The translations under genes were made by a program, and so were the position numbers. Below, piece by piece: positions 1 to 64,000 of a stretch of 64,000 nucleotides of DNA; within the stretch, counting starts at the first letter, position 1; every line of letters begins with the position of its first letter. Under the pieces are notes generated by a model. The model was not told the DNA's origin and made no database searches. It saw nothing but the letters and a program-made list of their open reading frames with translations. Origin of the DNA: Camelus ferus (Eukaryota); contig NC_045696.1 of the NCBI RefSeq assembly GCF_009834535.1, forward strand, positions 48,610,001-48,674,000, read 5' to 3'.

Positions 1-170
1 CAACCAAGCACTCCAGGGCAATGCAAATGGAATTTTCCACATCTCCAAGAGCCAGAGCCATCAGAGCCCAAGGCGCATACTCCAGTTCTGAGGCTGTTTT
101 ACCCTTCAGCAAGTCTCTGTAAGAGGGAGTTTGAACAAAGACACTTTACTTTTGTTTGAAAATAGAAATG

Positions 171-345
171 TAAAGAAAAATACCATATGATATCGCTTAT
201 ATGTAGAATCTTAAAAAAAAAAAAAAAAGACACAAATGAACTTATTTACAAGACAGAAAAAGACTCACAGACATAAAGAACAGATTCATGGTTACCAGGG
301 GATAAACGGGGTGGAAAGGGATAATTTGGGAATTGAAAATTTGCA
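171..345 (+). mobile_element. Lineage-specific (camelid/artiodactyl-type) L1 3'UTR fragment, truncated at both ends
   Basis: AAAGAAAAATACCATATGATATCGCTTATATGTAGAATCT...GACTCACAGACATA...GGTTACCAGGGG is homologous to the L1 copy at ~51290-51470; no poly(A) tail. Confidence 0.75.
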
Positions 346-496
346 CTTCTTGGGGAGTGATGGAAATGTCAGGTATCTTGATTGTGGCGGTGATTTCACA
401 GGTGTATACATCTTTTAAAATTCATCAAATTGTACATCTGAAATATGTGTAGTTTACTGTACAGAAATCATACCACAATAAAGTTATTTTAAAAAA
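346..496 (+). mobile_element. Old L1M (L1MB/ME-type) 3' terminus
   Basis: TGATGGAAATGT...TATCTTGATTGTGGCGGTGATTTCACAGGTGTATACAT...AAATTCATCAAATTGTACA...CAATAAAGTT is a typical old L1M 3' end. Confidence 0.75.
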
Positions 497-679
497 TAGT
501 AATATAGTTGTAAGTTACTATAGTGATACTCCAGTGACTTGTAAGGATTGAAAAGTGTCATGCGCTCCCTTTTTATACTGTTTATCCTGATCATTTAAAA
601 TTCCTATCTGATGAAGGAAAAAAATCATTGAACACATCTAAAAAATTTAGCTAGTATTTGAAATATTGAGCAAGAAGCA

Positions 680-701
680 AAAAAAAAAAAAAAAAAAAAA
701 A
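680..701 (+). repeat. poly(A) tract
   Basis: Homopolymer run of about 22 A. Confidence 0.9.
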
Positions 702-1819
702 AGAAAGTGAAGAAACTTTCCATGCCCTTTACAGGTGCAGAAACAATTCTTGAGTGAGATAGTCCCCTTTGCTTTGCAAAAACCATTTGGAATCCTAAAT
801 ATTGAATTCCACTACAGCGTAGTGATGTTGTTCAGTTGATGCTGCCACAGGACAAACTGCCTTCAACAGTTTGAAACAGCAAGTATTGGCAAGTCAGTGT
901 TTTTAACTGGGTCTGAAGAAGCACATACATTGAAAGGAAAAGGACTATCTCGCTTATTTGAAGATAGACCATTGAGGTCGTCAGAACCCAGTCTAAGAGT
1001 CTGAAAACTAAACCTCATTAAAAAAACAAAGAGAGGCATTATTATGGCAACTGTTTTAAAACAAAAGAACGGTCTCTTTTTTTAAGGTGTCACACAGACT
1101 ACAAAATAAGAAAACTGGTTGACTGAGCAGAGAGGATCTGTCTGAATTTTAAAAGGAAAATTAAGCACAGAATCATGGTTTGCCCATCTGTCACAGCAAA
1201 AAATGTTATTTTAGCAGAGTAATGGAGACAATGACCTTGCTTCCATGCAAAACCTGGAGCGAGTTACTTTGTAAATTCAATCAGTTCCATTAACAGCCGC
1301 AACTACGAAAAGTTTGAAAATATATTCAACAAGCTTCTTGAAGTTGGCTGATCCATCTTAGACATAAACAGTGTATTTGGTCTGGAAATATCACATATAT
1401 TATGGATGCAAGGACAGAACAAAAGCAATTTTAACGGAAATGCTGAAAATGAAGATCTATTCGTTCTCTTGCTGTTTTAGCCTACAGCTGGGATATCCCA
1501 AATCTCCTGAAATACAGAATTTGTTCCAAGGCACTTTGTATAGGAAATAAGGAACTATTAATTTTCTTCTCCTTTCTTTCTTCTTCTTCTTTTTTTTTTC
1601 TTGGTGTCCACATAAAGGGTATTATTATCATAACCATCAAATTCACTGTAAAGGCTCATTTTAAGTATAAAGAACCAACTTTGAAAAAAATATACATACA
1701 TTCATGTATCACTCATCACACGATAAACTGCCTCTGTTCATCATAATAAACTGTTATGATTCAGAGAGGAATGTTTTTATTTTATAATGAGACACTTTTT
1801 AGAAATGACAATTGGCACA

Positions 1820-1925
1820 GATGTAATTCTGGGCGCTAATCCCAGCACTAGTACCAACTTGTTTCATTATATAGGAGAAAGTCAGTCTGCCTCTCTAGGT
1901 TTTGATTTCTTCATTTGTGAAAGCA
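1820..1925 (+). mobile_element. MIR SINE fragment
   Basis: CTGGGCGCTAATCCCAGCACT...CCTCTCTAGGTTTTGATTTCTTCATTTGTGAAA resembles the MIR core. Confidence 0.55.
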
Positions 1926-2014
1926 AATTTAGCCAGGTGTTTTATCTAAGAAGAAACCAAATTTAGAATTTTGTATTTGTTTGTGGAACAAGTGGCCAGT
2001 CACCCCTGTGGACA

Positions 2015-2490
2015 TCTGTTATATAAGCGGGAGGCTTTGGGTTTGGTTGCTTAACTAAAGGAAGAAAGAGCTGTTTATTGTTTGTTATTTTATTTGAGCC
2101 CACCCCGTACAGGGGCACCTGACATGCAAGGAGAGAAAACTGAACTTTCTTTTGCCTTTGCCTTCACCATCTTTCCCGATTTGGCCCCACTGGGCTTGAG
2201 GGACTGATATGGAGATCTGAGGGGCAGGGATGTAAAGATCGGCAGCTAAAAAAGACGTATTGTAAAGTCCTGGAAGACTGTGCTTTAGGACGTGCCACTT
2301 GAGGATTCTCCTTCGGGGAGGGGGAGATGCCACCTCCCTCCCACCAGCACTGCCCCGTTAGCTCCGCGCTTACAGACGCGCTCACACCTTCCTCCGCAGA
2401 CCTCAGTGCAGCAGGCACAAGAACAGTCACGCCAGATGGGCGCGCACTCCCTGCAGATCACCTGAAGAAAGATACTGAGGAGGAGCAAAG
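2015..2490 (+). promoter_or_regulatory. Candidate promoter and first exon (local CpG cluster ending at a strong 5' splice site)
   Basis: Local CpG enrichment (CCCCGTTAGCTCCGCGC, GACGCGC, GGGCGCGCAC) in an otherwise CpG-poor window; donor AAG|GTGAGC at 2490/2491; transcription start not determinable. Confidence 0.45.
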
Positions 2491-3174
2491 GTGAGCATGT
2501 GGGGCTGGCGATGTGTGTCTGTGGGAATGCTCCAGACGACTGAAGCACGTGTTGAGGAAGGAGAGAGGGCAGACTGAGGTCTTGCATCAGGAGATAGGGG
2601 TCTAATAACTGCTATTTATTTTCATTTTAATAAGACCTCATTTGTACCCAGAGAGTAGTGGGATACAACACAGATTATAAAAATGATGTTCAGTGGGCCA
2701 TGCAGAAAGGTTGTGACTACCGAAACAGGGCCCCTAAATGTGTCAGAACGGAAGAATACTAGTTTTAGAGAGTGCCACCAAGTGCAGGGCAATGTCCTGC
2801 TCCTAGGAAGTTAATGTCTAGTGATTTGTTGAGGAAAGAGAGTCCTAGGCAGGGTCTGGAGACCCAAGCTATAGCTTTGAGCTGTCATTGTGTGAAATCA
2901 GACTGTCCCTCCCTCTCTCTGGGCCTCCTCCCACGCTGCCCCAAGACCTTAGCTTCCTTCCGTGTTACCTGAGGAGCCACACTCAGCGACAAAGATCCTT
3001 CCATTGCTATGATTTTATTATTTCGTTGAATAGATGAGCCCTAATAGAATAGGACAGAATTTAATAGAAGAGAGAGAAAATAATAGCCAACAATGCAAAG
3101 CTGTATATAATGAAATGTTAAATTGTGTGCTGAAGACTAAGAGTATTTATAAGAATTCAAATCAATTTGCCAGG

Positions 3175-3300
3175 TTAGGAGCTCTTTGAGGGCAGGGACT
3201 ATGTGAAAGTCATTTTTCTATCACTGGTACCTAACACTGGTACCTAGCATGTAGCATCTACTTAATTAAATCATTTTAAGAACATGAGTGGATCAATGAG
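3175..3300 (+). mobile_element. L2 3' end
   Basis: GAGCTCTTTGAGGGCAGGGACTATGT...CCTAGCA...ATGAGTGGATCAATGA is a typical L2 tail; contains a 13-nt tandem duplication (CACTGGTACCTAA). Confidence 0.7.
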
Positions 3301-3474
3301 ATTAATATGTTCTCATGAACATTTTTGTTTTAACAAAGTAGATTTAAAACTCTAAACCCAATAAAAACACACTAACATATATTAAGTACTTACCACGTTC
3401 CAGGCACAGTGCTAAGTATTTTTGTGTAAGTTTGAGCTTCCTTAAAAATTAGGTATTAGATATTATTAGTATCT

Positions 3475-3911
3475 ATATTAGTCAGATTCTCCAGAGAAAT
3501 AGAATCAATGTAAGAATATACATATATGAGGAAATTTAGTATAGAAATTAGCTTACATACCTAAGGAGGCCAAGGCCCCCACTCTGCTGTTTGCAAGCTG
3601 GAGAACAGGAAAGCCGGTGGTGTCATTCGGTTCAAGTCTGATGGCCTGAGAATGAGGGTCACAGACAGTGTGACTCCCAGTCCAAGGCCAAAGGCCTGAG
3701 AACCAGGAGCTGTACTGTCTGAGAGCGGGAGGAGATGGATGTCTCTGTTGAGGAAGAGGGAGCAGCAGTCACCCATCTTCCACCTTTTTGTTTCATTGGG
3801 GCCCTTGATAGCTGGGGTGGTGCCCACCTGCCTTGGTGAGGGTGGATCTCTTTACTCAGTCTACTGATTCAAATGCTGATCTCTTCCAGAAACATTCTCA
3901 CAGGCACACCC
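3475..3911 (-). mobile_element. MLT2-type (ERV-L) solo LTR
   Basis: TATTAGTCAGATTCTCCAGAGAAATAGAA...GCAAGCTGGAGAACAGGAAAGCCGGTGG...CTTTACTCAGTCTACTGATTCAAATGCTGATCTCTTCCAGAAACA matches the MLT2 reverse complement. Confidence 0.8.
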
Positions 3912-5030
3912 TTTAACTCTGTAATCCCGGCCTTCCCCTTCACCATGCCCTTATCATTCTTGCCCTCAGGCAACCAATGATCTGCTCCCCATAATTATAG
4001 ATTATTTTGCATTTTTAAAATAATTTATATACATGGAATCCTATAGTCTGTACATTTAGTGGGGTGGGGTTCCAGCTTTTCTCCCTCAGCACAACTATGA
4101 CATCCATATTGTTGCATGTAGGAAGAGTTCATGGCTTCTTACTGTTGAGTGCCATCTCATGGTATGGATACAACAAAATTTGGGTAGTCCATTTACAAGT
4201 TGATAGATTTGTGGACTGTTTCCTGTTCTGTTTTTGGCTATTAAAAATGAAGTTACTATAAACATTTGTTTACAAGTCTTTTTTTATACATTTATTGAGG
4301 TATAATTGGTATACAAAAATCTGCACAAAACTATTTTACACAATTTGGTGGTTTTGGACATATACATACATTCATGTTACCACAATCAAAGTAATAAATA
4401 TATAAATCACTTCCAAAAGTTTCCTTATGCCCCTCTTCTGTTGTGTGTGTATGTGTGCGTACTTCTTTGTGGTAGGAAAACAACATGAAATCTACTCTTT
4501 TAACAAGTTTTTAAGCACACAATACCTTACTATTAACTATAGGCACTATGATGTTCTGTGATCTGTAGAATTTACTTGGGTACAAATCCTTTATTAAATG
4601 TATATTTTTAAAAATTCCCTGTCTGTAGTTTGTTGTTTCATTTTTTAAAACAGTGTCTATTAGGAGCAAAAGATTCAATGTTGATGTAGTTCAATTAGTT
4701 GATTTTATTTTCCTCTTATAGCTTGGAATTTTACTGTTTTATTTAAGAAATATTGCCAAAGTCAAAGTCACTAAACTGTTCTTATATGTTTTCTTCTAGA
4801 CATTTTATAATTAGAGCTCATATTAGGTATAAAATCCATTTTGTGTTTTTTTATATATGTTGTGAGGTCAGGGTTTATGTTCAATTATTAAATAGTTTTG
4901 CAGTTTTTCAGCATAGTTGGTTGAAAAAATTATTCCCATTTAAATGCTGATACCTTTGTTGAAAATCCATTGATCATATTTGTGTGGTTTTGTTTCTGGA
5001 TTCTTTATTCTGTTCTATTTGCCTATATTT
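3912..5030 (-). mobile_element. Old L1M fragments (3'UTR/ORF2 end) with a nested L1MA-type 3' end at ~4280-4570
   Basis: CAGGCAACCAATGATCTG, TTGGCTATT...AAACATT, TTTATTGAGGTATAATTG...ATCACTTCCAAAAGTTTCC and GATCATATTTGTGTGG...TTCTTTATTCTGTTC are antisense L1 motifs. Confidence 0.75.
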
Positions 5031-5059
5031 CCCAAAGGCACATGCTAATTATTTTCCTG

Positions 5060-5990
5060 TAAAGAAAAACCTGGTAGACCTCATTTTAATACAGTGATCA
5101 AGTTTAATATCACAAGCAGTTAGGCAAAGCAGCATCACATACCTCTTGCTAGATTGTGCTAAGAAGGACAAGATGTCACTTGGTGAAAAACACAGAAACA
5201 TAATCTTGAGGGGATATAATAAAACCCAAGGCTGAGGGTTGCGTTCTACATGATAACTGGTCTGTACTCTTTAAAGAGATCAAGGCCATGAAGACCAAGG
5301 TGGACTAAAGAGCTGTTCAAGTTGAATAAAGTCTAGGGAGAACTGATTAGAATGTGTGACCCTAGATGAAATCCCAGAGCAGAGTTTCTTCTGAAGTTTC
5401 TTCTACAAGTTATGCTATAAATGACATTATAAGGACAATGGGCAAAACATGAACGTGATCTGTATGTTAGGTAATAGTACTGTATCAGTGTTAGCTTTTA
5501 ACCTTTCATAATAGTGCTATAATAAGCAATTCGGTGTCCTCATTTTTAGGAAACACATGCACACACACAGAAAAGCACAAAAAGACGAATATGGTTAGGT
5601 ATTAACAACTGGGAAATCTGATGAATAACTAGAGTGCTTCGAGGATTTTTATAACTTTTCTATGGATTGGAAACTTTTTTCTATATATGAATTTATAAGA
5701 AAATGTCATGGTACCAAATAATGATAAATTGGACAAGAAAGGTTAATTACATACTATTTTTAGTAAAAAAAAAAAACAAACAAAACGAGGTTTTAAACTA
5801 TATATAATGTATCAGTATACATTTACTTAAAATGCTAGAAAGAGAAAATATTAATATTTAACTCTACAAGATGGAATGGCAGTGTGATTATAAATTTTCT
5901 TCTTTATAAATTTTCGTATCATCCAAATACTACAATAGATATGCATTATTTTTATCATTGGGGAAAAAAACATTGAACATATTTTATAAA
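5060..5990 (+). mobile_element. Old L1MC/L1ME 3' fragments
   Basis: AAAAACCTGGTAGACC...AGTGATCAAGTTTAATATCAC...ATAACTGGTCTGTACTCTTTAAA...GACATTAT...GGACAATGGGCAAAA. Confidence 0.6.
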
Positions 5991-6412
5991 TAATTATATA
6001 GTTTAAGGCCAAATATCCATCTCTGGAAAGTTAGCATGCATTGTATTCTTTTTTTCTCTTTTCCTCCGATAATTAATATGTACTTGAGTTCCATAGAAGA
6101 CTGTTTTAACTCTTAAAATAACTTGCTATTGTGACTACAGTCAGAAGCAGTACAGTTTTCAATTCCTTATCATTTACATTGTCTGAAAGCAAGAATGGGT
6201 AGCAGAAGTAGGGGCTACAAGTGAAATGGACTTGTGTTCAACTATTCCTATGGCCCTGTGATCCAGAACAAATCATCTTATTTTTCAGTTTCTTTCTTTT
6301 TCAAATAGGGAAAATGCTAGTAAAGCACTATAAGGTGGGATAGTGGTGTGATTATAACTTTTCTTCTTTATGTGTTTTTATATTATCCCAAAATACCATT
6401 TTTCATAAAGTT

Positions 6413-6799
6413 TGCTCTGGGCTAACTTGTGTCCCTCCCTAATCCATATGTTGAGATGCTAATTTTCAGTACCTTAAAATATTTGGAGATGTGATTTTAT
6501 AGAAGTAATTAAATGAAAATGAGATTATTTGGGTTGGCCCTCATACAATATGACTGATGTTCTTATAAGAGGAAATTTGAACACTGTAACAGACACAGAG
6601 AGAGAACAATGTGAAGAAACAGAGGGAGGTGACCACCTGCAAAACACGGGGAGAAGCTTAGAACAGATCCTTCCTCCTGGCTCTCAAAAGGAACCAGTCT
6701 CTCCAGTACCTTCATCTCAGGCTTCCAGACTGTGAGAACCTAAGTTTCTGTTCTTTAAGCCACCTATCTTTGTTGTGGCAGCACCAGCAGACTAATGCA
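6413..6799 (+). mobile_element. MLT1A/B-type MaLR solo LTR inserted in a MIR
   Basis: TG...CA termini; TTTGGAGAT, GGCCCTCATACAATATGACTGATGTTCTTATAAGAGGAAATTTG, TTTAAGCCACC; 5-bp TSD AAGTT/AGGTT (4 of 5). Confidence 0.85.
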
Positions 6800-8799
6800 A
6801 GGTTACAAGGAGCACTGAGTTCTGAGACCATATGAGTAAAATCTTAGTGAGTGCCTGGTCCAAAATAAACTTAGTAAATGGGATTTGTCACTATGCTTTT
6901 CAAAATATAAAAGTTCTAATGATTAAATACAGATTTCTTTTTTCTGTACAGTTCATCCTAAAATAAAATATGATTGCATTTTTTACATCAATTTTTAAAT
7001 CAGAGACTGACCTGAAAAATCTCTCTTAAAATAATAATTATAATTTTGTATTAGACGTGACCTTGGAAGTAGATTAGTCCAGTGTTCCCCCTTTTATTTT
7101 ACTAAAAACAGATATTATATCATGTTTATCCAGGTAGAAAACAGGTCAGAGATAAAGCCGTTCTTGTTGTGTAGACCTCCAGACTCTCATTCAAGAATTA
7201 GTTTAAACCATGGTAACTTTACTTGGAGCTATGTTTGTTTTATCGTATAAAACTGTCATTTTGCTCTATAAAAGGCCTGTTTTCTCTTTTTTCCTCTTTC
7301 TACTCTTCAAAATTAATTTGTATTTTCTTATTTCTGTGGAAAAGGATAAACCTTAATTGCCCAGATTGCTTGTATTATATAGAAAATAGTTCTGTCTTTT
7401 GAGTAGAAAGATCATACCCATGAGACCTCTTTAGGTTCCAGGAAGCATCAGGATCACCCTATACAGTTGGCATCATTACATTTATTGCCGTGGAACCTGT
7501 CCAAATCCTACCTAAAAAGCTGGGTCAAACCACTTGGCCATATTGGCAGAGCACTGAAGTAAAGGTTTGTGAGCCCAGGCCAACTCTGAAGCAGCCTGAA
7601 GCTGTGTGTGGGGGTGGGGGTGGGGTGGGGGGATATACTAAATGTAACTGAGAGGCAACCAGGGTCATATACATTGGAAACAATGCACTGTTTGCGGGTC
7701 ACTCAGAAACAGGTGCTGACAAAAACCATACATAGTTGGAGGGAAACATGCACATCAGGATGAACAGGTGAGAATCGAGTCAAGCTACTGATGTATTCTA
7801 TTCTTTCATTACTCTGCTTACACTTACAGCAATCCTGATTATTCACATAATGTAATTAAGGGCAAAACAGAGAAAAACCAAAGTAGAAGAAAACAGTAGT
7901 TCTTCAACTGGTAAGGGTGTCCCAGGTCTCCTCCTTCAGCATGGCTCCTTTTTCTAAGTTTGAGATCCCTTGACCTTTATTTGCAAGATCAAGTCCACCC
8001 CAATATCTAGAACTAGTCCTGAACATAAACAGAAGAAACCTAATGCATTTTGTACTTTCACTCAGCGTCTTCACTACTGTGGCTGTTCTGATCCAGACCA
8101 TGAGCCACACCACACAGTAACCGGGCCTCTGCCATGTTCCTGGGGTTAACTTGTGACCTTATACCCATGTTGCAGAATGGGCTTGTGCTTTGGACTCCCT
8201 AGTCCAGGCACCTCTCTTGATTACTAGGATAGGACAGCATCCTCAGCTTTGGGAAACTACTTTGTCCTTGCCAGTCCTCCCAGAATCGTGGTCTCAGGCC
8301 TAAAAGCCAGGTGTCTGACTAAGCTCTGGCTTGTCTTGCTACGCAAGGTATCCTAGATCTGTGCTCTGCTTGTCAGCCAAAGGCACCTGTCACTTCAGTT
8401 GGTGTTCTCTCTGATGCTGGCTGGTGTCTTGAGTACCCCCGTACTCTACATTATGCTCTTTGTGTTAGGAGGCCTGCTGTATAGTCCTTCTTCCCATCAC
8501 CTCCACCCATAGCTCACTTTTCCACCACTAGCCCTTTCCCAATGCCAAGCTCCGTATTGCATCATCTTCTTTGCCTCTAATCGGGTGTTCCCCTGCTCTG
8601 TCAGTGATTCAGCTGTCAGATCTATGGTGTCAGCCTCCAAAAAAGCCTTGAACTTGGAAGTAAAAATAAAAAACACTAATAGGCTACTTCTGGAAGAGTA
8701 TCCTCTCTCTACCTTGCCCCCATGACTAGGTAAAATGCAAGGAAACTACAATGTGCTGTTCATTCATTAACAAGTAGGACAAAGTGTTCTCCGTGGCTG

Positions 8800-9205
8800 A
8801 GCAGAGTAGGTTATAGATGAGGTAAAATGCCATGGTAACAAATACCTCCAAATCTCATTGGTTTAAACAAAGACTTATTTTGCATATACATCACACCTGT
8901 TTTGTGTTGGTAAGTAGGGATTTGCTTATTGTCATCACTCTGGACCTCAGTTTCTCAGCAAAGTCACTAACATGAACATTCCCAGTCCCTGTGACAGAGG
9001 AAAAGGGAAGACCCCCTCCTGCCTCACACAGGTTATTGAATACTCAGCCAGGAAGTGACACACCTACTTCTAACTACAGCTTATTGACTGGAATTAGTTA
9101 CCGACCCCCACCTGACCCCAAAGAGGTCCTCAAAATGCAAGCTACCAAATGCTTTGAATGGGGATAGCTGAAAACTTTTGTCAAATAGCACTAATAATTC
9201 ACAGG
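8800..9205 (-). mobile_element. Old MLT1 (J/K-like) LTR
   Basis: GGTAACAAATACCTCCAAATCTCATTGGTTTAAACAAAG...CAGGAAGTGACACAC...TTATTGACTGGAATTAGT. Confidence 0.6.
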
Positions 9206-9919
9206 GGCCAAGCTAACTGTTAGCACCACGCCCTGCCTGTGCCAAAGCCATCTGCACAGGATGAAAGAGAAAAGAAGGAAGGAAAGACAAATTCCCGGTG
9301 GTCAGGAAATCAAATCTGTTAGTGAACTGTTGAAGTGGTGAGAAAGACAGGAAGCAAGAGTAGCAGAAATGAGAAGCATCTTTACCGACAGGAAAGAAGT
9401 GATTAGGAAAATCAGCAAAAGCCACTAGAACAGGGGAAGGCGGAGCAGCCTGAGGGAAGTGACAGGCTGAATCCTCTCTGCCTCAGTCATCTCCAGAGTT
9501 AGTAGTTTACACTTTACTAACAAGTGTTCCTAACAAACACAGGTCACAGGTCCCTCCCATTAAGAAGGACCTGAATTAGATTTATTTCACTCTATTAATC
9601 GGATAAGTTAACACTTTCAGTATCAAATCTAGAGATGTGAAGTATTGATGTAAAAGGTTTACAAGACAATGCTGGTTTAGAGAGGAGGATGTGAGAAATA
9701 TTTGGAATGTAGATACACTTTCCTTCCACATAAGTCTGTGTTTCATTACAATGAGATAACAACTACCCCATGACTGTTGTGACTGTTTCTTGGACCAGCA
9801 GCAGTTGATCCTACAGTCATTCATAACTCTCCTTTCTCCAAGAGTGATTTGAAACAAGAAATACAGCAAATAATTTTTTTCAGTTAAAATAATGGATGAA
9901 GGCTAGGGAACCCTTAGGT

Positions 9920-10285
9920 AATGGCATGAAAACATCTTCACAATGTAGATTTCAAGTGGAAAAAGCAAGGTGCAGTGCAGGGTAATGACTACACTAACCC
10001 ACTAAGTAAAAACGGGGTGAAAGCTAGTTTGTATTGCTACTTACTTGGACATTTATAAAATATTTGGAAGGATATAAAAATGTAACAACAGTGTTTATTT
10101 GTTGGCAGTGGTGGGAGCACTGTGGAATGGGATCTTGGAGGATGGTGAAAGGGGTTGAAAGGAAAAAATTTTTCTAGTAAACCCATACACATGCACACAC
10201 ACATATGTTTACAAACAAATATATGTATGTATCTATAATTTTGGCTTCATAAATATCTTACCTATTCAAAAATTTTAAAAAGTAG
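9920..10285 (+). mobile_element. L1ME fragment
   Basis: AAGTGGAAAAAGCAAGGTGCAG...TTTGGAAGGATATA...TAACAACAGTG is a degenerate L1ME 3'UTR. Confidence 0.5.
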
Positions 10286-13200
10286 CATTTAACAGTAAAA
10301 TGAATCACTTCTTAATTAAAATGAAAGTAAAATAATTATCAAGACCAAGCAATGCAACAAGTATAAGGTTGGGCATTGGGATACTTGGATGTAATAAATT
10401 TTAATCATGATGATTTAAAGCTCAGTAACATTGAAAAATACAGTATTTGCCTAAAATTCCCATTAGGTTTTAAGTACCTAATTCTGATGATTTACGGAGT
10501 TTAACAAATAAGACAAATCAGAAATGTAAACATGTTAGTGTGCATCAAATTTATCATTTCATTTCTGCAAGAGTAATTTTGAGGACTTTCCAAGAAGCAG
10601 AAAGCCAAGTGTTAGAGCTTTGTAATTTCTCTATAATTTGATCAATTTAACAAATAGAGCTGTTTGAGAACTAGCCATCCAATACTGAATTATATCAGTG
10701 CAGCACCATAAGAAAGGCTGTGGTTTACCTGAGTCATAGTTTATGTGAACAAACCCAGCATTCTAAATCCAATTTGTGATGAACTCTTTGCCTAGCACCG
10801 TGTTTAAGAGAGGAGTAGAGGACAGTAAAACAACCCCCAACCCTGAAGCTCTGATGTGTCTCTCACTGTTTGGACCTTCTTTCTACATATCATCCCAGGT
10901 GCCTCACAGGCCCGGTACATTTGTTCTGCCTTCCTTGTTAGTGCAGTATTGCCCCTCTAGGCTACCTCTTCTCCATTCTTCCATCATCTAAGCCTTTTCT
11001 TTACAGCTCACATAAAACTCTATTTACTCTCATTCTTCTCCACTATCAGCCCCAACAATCTGAACTTTCTCAAGAGTTTTTAATCAAGGCCATTGTTGGA
11101 CCCAAATACTAATTACTTCTTCTAGGCTATGGTGTACAGTATTTGCCAAGACACCTTGAAGTCATAAGGAAATTAGTAAGATACTAGCATCATTCAAGAG
11201 ATTGAGTTCAGGTATTGAGAGGATGGATCTCAGTAACACGAACAACTAAACTTCAACACCAGCGGGCTGTAGACAGGCAGCTAAAATATTGCCTACGACG
11301 GAGAACTGTCCTTGATACCTAGTTCTTAGCGTAATGTCTGCTGTGTGACAGATGCTCTCTACTCAATAACTAGTTGCTGAACAAAAGAATCAACTCCATT
11401 AATTTCTGTACAAAAACTCCATGAACATGCAAATTTACTGAGGACATTTCATCAAAACTAAATTTAGGATGGTTTCTTCTTTTTTTGGTAAATCAGTAAT
11501 AGCTCCCTCTGGCAAACTTATCACTGTATGGACACCAAATTGTAGTAAATGTAGACTGATTGTACATATAAATTCAGAATGTTGGGATTAACACATCAGT
11601 TAAATGGGCATTCTGGGTATATTGGTGATTTGCTTTAAATATCTTACATGAGATTCCTGGTTACAAAGTAGTTATCAATTATCTTCTCAACTAGATAGTA
11701 ACCTGTAAGGTGAGAACTTCATCTCCTCTACCCTGGAATGCCCAATTCCACACATGTATGGTTGTTGATAAAAAACATCAGACATGGAGAGAAAGAAGTT
11801 GGCATGAAGTGACCCAGGATTGAATGGACTGTGAAAATTTTGATCGAACACAGTAACCTCAAGGGACGAATTTGCAGCAAGAATCTTTCTCTTGCCAGTT
11901 CTTGCCAGGGATACTTTCCATTCCTTGCTTTGAACTTGGAGGTGAGTCAGTAGAACAAAAGAAACCAAAGTATTTGGGCAAGGCCCCAAACAAATCACCT
12001 ACTCCTCATTGGTTTTTTCAAAGCCAACTCCTGGAGGCTGGTCTACTGGCACTCACTAGCTGCATGTTATCATCCACTTAGGGCCCTACAGTCCAGCAGT
12101 TTGGCCACAGAGTTTATCACTAAGCACCATTCTGCTATAACAATCCCACCGACTATCCTCAGTCTTCCCCACGCAAGAGCTGACCTGATTTGATCCCAAT
12201 CTAGTTATGTTTTATGATATAGTCACATTATATCCAGAGGTTCAATGAGAGACATATTACATGTTAATAATGTTGAATCTTAAACAAAACAATCTCAAGT
12301 AACAATGCCTGATAGGATGAGGAAAGGTCCCTTTCATTTCAGTGATTGCTGGGTAGAAATTTGACAGCGTTTTAAATTCATACTGTTGACGCAGAAACCA
12401 TTTTTAGAGGCTATCTGGCCCAGACTTCTCATTTTCAAACAAGAGATGAGAGGCTTGGGGAAGTGGATCTCCCTCAGGGAGATTTATGGCCCTGGGGTAG
12501 AAGGAGGAACAGAAGGCGAGTCTCCCAGCTCTTTCAGTTCTACACACACCGACTGTTTCCCTGTACTGCACCATCCTTTCCAGCAACAAGATCGAAAATA
12601 AGTAACAAAATTAAATGACACAATTTGGATCACTCAAAGAAGAAAACGTGTGAACACATTATTTTAATTTGCTAATGTGTGCTATTTCCAGTTATACTGA
12701 AAAAATAAAATGCAAGCATATTAAGTGAACAATGGAACAGATTTTTTTTGCTTTCGTGATAATGGTTAGTGTTTCGTGATATTGATATTACTATTTCAAA
12801 AGTAATTTAAGGGGAGCTTATTTTCAAACTGTCAGTTATGAAAATGTGTATACCATTTCTGTTGCAGCATGAATAGAAAAGGCTGGTCTCCCGAGTGTTG
12901 ATGATAAAGGTGAATAGTCCTCATAACTGATTTCTGAACCATGTGTTTCTTTCAGTTTCATGATTGCACTGATATAGTTCTCTGAATGTTGTATTTCAGA
13001 GGCATATTTTTTCACATATGTTCAAGATATGAGCAAAATTCAATATGATAAAGAGATTCTTGTCGCATAAATACATTAGCCAAGCAAGTCTCTTATAGCT
13101 AAGGACAGGGTGAAGTCAGTTGAAATTATGATTCACCATTCCATTTATAAACACTTATCAACCTAACATGTTTTCTAAGCTTCAGTAGCCTGAATATTTT

Positions 13201-13919
13201 CTAACAGTCATTGCAAAGAAAAAATCATTTCTTCTTTAAATGGGGAAATATCGCAGACCCAAGATAGTTCTTTTCCTTCTGAAACTGTTATTTTTAAGGG
13301 ATAAATTGTGTTTTTTAATGATGCACACAAGCAATTGCAAATAAAATGAGAGTTATACAGAGAGACTGAACAGAAAGTAGACCCTATCATGGTTTAACTA
13401 AATGGAGTTTGGTACCTGAAAAAAGTGTTACTCTTACGATCGGTATGAACTTGAGCAGATATTCAACTTTTGCAAAATAATGTAACTCAAGATATTACCA
13501 GTTAACAGGGAGTTTTCTAGGGGTCAGTATATTCATCATAATAATTTTTTTATCTCTACTCAAAGATGGAAGAAAGTCTCTGTTCCCATGCCTGATATAA
13601 ACTTGCAGAAAGTTGGCAGATATGTTGGGAGAAAAAAACTTGTGGGGTAAAATTATCTCTGACAAACAATAGAAATAACTTCTGTTGGGAAACTACACAG
13701 GGTAAAGTGCCAATAAAGAATAAATTTTAACTAGAAAAGTACTTCTTATTATAGCTACAAAAAAGAGAGATCATGTTCACCTGCTGTGAAAATACAAAGT
13801 TAAAGAACTCTATTAAGATACAGCAGGTGTAGTGTTGAGGTTCACAATGGTAAGCCCAGACTCCCAGTCATTGCAGTATGATTGTCAAACTTAGTCCCTA
13901 TACATAAAATATTTTGAGA

Positions 13920-14240
13920 GTATTATTATTCTCTTTTTTGAGATTAGAAAACTGAGTCATAAGAGTGTGAAACATTTACTTAAGGCCTTGCAGCTATTGA
14001 CTGGAAGAGTTAAGGTTCTAATCCAGACTCCAACGCCCGTGCCGAGTACTTAATCTCTGAAATATATTGGCATCTGTCATTTTTAAATGATTTTTGAATG
14101 TTGAAAACTACTGACTGAGAGGAAAAACTTCGAGTAAGAGAAGCATGAGCTTGCATTCCATTTCTGTCACTTACTAGGAGAACATATTGAGCAAATTAAT
14201 TAATTATTGGCCTCTCAGTTTCTTCTTGTATGGATTAACT
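13920..14240. mobile_element. MIR fragments (both orientations)
   Basis: TTTGAGATTAGAAAACTGAGTCATAAGAG...AAGGCC..CAGCTA, and TCTGTCACTTACTAG...CCTCTCAGTTTCTTC. Confidence 0.55.
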
Positions 14241-16946
14241 CCTGGTTATCAAACTTCACTCTCAGTGCATTGTAGGGAATGTGAATGATCACCATTAGGC
14301 TCAAGAAAGGATGTAAATATAAATGTTGAAGCTGCAAAAATAATATGTTTCAGAGCATGAAAGACATAGAGTTGAATTTATGTTTGACAAGGTATAAGAA
14401 AAATCTGGCTAAGGACTTAGATTTTCATTCTTCTCTCCTGCTACAATTACATTTTATATTAAAATAGTTCTGTATTAACATTTTATATAAAAGTTTAAAA
14501 ATTTTTTGAGTTATCAATTGTCTTCTCAGGATTTTGCTCTGTTTCATTATATTTTATCTCAATTTTATTGAATACAGATGAAATAAAATGACAGTTAATT
14601 ATTATAAACATGAAACTGTTAAGTGTCTATGAAGCAATCTCTTTCTATTATCTTCATTATAATGGAAGTAAGGAAAAATATTCATGTGTAACCTGAGTAT
14701 AAGCCAATGATAATGAAGGCTTATTATATTATCTTATTATAGTAGAGTCGACAAACTAAAAATATGCTTACAATCCTCATTTATAACACTTTAATTTTGC
14801 TTTGGTTCCATCTATTTTGTCTCGTGGTATAGAAAAGACTTAATTTTATCCCAAATCTAAGAAAAAAATTTCAGATCATTTCTTGTGATTGGAAAAGACC
14901 AGTGGCTTGAATATCTTATTTGGCTTGTTAAATAGCAAAACTTTCAAAATTAAATCAGATGTCTCACATCTGAATAAATATTTGTGATTTTACTTTATAA
15001 ACACAATAATTCTTAAAAATTGTGACTCTGCATAGGTTATAATAAGATGCAAAAATCTATGAAACTATTTTGGAAGGTTAAAATATAACATTATTGAAAT
15101 AAAATGACATTTTCCCCAGATTAAGACATTTTCTAATATTGTTTTAATTGACTTTGACATTGAATTCTGCCAATGAAATCTTGTATTAGAGAATTTTCTT
15201 TCTTTCAAATTTATTATAAACTTTTTGTATGTATGTATGCCAAGCATACACATACACACATTTATATGTATTTTTTTCCTTTAGAGGAAAAAATATATAT
15301 ATCTCCAAGGAATATTTGCCTAGTGTTGATCTGTAAATAAATTGACAATAGAATAGTGAAAATGTTAAGAAATCTGTAACGAGGGTTTGAACAGCTGTTC
15401 TATAGCTGCTCAAGGCAAATAACGCTTGTGTTAGTATCTGAAAGGTCAGATGGAGCAAAGGAGGAATGTTCAGAATTCTGATGTTAGAATTTGTCAGGAC
15501 AAAAGGGAAGTTCCAGATTTTTACAATGAGACTGATTCTGGAACTCTATTAACTCTGTTGATATGCTTAAGGTAGAGTAGTTTTTCTTCTTTTCAAAGTA
15601 TTTTTAGCTTTTTTTTTTTTTAACCAAAAAAAGCCAAATAAAACAAAAATGTTAACACTGGGGTTAAAAACAAGAACACAGGCCTCCACTACAATCACAT
15701 AAGAGAGGCATTATGAGAGTAGGTGTTCAGTGACCTGGATTTAGCTAAATTGGGTTCAGTCAATGACTCACTGTTGAGAAAGGTTGACCTATTCAATTTT
15801 AAAAATAGTACTTTTTGAATAAGCCAATCCAGGGTGAAGTTGACCAGATAGCATACTTAATGGCACAGCTTTCATTTAAGTATTTTTTTCCTATGACTTG
15901 CCCAATTATTGAAAATAGCAGCAAATGGGTCTAAATTTCACTTATCCACCCTCCTTTATCCACAACTCCTCTAATATTTTCTGTGCTTATTCAGTTGGCA
16001 GCAGGACTGTGTGTGTCTGTCTGGCTGCACGAGGAGAGCGGATTGGTTGTTGCATTCATCAACTTGGTTTCCTCAGGGATTTCCAGTGTGTAAGCCACCA
16101 AAACCCCTGTCACCTCATGGTCATGTGTTGGAGTGACAGCCAGAATAGCTGGTTTGTATTAACTACAACAAAGGATATTTTCTAGAACCTGCCTGGTGGC
16201 CTTTCAGTTGTATTACTGACTGGACTTTATAATGTTTTTTTCTCGCGCAGAAAGCACAATTTCTCACCATCCCAGACCGCTGTACATTGAAACAGACTGA
16301 CCTGCTGGCATCTGTAGCGGAGCCAAATGCATCCATGCTTTACATCAACGGTTTCACCACACTTAATTCTAACCCAGCTGCTTTTCATTGCTTTTGCTCT
16401 GAGTTCACACCTACTTGGCTTCTTGCTTCTTCTCTTTTAGGAGAGATTGATCTTCCTCCTCTTCTAACCCAATGTTTAGCATTTTAACACCTGCCCCCTT
16501 GATGCTTTCATTCCTTGTACATCTCTGCCTCTCAGTTTATTAATCTATTCCCTGAAACATTTCTTTTCCCTTTATTGTGTGTGTGCTCTTCAAATTCGTT
16601 ATGTCATACCCAGAGCTATAAAGATAGACTCGAACTTTTCCCCCAGAGAATATTCTGGAAATGGGTGTGTCCTTGCTCCTTTAGTGGGACCCACAGCCTA
16701 CTAGACTACATACCCAGGCCTATTTCTCACTGATCTTTTCATCTTTCCTACCTCAGGCTAATAAGGAACTTCTGCCTATGAGATTATCTAAATCTGCAAA
16801 ATTGAGCTCCTCTTTCATCTGCAAGTATCTAGAATCATTCAACAAAAATCAAATTGCTAATCATGGAATATTCATTAGCAACTTCCACACAGTCAGGCAT
16901 CCTTCAGTCTCATATGTAGACACATATACAATCATACTAATCATGC

Positions 16947-17025
16947 TTTTTTTTTTTTGAAGCTCTAGTTGGCTTTATTCAACAATCATGAATCAGGCAG
17001 CATCCCATCTAGCAAGTAGAAAGAT
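16947..17025 (-). mobile_element. Short polyadenylated retrocopy resembling an ERV LTR 3' (R) segment
   Basis: Minus strand reads ...GATGGGATGCTGCCTGATTCATGATTGTTG AATAAA GCCAACTAGAGCTTC followed by A13. Confidence 0.45.
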
Positions 17026-17369
17026 ACTTGCCTAATTGTGGTCTTTTCATTCATTGTTTCCATCAGTTCATTCATAAAAACCCATACCAAACAAACCCTT
17101 TTAGTTACTATTACTTTTTGACCAATTCTATCATGCTAGACCTTTTGCTAAGTGCTTTATAAAAATAATCAGATTTAATTTCCTCAAGAGCCCTACCAGG
17201 TGGACTGTAATAGTAGTAGCAGTGGTAGTAGCAATAATACTTCTTGTTTACAGATATGAAAACTGAAACTAAAGTGATTATGTATCTTGTCCAAAATGAT
17301 ACCATCAGTAAGGAGACACGCCAAGCCTCCCCTCAAGAATGTGTAATTCTACACCATTAACCAATAATA

Positions 17370-17959
17370 TATGTGACCTAAACTTTGGTAAGCTCTATTC
17401 TCAAAGTGTAAAAAGCTGTCTGGGATTTTAAGAATGAACATCAGCTAAGAGCGAAAATGGAAAAGGCAGCTCTGCCATTAATCAGGGTGGGTAGGAGGTT
17501 GGATACAGACAAAGACAGTCTCCATATTAACAGAACACATCATTTCCCCGAGGCCTCCCCGTAAAATGCCATAACTAACCTCTCTTTGTGTAACTTCTGT
17601 TTGCTTACCAGTGATGCTCCCAGAAGTTCTTTGTTTATTTCGTCTATTACTGAGGACATCTAATTGCTGAAATGCTGTCACCTCATGACCGCACCCAATT
17701 CCTAGTAAATCCTCATTCTCTCAATCCTGCCTAAAACCAGCAACTAATCCAGAGTTAATGCCCTCTTTCCTTAGACACTCTTCAGAATTATTCAGCAGTA
17801 ACCAAAACCTTTCAAAAGATGCTTCCCTGTTTCCTCTTGTCATGTGGCATTTCATAGCTCCTCTGGAGTGCCCTTTTTAGCTGCAGCAAGTCAACACATC
17901 CAATTCTGTCAGATTTCAAATTTGTGCCTGGTGGTCTTTGGCTGATTAAGCCTTTAACA
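17370..17959 (+). mobile_element. ERV-L class solo LTR (MER54/MER73-like)
   Basis: 3' end GCAAGTCAACACATCC...CCTGGTGGTCTTTGGCTGATT...ACA; internal CCAATTCCTAGTAAATCC and CAACTAATCCAGAG. Confidence 0.55.
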
Positions 17960-18332
17960 ATGCATAGTGAATTAATACACTTAAGCAATTCCTAGAGGAA
18001 GAAAAATAGCCATTAAATATTAGAGAGAATGCTTAGTGACTCATAATAAAAATACAAATTAAAATAATATGCCCCTTTATCAATTTTGTAAAGATACTTA
18101 GAATTTTAAAGATTCTGCATTGTCAAGATAATACAGGCACATAGTGCAAGTGCAAGGTAGTAAGGGAGGGGAGGACTGGATGCTGTCACACAGGCAGGTG
18201 CAGTTGTATGTTGCTTCAGATTTTCTGGAAGGAAATTGGGGCTTCATTTATAGTCTAGTTTTTAATAGGCTATTGGGAAAAATGACGAAGCTACAGAAAA
18301 AATTTACTAGGCTATCCATGGCAGCACTTTTG

Positions 18333-18811
18333 GTAAATCTGCATAAAAAGAAAAAAACTATTTCAAAAATTAATTGCAGATTTGGTGGGGAGAAAGAGCT
18401 GATAGGATTGTGGGAAAGTTTTGGTCTCATAATTTTCTATATTTTTCATGTATGAAATAATGAAATTATGTATATATTATAATGAGAATAAAAGCATTTA
18501 TCATAAACTGAGAGTGGCAGGCCTCCAAATTAAATACATTACAAATTATTTACCATGACAAATTATGCATGAGATATGAACATAAATAAATTCATTTAAA
18601 TAAACTTTATTGAATGGCAGTCAGGTGCTAGCATAAGAGAAATAGTAATTATAGGCACATGACTGTATTTATTCATATCCAGTGAGTGATATGGGCTCAT
18701 GGACCCAATTCAGTGAAAAGAACATAGAAATATTATCTGTCTATGATCTATTATTTTATGACTATACACTCCAGTTGATACCAGTACTTTCAAATACTCA
18801 GAAATGAGATA
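18333..18811 (+). repeat. Left arm of a ~480 bp inverted duplication
   Basis: Reverse complement of 20018-20491; manual alignment gives about 15 substitutions and 5 gapped nt, with a perfect core at 18538-18664. Confidence 0.97.
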
Positions 18812-19360
18812 CATGTTACAAGTTCTCAGTACTGTTACGTACAGTGGTTGAGTAAGCAGTCACTAGGGGGTTGTAGCTAAATGACAGTCTGAAATTCTAC
18901 ATCTTCAGTTGCCAGGGTCACCGTCAGGCCATCCACACCTGCCGTCTTTCTTTGTGAAGGGGTAACTCAATAAGGATGTTTTCACGGGAAATTGAAGAGA
19001 GTTGCCCATATTTAACCAAAGCTACTTCAGTTTTTCTTTGTTCTCATAAGCAAATGAGGACAGGGAGAAACAGAGAGCTTCAGCTACATTTTATCAACAT
19101 CTACTGATAACTTGGGTCCAAGCAGTCTGCCCTCCCATGTGGAAGTGGAGGTGTGGGTAGAGGGAGTAAAATGGAGGATGTGTTCCAGAAATGTATATTT
19201 TGTAGCATGTTTAACCAGTTTCTTTGTTCATCTGAGGTCTTAAATCAAGTGCATGCAAAAGAATATATTTGCTCTAATCTATGGATTAGCTTTGGGTTAA
19301 AAGGTCTGACCTTAACTAACCTTTGCCTCTTACACCATTCTTCTTCCTTCTTTTCCACAG

Positions 19361-19430
19361 AAAAAAAAATGCAGTCTGATGTTTTGAAGATATCAGATTT
19401 GTGGGTGAAGAGATCAGATCTGTAATACAG
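19361..19430 (+). other. Candidate internal exon (70 nt, stops in all three frames, so non-coding or UTR)
   Basis: Branch point AACTAAC (19314-19320), ~37-nt polypyrimidine tract, acceptor TTTTCCACAG|, donor CAG|GTATGG. Confidence 0.6.
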
Positions 19431-19753
19431 GTATGGCTAATTATAGCTTATAACAAGCCAGTAAGAAGCAGTGAAAATATTGGCTACTGACATTTTGTTT
19501 TGCCTGAAACAATGACTTAATGTTTGCGGATTTCAGATTCATTGCACTTCATAGTCATATTTTGCTTTACTAAGGAATATGTGTGCATAAAACATATGAA
19601 AAAAGGAATATGGCACCTATTATTCTGCCTCCCAAGGCTTTAAGAGCATTTTTTTTAAACACCTCCTTGTTATTTCTTAAATTATGTTATTCAAATGATA
19701 GGAGATAAGATAATAGAGATAAAAGAGCCATGGAAAATATCATATATCTAAGC

Positions 19754-19820
19754 CTTTTTTTAAAATTGTTTTTTGGGAGGTAAGTAATTGGATTTACTTG
19801 TTTATTTATTTATTTATTTA
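19754..19820 (-). mobile_element. 3' tail of a camelid tRNA-derived SINE
   Basis: Minus strand (AAAT)n...CAATTACTTACCTCCC-A-rich matches the tail of the copy at 52789-52905. Confidence 0.6.
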
Positions 19821-20017
19821 TACCTTTTCTATATATACCCATATATATAAATCCAAAAATTTTAATGAAATTTTTATCCCCTGTATGTATTGTTTAAGAA
19901 ATGATCTTTTTAATTTAACAGCATATTGTGTCACCAAATATTAATTTACAAAACCCTTTTTGTTGGCATAGAATTCTGTTTTCTACATGTAACATCAATT
20001 ATTTAACTAAATGTATA

Positions 20018-20491
20018 TATCTCATTTCTGAGTATTTAAAAGTACTGGTATCAATTGGAATGTATAGTTATAAAATAATAGATAACAGATAATATTTTTA
20101 TGTTCTTTTCACTGAATTGGGTCCATGAGCCCATATCACTCATGGGATATGAATAAATATAGTCATGTGCCTATAATTACTATTTCTCTTATGCTAGCAC
20201 CTGACTGCCATTCAATAAAGTTTATTTAAATGAATTTATTTATGTTCATATCTCATGCATAATTTGTCATGGTAAATAATTTGTAATATATTTAATTTGG
20301 AGGCCTGCTACTCTCAGTTTATGATAAATGCTTTTATTCTCATTATAATATATACATAATTTTATTTTCTCATACATGAAAAATATAGAAAATTATGAGA
20401 CCAAAACTTTCCCACAATCCTATCAGCTCCTTCTCCCCACCAAATCTGCAATTAATTTTTGAAATAGCTTTTTCTTTTTATGCAGATTTAC
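20018..20491 (-). repeat. Right arm of a ~480 bp inverted duplication
   Basis: Reverse complement of 18333-18811 at about 96% identity. Confidence 0.97.
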
Positions 20492-22379
20492 TCTAGTTAA
20501 GATCAGTGTGGATGTATGTATGTATCCTTAACATATTTGTTATCCTAAATTTCATTACAACATTATAAGATAATTCTACTTAGTACCCAAAAGTCTCTTA
20601 ATAAAAGTCATTATGATTCATATGTACAGACTTAGTTGATATGTGAATATCTAGAGACAGTAACAAATTCTATTTAATTGTTATAACTACCCATTCCTTT
20701 TCCCCTAGAAGAGCTTCTAACAGCCCTTGGACCTCAAATCTTTTATAAAATGTGTATAAAATACGTATTCAGGTCTGTCCCATGATATGGCCATGACTAA
20801 TGATTATCTATCTACATTAATGGTTTCCTTTTTCTCACTGTACCTTCACTGATGCCTGAATGGAAGGAGCTCATAACTATAGCTCCCTTTCCTTTTTCCC
20901 CCTTGAAATCTGAAATTAAAGTGGTCCCTTTTCGTTTGACAATAGTAATTGTATATTTCACAAATGTCATAGTACAATTACAAAGTTAAACTCAAAAATA
21001 TTCTATTTCTTTAACATGCAAACCTTTATATAATTCAGTTTCTATTTTGAAAATGTCACAAAACATATACGTATGGGAAAATGACACAATTTCTCCCTCC
21101 GCTGAAACTCAGCAATTCATATCGGTACAGTCTAGACTAGCATGGCAGGAACTGATGACATGAATATGACTCTAGTAGTTTTTCTAACAACTCAACGTGA
21201 TTGCTAAATCTTCAGGTTTTGTCTTGCTGATGGTGAGGAAGCCAAATACTCCACAGTGCTGATCTCTCATCTGAGGGTAAAAATGTAGAAGCAAAAATAC
21301 TATATTATATTTTAAATAAAAGTTCATTCATTGTATGTGTGACAGGTTCCCTTGACCTTGAGGAACTCACTGTCAAGTGGGCGGGTCAGATATGCCAAGA
21401 AATAACTATCACACAGCATTGTCATGTAAAAGAGTTATTCAAAGGGTGTAATGGAAGCGATTATAAACTCCTTCTCTTATGACTAGTAATCTCAGATGAT
21501 TTATAAGACAGAAGAAAGACTTACAGTGATTTGAAGGCCTGTCTGTTAATTTCTGAGATCACTGGTCAGTCTTTAGGCAACGGTTTTTTTGTTTTTTGGT
21601 TTTTAGTTTTTTCTCTGTTTTGACCCACTGGCTGTCCCTTCAGCTAACCTTACAGGACTGTTGGAGGAAAAGTAGAATCTAAAGAGGAGACAGGGGATCA
21701 GAAAAAAAAAAAAAAGCACACATTTTCTAAACCATTCTCTCTTCAGAAGAGACAGTTATTTGGACATTTCAACAGGATATAGCAAAATCTATACACTAAC
21801 GTTTGTTTTGTCATCTGAGAAGCATTTCTGTTCAGTCCTGTTTGCTGCTAAAAATTCATTCAGAAAGCAAAAATGTAAGCCAATATTTCTTGGGTAATGT
21901 TGTGTTTGCAGTGAAAATGCAGTATGCATACAATTTTTATCCCCCAAAAAAGTCATTATGATTTTTCAACCTATAATGAAGGGAGACTTTACTCTTTAGA
22001 GATGAGAGTAAACAACAGATTGAACAAGGGAGAAAGAAAGAAAGAAATGTAAATCATAGTCCTTTGGGAGAAAAGATATTAAGAATCACAGTTGTTTTTC
22101 TTTTCATTCTATGACAGTTCAAGCATATCCTACCAGAGATTAAAGACTTATCCTGACAATATATGCAGAAGGAGAAAATGAAGCAAAGAATTGAGAGACA
22201 TAGATCTGAATTATATTATCAGGTCTATTAAGGATTTTTACTTACTAAACTAGCTTCTAAGGTTCTAATGTTCCTACTGAGTTTTTTTATTTACATGGAA
22301 AAGTTTTCATATAATAAATCTTCATATAGAAGAAATACAGAAGAATAATAGAGAAGAAATAAACATATAAAAATAATAA

Positions 22380-23650
22380 ATAATTTTCATAGTTGGAAGT
22401 ATCATGGAGAAAATAAATCATGATAATGTAATAGAAAATTATTTAAATTTTATTGAAAGTTTCTCTGCGGCAGTGACACAAAATTTGAACCTTAAATGAG
22501 AGAGGAAAATTCTTGTAAATAGGAAGAGATCTTCATGCAGAAGCAGCTAATGCAGAGGACCTAAGGAAAGCCCTTGCAAGTCAGTCATAGCCTGATTCAG
22601 AATAGCATGACCAGATTTACATTTTTAAAAAGGTCATTGTCTACTGTCTCAGAAACTGCTTATCAAAGGACAACACTTGAAGACATGAGATCAGGAAAAG
22701 AGTTGTTGTGTTAGTCAAGGTAAAAAGTCAAGATGGTGTAAACTAAAGTGTTGAATGTTGAGAATAGAGATGAAGAGAAGCAGTGATTGTCAGGGTATAT
22801 TTGGAGAATGACTAGGAAGTAGAATTTTTCATTGCATATGGGGCCAAAGGAATGGAGGAATCAAGCAGAATCTGAATTTGGGGGCTTGACCCACTAGATA
22901 GAATCTGGTGTAATTTACTGCGATGGGAAATTCTGGTGAAAAAGCAAGTGAAGGAAGATGGGGCAGAGGATTCATTAAGGGTAATCAAGAATTCTGTTGC
23001 AAACATGTTATAGTTGAAACGCCTGTACAGTATCCAAGTAGAGATGTTTTGTAGGGGGTTATATGTACCTTTTGTGACCTAAGGGAAAAGTTACACTGAG
23101 CATAACATTTTGAGTATCATCAGCATAAAGTTGGGATTTAAAGCCAGAGCTTGAAGAATATCACTTTGAGAAAGAATGTGTAGACAGAAAAGAAAAAGAC
23201 CCTGGGATTCTCCAAAAGGTAAAAGCTAAGAAGATTAAGAAGATGCAAGAAATGAGCCTGAGAAATAGGAATAGAAGGAAGACAGAACTTTCATGCCACG
23301 GGAGCCCAGTCAGATGTTTCAAAGGGAGGGAGTGCAGCTGGCACATCGCCGGCAATGTCGCCAAGAGGATGAGTGAGGTGAAGACGGAGAAGTGGACAAT
23401 AAATTGGTAACATGGAGAAGAGCCGTTTCAGAGGTTAGTGGAGGAGGAAGCTGGACTAGAGGGAACATAGGAGTGACTGGAAGGTGAAGAAGTAGTGAAA
23501 GAGATGAGAGATGAAGATAGTAGAGAACGAATGGGGCTAACTATTTTGTTGGCAATGATTAACATAGAAATGGTTTGCAGTAGTGAGGTTCATGTGAGAT
23601 CAAAGGGAGGGACCATCCATTTTTGTCCATTGTTAGGAATGATCCACTGC
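22380..23650 (-). mobile_element. L2 LINE, long degenerate fragment
   Basis: Purine-rich antisense L2 motifs: AGAGATGAAGAGAAG...TATATTTGGAG, ACATGTTATAGTTGAAACGCCTGT...ATCCAAGTAGAGATG, GTATCATCAGCATA...TTTAAAGCC. Confidence 0.75.
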
Positions 23651-25969
23651 AAGGAGTTGGGGGAATTAAGATGTAGATGGTATAGGGTAGTGGGTTTTGC
23701 TCCTTTGTTTGAGTCAAAATGATTTGCACTGAGACAGTTTTCTAAAGAAGTCCAGTTTAATATGTGACTTCTACTAGTCCACTGTCATGATAGCATCTCA
23801 AATTTTCATCTGATGTTAACATAAAGGCCTGAAAGAGTTTTCCAGGGGGTAGAGTTAACAACAAGAATTTATCTAGATTCCTTCAAGTCAGTTTCTCTTT
23901 CAACACAGGGTCACTTTCCTGAGTTTTGCAAACCCAGTCTATAACAGTGACTCAAATACTGTTCAGTGTTTCCTCCATGATTTCCTGTGGGACTCTGTGT
24001 GTATTCGGGAATTCTCCGCAAGAGGGCCAAAGCACCCAGATTGCAGGCAGGATCCACTGGGAAAAACAGCTCTGAGACTTTCACTGTCATCCCTGAGTGA
24101 ATCTAAAGTTAGCACACAGACTGCAGGACAGGTTGAACCATAAAATGACGTGTTTGTTGCCATTCTTCTTTAACAAACATTACGAACATCGCTCCCTCAT
24201 CTCCCAAAGGAGCCAGGCGTGCTCTTAATCTTTTGGCTGGTTGACCTGTACTGATCACTAATTCCCCTCCTTTCATTCTAAGTATACCTGCACATCTCTG
24301 TGCCTCTCTTCTAAAATGGGCTAATTCTTCAGTCTGCCCAGAGTGAATCTTAATACTGGTTACAGTGTGCAAGTGTCCATCCCTTGGTTTCTTGATTTCA
24401 TCCCTCTAGCTCTGTGTACACTTGCCATTCTGTCAACTACTTGAGACTTCAATGGATTGACTAATACATGTTTGCAGAACACAGAAGAACAAGTCACTAT
24501 TTATAAGTAAAAGTTTGGATTTTATTACCTACCAGTCAGTGCTACTGTAAGATTTAATTATAGTTTGTAAAACAATTTGTCATTGATAGCTGAAAATCAA
24601 TCGAGGAAGTTAGTGTTACAGTGATTACAGGGGAACCCCATAAATATAGCCATATGCTTAAAACGTAAATCCCAGTTTTAGCCATTTAAAAACATACGAT
24701 TAATGTCTCACTGGTATTTTATGGCAATGTTTGAGCTCTCATTTAAGTATTTTAAATAACTGAGCCATAGATAACAATAAAAGCAAAAGAGCAGTTTCAT
24801 GGTGCTACTGCTGCCAACAAGGTCTGAACTCAGGATTCTGCTCTTTATCCAAAGCGTGCCTTTCTTCCTCTTCTCAGCATTTGCCAGTAAAAGGTTCTTA
24901 ATAAATAATTTTCTCATCATCCATAACACTAATTTACACTCCCACAGATTTTAACATTCCTAAGAAAAGATACCGTTATTGGCTTCTGCTGGCATCTGTT
25001 AAAGTGCTCTGGCTTTCCAGACCTGTAAGATTTGCCATTCATTTGTGGATCACAGCTTTTAACAACGCCGAAGTTGGCTGTCTCTGAGTTTCTCTTCGAC
25101 ATTGGGATATTTGTTGAGATAGTGTGGAAAATACGTTAGAGAAAGAGAGATAATGAAGTCGTCTATTAAGCCAGGTGGTAAGCTGTAAGTCACTGAACCA
25201 TTCTTTTGTTTCAGCAACAACAGGTTCAGGATTGCTATACATTTATGGCACCTCAGCCAGATGTTACACAGAGTTGTCCTGAAACCTCTGGGCTTCAGGC
25301 AGATATAAGATGGAGTCCTTTGGAGAAATAAAGGCTGGGAAAATGGGAAATTATCATTGGCTCTTTTAAGAAAAGAAATGCAACTTGCTCATAATATAAT
25401 GCTTAAATCTAAGCTTGTAATGCAGAGGTTTTAAAAAAATATAAAATTTCCAATCATAATTGTGTACCTTTATTAACTGCAAAACTATTTGTAGATGATA
25501 ACTAAAATTTAGGTTGTTACCTTTCTTCTATTCATTTTCTCTCCTCTGATCTTTAATAATGTTCCTTCCACAGAAAGATGAACATTAAAAAATAAAATAC
25601 AGAGTTTTTACCCAGTGTAGTAGCTAGGTTCTTTATAGGTTATTTTACCTATCACTTGGGGACATGTTCCCATCTCTTCATCTTTACTTCTCTTCAAGCT
25701 TTCTTTTTCATTTCTGTTTGCACTATTTCTCTTTTACAAATGGTATAGAATGAGATCTCACTGTCATAATTTTCTGAAAGGTGAGAAAAGGGAAAAAATA
25801 ATAGGAAAGTCCATATCAATTAATTAAATAGAACATTGCTTTTTGTATTTTAATGATAACAGTGATATAGCAGTTTTCAAGTACTGTGTGAAATGTCCCT
25901 TGCAGCTGCCAAAAGAGATAATAAAATATGAAACTGTCTTCATAGAAGCACAATGTCTTTAAAAATAGG

Positions 25970-26440
25970 AGGTTCTATGCTCTGTGTGAGTTATACCTGG
26001 GAGCACTATATTCAGTTCTGAAAGTTATACTTCAATAAAATTGACAAGTTGGAGTGAAGTCAAAAGACAGTAACCAGACCATGATGGCATTAAAACTGGG
26101 CCACATAAACAGTGGTTGGAGTCGGTGGATGGGGATGTGGGGGCACAATTTAAGAGTCATCTTTATGTGTCTGAACCACTTTCATTAGAATTTGATTTAT
26201 GTACATGATTCTTTCTGACAGAAGTAGAAGAAAAGGTAAAAGTGACAGGGATGCAGAATCCACTGAACAAGAAGGGATTTTTTCAAAATGATCAGAACTG
26301 CTAAAACTGGAAATCAGTATTTCAACAATGCACATGTCCTGAGATGTGTTGAACTTGCTATCAATAAGGTTCAAGTTTCCATTAAAAAATTTTACTAGCT
26401 AATTTCTCAGTCATTTCCATTCCCAACTATGAGTCTGTGA
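25970..26440 (+). mobile_element. CR1/L3 LINE 3' fragment
   Basis: CCTGGGAGCACTATATTCAGTTCTG...ATTGACAAGTTGGAG...CAAAAGACAGTAACCAG...TTCCCAACTATGAGTCTGTGA. Confidence 0.6.
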
Positions 26441-26524
26441 CTTTTATTTGTCTTAAAGATGGTTGGTACTTTCCCAGACAGAGACTCATTTGACCTAATA
26501 AAAATTCCAGATTAACCAAGAATG

Positions 26525-26957
26525 ATGTTTGGTAGAGGAGAAATCTCTACCGTATTGATTCCAGATTGAGGGAAGGGGGATATTATGGATCTATCCTGCA
26601 CTGTTCCCAGCTATCAGTCTCTTTGAAAATTGCCTTTCATAAAAAAGATACACCTTGTCCAAGATCATGCTACCCCCTCACCCAAAAAAACCTATATCCT
26701 ATGACTAATTAAATTGGGGGTAAAACACCCAGCCCCTTTGCCTCATCTCAGGACAACTCTAATGCCATCCCAGTTTCAGAATTCCCTGCAAAGTGAACTA
26801 AAGTCATCTTTTGCCTGTGCTATAACCCACATTCACAAGTTACCAGATCCTCTTTCTTGCTTTCACCCCAGAAGTGTTCCTCATTAGAGCACTTACTAAT
26901 AAAAATTCCTGCAAGCTATTCTCCATCTCAAAGTCCACTTCCTAGAGAGATCTGAGA
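26525..26957 (+). mobile_element. LTR16-family (ERV-L) LTR
   Basis: CCCAGCCCCTTTGCCTCATCTCAGGACAACTCT...CATCCCAG...GAGCACTTACTAATAAA...CTCCATCTCAAAGTCCACTTCCTAG. Confidence 0.7.
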
Positions 26958-26959
26958 GG

Positions 26960-28130
26960 GAGGAAGCTAGGGTTAGATTTTACAGCTAGATTATCTGCTC
27001 TCCTGGGGAAAAGGACCCTATCACTCTTGGTGGATGAATTTATAGTACAAGATAGCCATGCAACTATAAAGCATATGATAAGGGCATCTCGAATCGATGT
27101 ACTTGAAAATCTTGATTCCCCCAAATTCACTGAATCCTCTGAGCCTGAAAAGGTGAATCACTCTTCCTGGTTAGGGTCAGTGTTTCACCCTTTTTAGAAA
27201 ACCCTTGGCTGTTCCTGCAAGTTAACTCTTGCACTCCCAGGAACGCCCTTAACTTTCCTTCCTGATCATTAGGACAACAAGTAGATCAAATCACCATGTA
27301 ACAAGTCCAGAGATGCCCTGGGCCTCCTAGGAGAGGAGAGGGGCAATACCATGAAAGAACCATAGGACCTAGAATATAGGTAATGGCAGAATTCAGGAGG
27401 AAATATATAGAATTGCAGATGTTAGATGTTGGAAGATGTTCTGAATCCAGCAGAACATCTCTTTGGTCTATATTGATGAGATACTAATCAGGAATGATAA
27501 ACAACAAATAGCAAGTGTGTTGGAGGCCTTGGAAGACCCATGAACTTCAGAAGGTGGGATATAAGCTATAAAGAGTTAAGATAATGTTATTAAGATTAAT
27601 AAGACTTTTAGAGATCCAGTGGTTTGTAGCATTCCAGGAAATACCTTCCAAAATAAAGGAAAATTAATTCATCTCACACCTCCTGCCACAAAGGAGGTGC
27701 AATGCCTGGTGGGCCGTAAGTGGAGAACTGTCCTGGCCATTATACAGGGTGACATGAAGAGCTACAAAGTTTGAGTAATACGCAGAGTGGGAAAAGCCTC
27801 TGTATGAGGTCAAGATTTCTGGATTTTGGTATAAGAAGCCCTAGTGCTTGGGCCATTTAATCTGACAGATCCTATGGTCTTAGATGTATAGATATAGACA
27901 TATGCAGATATAGATATAGATATAGATAGATAGATATGATAAGAAAAGATACTATGTAAGTTTTATGTAGAACTTAATGGGATAATTACAATGCAGTTCC
28001 CTGGGGTTCTAGAGTAAGGTTATACCATTTGCAAAGGGGAATTAAACATCTTTCGGATAATAGTTCCTGGTGTGATACTGTATAATGCTACAGATGCATT
28101 ATAAGGTACCAAATGACAGATAGCCAAAAA
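26960..28130 (+). mobile_element. Heavily deleted ERV-L internal remnant following the LTR16
   Basis: Degenerate gag/pol-like motifs (CTTGAAAATCTTGATTCCCC, TATATTGATGA, GTTTGAGT...CAGAGTGGGAAAAGCCTCTG, CAGATCCTATGGTCTTAGATGTA) similar in style to the 46-51 kb provirus. Confidence 0.6.
27885..27940. repeat. (GATATA/GATA)n simple repeat
   Basis: ATAGATATAGACATATGCAGATATAGATATAGATATAGATAGATAGATA. Confidence 0.85.
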
Positions 28131-28149
28131 TGCCCAACCAAAGCTGGAT

Positions 28150-28845
28150 TCTGCCAAACACACCATTTGAAGGCTGACAGCAAAGCCAAGGGTAGAAGCA
28201 GGGAGTCCAGTTAGGAAGCTATTAAACAACTCTGGGAGGTGGAACTGGTGGTGTTGAGCAGTGCTCAGATTCTGGATATATCTTGGAGATAGAGTTGACA
28301 CCATTTCTTGTTGGATTGGATGCAGAATGTGATGGAAAACAGTGACCAGGGATGACTAGAAGTTTTGGAGCCCAAGCAAAAGAGGGAAAAAGATTGGCCA
28401 TGTACTGAGCTGTCAAAGATTATGAAGGGAGGATTTCAAAGGACTAGGGCCAGGGTAGGGTGAAGTTATTCAAAGCTCAGTTTTGGACATGTTAAGTTTA
28501 AGATACATCTTAGACATTCAAGGTGAGATATCAAATAGGCAGTTAATATACAAGTCCAGACTCCAGAGGAGAGGTCCAAGCTGGAGAAATCCATTTGGGA
28601 ATTATTAGCATATAGATGATACTTAAAGCCCTGAGTCTATATGAGTTCATTAAAGGAGGATATGTAGATAGAAAAGAGGGTCAATGACGGAATGCTGAAA
28701 CACTCTTGCATTTAGAGGTCAGGGAGATGGGAGCAGTGCTGTGCAGCAATAGAACCAAGATAACATGGGCAGAGATGAGAGGAAGACAATAACACAAATG
28801 TTTTATCCTGAAAGCAAAGTAAGGAAAGTGTTTTAAGGAGAGTGA
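28150..28845 (-). mobile_element. L2 LINE fragment
   Basis: GGGAGTCCAGTTAGGAAGCTATT, AGATTCTGGATATATCTTGGAG, GCTCAGTTTTGGACATGTTAAGTTTAAGAT. Confidence 0.8.
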
Positions 28846-29499
28846 TTTGTGTGTGTGTATGTGTATAGCTCCTAACTAAGATGCCCCTCTCTCATTCATT
28901 TTTTTTTTTTTTCAAATCTGCTTTACTTTGGCATTTTCTGCTTCCACTCTTTCTAATTAGGTCCCATTTTCCCCTCATTCCATCCGTCCCTGTGTCTTTG
29001 CCCACTCCTCCCTTATAACAATAGCCCTTAAAACACATTAGTGAGTTCTTGGCAACTCACATCCTGTGAGGTAGAAAAGGCATCTTTCTAGTTTATAAAC
29101 ACAAACATAAGTCTTGACACAATTTGGGCTCTGACCTTTGATCCTCCAAAGATCACAGTTCTTTTTAGACATTACCTCATTAATCCCAAGATAAACTCTA
29201 AGTACATAAACTATAAGGCATTAAAATTTATTTGGAAGTACATGTGAAGAATTGCCTAAAATAGGCCATGTGGAACATTCAAACTAAATTAAATAAATTT
29301 ATCTGTAGATAAAGTCTTATTTCACTTGTAAGCTCTTATTAGTAGATATTCATGGAAATCACATAGAATGGATCACTGAAATACAAATTCTGATAACACA
29401 ATGAGAAAAAGATCCACAGTGTTGTGCCTGATTTAAATGGGCACAATATCACATCATGAACATAATTATCATCTTCATCATCATCATCGTCAACATTAC

Positions 29500-29695
29500 C
29501 TATGGGAAGCTTTCATCAGCGTCAGCACTGTGCTAAGCACTTTAAATTATTATGTAATTACTATAGCCACTCTACAAAATGGTACTAGAAGCGTCTATTG
29601 TAAGACTGGGAGCTCTAGGCTTAGAGACTTTAAGAAAGTTGCCCAAGGTCACAAAGATACAAGTGATGGGCATAAAGTACGTGACCATAAAACCT
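29500..29695 (-). mobile_element. MIR SINE
   Basis: GCACTGTGCTAAGCACTTTA...AGGCTTAGAGA...TTGCCCAAGGTCACA. Confidence 0.7.
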
Positions 29696-30297
29696 AATAA
29701 TAATACCAGTGATACTTAAATCTTAAGTCTTAAAAGAAAAGCTGAGATTATTGCCAACAGTGTGATGGAAGCTGAAATGAGAAATCTGGAGGATAGTTTA
29801 AGCATAAGAAACAGGAAAGAGAAGCCAACCAAAAGAAAAAATCAAAATTAAAAGTTAATACTTTATAAAAACTAATCAAATTGATGAATGTCTAGCAAGA
29901 CTAAGCAAGGTTATAAAATAAACAAAGTATCTATATTTCTTATCTATCTTTCAATCTATCTAAACCAATATAAATTTAAAAAGGGAAATTGGCCCTGGGC
30001 AAGGAAATAAAGTAAAATTAAAACGAGCGATTAAAATTCATATTTGAATTAATCCCTGTAATTCGTGATGCTTGAATCACTTTCACCCTGTTTTCGAGTT
30101 ACTTGAAACATTTCTTCTTGCTTGCTCCTTGCTTTTAAATAGTATTTTGCCATGGTTTTTTGGTTGCTTTTTCCTTTGTTCCAAGCAGTTCGCAGAGAGA
30201 ATTTCTACAGCAATGCCAAACCATAGAACGATGTGAAGCAAGGGGATGACTTCTCACACTTGCACTTTACCAGGATTATTCTGTCCTTGGTTTGTAG

Positions 30298-30406
30298 GAT
30301 GTTTTACTCCAGAAGAAAACAGTGGAAACCAGCTGAATTACTCCTGTGTGGCAAAAGGCAATGAATACACAGATATCTATAGTGTATTCAATTATGCTGA
30401 AATAAG
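30298..30406 (+). other. Candidate internal exon (109 nt)
   Basis: Acceptor TTCTGTCCTTGGTTTGTAG|, donor AAG|GTAAAT; one open frame (CFTPEENSGNQLNYSCVAKGNEYTDIYSVFNYAEI). Confidence 0.35.
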
Positions 30407-31244
30407 GTAAATGCTGTAGATTTACCTGTTTAGTTAACATTAAAGCTCTCCTCTGTAGCACAGATATTCCTTAGGGGCCTACAAAACTAAATGTAATACC
30501 CCAAATTAAAGAAATTCATTAAGTAAATAGCTTTAATACCTTTTGTGTTATAGATTTTGTTATAACATAAATCATGCTCAAAATTGTTAATGAATACAGA
30601 CACCCAAGTACAAAATAAATACTGAATATTTTTTCTAGACTGATAATAGCTAGTTATTATGTTGAAAGATACACTAAAAACAAATTTTACAACTATATAA
30701 ATGTTAAAAAGAGATAAGAAAATATTTAATTGAAGGTAATATAGAGTTTTTAATAAAATAAAATCTAAGGAAAGTATAAACCCTGTATAAATAAAACCAC
30801 ATCATTTTGTTCAAGAACATAAGAGTATTTTAATGAACAGAGACAAGCAATTTTGATTAAAAATTTTCCTAAAGATTGAGATGTCTGTGTTGGTAGCAGC
30901 AAAAACAAATGAACTTTTTAATGTATAAAATTATTATTTAATTTTTAAAAATAAATCATATTTTTAGTTCAAAAGAGTTAAATTCAAATATTCACTTTAT
31001 TAAAGGCAGTTAAATGTGTTTTTCAAGTAGTATCTAAATTATGTATTTATTATTTAAAAAATACATTATTCTGTATTGATCATTGCCATGGTCATTAATA
31101 ATTTAGTTAACTGGTAGAACTGAAGGTGACTCAAGTCTCGAATGCGGCATGAAACAGGATGGTTGAAGACATGGGCTTTGGAGTCAGCTAATCCTGTGTT
31201 CAAGTACTTGCAGTTCCATTAATGAGCTGAATGTCCTTGAGTAA

Positions 31245-31669
31245 TGTAGGCTGAAACGTATCCCCCCAAAAGATAACAGACCTAACTTCTGGCACCTCTA
31301 ATGTAACCATATTTGGAAATAGAGTCTGCAGAAGTAATTAAGATAAAGTCACTAGGGTGGTCCCTACTGCAATATGACTGGCATTCTTATAAAAAGAGAC
31401 ACAGAGACAGACATGCAGAGAGAATAATGCCATGTAATGACCAAGGCAGAGGTTGGAGTGATGCGTCTACAAGCCAAGGAATACCAAGAATCGCCAGCAA
31501 CACCAGACACTTAGGAGAAAGACATTAGATTCTCCCTCAGAATCTTCAGTATGGGCCTGCAGACACCTTGATTTTAGACTTTCAGCTTTCAGAACTGTGG
31601 GAGAATAAACTTGCCGTTTTAAGCCACCCAGTTTGTGCTAATTTGTCACAGTACAAGGAATCTAACACA
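31245..31669 (+). mobile_element. MLT1C-type MaLR solo LTR inserted in a MIR
   Basis: TG...CA termini; ATTTGGAAATAGAGTCTGCAGA, CTACAAGCCAAGGAATACCAAG, TTTAAGCCACCCAGTTTGTG; perfect 5-bp TSD AGTAA (31240-31244 and 31670-31674); MIR sequence on both sides. Confidence 0.9.
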
Positions 31670-32319
31670 AGTAAGTAACAACTTATTCAAGTTTCAGATT
31701 TTTTTCCCTCCTTCAAATAAGACTTGATAATTCCCATTAAGTACTTAATTTGTCTGTAGTCTGAGCTCCCTCATCTGTAAAATAGGAATGATAACAGTAT
31801 CCCCGTCATCATGTTGCAAGGATTAAATGAGAGCTATAAGTAAAGCACGTGGTCTTGAATCTGAAATACAAGAAAAGATACATAAGCATGTGCCATTTAT
31901 TATTAGATTTGATCATCCTTGCAACGTACTTAACATAGTGCTTAAAACACGGCAAGTACGTGTTATATATTACTATTCTGATTAAATAATAAAGATACAT
32001 AAAATACTTATGAGGTGCCTCAAACATAGCAAGCCTTCCAAATATTTGTGCTATTATAATTAATGAGTTTTCTAAATAAAGTAATTAATTTATCCTTCAA
32101 GTTATTATTTAATTTTCTGATGAAGCTGTAAATTAATCTTTAAAATGCTAAAATAAATTGCTTCAAATGGAGTAGTTCACACCTTGATGAACTCTGAGGT
32201 GTGTACGAATTCTGAATTTAAAATGGGAAACAGACAAGTACTACTAGAGGAAGAGATATACTATTTGAAAAGAATGAATTTGGAATAGACCAAAAGAGAG
32301 CAATTTCCTAATTTAAATA

Positions 32320-32600
32320 ACTATTGTAATTATGAAAAGAACTGTCCTGATTTTAGAAAATTAACATTGAAGTATTTATGAGGAAAAGGATCATACTGTA
32401 CCTGCAACTTACTTTGAACTAGCTCAGTAAAACGTTTTATCTATCTATCTATCTATTTTTTATTTAAATATAGGTGGATAAAAATGTAGGTAAAATTTTA
32501 ATGATATAGGAAATCTGGGGAAGGTTACACAAGAAATATTTGTACTATTTTTGCAATTATTCTAAAAAGTCTAAAATTAAGTCAAAATGAAAAGTTAGAA
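32320..32600 (+). mobile_element. Old L1M 3' end
   Basis: GTCCTGATTTTAGAAAAT...GAAGTATTTA...CTGCAACTTACTTT...TGTACTATTTTTGCAA. Confidence 0.6.
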
Positions 32601-32626
32601 GAAAGCATGTCAAAAAAGAACAAACA

Positions 32627-32800
32627 AGATAAACAAGATTATACTGTATAGCACAGAGAAATATATACAAGATCTTATGGTAGCTCACAGCAAAAAAAAA
32701 AGTGGCAATGAATATATGTATGTTCATGTATAACTGAAAAATTGTGCTCTACACTGGAATTTGACACAACATGGTAAAATGACTATAACTCAATAGCAAA
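32627..32800 (+). mobile_element. Young camelid L1, 5'-truncated 3' end
   Basis: Near-identical to the copies at 34412 and 51212; 15-bp TSD AAAAAAGAACAAACA (32612-32626 and 32801-32815). Confidence 0.9.
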
Positions 32801-33941
32801 AAAAAAGAACAAACAGAAAATTAGTATAAAATAAAGATGTTCTGCTTAGCCATTTAGATCACAAAGGTTTTTTTGATGACTGATTTAAAGCATGATTTAA
32901 ATAGAGTCTAGCTTGCATGATTTGAGAATTAATGGGAAACAAGAATCCAGATATTAACTTTACAGATAACTGTCTTTGAACAAGGTTAGCTCAGAAGGTG
33001 ATGAGCATCTTTTACTTTTATCATGTGTACATACAAATGAAATAATAGTTTTTCAAAAAAATTGTTTCTGAACCTTTGTTCTTTTCACCCATACAAGATC
33101 ATCACACTTGTCACCGTTCGGAGCTTTTGGAGAGGTGAGCATGGGAAAATATGCAGGTAAATCCTACTGTGTCATTTTAAGGAGCTGCAACACTAAAGAA
33201 CCTTGATTTGAGTCACTTTTCTTTCTGTAAATAGGATTGCCTGATAGACTATTTTATGACTCTTCTATAGGGAGACACTTTTCCACTAATCTTACAGATG
33301 CAGCGTGGACCACAAGATGCTACTTTTGTTTAATGATTTTCCGGCTTTAAGGACTTTGTAGTTGTGTACAGCAAGTTTTGAACTGGAAAGCTGCCAAACT
33401 GACTCTAATTTAAGCTTTGATATCACAAATGAATCTCTTCATAAGTCATGAATCATCCTGTAAAAATATCGGTGCGTCTAAAAGCCATACTAAAGCAATT
33501 TCAGGTCCAAAAGGATCACTATGCTATGTTGAACAAAAGGTTTAATCAGTCAGTGGATCAAAGCCAGCTTTGGTTATCTTCAGATAAACTCAGCAACATT
33601 TTTTTTTTATGTGCATCAGACTTCATTCATCCACAGAATAAATTTTTTTATCATTGGTGTACATATGCTCCCATTTATTAAGAGGTTTTTGTGACCAATA
33701 ATTCTACCTTTTATATAGTGTCACTCATGCAAAGACCTATCATAAACTCAAGTCAAACCTTCCCCATCTATGCTGCAAGGAACAGTGTATTTAACTGGTG
33801 GTGCCAATGTACACCAAGTCAGGATCTTTTTTTTCTAAGCAACAGTGAAACACTTCTATTCAAGTAAATTAATACTCTTAATTGATTTGTTTGGTAAGAG
33901 GCATAAGAAGAATCATAGATTAATTTTAAAACTTTATCAGC

Positions 33942-34700
33942 TGTAATAATTACTTCTGAGGGTTTTACCATTCCCAAACTTAGTGGCCTAAAACAACCAC
34001 CAGTTATTTGCTCACGATACTGTGGACTGGCAACACAGGCAGGGCTCAGCTGGCCCAGTTCATCTCTGCTCCTCATGGTGTCTGCTGGACTCATTCATGC
34101 TGTTGTGGTCAGTTGGCAGGTCAGCTGGTTGGGCCTGGATGGCTTCACAGGCATTGCTGGCAACTGGCTGGGGCTGTCGGCCAGGGCATGTCAGTTCCTC
34201 CCATGTGGTGTCTCCAGCAGGCAGCCTCGGGCTTTCTTATGCAGTATCTGATTTCTAAGAGGACAAGAACAGAAGCTGGACATCCTCTTAGGTTACCCTA
34301 CCAATCTGTTAGTCAAAGCAAGTCACAAGGCCAGGTCATATTAAAAGGAAGGGAAATAGATTCCACCTCTTCATGGGAGGAATGGCAAAGTCATATTGAA
34401 AAGAAGCATAGGCACAGACTGGGAGTTTGAAATTTGTAGAAACTGACAGGCATATGTAGAACAGATAAACAAGAGTATACTGTATAGCACAGGAAAATAT
34501 ATGTAAGATCTTGTGTTAGCTCACAGTGGAAAAGTATGCAACACTGAATATAAGTATGTTCACGCATAACTGAAAAGTTGTGCTCTACACTGGAAATTGA
34601 CACAACATTGTAAATTGACTATAACTCAATTAAAAAAAAAGAAGCATAGAATAGAGATGAGAGAAATTGTTGTGGCCATCTTTGCAACCCATCTATCACA
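33942..34700 (-). mobile_element. MLT1 (H-like) MaLR LTR interrupted by a young L1
   Basis: CCCAAACTTAGTGGCCTAAAACAACCACCAGTTATTTGCTCACGA...AAAGCAAGTCACAAGGCCAG...; resumes after the L1 with GTGGCCATCTTTGCAACCCATCTATCACA. Confidence 0.8.
34412..34636 (+). mobile_element. Young camelid L1, 5'-truncated 3' end
   Basis: AGATAAACAAGAGTATACTGTATAGCACAGG...TGTGCTCTACACTGGAAATTGACACAAC; 13-bp TSD AAAAGAAGCATAG (34399-34411 and 34637-34649). Confidence 0.9.
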
Positions 34701-35619
34701 TGGATATATAAATACTGAAATTTCTTCTTTCTTTAAAAAAGGAGTCTACTGGTGATTTTGCAAAATTTTCAACTGATCATTCCCTCTCCTTCACTTTGTT
34801 ACTATTTCAAATAGATTAATTTAAAATGCTTCCAAATATTGCCCTGATTTTAGGCTACCTGTTTTCCTTAAGATTATAGTGACTTTTCTTTAAAAACAGT
34901 GGTTCCTGTGTAGCTCCAAGTTACCTGATATTTATCTTCCCACAGAGAGCAAATGCTGTTGTGTGTGGACCTATTTATAAACCAGCGTCATTCATGGACT
35001 AACTTCATTTGTAAAAATCCTAGTGTTGGGCCCTTTTTTCACCAAGTTTTAAAATTGCTATTTCTCCTTTGTCAACCTCTTCTAAAACTGGTCTACTATT
35101 GTACATTACCTGTATTATTTTCACTGTATTAAATTTTAAAATTAGCCATATTTTAGCGGTAGCCCATTAGGTTGTTTGTATTTTATAGAATCAGTTACAA
35201 TATCAAAACTTCCTGTCAGTACTCTTTTTTTGGTACTCCTCCACTCCACTGAAGCCAGAAATGGAATATGGAACAATCTAAATAACATGTAGCCAGAATA
35301 ACTCAACCTTTCATCCCAAAATTTAATCAAACAAAGATTCCATAATGGAGATACTAGGAGAGGTGGAATAGCAATCTCCTCCAACCTCAGGTACAGGGCA
35401 GATTTTCTCTAAAGCCTGACTTTTGAAATGTTGGGCTTCAGCGACCACGGTGCCACTTGTAACGAAAGGCATAAAGCACATTCTGTGGGAGGACCACTAG
35501 AAAGCTGATGGCAGGAATAAGTGGAAAATCAGCAGTTTTCAGAGATAGATCAGTACTTTCCTCTTCTCATTTCCATCCTGTTTTCAAACTTCCAAGAAAT
35601 TTAGGTTTGTCCACTGGAG

Positions 35620-36055
35620 TAGTTATACTATTTAGGGTAACTAGTTAGGCTGATTTAACAGTGATTTACACTAAGGTAGACTCTCGCTCACTTAAAGGTC
35701 TGAGATGCAGGGCAGTCCAGTTTCATGCTCTGGCTCTGAGACGTGGGATACTTCCCTCTTGTTTTTCCATCATTCCCAGTTCTGCTTGGTCCATGACAGC
35801 TCCTAGGGCTAAACTGAGCCTGAGGAAGATGTAAAGAGGGAGTTTTAGGGACACGGCCCAGAAGTTACACACATCACTTGGTGTACATGAAATATTTGCC
35901 AGAATTAAATCATATTATCAATCTAACTCTATGGAAGGATGAAAATATAGCTCCCACCAGGGTAGCCAAGACTAAGCTATAACTCAATGGGGAAGGTCTT
36001 ATTACTAAAGAAAACATTGAGGTGAATGGATTCTATAGGATAACTAATCATCTCA
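35620..36055 (-). mobile_element. Old MLT1 (K-like) LTR
   Basis: GGCCCAGAAGTTACACACATCACTT...TTGCCAGAATTAAATCATA...GGAAGGATGAAAATATAG. Confidence 0.5.
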
Positions 36056-38399
36056 GCATATTATTCAAACTAAGTTGTGAACACAGGAATTAGTCACCTC
36101 CAGGAAACAGTTTGCTATTTCATATCAAAAGCCTTAAATATGTACTCGTCAACACAACAGCTGTACTGCTAGGAATAGCCCAAGAAAATAACTATGGATA
36201 TGCACAAAGATTTTGCTACGTTTATAATCATTGCAATATTAAGAAAATGAAAGGAAAAACCCTACAAATTTAACAAGTGATGTATTAATATAGGTTATTG
36301 AAGAAACAGTATTAAAATGTAGATTTGCCTATTAGAGTAGTTACATTATTTAGAATATTGGATTAGTTGTTCTCTCGTGGAGAACCAAACAACATGGACA
36401 ACATAGAAAGAATTTTACCATGCATTATTGAGTGAAAAAAAAGTTGGGCATGATATAAATGTGGTTTCATTTTATATAATCTTATATATAAATGTATATA
36501 ATCTTACTGACAAAATTAAATCTTAATATTATCTCTCTTAAATGGTCACATTCTTTGTTCCTAGGAATATGGGATACTTTTATAAGAAATAGAATGTTTT
36601 TAACCCTTACTCTTTTAACGATAGAAAGTAAATACATTAAAAGCAGATGACTACAAAACACAGAGTTCTAATATCCTATCAATCTCACATTGTATACAGC
36701 AGTCCTTTATCTTGGCTATACTTTGAATTCAGCACAGTATTGATGACTAGGGAATAGCACACTCCTCGTGTTCCTCTGAATCTTTTTTGGTTGGACTGTG
36801 CTGCATGCAATAAAAGAAGGAATATGCTTTTGGCTGCTGCAGTCTCTTTAACTGCAGCAGATCTGAGAATGTAATCCATCCATTTGGAAATTCAGAATCC
36901 GAATAAATTGGCTCAGGGATGCTCACTCCTTTCCTGGGGTATCTTATCTCCTTTAGCATAGGCGCCATGATGGATTTGCCGTATTTTTGAAAAGGCAACA
37001 AAGAGTTAAAATATAATTGGCTTGCAGTTGGGCAACAGCACATCCGCTTGCCCCCTAGATTTAATTTAAATGGGAAAATATTTCTGAGCAAGGACTGCAT
37101 AAAGCAGCAAGTTGAGAGAGTTGCCAGGAATGGATAAAAAAAAAATCTTCTTGTTAAAGAAAATCTGGTGAGAATTATAGCAGCGACTTTTCTGGCTCAG
37201 TTTTTTTAATGTACATAATGACAGAACCCCACAATACCCATTTATTTGACCAACAGATTTCATTAAAGGGCAGGAAATGCAATCTCCTGATAGATTTATT
37301 TCTTTACCAATTGCTTAATTATGATAACTTCATCATGGTAACAAAATGGATTATGTTTGTTTTCCCTGCACTCACCAGGGCCTAACTGGTAAATAGTCTG
37401 TCAACATTTCCAGTTCAACCCTAATGTTTCAAGGGGATGTGACTTGACTAAAATTAAGCTGCTGGCATCCACTTGTTCAGTCCCAAATTATTTTTACGTT
37501 GTTTAAGTCAAATAGTTGTGCAGCAATTTAACCTTTCTTAAGGAAAGAAGGACACATTTGGCCTTTGCACCTACCAATAGGTTTATTTTTAATTCCTCAA
37601 ATTTTCTTGGAAACTCCAGTTAGTATTTTTAAATGTCTATGGATTTGTAATTGAGAGCCTATTTTGCATGGTACCCGGTGGCCAGTAGGATCCTCAGTGT
37701 AGATTTCACCTGTCCCTGCTGAAAGTGGAAGAGCAGGCTCAGGCTCATACTTGAATGGCTCTCTCCCTTGGAATAAGTTATGGTTGTGCATTTTTCAGCA
37801 AAATTTAACTGGAAGAAATCTTGCTTTGCTTTTGTGTGCTCTAAGATAACTGATTTGACTTTCCCCTGCTAAGATAACTCAGCATCATCTTGTACATACG
37901 GTCTGAGAAAGCACTCAAATGTCAATCAGGATGGAAGAACCAACAGCTGGAAACTATCCCAGCGTCTCTCAAAATAGCACAAGCTAGTGGGTAGAACAGA
38001 CACACTGAGGGCTAATAATGGTAACAGTAAGCAAAAGGATGTTTTTATTAAGTCTGGGAATGTACCTACCTTGACAATAAAATATTTGTAGAATGAATCC
38101 AGGTGATTATAGAGGTTTTTGCTTTGAGAACTGCAAAACTTGTGAGAAATGATATGCACTGACTAATACTTTTTATTGAAATTTAATAAATCAATATGCT
38201 TACGTAAGAAATTTTCAAATGACTTAGAGATGTAGTTTACTTTTTTCTTTCTTCTTTTCATATGTGTTGTTAAAATGTGGTCCTCCTTTTAGTCTACACT
38301 TCAGTCTAAATTCTTTCTCTATTTGACAACTCTGTACATTTGTGTGCTGGATAAATTTCCCAATGAAAATACTGAGCTATTCTAGAAACTGCACAGTCA

Positions 38400-38765
38400 T
38401 TTCAAATAAAAAATATAATTTAAAATATGTCCATTTTAACAGAATATAAAAGAATAAATGTATGACTACCTTAGTAGATGAAGAAAAGCCATTTGATAAT
38501 AACATCAATTCTTAATATTCAATCAATGTAGCAAAGTCAGAATGAAAGGGACTAGAGAATACCCATTAAAAACCTGTAGGGATGAACATAACTTGTAAAT
38601 CAACTATACTTCAATTAAAAAATAAATAAAATAAAATCAGTGTAAAAACAAATGAACAAAAAAACCCAAAACACAACCTATAGGGTTGCATAACTGTACA
38701 CTTAAAAATGGTTAAAATGGTACGTTTTACATTGTCTATTTTAGCACTATATACACACATTTTAA
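38400..38765 (+). mobile_element. L1 fragments including a short L1 3' tail at ~38582-38674
   Basis: AGTAGATGAAGAAAAGCCATTTGATAA (ORF2 motif); TTGTAAATCAACTATACTTCAAT-A-rich tail flanked by the imperfect TSD AACCT(G/A)TAGGG; CTGTACACTTAAAAATGGTTAAAATGG. Confidence 0.6.
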
Positions 38766-38929
38766 AAGAATAAGTGTGGAAAAATACAAATAATTATGTC
38801 ATATCAGCATACACTGAAATTATTTACAAATCTACTTTGAATACTTCAACACAAATTCAACTATTAATATTACCATGTTTAAGAACTGCAATATTACTAT
38901 AGACATGTTTTACTGACCACTTTTGTTTT

Positions 38930-39135
38930 CTAGACATGGTACCAAGGACTTCATATTATCTCTTTTCATTTTTACAAGAATCCTATGAGATAGAAATTAT
39001 CATGTGCATCTTATAGATGAGGTGTCTGAGATTCAGGGAGTTGAAATTAGTTTCCTGATGACACACAGCCAGAAGCTGATGGATGCTGCAATTCAAACCC
39101 AGGTCCGCCTGACTCTGACATTGATGTTTACAGCA
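38930..39135 (-). mobile_element. MIR SINE
   Basis: AATCCTATGAGATAG...TTATAGATGAGG...CACACAGC...ATTCAAACCCAGGTCCGCCTGACTC. Confidence 0.8.
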
Positions 39136-39209
39136 CTTTGGCTCTAGTGCCTTCTATGGTTACATTCATTTAATCTCACCAAACTGAACACAAAAACAAA
39201 ATGTTTTTA

Positions 39210-39625
39210 GTAACTGAAACAAAATTTGGCTCTCCAAAAGATATGTCAGCCTCCTAATTTCTGGAACCAGTAAGTGTACCTCATTTGGGAAAGAAGTCTT
39301 TTCATATATAATTAAATTAAGGAATTTGAAATGAACAGATTATCCTGGATTATCAGTAGATACTAAATTCAAAGACAAGTATCCTCATAAGAGGTACACA
39401 GGGAATATTTGACAGAGAAGAGGAAGAGGCAATATTATCAAGGAGCAGAGGTTGGAGTGATGCTGTCACAAGCCAAGGAATGCCTGGAGCTACCAGGAGC
39501 TGGAAGAAGCAAGGAACAGAATCTCCCCTTGAGTCTTCGGAGGAAGAAAGGCCCTGCCACACACCACATCTTGTTTTTGGACTTTTGGCTTCCAGACTGA
39601 GAGAATAATTTCTGCTGTTTAAAAA
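39210..39625 (+). mobile_element. MLT1C/D-type MaLR LTR
   Basis: GATTATCCTGGATTATC, CACAAGCCAAGGAATGCCTGGAGCTACCAGGAGCTGGAAGAAGCAAGGAACAGAATCTCCCC. Confidence 0.85.
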
Positions 39626-40499
39626 AAACAAAACTATAGAAATATAAAATTTAATGGTGAAATTTCAGAGGCATGATCATTAGGTGAGGAGAGGAAAAGA
39701 CTGCCAGAGGTCATTATTTCTATTCAGTTCTGTTACTAGAAGTCCTAACTAATCCAAGAAAACAACAAAAGTGAGGAAAGAAAAGCCCAAAATGTCCTTG
39801 TTTGGAATCAGTGGGGAAAAGGTATCACGATAATCACCGTTCATCGTTCTTTCAAGTGAGCTGGGGATTTGTGCTGCCATTTCGCAGATTTGTCTGTAGC
39901 ACTAGAATACCTAAGAATCCTGGGGGACAAAGCAGACTTTGCTTTTCCACTCTTTTCACTTCTCTTATGCGCTCTGTTGGCATGTTTTCCCCATCATTCA
40001 CCTCACTCTGACTTCAGTTCCCTGACTAGAGTAAATTGTAGAGTTCTATTACCATCGGAATTGGCATTCTTCTGTTAAATTATTATATTTGAGGGACATA
40101 GGAATCATTGCTTTAATTTATGCCATTGCAGTAAATATAAGTACGTTAAATCAACACTTCACATTCTAAAAGCAATGTATTTTTAAAATGTAATACATTT
40201 ATGGCTTCAGATATTAATGGCATATTTATATCCCCATTTTAATCAAAGTATAGCACAGCACATCTCTTCAGCAGTTGAGATGACCGCAAAGTAAGTCTAA
40301 GTCAATAACTCGGCAATAATTAACTTAAGGAGTAGAAACTGAGCTTGGAACAGTACTGGGAAACTGGATGTTGAGCTCCTGAAGGGCGTGTGTACTTAAG
40401 CTGTGACAGCCCTTACTCTTTCCATAAATATAAGGAATGATATTTTGGGTGCTTTGAAAATGCCCAAGTATGTCCAAGTATGGCCACATTGTTCTGGAG

Positions 40500-40930
40500 T
40501 TTGGTAATTGGTAGAAACTAGGTCTGCCTCTATGCTTAGCTTTGTGGTCCTGGACAGCTCATTTCACTTATCTGGCCCTCAGTTTCCTCTCCCTATAATA
40601 TGATTAGATTAAATTAGCTGGTCGTACAAATGGTTTCCATTTCTGAAATCCCTTTAGTAGACACAAAATGATGATATCTGCTATTTATCAAATATGTTTT
40701 ATGTATCTATCATGATGCTAAATGTGTTACCTGCATTGTTTCATTAAATAATTACCTCACTTCTCTGAGGAAGAAGTTATAACTCCAATTTTATAGATGA
40801 GGAAACAAAGGCATAGAGAGATAAACTAACTGGACAAAGTCACATAGTTATAAAATTACAAAGGCAGAATTCAAATCATGGTCATCTTGAGTCTAAAATC
40901 TTTCGTCTTATTCACTATGTTATTCTACAA
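40500..40930. mobile_element. Two MIR fragments in opposite orientations
   Basis: CCTCAGTTTCCTCTCCCTATAA, and TTTTATAGATGAGGAAACAAAGGCATAGAGAG...CAAAGTCACATAG. Confidence 0.7.
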
Positions 40931-41149
40931 ACATTCGGCTTTAATTGTGCTGATTTAGTAAATGTAATTACCCCAATTATCCAGTTAGTCTAAATTGTCC
41001 CATCCAGGGCTATACCATATCCCCAGGAGACAATAACTTTAATAGTGCTACTGCAACCAGCTGTCAGTATTAATCTTCCCATCTCTGACCAAACCTGAAG
41101 TGATGGTGATATGTACATCCAAGCCTGAAAAAGCCTATTTCCTTTTGCT

Positions 41150-41370
41150 ACTAGATTTGTGTCTCTATCATAATATGCATACACAACCTAACATACTATG
41201 CCATGTGTTTATTTACTAAGCTTACTATTACCTGTATGTCCGGTAAAATATGTTTGACAGGGCAAAGATATTTGTCTGTCTTATTTACTGAAACCCTAGT
41301 TCTCAGAACAATACTTGGTACATAATAGATGTCCAACAGATATTTAATAAATTAAAGAACAAATGATTAA
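41150..41370 (+). mobile_element. L2 3' end
   Basis: GACAGGGCAAAGATATTTGTCTGTCTTATTTACTG...AGAACAATACTTGGTACATAATAGATG. Confidence 0.65.
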
Positions 41371-43610
41371 GGTAGATGTTTATATTGAAGGTTATATGCA
41401 TGCATGACTGAATTACGTGATTGAATTAGAGTTACACATAGGTTTACTGTTTTAGAACATGTAAATAGTTTTCTTTCCAATCATTTTCAATAAACCTTGT
41501 CTTATTCACAAGCCTTGAGTTGAACTGTAAAGATACAGAATAGGTTCTGATGTTTATAACAGTAACTGGGTAGATCATACAAGCAGATCTCTTACTTCAG
41601 AGTGTTTACCTAGGTTGAAGGATTATCTTTTCTGTCTGCTTATTCTACATGTTACACCTGGATCCCTCACAGTTTAAAAGTTAAGGTTAGTGGCCTAGCA
41701 GACCTGGAAATATACCATTCAGACAACTTACTTTAATCATGTAATAACCATTTAAAGTGTTTTTGCTGATTGGTTCTAAATTGGAGTCAACTTATTTCAA
41801 ATTATCTCTCTTTCTGTGGAGCTTCATGTGGGACGGCATATTACAGGTTTTTCAATTTCCCAATTTAGTCACAACATTGCCAATGATGCCTATTATCTAA
41901 TTAAGTATACTTGAGCCAGACCAAATACAATCTTTGTTTTGAAGGCATAACCGTGTTGCTCACCAAGCTCAAAGAATAAAGCCTCTTTAACTTGCTGCTG
42001 TTTTAGTTTGGGAGCTAATGACAACCAACGCAAAATAATCCATCAGTAATCAGTCACCATCTTTGCAAGCAGCTTGTACCTTCCAAGAAATCAAAATCCA
42101 TAATTTTGTTGTAAACTTTACTTTCCCACCTTAATTTGGATTATTTCTGAACATTTGATTTTTCCTTTACCAAAGGCTTGATATGCAACTATGAAAACCC
42201 AATTAACGTTAGTTTAATTGACTTGTGTGGATTGAGTTAAATTTTCTGTACCAAATGTGTCTCACTAACATAGATGAGCACAGAGGAAGGAGACAGGAAA
42301 TGGCTACATGCTCAGGGGCCTGACAGGCTCACATAGAGTTGTGGTGGTGTGTGATATCTGTGGTTGGAGAAGCCCTTGCCACAAAGAGCCTGAGTTATTC
42401 TATGGTCTCTTTATATTTGATAAACCTTCACCAAGTGCATTTGAATAATAGACCACACTAGATGGCCTAAAATCTGCAGTGATTCTTATCACTAGGGGAT
42501 GAAAGATATTTCATTTTAAGAAAATGGTACATCAAATTTCAGCTCCATCTCTCTTGAGGATTTTCAACAGGAATGCCATCGCCAGTTATCTCAAAGATGA
42601 TACAAAAAGAAGGTAGGAAAGTACCTGGACCTGGTCCAGTAAGACTCTGGTGCCATTTTATAAGCTGGATTCTGTATCTTTATTTGCTCTTGGTTTTGGC
42701 TCAAAGGCTTGACTCATTGCAAATTTACCATTTTAGGATTTTCTCATTGCCAGTGATTTCATTATGAAGTCCTTTAAAAATTGTCTATGATATCCTACAT
42801 ACGTCTTCTAATCCAGAAAGAAAATTCTTCATGGTTTCTTTTCAGCATCACCTCCAAGTTTCTTCTCCCCTACTTCCTCCAAGGTCTTCCTGCCAATATT
42901 AAAAACAAAAACAAAAACAACACATACAAAACAATATAGAGATTGGTGTTTATTCTTAAAGAATGGTTAGCCCACCAAATACAAAGCATAAGCACAGGGT
43001 GTAAATAGAGTAAACACTGAACATAAAGAATCTCCAACCGTTCATCACTGTGGATTAGCAGCAACAACAGCAAAAGTCACTTACCAAGCCCTTTATTCTG
43101 AGATACCTTTGCTGGCAAAGAGTTGAAACTTTTCATAGAACTTTAAAGGAAATATGGAACATTAAAAATGTTATCTCAAAATTGTGCTACTGTTTACTAA
43201 AAAATAATGCCATGAGTCAAAATTAAGTTTTGACCCCAGCCAGTTAGCACAGTCTAGGAGCAAGAGTGTCTCAACCAGCGGCACTAGGTGAAGGCAGTGC
43301 CGTCTTGTGCAAGACTCTTGCTGAGTCCTGGTTGCCTGAACAGAAATACTAAACCCACCCGCCACGGTTATTGTAAAAAAAATTTTTTAAGACCATAGAC
43401 GATATGCAATAAATCTACCTAATATTACCAATTAAATTAAATTTGAAGTAAAAAGAAATTCATATATTGTGAAATTGAGTGGATATAGGTGAATCATTCA
43501 TCAAATTTAACATGTTTCCCAGTGGAATTTCACGGAAAGGAGCCCCAACAAGCTCATCCTTCTGAGAATACTTTCTCATACTGTTTTTTCTCACGTGCTC
43601 TTCCTCTCAG

Positions 43611-43786
43611 ACCATTCTTCTGTCTTTACGTTGGTTGGCACAAGACTGCCATTATCTATGTTTTCTACAACCAGTCCTTCTGGTTACCAGGACAGACAGT
43701 TTATGACTACATGACTGGAGACTCTCAAGGCAAAGTAGAGAACAAGAATTGCAGAATTGCAGGCTTATCATGTGCCAGGAGCCAAC
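43611..43786 (+). other. Candidate internal exon (176 nt)
   Basis: Long pyrimidine tract and TTCCTCTCAG| acceptor, donor AAC|GTAAGC; one open frame, inside the 128-aa ORF 43489-43875. Confidence 0.4.
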
Positions 43787-45878
43787 GTAAGCGTTTGTTG
43801 TCTATACAGCACCTTCATCATGTACTTCGTACTTATAGACGAAGGTGTCTGAGAATGACGCTAAAAATTCTTTAGTCACCCTGGGCTAGGCGTAACACGT
43901 TATCTCAATGTATAATTGGAGACATAGGAGAAAGATAAAGTGTTATTTTATTTTTAATAAACATGTTTTTAATTTTACTAAAAATAACATTTAATTTTCC
44001 TCCATTAAAAAATGGTGAAAGATGGGATAGTTTCCCCTAAAGAGAACACATGCTGGGCACTTAGAGAGATGCATTCTGTAAATTGTGGGCCTGAGGGCAG
44101 AGATGACCTTCAGCCATCATTAGCACTTTGCCCTGTGTGTGCTGTGGAATGTTCAATAAATATTAGCAAATGAAAAAGTAAATGAAAACTGATCACTAGA
44201 TTCTGAAGGAAAGTTTATGGACTTACACTGGCACCAGAACAGAAGTTACATGTAATCAACAAGCATCAGTTAAAAATTTTTCCTGAGAATCCAAATGTTA
44301 ATGACACCAGGACCCACTCACACTATCTCTCTGGACTCAGTCTAGGACAGGAATTGCACGCAGTCGGTGTCGATTGAAGGTTCTCAGCTTGTATGTATTT
44401 TTAGAAGGAAACAGGAACCAGCAAGGTACAAAGATAAAATGTTTTTATTCAGGTTTTCTTATGGGCTTATAGAAAGGTCACATTCATTTGGAAGCATTTC
44501 AAGCTTCTAGAGACAGTCATTCATGTTACCATTTGGAAAAACTATAAGAAAAATATATCAAGGAGAAGAAAAAAATCTTGCCAGTGGCAATCCTTTCAAA
44601 ATCTGATCACAAATGTCATAGTACTGTTGGACTAGTGGAATATGCCGCATTTGAAGTGCCAAAAATTAAAAAAGAAAGACTAGATTTATAAGTGAGTCAC
44701 GGAGGTAGACTCTTAATCATTTACATACCTAGTCTGAGGATTTTCACTTGCAACACAGCACGTCAGCTTTTCCTATCACTAGGGAGCCCAGAGATTCCCT
44801 GCTGAATAATTAAAACATTTTTAGATGCCCCAAACCACAGAAACCTCCTATGAAGAAAGGCATGAATACAGGGGTGTAAATGTGAGCCTGTGGTCACAAA
44901 GTGAGCCCAGGTGATTTTAATGGGTGAGAATTTAAAAAAACATGATCATTTCAGCCCTGCAAGCCAGGGTGTTCTCAGTGCTCAGTGATTTATCTAAATC
45001 AAGGGGGAAAATGGAAACAAGAGCTCTTTTCAAAGAAGCATTTCTGACTTATCAGGAGCAGCCCCACAGGTCAGGTGAAAATTCCCATAATGGTTTCCTG
45101 TTAAAGAATTACCCTTGCTGTCCCACAAACTTAATTACATTTAAAGATAGCACATCAAAAAAAGCATGATGGTGGGGAGTTTTTGTATCTCTTAAACAGA
45201 GTGTAGTGTCCACCACAGCGTGCTTCTTTGGTCTTTACCACCACTTGCCATGGAAGGGGACCCTTTGCAAATGCTGACAGCCCTCTACGTGCAGAGAACC
45301 CGTGCCCTGCAGCATCCAAGAGGCGGCAATATTCATCCATGCCCTGGTCCGATTCTGCACATCCTAGAATCCTGGCTGTGATTTCAGCCCCAGAGGCTCA
45401 GCTCAGAATGGGCAGACTCTAATGTGATGTTAAAATCCCTTCTGTCATGTTTTGTGAAGTTTACAGATCACCCCTAGATTGTGAAAATCTAAGCTCCTTA
45501 GTGAAGAAATGTAAATAATCTTTTGCCTATCCCTCAACCATGATTTAAAAAATCTAGCAGTAATTGTATCCAAGAGGCTCAAGTTTCAGCAAGCTCCTTC
45601 ACAGTCCATGAAGCTGATGATGCAAACACACGTACACACAGGAAGCAGTAGCTGGAGTGAAAGAAAAAAATAGTTTTCTTCCCTAAATACTAAATGGTAT
45701 TTTTTTTAGTGTTCACCCCTTCCCTAAAACAAAAGAAATTTTTTAAAAAATCAACTGGTTATTTGCTTTAAAGACAGTGTGAAAAAATCCTCCATGCCGT
45801 GGAAGGTAAAATTATTTAACTGGAAGAAGTAGGAAGAACATGTAGATTGCATAAGTAATTTGGCTACTTTGTGTGCTG

Positions 45879-45882
45879 TACA

Positions 45883-45914
<32 letters not shown>
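45879..45914. repeat. (CA)n microsatellite
   Basis: About 14 CA units. Confidence 0.95.
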
Positions 45915-45915
<1 letters not shown>

Positions 45916-45939
45916 GCATGTTCATAAGAAAATAAACAA

Positions 45940-48900
45940 TATTCATAATATTATAGTCCTCATTTCTATGACTAATTACATAGTCATAGGCTATACTTAA
46001 CAACTACATTCTCCCAGTATCCATTACATATTCCCTTTGCCCTCAGCAAGCATCTCGGCTGGTTATGGATTCTTCGCCTGTTGGGCTGACCTAGACCTTT
46101 ATTCCTGAAGAGCCTGGATCATTAGCAGTCCTGCTTGAATTGGGTTGTTGTAGTTTCCAACTAACTTTAATCACAGGATGCGGTTATACTAAAGGACACC
46201 CTAAGGGTTCGGCTGTGAATCAGACGTATTCTTCCTTATCACCTTTTGTAGTAAGAGCCCAGCTTTCCCTTGGTATTCAGGATCAATTATCCCAGCAAGT
46301 ACATGAACTCCCTTCTTTGCCTGTTGATTCAGAGACATGAAGAGCTCAAAATGGATGGGTGGCAGTCTTAATTACCAGTTCAATGGAATCACCGTGTCTC
46401 CTGGCGGAAGCATCCCTCCCTTTGAAACTAAGACCTCTAGACCAGCAGAGCATAAGGCTGTGGGGAAAAGAAGCACAAATGTTGCTTGTGGATCAGTAGG
46501 GGAATAGTGAGTGGTCCCACTTCCATTACACTTCTTGACTCCTGATCCTGTGAGTCCTGTCTGTGGCAGAAACACTATCATACATTAGCCACAGATTTAG
46601 AGTAAACCTGAAAGATATCACCACCTGATGGCACTGAAAATGAGTCTTCAAAAGGCCATACCAACATTTTACCATCTTCATACCATCATCAGGCCAGCTG
46701 CTTCAGGATGTTGGAAATGTTGTAAGATCAGTGAATTTTCATGGGCCCATTGCTACACTTCATTTGCTATGAAATGAGATCCTTGATCAGAAGCAATGCT
46801 GTGTGGGTTACCTGATGCTGATGTTGGATAAGGCATTATGTGTAAGTGCACAGATAACAGTTTGGCAGAAGCATTGCATTTGGGGAAAGGAAATTTGTAT
46901 CCAGAACAAGTGTCTCTTCCAGTAAGAAGAAACTGGTGCCCTTTCCTTGATGGAAGAGGCTCAGTGTAATCCACTTGCCCCCAACTGGGTGGCTGGATCA
47001 TTCCAGGAACCACTGCCACATCAGGGACTCAGTGTTGAGTCCCTGCTCAACTCAGTGTTGGTCTCTGCTGAGCATTCAACAGCAGCCATTGGTCGGCCTT
47101 GGTGAATGGAAGCCTGCTGTTGCTGAGCTCGTACAGAATCTCCATCCCTGGCACTTTATTAATGAACCCACTGGGTGATGACAGGAGTGGCTGGGGAAAG
47201 AGCCCCACTCATATCCACAGAATGAGCCATCCTATCCACTTGATTATTAAAGTTTGTCTCTGCTTAGTGAATTCAGATAGGACGAAATATCTTCACTTTT
47301 TTTTTTGCCCATTCAGGGAGGTCTATTTGCATGAGTCACCACAGACCTCCTTGTCACCAATTTTCCAATTATATTCCTTTTAAACCCCTTACTATCAAGC
47401 CAAATCATTGACAACAGCTTACTGAGCGCTATGGACATGCACTTCTCAACATTTGCCTTTCCAAACAAAATGAACAACAAGGTACACTGCTCCAAGTCCT
47501 GTCCACTGAGAGAATTTCACCTCACCTCTGTCCTCTAGGGATGTCCCAGGAAGGAGATGCAATGCTGCAGCTGTACACTTTCAGGTGGTGCTTGCATGTT
47601 GTATATAACCATCTGTAAACCAGGTCCAAGAATTCTCTTCCTCAGTTGACTGGTAGTAGGTAACCTCTCTTGGAGCCATAGACGTGGGCTGGGACAGAAA
47701 GGTACATAGCAGAAGTAGGTGTCATGGCATTTGGGCCACTTTCTCATGTTACTTAGCCTTCAGTCCCTGCTCAAGATTAAGACTCTTGACTATAGCCTCT
47801 TCCATTTAATAATACAGTAGTGCTACACACACCTAACTAAACATAAAACACCTAACTTTATGTTTAGTGTATCAGACAATACTCAGTTTATGATGGGAAG
47901 TTCAAGTCACATGGTAATTTGGCGGTCCATGGTTAAGCGGTCAGTCTCTAATAAGGCCCACTAGCAAACAAAAAGCTGTTTCTCAAAAGGAGAATCATTA
48001 TCCACCAAGGATGGTAAGGCTTCTGTCCAAAGTCCAAGGATCTGAGCTGCGACTCGTCTACAGAAACCTGCCAAAGGCCTTATGGCATCTCTATATGCCA
48101 GTGACACTTCAAGAACCATCAGATCTATTGGATCCTTTGAACAAGTGATAGAGTGGCTTGCATGGCATCCTGGACCATTGCTGATCCTTCTCTTCTTCTG
48201 AGCCCCACTCAAAGCTGGCAACTTTTGGGGTCACTTGGTAACCACTAACACCCAGTAGAACACCCACATGAGGAATAGGTTGCTGCCAAAATCCAAAGAA
48301 GTCCACCTGACATTAAGCTTTGTCTTTTGTTGTACAAGGAGCTAAATATAACAACATATCCTTCATGCTAGAAGAAATGTTTCAACAAACCCCGTTCAGC
48401 CATACCCCCTAGACATTTCACTGAAGTGGAAGATCCTAAAGCTTCTGTTGGATTTATCTCCCACCCCTGACACACAAATGACTTGCTAATATGCTACAGT
48501 AGTTACTACTTCTGCTCACTAGATTCAGTTAGCGTAACAATGTAATGGATGATTAGGTTGTTTTGTCAAAGGGAAAAATGATCAAGTTCTCTGGAAATTA
48601 AACTCTGACAGGATAGGCAGTTAATTTATTCTTCAGTGAAGGTATATTGCTGGTCTTACCAGCTGATAGCAAACTTCTCTGGTGGTCATTAGTAAAAAGT
48701 ATTTTCCAGATCAGTAGCTGCATGCCAGGTACCAGGAGGTGTTTTAATTTGCTCCAGCAATGAAATCATATCTGAAATAGCAACTGTAATTAAGCGTCAT
48801 CATTAGGTTAAGTTTGTAATAATCCACTGCAATTCTCCAAGATTCTTTTTTTTTCCATACAGATCAAATAGATGTTGTGGGAATCACCCCCTTGGATATT

Positions 48901-51108
48901 TCAAGCCCTTGATGGTGGCACTTATCTTTGCAGTCCAATCAGGAATGCGGTATTGCTTTTGGTTTAATATTTTTTCCAAGTACAGGCAGTTCTACTGGCT
49001 TCCACTTGACCTTTTCTATCATAAAAGCCCTTATTTCAAAAGTCAGGGAAGCCACGTGGGGATTCTGTCAGATGCTAAGTATGTCTATTCCAATGATCTA
49101 TTCTGGAACCTGGGAAATAAACATAGAACAAGTTCAGAGACCTGCTGGACCCACTGAGAAACTGATCTAAGCTGAAATGCCAGTGATCATCTAATCTCTG
49201 TAAGCCCCTACTCTGACTAGTGGACCACAGTGACATTTTGGGTCTCATGAAATTAGAGTTAGTTCAAAGGCAATGTCCAGTAATCCATGGAAGTTCTGAT
49301 TATTCTCCTTCCTCCTGAACTGTCAGCCTGATAAAAGGCCAGAGGTCCCTTTGGTGAAAGCTAAAAGAAAGATTAACACTGTAATTTTTGGCAGTGAAGC
49401 AAGTTCCTTCAAGGGAACCCTGCCTCTTCTTCATTAAAGGGATTCTGAGTCTGTAAATTGTCTCAAGTCTAGGAATGAATTGAGCGTCAGTGACTTTGGT
49501 TTTATGATTTAGATTAGACTTCTGTTCACTTGACCTAGAACTCTTCTGCTGATACATATAAGAATTTGGTGGACTGAACATCTAGTTGACTTCTAAGTAA
49601 TCCCTGATTAACTAGCCAATGCCATAGGTCTCTGTGAGTCAGACTAATCTGATCCCTGCTTTGACTCTGCTGTCCATTGTAGTAACCAGTTCACCTGGTC
49701 TTTGTTGATTAAGTGCTGCATCTTGGTCTCTGTCATCTGAAATCCAATTATTTGCATCACATTTAAATTTTCCAGTTCAGTGATAGCAGTTCTCACTGTG
49801 ATTTCTCCAGAGAAGAACAAACACAGAGCACTTCCTGGATCCTGGGGCTTCTCCCACGAATGCGTTCCTCACAGTGTGGTAAAGGTAAGTTCTCTGGACT
49901 CTTCTAGGTAAATAAGCACGGCTTACATGATGAACCCTCTTTAACATCACAGTCTCCTTAAACCTTTGGGTACCTCAGGATACCAAGACAGTCCTGGCAC
50001 TTGAATTTCATTTAATGTAGACTAGCTCTGGGTCCATGTTTCACCCACCAAACAAACTATTAGGACTTTCTGCAACCCCTCAAGCTGCAGCATCAAATCT
50101 AGAATCTCCACTAAGTGGGTGTAGATCAATAAATTTGGTTTGATCCAACTTTATATCTCTTCCACTATTATCTCACATCCTTAATATCCATTCCCAAACA
50201 TATTTCCTAGATTTCTGTTTATATAAATTAAAAAACAAACAAGCAAAAAACTCATGCAGTTCTTTGGGAAGGTAATGTATCTGCTCGTGAGTCTCAACTT
50301 GTACCTCATCTTTAGGAGCATTCTGGGACTTGAGTAGTTATGGGTATAGAAACAAAGAAGGGTGGTGGGAGTGGGTCCAGATGAGAGTCAGTAGTATCTG
50401 GCAAAGCAGCTTCCTCGGGGAGGCCATTAAAGTTTCCTCAGGCAAAGCAGTGTTAATCTCCCCAGGCAGGGGTGGGAGGGCAGCTTCTCTTGGCTTGGAA
50501 GACTCAGTAGAATTTAAGAGTTCAAGATCCACTGCTTCATCAGGATATGCCCAGTTGTCTCCCTTCCAGTTCTAAGGAAGCCATTTCTTCACAATCAATA
50601 TCCTCACTTTAATAGCAGGTACCCTATGAGGTCGGGAATTCAATTTGTTTTATAATTCAGCCAATCACTTGATGAGGCTCTAGACTCAGTTTTCAGCAAT
50701 GTCAGTGCTGAGGTTATGGGAGATAAGGGTTTCTCACAGGACATGCATAACAACCTTCAGGTCATTTATGTGAAATGGAAATCTGAAACTCTGAGCTCAG
50801 CATTTTCTTTTTCCAGTGCAGTTAGGAGCTACTAACCAATCTTATGATACTTCTAAGTTTGATTAAAATGCTCTAAAGTATCTAATAGATGATCACTCAT
50901 AACTCTGCCTTTTACAGGTATTTGATTAGAAGTAGCCAGTGGTGATATTGTCAGCTCTATTGCCACATCATGGCATGGACTGCCAGTTCCCGCTTGACCA
51001 CTGAGAAAGTGCCTTTAAATCTAAATCTAATTGAATTAGAGAAAACCACTTCCAGAAAACTTATCCTTAAGACTCTGTTCCTCAGAAACCATTCTCAATA
51101 CCAAAATT
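45940..51108 (-). mobile_element. ERV-L (MLT2-int/HERV-L-like) internal region: decayed gag, pol (RT/RNase H/integrase) and dUTPase, no env
   Basis: Integrase remnant WGQVDYTEPLP...LLTGRDTCSGY...PHSIASDQGSHF (46753-47019); dUTPase LCSAGLEVLVSKGGMLPPGDTVIPLNW (46372-46581); pol remnant DPIDLMVLEVS...SPFEKQL (47961-48221); gag remnant (50338-50532); PBS-like TTTTGGTATTGAGAATGG next to the LTR; many stops and frameshifts. Confidence 0.92.
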
Positions 51109-51200
51109 TTTATCAATCAGGGTTCTACAGAGAAGAAACAGACCCAGTAGAAGGACATATTTATATCTATAGCTACAGCTATGTCTACTTCATCTATATA
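51109..51200 (-). mobile_element. 3' end of the 5' MLT2 LTR of the ERV-L provirus
   Basis: ATCAATCAGGGTTCTACAGAGAAGAAACAGACCCAGTAG is the MLT2 terminus (reverse complement) abutting the PBS. Confidence 0.8.
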
Positions 51201-51211
51201 AAGAAAGATCA

Positions 51212-51687
51212 AAACCAACAACATAACACCATTTGCAGCAACATGGATGCTCCTGGAGAATGTCATTCTAAGTGAAGTAAGCCAGAAAGAGAAAGAAAAA
51301 TACCATATGAGATCGCTTATATGTGGAATCTAAAAAGAAAAACAAAAACAAACAAACAAACAAAGCATAAATACAGAACAGAAATAGACTCATAGACATA
51401 GAATACAGACTTGTGGTTGTCAAGGGGGCTGGGGGGTGGGAAGAGACAGACTGGGATTTCAAAATTGTAGAATAGATAAACAAGTTTATACTGTATAGTA
51501 CAGGGAAATATATACAAGATCTTACGGTAGCTCACAGAGAAAGGAATGTGACAATGAATATATATATGTTCATGTATAATTGAAAAATTGTGCTCTACAC
51601 TGGAATTTGACACAACATTGTAAAATGATTATAAATCAATAAAAAAAGTTTAAAAAAAAACAAATAAATGCTTAGAAAGAAAAAAAA
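51212..51687 (+). mobile_element. Young camelid L1 (ORF2 end plus 3'UTR), 5'-truncated
   Basis: CCATTTGCAGCAACATGGATG...AAGTGAAGTAAGCCAG...A-tail; TSD AAA(G/C)AAAGATCA (51200-51211 and 51688-51699). Confidence 0.92.
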
Positions 51688-52484
51688 AAACAAAGATCAT
51701 ATTTCCTCCCTTTTATCACATGTGAGAGGGAACAACAAAGTAATAAAAGGACAAGAGCTCCAACAAGAGTTTGAAAGTTTCCCACAGGTAAACAAGTACA
51801 GTCTTCTTTCGGAGAAAATCTAGCTAATTATTGGTAATTAAGTGAGAATTCTACAATATCAGTAATCATCAATTACCAAAAGCAAACATGGGTAACATAA
51901 TCAGACTTTTTGTTTGTTTTGTCAATGTTTTGTTTTCCTTTTAAATGCCAGGAAGGGTGTGATGAGTGGCCATAAATAGTCAAGATAATTAACACATCTC
52001 TACAGAAAGACTGGTAGAAGAAAGTGAACCTTTTTCTGTGAATGAAAAGCTCTGTAAGAAAGTAAGCAGTAATAATAACACTTGGCTTTTAATGATAATT
52101 AGCATTTTAAAGTTTTTATTATATTCTTGGCACCATGCTAGGGACCAAGTATTAAGAGAACCTTATTTCATCCCAAAAGCAACTTCAAATACTAGGTTTT
52201 TAAAGGGCAATCAGAGCTTGTTCAATTCAAAGGCTGAGTTTATTCCTTCATAAAAGTACTACACATTTTATTATTTAATGAGAGCATACATTTGAACTGT
52301 CTTGCTAGCTACATTTAAAAAAATAACATAACTTATGTTGTAAAACAAACAAGTATATAGTTATTCGGATAGAGTTGTATTTTTAAGTAATTTAAATTGC
52401 TAAAACTTTAACAATCTTCTAACCCACTTACCTACTTCTATCCAACCCATCTAGCCTGTATTCTTTTCTTTAGAACATTTGAAT

Positions 52485-52638
52485 CCATGGGTTTGTAATC
52501 TGTGTAATCACATGGGGCCCAGTGGTTAGAATGGTCTCTCACTTGGTTTATGCTCAGCTTGAAATTTTTATTAATATTTGGACAAGAGCCTGGCATATTC
52601 ATTTTCCACTGGATACCACAAATTATGTATCCGGTCCT
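52485..52638 (+). mobile_element. MER53 non-autonomous DNA transposon
   Basis: CATGGG...CTTGAAATTTTTATTAATATTTGGACAAG...TTCATTTTCCACTGGATACCACAAATTATGTATCCGGTCCT matches the MER53 layout. Confidence 0.75.
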
Positions 52639-52788
52639 ACTTGTCTCCATCTGAAATTCCCTAGTTTACTCTAATAATGTTTATATTTTGTCTTCCCTAC
52701 TAGAATGTAATCTTTGTAAGAATAGAGCAGTTTTTTTCTATCTTGTATACTGAAGTAAATAGTAAGTGCTCAAAAAATGTTTCTTGGT

Positions 52789-52905
52789 GGGGAGGGTATA
52801 GTTCAGTGGTAGAGGGCATGCAAGAGGTCCTGGGTTCAATCCCCAGTACCTCCATTAAATAAATAAATAAAACTTAATTACTTCTCCCCACTCCACCCCC
52901 CCCCC
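52789..52905 (+). mobile_element. Camelid tRNA-derived SINE (Vic-1 type), inserted in an L2 tail
   Basis: GGGGAGGGTATAGTTCAGTGGTAGAG (A box)...GGGTTCAATCCCCAGTACCTCC (B box), (AAAT)n-TAATTAC-C-rich tail; 12-bp TSD AAATGTTTCTTG (52775-52786 and 52906-52917). Confidence 0.92.
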
Positions 52906-53514
52906 AAATGTTTCTTGAATTTTGTACCTGGTTCACGTATTCTTATGGAATAAAACCATAACTTTGAAAATCAGCAGCCCAACCCCAGGAATCAATATTC
53001 ATCTAACAGTACTCATATTTAAGGGAGTACCAAGGATAGCATAAACATTCTCTCTAAGGCTGACCTCGCATTTCCAAACCTATTAAGTAATGGTAAATGT
53101 CACAGTGTGTCTTGAGAGAAGAATGCAGAATTTTCTCATTTAACATCAGTATTTAAATTGCAATTTCTTGGTGATGAAATTCCATCTGGAATTTCATGAG
53201 CAAGTGGCTGCTATTCTGTTGACCTTTTCCCGTCCTCTTTCAGATCTGTCTTGTCACTTTAATCCCTCCTTTAACAGATAAGAATAGGAAGGAGGAAAAG
53301 AAAAATGAAGAAATTAAATAACATACAATTAATCATATCTGTTAAGTTATGACTCTTAAAATTAAATTCTGGCTCTGATACTGTACCACAACCACCAGCA
53401 CCATTTTGTGTTGTATATTATATGTGTTTAGACCCTTCATCATAAAAAGCTAGCTTTATATATTAATAGTTTTAGAAGTTAAAATAATTCTCTGCAGTAT
53501 AAATTTTTCCTGGA

Positions 53515-54280
53515 AGATCATCTTTATGACATGTCTTGATGTGGATCTGTGAGTTTACCCTACTGTGAGCTCATGAGCTTTTGGATGTGTGGATTACTTT
53601 CAATATTTAAAAAAAATATTTTTTCTGCCCTCTTCTCTCTTTCATCGTCTTCTGAGACTTCCATTAGTATGATGGTATGTTTCACGATGTCCCACGGGGC
53701 TCTGAGGCTCTCATCTTTCCTTCACTCTTTTTTCTTTCCTTTCCTCTAAATGGATAATCTCAACTGACCTATTTTCAAGTTCACTGATTTTTTTGCTTTG
53801 TGAAATCGGCTGTCGAGTCCCTCTAGTGAATTCTCTATTTCAGTCACTGTACTTTTCAACTTCTGAATTTCTGTTTGGTTGTTTTTTTATAAATTACACA
53901 CTTTTATTGATACTCTGTATATAATGATAAATCATTCTCCTACTTTCATTTAGTTCTTTAGGCATGAATTCCTTTAGTTTTTTTTAACATATTTTAAACT
54001 AGCTGATTTAAAGTCTTTTTCTAGTAAGTCCAACATCCAGGCTTCACCAGGGACAGTTTCTATTGATTGCCTTGTTCCTTGTGTATCGGCCACACTTCCT
54101 TGTTCTTTTGTATGTCTCATAACTTTTTTGTTCAAAACTGGACATTTTAAATAGTACAATATGGTAACTATGGAAATAAAATGCTCCCCCTCCTTATAGT
54201 TTGTTGTTCTTTATTTAGCAACTTTTCTGAACTAATTCTGTTGTCCCTATTTTTTTTTTTCATGTATAACCGCTGAAAAC
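53515..54280 (-). mobile_element. Old L1M ORF1/5' region
   Basis: CCCTCTAGTGAATTCTCTATTTCAGTCACTGTACTTTTCAACT, AGCTGATTTAAAGTCTTTTTCTAGTAAGTCCAACATC. Confidence 0.75.
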
Positions 54281-54639
54281 ACTACTTCTCTAGCTCCATT
54301 TTGTCTTTAAAATTATAGTCCTTTACAAACTCATGCCAACGGGTTTCATGATATTCCACAAGTTATCTTACGTGGACTCCTACAGTCATACAGCCATGCT
54401 GGAGATTCAGAAAATGCTATAGGGTACAGGAGAGCTGCTCTTGTCATTGTTTCTCAGTTGAAGCAGGGGCTGAGTCTTACTTCTGATGAGTCCACCACAT
54501 CATATTCCTCAAAGAGCAGGCACAAGAGAGATGTGCCTTCGACTCTCTAGGCAAAATTGGAATTATATTCTGTAATATAGTTTAGCAGTCTTCAACATGG
54601 GCAATGCATAATTCTGTGAGGGAAATATTCTAAGATACA

Positions 54640-55330
54640 CTCCCTGTCCTCACACTTGCACAAACTCCCCCCTCTCACCAATATCTGGCACCAGAGTGCT
54701 ACATTTGTGACAATGGATAAAATTATTCTAATATGTCATTATCAGCCAAAGTCCATTGTCTACATTAGGGTTCAACCTTGGTGGTGTACATTCTATAGGT
54801 TTAACATGTGTATTATGATGAGTATTCACCATTGTAGTTTCATACAGAATAGTTTCACTGCCTTAAAAATCCTCTGTTCTCTGCCTATTCATTCGTCTCT
54901 CCTGCCTAACCACTGGACATTACTAATCTTTTAATGTCTGCATTTTGCTTTATCCAGAATGTCAAATAGCTGGAGTCATACAGTGTGTAGCCTTTTCAGA
55001 TTGGAATCTTTCACTTAGTAATATGAATTTAAGATTCCTCCATGTCTTTTCATGGCTTGATAGCTTATTTCTTTTTGTTGCTGTGTGATATCCCATTCCC
55101 TCAATGTACCACAGCTTATTTATCTGCTCATCCACTAAAGGACGAGGTTTTTGTGTTGACAAAATTTTTCAGTTCATATGAATAAATACCAAAGAGTGTG
55201 ATTTCTGGATCATATGGTAAGAGTATCTTTAGTTTTAGAAGAAACTGCTAAACTGCCTTCCAACGTCATGATAACACTTTGCGTTCCCACCAGCAGTGAA
55301 AGACAGTCCCTGTTGATCCACATCCTGCTA
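54640..55330 (-). mobile_element. L1MC1-like 3' end
   Basis: CACCAGAGTGCTACATTTGTGACAAT...CATTATCAGCCAAAGTCCATTGTCTACATTAGGGTTCA...CAGAATAGTTTCACTGCCTTAAAAATCCTCTG. Confidence 0.8.
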
Positions 55331-55334
55331 TTCA

Positions 55335-56923
55335 CCTCAGTCCTAAATAAGTGGCCTTGTGTAGGGGATGGTTATTCTTTTCCAACCCTGTCCTCGCTCT
55401 TGGTTATCTCTTTAATCTTTGTGTTTGCCTGTATCACCTGATTTATTCTGGATATGCCCCTGTTGATGAGGGTGTCCCAAGACCTGACCTGTCAGTGTTC
55501 CAAGGAAAGGAGACCCATTTAGCACCTAGTTTCAGGCAGATTGGAAGCCAGACTGTCAGGCAGCAGCTTCTGAAGTATTCAGATAGACACAGTCCTGTGG
55601 GGCCACAATTTTAATCTGCTAGCCTCCAGGCAGGATATCTGGAGGATTCCTTCAGGTGACAGTTGCAAAACTCAGGGCTCCTAACAGTGCATAAAGTTCC
55701 TTTCTGGAGAGTCTTGCAAAGAGGTCAAAGATGTGTGCAAAGATGCTGTCTCCTTGCTTACATTTCCTGGAAACACCTCCTTAGGCTCTAGATGTGTGGG
55801 AAACCTAAAGCCTGTCCATCAGGCTAAGTAAACAAGCCCTTTCCATAGGAAGACTGGAACCCCTGTTTCAGTCTTCTGTTTGTGCAGTGCCCTGATGGTT
55901 GTAGCCTGCTAAGAACTGCCTTTCTGATTGTTACAGTCCCGTCAAGCTGAGGAACATCGGGGTCAGGCAGTCAAGGGGTGTCCCCTTTCTAGATTGTGTG
56001 TGTCTGCTGGATTTAAGTAGGCATCTGGAGAGTGTAAGAGGCAGGGCTTCTTCTCTTGCATTAAGAGGGCCAGGGGAAATGGTCTGACTGCTTGTGCCCA
56101 TGATCTTCAGCCATGCGGCGCGAGTGCTTTTTTGTGCACTTGCACTGGCTCTAGGCCTGGAGCAGGAGAGTGCCACGACTGCTTGTGTCCGCCAGCCCCA
56201 GCCAGAGCAAGGGGGTGTCAGAGTTGGCTTTAGGCTGGCGGAGAGATCGTTTCCTGCCCACTTGCCCTCACCAGCCCCAGCCGGGGAACAGGACAGCGTT
56301 GCAAGTGTCTAAGGTTTCAGCTTCAGCCATGTGGTTGGTCACCCCATCGTCCAGGCTCACCCGCCGCCAGTGCTAGCAAGTCAGGTGGGGAGCACAACAG
56401 TATCGTCTGCCAGTGCCTCCAACTCCGAGGAGCAGTTCCACCATCCCCCAGCTTTTCAGCTGAGGCTTTCAGATCCAGAAATGACTGTCTTTCACACATA
56501 GTCTTGGCACTTTTCAAACTGTTATTGTTTCACTGGGTCTTGGGGCAAATGAGACCATACGTGAGCCCTTTAAAAGAGGACTCTCAGTTTATGACAGCAC
56601 TTGAAAAGCCCCATGTGTTTTCTAAGCCAGATTTTTGAGGACTCATCTCTCTAGAGCAGATCCCAGGGCCGGAGTGCCCGATGTGGGGCACCAACCCCTT
56701 CCTCCCTGGGAGAAGCACCTGTAGCCCCTCCTTACTGTGTGCTGCCTCGCCAGAGGCTTCTCCGACCTTTTCTGATGCCATCCTTTTTATCCTTTGTTGT
56801 GGAGCAGGTGTTCAGCTAACTCTTAGGTTCTTTTTCAAGGGAACTGATCCATATATAACTGTGCATTTGTTGTGTCTATGGGAGTAGTTGAGAGTCTTTC
56901 TATGTTGCCAGCTTGAACTGCCT
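55335..56923 (-). mobile_element. L1M 5'UTR region (GC-richer, former internal promoter)
   Basis: Minus strand starts GAGGCAGTTCAAGCTGGCAACATAG (CAAGATGGC-like L1 start); GC-rich 5'UTR at 55950-56800. Confidence 0.65.
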
Positions 56924-56924
56924 C

Positions 56925-59605
56925 AATGGCCCATGTGTTATCTAGAAACTGTTTGATTTTTATCCTTCTAAATTTGTTAAGATGTTTTTTAAGGCCCAGA
57001 ATGTTGTTGTTGTCTGTCTTAGATAAATGTTCCATGTGACTTTAAAAAGAATGTGTATTCTGTTGTTGGATGAAATAGTTTATAGATGTCAATTATATCC
57101 AGTTGATGGATGGTACTGTTGAGTTCAACTCTGTCCTTACTGATTTTTGCCTGCAGGATCTGTCCGTTTCTGATAGATTTAATAGATATCTTGTAAACAG
57201 CTCATAGTTAGATCTTGTTTTTTGATTCACTCTAAAAATCACTCTTTTAATTGATGTATTTAGACAATTGACATTTAAGGTGTTCATTGATAGAGCTGAA
57301 TTAATATCTACCATGTTTGTTACTGTTTTCAATTTGTTGCTCTTGTGCTGTGTTCCTATTTTTGTCTTCTATATTTTTTCTTTTTTGTGGTTTTAATTGT
57401 GCTTTTTATGTGATTTCATTTTTTGTCATTTTTTAGCATATCAATTATGCCTTTTTAAATTTTGTTTATTGGTTGCTCTAGGGTTTGCAATGTACATGTA
57501 CAACTAATCCAAGTCCACTTTCAAATAACACTCATGGGTGGCTTAAAGTCTTACAATAACGAACTAGTCCCAATTCCTCTCTACCATCCCTTGCATCATA
57601 CTGCAATTCATCTCTCTTTTATATAAATAAACATATGTATGTATTATAGTATAACTGTATGTATAAAAGTATGTGTGTATGTGTGTGCATGTGTATATAT
57701 ACACATATATATATATATAAAATATATATATATATACACACACACACCATACACAGGGGGAGGAAGGGAGGGAGACAATAGAATATATTGTTGCTGCTAT
57801 TATTTGAAGTAAATTATTATCAATTAAAATGAGAAAAACAAAAAGGTTTATTTTACCTTCATTTATTTATTCTCTAATGCTCTTACTTTATAGGTAGGTA
57901 GATTCAAGTTTCTAACCTATATCATCTCCTTCCCCCTGAAGAACTTCTTTGAACATTTCTAGCAAGGCAGGTCTACTGGCAACAAATTCTTTCAATTTTT
58001 GTTCGAGAACATCTTTACTTCTCTTTCACCTTTGAAGGGTACAGGTACAACTTCACAGGGTACGGAATTCTAGGTTGTTTTTCTTTTTCTCTCAACATTT
58101 CAAAGATTTCTCTCCACTCTATTCTTGTTTGCATGGTTTTTGAGAATTCAAATGTAATTCTTGCTTCCTCTACAGGTAAGGCATTTTTTCCTCTTACTTC
58201 TCTCAAGATTTTTTCTTTATCTTTTATTTTTTGAGAGTTGAACATGACATGTCTAGATATAGGTTTAATGACATTTATCTTGCTTCATATTCCCTGAGCT
58301 TCTGGGATCTGTGGTCTACTGTCTGACATTAATTTGGGGGAAATTCTCAATCATTATTGCTTCAAATATTGCTTATTTTTTCTCTTTCTTCTCCTCTGGA
58401 ATTTTCTATATGCATAATTTATATGTTTTATACTTGTCCCCTATTTTTGTATATTCTGTTTCTTTTTTTCTATTTTTTTCTCTTTGCTTTTCAACTTTGG
58501 GGAGTTTCTATTGTCATCCTCAAGCTCAGAGGTTCTTTCCTCAGCTGTTTCCAGTCTGTTTATGAGCACATCAAAGGCGTTCCTCATGTCCATTACAGTG
58601 TTTTTGAATTCTAGCATTTCTTTTTGATTCTTTCTCAGAATTTCTACCTCTCTGCTTACATTATCCACCAAGTTTTTTCATGTTGTCTACTTTATACATG
58701 AAAGTCCTTGGCACATTAGTGACAGTTTTTTAAATCCCTGGCCTGCTAATTCCAATATTCCTGCCATATATGACTGGTTCTGGTGCTTGTTTATCTCTTC
58801 AAATTGCGTTTTTTTGCCTTTTAGGATGCTGTGTAATTTCTTGTTGAAAGGCAGGTGTGATGTGCAAGATGAAAGGAATTGTGGTAAATGGGTCTCTGGG
58901 AATGTAATGGTCGGGTGTGGGGGAAGAGAAAAGTGTTCTACAGTCCTGTTGGACCTCAGCCTTTTGGTGAACCCGTGCTCCTGGACTGTGAACTCTACTG
59001 ATGCTTCCTGGTTGCCTCTCCCCTTAGGTGGGCAGGATGGCTAGAGGGGGTGAGAGTGTGTGTTTCCCTCCCCCCAGGTAGGTTAGGCTTTAATAAAACC
59101 CCAGCTGGTTAGCCTCTAGGAAAAATAGTTTCTCCTGAGGCCAGATCTCCTAAGAATCCTTTAACAGAATGCTCCGGCGTATGTCAAATGGTTTATTTTT
59201 TTCTCCCCATGATGGAAGCCCTAGAAAATTTCCTTGGTTAGTCCCTGTGAGCACTTAGCAGAACTCCTAGAGGTAGACTTCACAATCTCCCTCATAGCTG
59301 GCCCCTCAGGGTCTTCAGATCTCAGAGTTGTCCATTGAGCCTCTAGCAGCTCGTTGTTTACAGTTCGAATTTTCCTCTCCTAGTACTGCTTCCTGTGGAT
59401 CTTTCTGCTCCAGTAAGTTGCAGTTCTCTGTGTCCATCTGTCTGTCCCTCAATGGGGGGCAGAAGTTTGCCCTGTGGCCTCATTTCTCTGGTGAATCTAA
59501 GATAGTTACTGATCTTTCAGTTTGTTCAGATTTTTGCTTCTTGTTAGGATGGAGTGGCAACTTCTCATCTCTGACACACTGGACTGGAAACCAGAAGTCC
59601 CCTTA
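56925..59605 (-). mobile_element. Old L1M (5'UTR, ORF1, start of ORF2) with an internal TA/CA repeat
   Basis: ORF1 remnants REVEILRKNQKEMLEFKNTVMDMRNAFD and KDKEKILREVRGK...WREIFEML...PRIPYPVKL; endonuclease start TLNVNCLNTSIKR; 5' end GACTTCTGGTTTCCAG. Confidence 0.85.
57635..57755. repeat. (TA)n/(TG)n/(CA)n compound microsatellite
   Basis: Visible directly in the sequence. Confidence 0.9.
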
Positions 59606-61719
59606 GGCAGTTTTAATAGAACAAATTTTCAGCTTCTGAATTTTCTGTTGTGTATTTATTTCACATCCATAAACAATGAAGTATTTCCTTTTCTATCCCA
59701 TGTTCCCTTTCATAATCACTCTTTCCATTGCATAAAATTTTGCCTCTCCATCATTCTCTGTTTTACTGTGGCTACTTGGGGGTGTAGAAATCTCAGCGTA
59801 CCACGTTAATAAATAATTCAAATTATTAGTGGCAGTCAAATATCTTTTAATTAAAGCACCATGGTGCTTTATGTCTTTTTCAGTCATACATATTTATGTT
59901 TAGGGTGGAAGTGGGTTATTAGAAACTGTATTATGGTTCATGTTGGGATATTATAAATTAAGATGCCCTGTAGACTGGGCAGCATGACTAATTTTTATTT
60001 CACAACCTTGGATTATTGGTAAAGAATTAAGGGAACAAGAATATGCAAAGCAAAGGGAATATACATACAAAATACCAGAAGCAGTGCAATACCAATTTTC
60101 TCCCCACTCTGCATTTGCATTACTCTGGAGTATAAGGAAAAGCTTTGTGAGTACGCTCATACATCCTTGTCTCAGCTGTGTCTGAAGCTCCAAAGTACAC
60201 TTAAAGTGTACATTAATATAGAACCATGGTATTAAAAAGCTACTATCAAAAATATATTTAAATTTGTTGTTATTCTAATTTTTTACAACTTTTTGTATAT
60301 ATCATATTAAACAGGATGTATCTAAGTGAAAGACTATAATCCATTTAGTCACTTGACAACTTTTGAAAACATTTTTAGTTTACTTTCCAGAAATCTAACG
60401 ACTGTGTAATGAATCATTTTCTACAACTAGATTGTTTATGAATTCTTTGCTGTCTAAAAAAAGTGCAGGAAGACTTAACTGATGCATAGTTCTTAATTAT
60501 GATAGACCACTACAAATTATTTTTTATGCTAGATCGCAGTGCAAACTTTAACAGAAAAGGAATTTTAAGAATTAAGGGACAGTTTTTGTAAAACCACCTT
60601 CAAGTTTCCATTTACTTTTTTATATGAATAAATTTTCATATGTATATAGAAAAATTAGAATAAATTTGATATTAAAGTCTGTGTCAGTATAGCAATAATT
60701 AGTTATTCATATATAAGTAAACTAATAAGAAATATATGTCTAATAATAATTTACTGTGTAGATTTGTTACTAATAGAAATCTAGAGTATATTATGATTTT
60801 GAATAAATCTGCACTAGTGAGAATTGTAACATAGCTCAAAGAAAAAAAATAACAGAAATTTATAATTACCAAGACCTTTAAAAATTAAGATTAGTTAACA
60901 TACAAAATTTTCCTACAGAGTAATATTGTTGGGTGATCAAAAACAGTACTTAGAGGTAACATTCTGTTTGAACATGGAATTGAAATATGAGTTCAAGAAG
61001 AGGAAGAACACTAACATTTCTGTCTGATTAAGAAAAAACAGTTTGTGTAATTTAAAACAAATCAAGGGCAATGTGAACTTGCTAAGTGTTTAGAGGACTG
61101 AATTAATTTAGAAGAACAATATAACAGTTTTCAAAACTTTAGCCTTTGGAACTATGTACATTTAAAATGCAAATCTTTAGAAGTCAGTTGTAAATGTACT
61201 AGAAGTTACATGATTTAAAAAATTCTTTTGAAAGTACAGAAGCAAAGTTTTTGGAAATCATCAGCATAAATTGCAAAGGATTATTCTCTAAGAATTCTTT
61301 ATCTAAGGTAAATTTACTGAAGCAATACTAAACTTTTACCTACCCCTATTATTTGTCAATTTTTTTCCATTTTCATTCAGAGTCTGTAGTGGTTTGTTAG
61401 TAATAATCATCAGCTTTCTTTATTCTTGTCATTGGCAAGATGATCTAATTAGCATAATTTGTAATTTAGACTGATCTCCAGGGAATTTTGAATAGCCAGG
61501 TACTAGATGTCATGGACTCGCCTAAGGAAAGTTGAGGCAGCTGCATCTCATTATGTAGCCCCCAGTAGGATACTGAAGAGTACTAAAAACCGTTGTTCTA
61601 TACACGGGGCACATCTGTTGATGACAATTTTCAGAAACAAAATGCATTTTTATTGATAAATTTCTGTAATATTGTATTAATAACAGTATCGTTTTTATTG
61701 ACAACAGATATTAATTCTG

Positions 61720-61915
61720 AGCCAAATACTTTATTATCTCATTTAACTCTCACAGAAATTTATGAATTAGCTAATATATTTTTTACATCAGTCTGATTTA
61801 CAATAGGGGAGAAGTCTCAGGGATACTGGGTAATGTGTACAATTTTATACCTGGAGGAAATAGTAAAGCTGGGATTTGAATGCTAGAAGTTGCCTGATGG
61901 TTAAGTCCTATTATA
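61720..61915 (-). mobile_element. MIR SINE
   Basis: TATCTCATTTAACTCTCACA...TTTACAATAGGGGAGAAGTCTCAG...GCTGGGATTTGAA. Confidence 0.6.
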
Positions 61916-63139
61916 CTGTCTATAGGGGAAGACCTACATAAGGTCAGACCTTGGACAATACATCTTAGATCACTTCTGGTGTTGAACTGGAGCAACTGTT
62001 CTGTCTAGACAGTGTTAAAATGTATATTTTCTTGCTGTGGAAATGGCCAAACTGAAATAACATCTGTCAGCACATTTATGACAGAAAATAAACAGAACCT
62101 AAGCAACGTTTTCTTACCCTTGCCATGATAAAAGAAAATTTTGAGCACTGTGCAGAGGAATAATGCTAACAAGACATGTTCTGGATGGAAACTATCTGGT
62201 TAGAAGACCTGATTTACGGCATGTATAAAATAAGTGCTGAAGCAGATCTTGCTATGTGACATTGGAAACTAATGCTGAAACAGCTACCAAGTTTCATGGA
62301 TTTATTTATTGAAAGCTATAGATTCAGATTCTCAGATAAAGAGCTCGCTTTGGTAATGCTGTTAGTCTTTTAACAGAAAAACACATCAGGAAGCCACTGT
62401 ATGGGTTTGATGTAGAAGCAGCACCGTAAATCGGCACCTCCTTTAAGAGCGAGGAGGCTAGACCCTGCTGAGACTACAATAGCTCCTGATTAAGGACGGC
62501 AAGCTTTTGCATGGAATAATAGAATGGGAGTGGTTAAAAGGATCTTGGAGAGTCTCATTTTCAAATGCCTCTATTTACATACTGAAAAACGAAGGCCTGG
62601 TGAATTCAAATGTTATATATAAATTCACATAGCTCTAATACACAAGTTACTTTCACACTTATATGTAACATATAAGTTACTTTCTCTGTTAAATATTACT
62701 TCCACTAAACTATTCCTGATTGTGGGAAAGTAGAGTGCTTTTCTGTTCTTTTTTTTCTTTCCTTCTGAAAATTGTAACTTTCAATGAGTTCTTAATTTCA
62801 GGCGGACTGCTTGCCTAACGCTTCTTGGTTCCTTTTATATACGTGGGAGAGCAGTAAGCCAGACCAGGCCTACAAATCCACCTCTACTTAACCCTCTGGT
62901 TTTGAAATTTTGTGATTAGACAGAAGGGTGCTCTATTATCAGCGTGACGCACAAGCAGTCTTAACAACTTTCGACCTCCCGTAGGAAGCAGGCGGCCCTG
63001 TGAACTAGGAGAGACTGTAAACAAATCCCTGCAGGGGCCAGGCAGGCAGTGAGTAATACGGATGACTGGAGACCCCAAGCCTCATCTAAAGCGAGGAGCA
63101 GCTACTCAGCGCCAGCCAGTTTTTACAATATAGAAATAG

Positions 63140-63340
63140 ATCCCAGTGTTGCCAGGTATTCACATATTTCTTAAAAAAAAAAAAGCCAAAATCCAAATTT
63201 CGCCATGAAGTCTCCCAATATTTAAGCATTGGAAACAGCTTTAATTTTGCTTAAACTGTGAGCCAAGTGAAATGCATCTCTCAGATGTAAGAGATGTATG
63301 TGTTAGATGGAATGTAGACCTCGGGCCACTAATATGTGAG
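63140..63340 (+). mobile_element. Old hAT-Charlie-type MER DNA transposon fragment
   Basis: CAGTGTTGCCAG...AAGCCAAAATCCAAATTT...TGAAGTCTCCCAATATTTAAGCATTGG. Confidence 0.45.
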
Positions 63341-64000
63341 TTGAGAGATTCAGTCACCCAGCATCCGAAGCCAAGAATCCTTTCCCATCAGTGAAATCTA
63401 AAGCTGGTACTTAGTGTACATGGCTGGCTGGAACTGACTTGTAACCCTGCCATGTTTGGTCATCCTAAAATGGCCTTAGATTTCAGATTAGTTATTGACT
63501 CTAATTTCTAAGGGCTGAGTCAATGTCAGCCAAATGTTCTGGCAGAGTTTTCAAGAATCTTCTGCTGAGAAGGACGGTCATATTTATACACAACCTAAGG
63601 CACTCATTGATAACATGCTCCAAGTTAAACTCATCACCCAGAACAAACACAGTCATCCATTTTTCTCCAAATACTCCTGCTCACTGAAAATTCATGCTAC
63701 CTTTCAGTGACCTCCGGGCTAGACTCCTTTGAAAGTGACATTCACTTGAGTCAAGCCCCCATGTGTAAACTGTATGTTAGGCAGTGTAACTGGAATTACT
63801 GGTTGCCTGTTCTGGGAACTGGCTTGAATCTCCAGCAGCCACATTATTTCGTACCCTTAACATCCCAACAGTCCCTGGCTTATCACCTAATTGAACTGAC
63901 TATGGAGATTTTAGAAATTGGTTGAACAAATTTCAGGACTGTGCCAAGACTCTTAGGCACCAAGAAAGTGGGAATTTGTATGTTTTGTTCATATTTTACA

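Follow-up and report, generated by a model that had tools for sequence, protein, structure and literature searches.

Among the closest described systems to the locus analysed here is the four-point template switch (Loytynoja and Goldman 2017, PMC5453318), and in particular its event class 1-3-4-2/3-1-2-4; type 1-3-4-2 together with its mirror made up 23% of the 794 human-chimp template-switch events reported there. The same product is left by staggered-break inversions with inverted duplications (Ranz et al. 2007, PMC1885836; also PMC7584159). Such duplications accompany 17 of the 29 Drosophila inversions in the former report, with a median length of 321 bp. Human inverted duplications, according to the 1000 Genomes description of the 'Inverted Dup' class (Sudmant et al. 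2015, PMC4617611), are nearly all shorter than 1 kb, lie within 5 kb of the other copy and have no link to retrotransposition. More broadly, LIRBase (PMC8728187) records 4,590,178 long inverted repeats in 208 vertebrate genomes, which by our own division is about 22,000 per genome. Its definition requires both arms to exceed 400 nt and to match at 80% or more of positions, with no more than 10% indels and a loop of at most 100 kb. The siRNA pathway cited for LIRBase is that of plants and flies, and the word 'camel' is absent from the main text of that paper.

We describe here an inverted repeat in a 64,000-nucleotide stretch of the Camelus ferus genome (hereafter the window), and we conclude that it is an ordinary small rearrangement of a known class. 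Its arms of about 480 bp lie 1.2 kb apart and lack a target-site duplication, as in the 'Inverted Dup' class of PMC4617611. However, that class consists of an inserted inverted copy, whereas at the camel locus the DNA between the copies likely underwent inversion as well, in an event that dates back millions of years. The inversions of Ranz et al. (PMC1885836) are chromosome-scale and come from Drosophila, whereas this one spans 1.7 kb in a mammal. The template-switch events of PMC5453318 are described as short clusters, whereas the copied fragment here would be about 1.7 kb, which means that the scale is extrapolated; the ancestral state, taken from a genome alignment in that work, is read here from one translated fragment.

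BLASTN self-comparison of the window paired a left arm at 18333..18814 (plus strand, 482 bp) with a right arm at 20015..20491 (minus strand, 477 bp) over 482 columns, with 95.4% identity and 766 bits. This was by far the top non-trivial self match in the 64 kb, the runner-up being a direct repeat of 240 bits. Exact alignment of the arms gave 461 matches, 16 substitutions (14 transitions and 2 transversions) and 5 gapped bases across 3 events, and contained a perfect core of 127 bp at 18538..18664 on the plus strand (partner 20161-20287). The reverse complementarity of the arms, the 5 gapped nucleotides and the core at 18538-18664 had all been reported in the original prediction and were recovered in our alignments; its tally of 15 substitutions, 13 of them transitions, is reproduced exactly with the shorter ends that it used (18811 and 20018). 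If the four TA bases at 20015-20018 are counted as an insertion, the right arm extends over 20011-20491 instead. The arms have a GC content of 27-29% and no CpG, and enclose a spacer of 1200 bp (18815..20014) of old, unique-looking DNA. With this loop and these arms the pair falls within the LIRBase definition. Many LIRBase repeats are transposon pairs, whereas this locus is not. Every other inverted pair among the 25 of 27 repeat pairs listed for the window was 40 nt or shorter, and the arm pair is the sole long inverted repeat among those listed.

Several searches addressed the nature of the arms. No target-site duplication was found beside either arm, the longest shared words being 6 and 4 nt and lying away from the junctions, and no further copy of the arms was found in the 64-kb window. 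Rfam returned nothing at gathering scores at the locus (best E 2.1 under a permissive search), and no Pfam family scored above its cut-off in 23 of the window's 26 frames of at least 100 amino acids, the other three being those at 51317, 57564 and 58687. The best score in the scanned frames was 15 bits for DUF2730, below its cut-off of 24.9. Old L1-like 3' fragments at other places in the window show weak similarity to the outer arm sequence (z 2.3-3.3), which fits the earlier description of the arms as unique or decayed L1 sequence; the absence of a target-site duplication and of a transposase, also claimed there, agrees with the searches above. A DNA transposon or MITE with terminal inverted repeats was considered as the source and rejected, given the lack of a flanking duplication, of an extra in-window copy and of a Pfam transposase in the frames scanned; the spacer, which is old collinear DNA in other genomes, also speaks against it. 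The locus is a single-locus inverted duplication, neither a SINE pair nor a transposon.

Several features of the surroundings were noted as well. No coding gene was found in the 64-kb window, which by human coordinates would be gene-poor DNA upstream of NECTIN3, and a limited literature search yielded nothing on this locus among the 8 of 693 matches listed. The CpG-richest part of the window, at 2151-2600, has an observed/expected ratio of up to 0.6 and 58% GC; with a strong plus-strand donor at 2490 it is a candidate promoter and first exon, probably of a non-coding transcript. Part of the spacer, 19565-19770 on the plus strand, is weakly similar to 36880-37090 on the minus strand, 17 kb away (nhmmer E 0.007), and the two possibly descend from one very ancient repeat; no Pfam match was obtained for the 149-codon frame at 36747-37196. 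By eye, a minus-strand AT-rich run at 19775-19825 looks like a SINE tail similar to that of the element at 52792-52890; the run contains a strong plus-strand donor (rank 4 of 3379) at 19779. The head of the latter SINE, at 52792-52854, is tRNA-like (Rfam RF00005, 32 bits), and the element resembles the camelid Vic-1 SINE. One dispersed element has copies at 32627-32813, 34455-34643, 51284-51664 and 164-341 that are 74-88% alike and resemble 3' ends of a younger L1 family. By eye, the region 45940-51140 has the look of an old minus-strand LTR retroelement whose interior has decayed; none of the long open frames scanned there had a Pfam match. A bacterial promoter scan of the window is not meaningful for a mammal.

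An inverted repeat of this kind could be produced by a fold-back read during assembly, and we compared the words of positions 15500-21500 with sequencing runs. A share of 0.94-0.96 of these words was present in 17 of the 24 runs listed (7 studies, 2 organism labels), although one of these 17 may be the assembly's own source. Three rows with word shares of 0.10-0.33 and one raw RNA run play no part in this comparison, and no RNA holder was among those listed. The words unique to one arm amount to 5.8-5.9% of the total, against the 4-6% that were missing from the runs, and the probability that one absent arm alone fits the best runs is about 0.08. Since the one-arm-only words make up less than 6% of the total, the word shares by themselves do not prove that both arms exist, which leaves some room for an artefact. 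On the other hand, the 16 substitutions between the arms, 14 of them transitions, and the 3 indel events follow the pattern of evolution and not that of read error, and the orthologue discussed below suggests a structured rearrangement. An artefact is therefore very unlikely, as the original prediction had argued from the divergence of the arms.

The ancestral order of the locus was read through spurious ORF calls of other genomes, which serve as translated views of orthologous DNA. Five such ORF-call proteins, in two clusters, align collinearly to 19117-19640 of the spacer with about 17% divergence, and the spacer is thus old DNA common to other mammals. A further ORF call, P0006, was the sole match among 1.84 billion representatives for the frame that crosses the left outer junction (18132-18452; 62% identity over query residues 2-70). 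By tblastn it anchors the left flank, at 18040..18329 on the plus strand, first over 18040-18111 and then from 18105 onward (E 2e-25), and its fitted divergence from this flank is 0.16. Beyond the flank, the last three codons of P0006 and its stop match exactly the minus strand starting at the junction base 20014, that is, the end of the spacer read in reverse; exact matches to these codons and the stop occur at 2 of 127,976 window positions. A stretch of 33 nt separates the last aligned flank codon (ending at 18329) from the start of this spacer-end match.

A codon-level likelihood taken over all gap lengths, chosen after the match had been seen and with indel and gap-length priors of our own, gave a continuation of P0006 into the reversed spacer end an lnLR of +3.8. 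For continuation into the spacer start the value was -0.9, into the right flank -0.2, and into the left arm -7.5 with the stop or -5.9 without it. None of 3000 random partner positions scored as high as the observed continuation. The terminal stop of P0006 is deduced from the end of the protein, and when it was dropped the lnLR was +1.6, a value matched by 12 of 3000 random positions. Taken together, the sequence comparison suggests that the spacer is probably flipped relative to the ancestor, on the evidence of one ORF call (a single-member cluster) and four codons. The original prediction had treated the spacer as untouched DNA that might invert at some later time, whereas P0006 suggests that an inversion has already taken place since the ancestor; because of this the repeat is likely the scar of an inversion.

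A plain inverted duplication, in which a copy of one arm entered in reverse orientation 1.2 kb from its source and the spacer was never flipped, would account for the match between P0006 and the spacer end by chance or by a rearrangement in that other species. This is the commonest human form, seen at 54% of 229 sequenced inversion sites in PMC4617611, and two of our own results allow it: a plain count of mismatches over the last five codons and stop of P0006 is a tie, with 3 each for the reversed spacer end and the left arm, and tblastn carries P0006, with a gap, into the left arm, up to 18365. Against it, the exact match begins on the junction base itself, the random comparisons gave 0 of 3000 (12 of 3000 without the stop), and the spacer-start and left-arm continuations of P0006 score at or below random. 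We therefore regard a plain duplication as unlikely.

Other searches bearing on the junctions were less specific. Protein searches with the junction-spanning queries 19919-20089 and 18251-18436 returned no candidate, exact look-ups of window ORFs in the protein collection found 0 of 10 present, and metagenome scans gave 158 pattern matches of which 0 were confirmed, with 0 matches to the arm motif. Old L1-like fragments align weakly across each outer junction and also across the right inner one; for one of these alignments, over the left outer junction, none of 150 shuffles scored higher. By eye, the left flank and the spacer end might be consecutive pieces of one old L1. The L1-like fragments in the window do not single out the native arm, either pairwise or as a nine-fragment profile (best E 0.12). 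That the left arm is the native copy is disfavoured by the lnLR of -7.5. By exclusion, the right arm would be at its original site, and the left arm would be the new copy, moved along with the inverted segment.

These observations are consistent with an ancestor in which some 30 bases separated the left flank from the reversed spacer, with the right arm and then the right flank following. In the model that we prefer, a polymerase would have come off its template where the left flank ends and copied 1.7 kb in reverse, beginning at the distal end of the arm and running on through the spacer. Re-entry at the start of the arm through a 4-base microhomology would have let it copy the arm a second time, giving an event of type 1-3-4-2 in the four-point template-switch model. 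The first putative new junction, between left flank and arm, would lie at 18330..18338 (plus strand), where about 30 ancestral bases were likely lost. The codons at 18333-18338 score -0.3 and +2.5 as native sequence and are thus possibly native, a weak hint that they represent microhomology at this junction. The second putative junction, at 20011..20018 (plus strand), would comprise a 4-nt microhomology, in which 20011-20014 pairs with 18811-18814, followed by the four extra TA bases. An 8-nt word shared near this junction was matched by 107 of 3000 composition-matched random pairs. If the junctions are assigned from the flip, the locus has two new junctions with little or short identity and no target-site duplication, as expected of the 1-3-4-2 class. 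Staggered breaks followed by end-joining would yield an identical product, and template switching and breakage cannot be told apart at this locus. On balance, we lean slightly towards a single replication or repair accident that made the inverted duplication and likely flipped the 1.2-kb spacer, with likely functionless decay since. The neutrality of the repeat is deduced from one genome.

We infer that a two-step history would leave identical junctions and an identical orthologue signature: the left junction would first have received an inverted arm copy, and recombination of one arm with the other would later have flipped the spacer, possibly repeatedly. This amounts to the recurrent inversion raised in the original prediction, shifted into the past. 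Sequence divergence lowers recombination between repeats, and the 3.4% divergence of the arms should have reduced it here; moreover, two events are needed where one suffices. The 127-bp perfect core would fit a conversion tract and is borderline long: placing 19 differences at random gives a run of that length about 5% of the time (P about 0.05), which is not enough to indicate gene conversion. Minimal homology for recombination is given as 50-250 bp (PMC8755829), which would be compatible with a crossover. We consider this two-step history rather improbable. A further feature of the arms is an asymmetry of their transitions: between 18357 and 18812, 11 of 14 have G/C in the left arm and A/T in the right (P 0.057), which may be chance or biased conversion. 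Both the asymmetry and the core are borderline, and neither is counted as evidence.

The divergence of the arms can be used to date the rearrangement. The K2P divergence is 0.035 (Poisson range of the raw distance 0.019-0.054), which at a mutation rate of 7e-9 per generation and a generation time of 5 years (PMC7331169) would place the event at about 12 million years, with a range of 7-20. Gene conversion between the arms would make age estimates of this kind too low. An alternative, faster mutation rate of 2.2e-9 per year gives about 8 million years (range 4-12). For comparison, the split between Old and New World camelids is put at about 16.3 million years and that between dromedary and Bactrian camel at 4.4-8 million years (PMC12337305).

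We also examined what the repeat could do as RNA. In the minimum-energy fold of the plus strand, the right arm pairs with 464 of the left arm's 482 bases to give a predicted stem of 0.46 kb, and the arm duplex is predicted at about -739 kcal/mol on either strand. The 14 transitions among the 16 substitutions yield 7 G-U pairs on each strand, and this even division gives no sign of selection on an RNA stem. Hence the double-stranded stem proposed in the original prediction is upheld as a predicted fold, whereas the role proposed for it as a substrate of ADAR, Dicer or a dsRNA sensor gains no support from the G-U pairs. Within the spacer, splice-motif scores point to a cryptic exon candidate of 70 nt at 19361..19430 (plus strand); scored with splice matrices, its acceptor is placed 5th of 4393 on that strand and its donor 15th of 3379. 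An inverted Alu pair reportedly causes exon skipping by loop-out in TBXT. The arrangement here is like that of inverted Alu pairs (PMC13019027, PMC13019944), in that the arms lie 0.55-0.6 kb to each side of an exon-like stretch, and the arms exceed an Alu pair in length and in mutual similarity. Unlike the Alu loop-out, however, the camel repeat is a private duplication and not a retroelement pair, and its exon is a candidate and not conserved. Measured against the expressed, structurally stable inverted duplicates of PMC5398296, the predicted stem lies well within the stem definition (at least 21 bp, below -15 kcal/mol), whereas the 1200-nt spacer exceeds the 1000-nt limit for hairpin candidates.

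It is conceivable that the repeat is used as RNA, with a transcript from the candidate promoter folding the arms into a stem that would undergo ADAR editing or loop out the 70-nt exon. The predicted duplex and its pairing are in keeping with such a use, the exon candidate ranks fourth of 1524 on the plus strand, and the top CpG-rich 300-nt windows, at 2151-2600, adjoin the strong donor at 2490. By analogy, inverted Alu pairs have been linked to both skipping and editing (PMC13019027, PMC13019944, PMC526178), and editing of inverted-repeat stems declines with distance (PMC526178). Against this use, the candidate has stops in all three frames, and the amino acids of both orthologue clusters suggest that the acceptor AG and the +5 G of the donor differ there, although a lysine codon close by could provide a different AG. 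For these reasons the 70-nt candidate is not a conserved exon, and it would at most be a camel-only one. An equally good exon candidate was found in 3 of 53 window bins of 1.2 kb, G-U bias is absent on both strands, and the spacer is longer than the hairpin limit given above. Overall, a use of the repeat as RNA is quite unlikely.

A stronger version of this idea would be a splicing switch of the camel lineage, built in one step by the same accident. The flip of the spacer would have set the cryptic 70-nt exon in the direction of a transcript from about 2250-2490, and two later base changes would have produced the acceptor AG and a stronger donor. The duplicated arms would then bracket the exon, the 0.46-kb stem would loop it out, and recombination between the arms could toggle the exon on or off at the DNA level. 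We regard such a switch as very improbable; if true, it would be a non-transposon counterpart of the Alu-type loop-out, created together with its target exon.

As the probable scar of a single replication or repair accident, the locus adds one small inversion with a duplicated end to a class already described in primates and flies. It would matter more if camel RNA splices or skips the 70-nt exon, or if both orientations of the spacer occur in living animals. As it stands, it is a tidy kilobase-scale case of an inverted repeat with an inverted spacer, and it could be a lineage marker for camelids.
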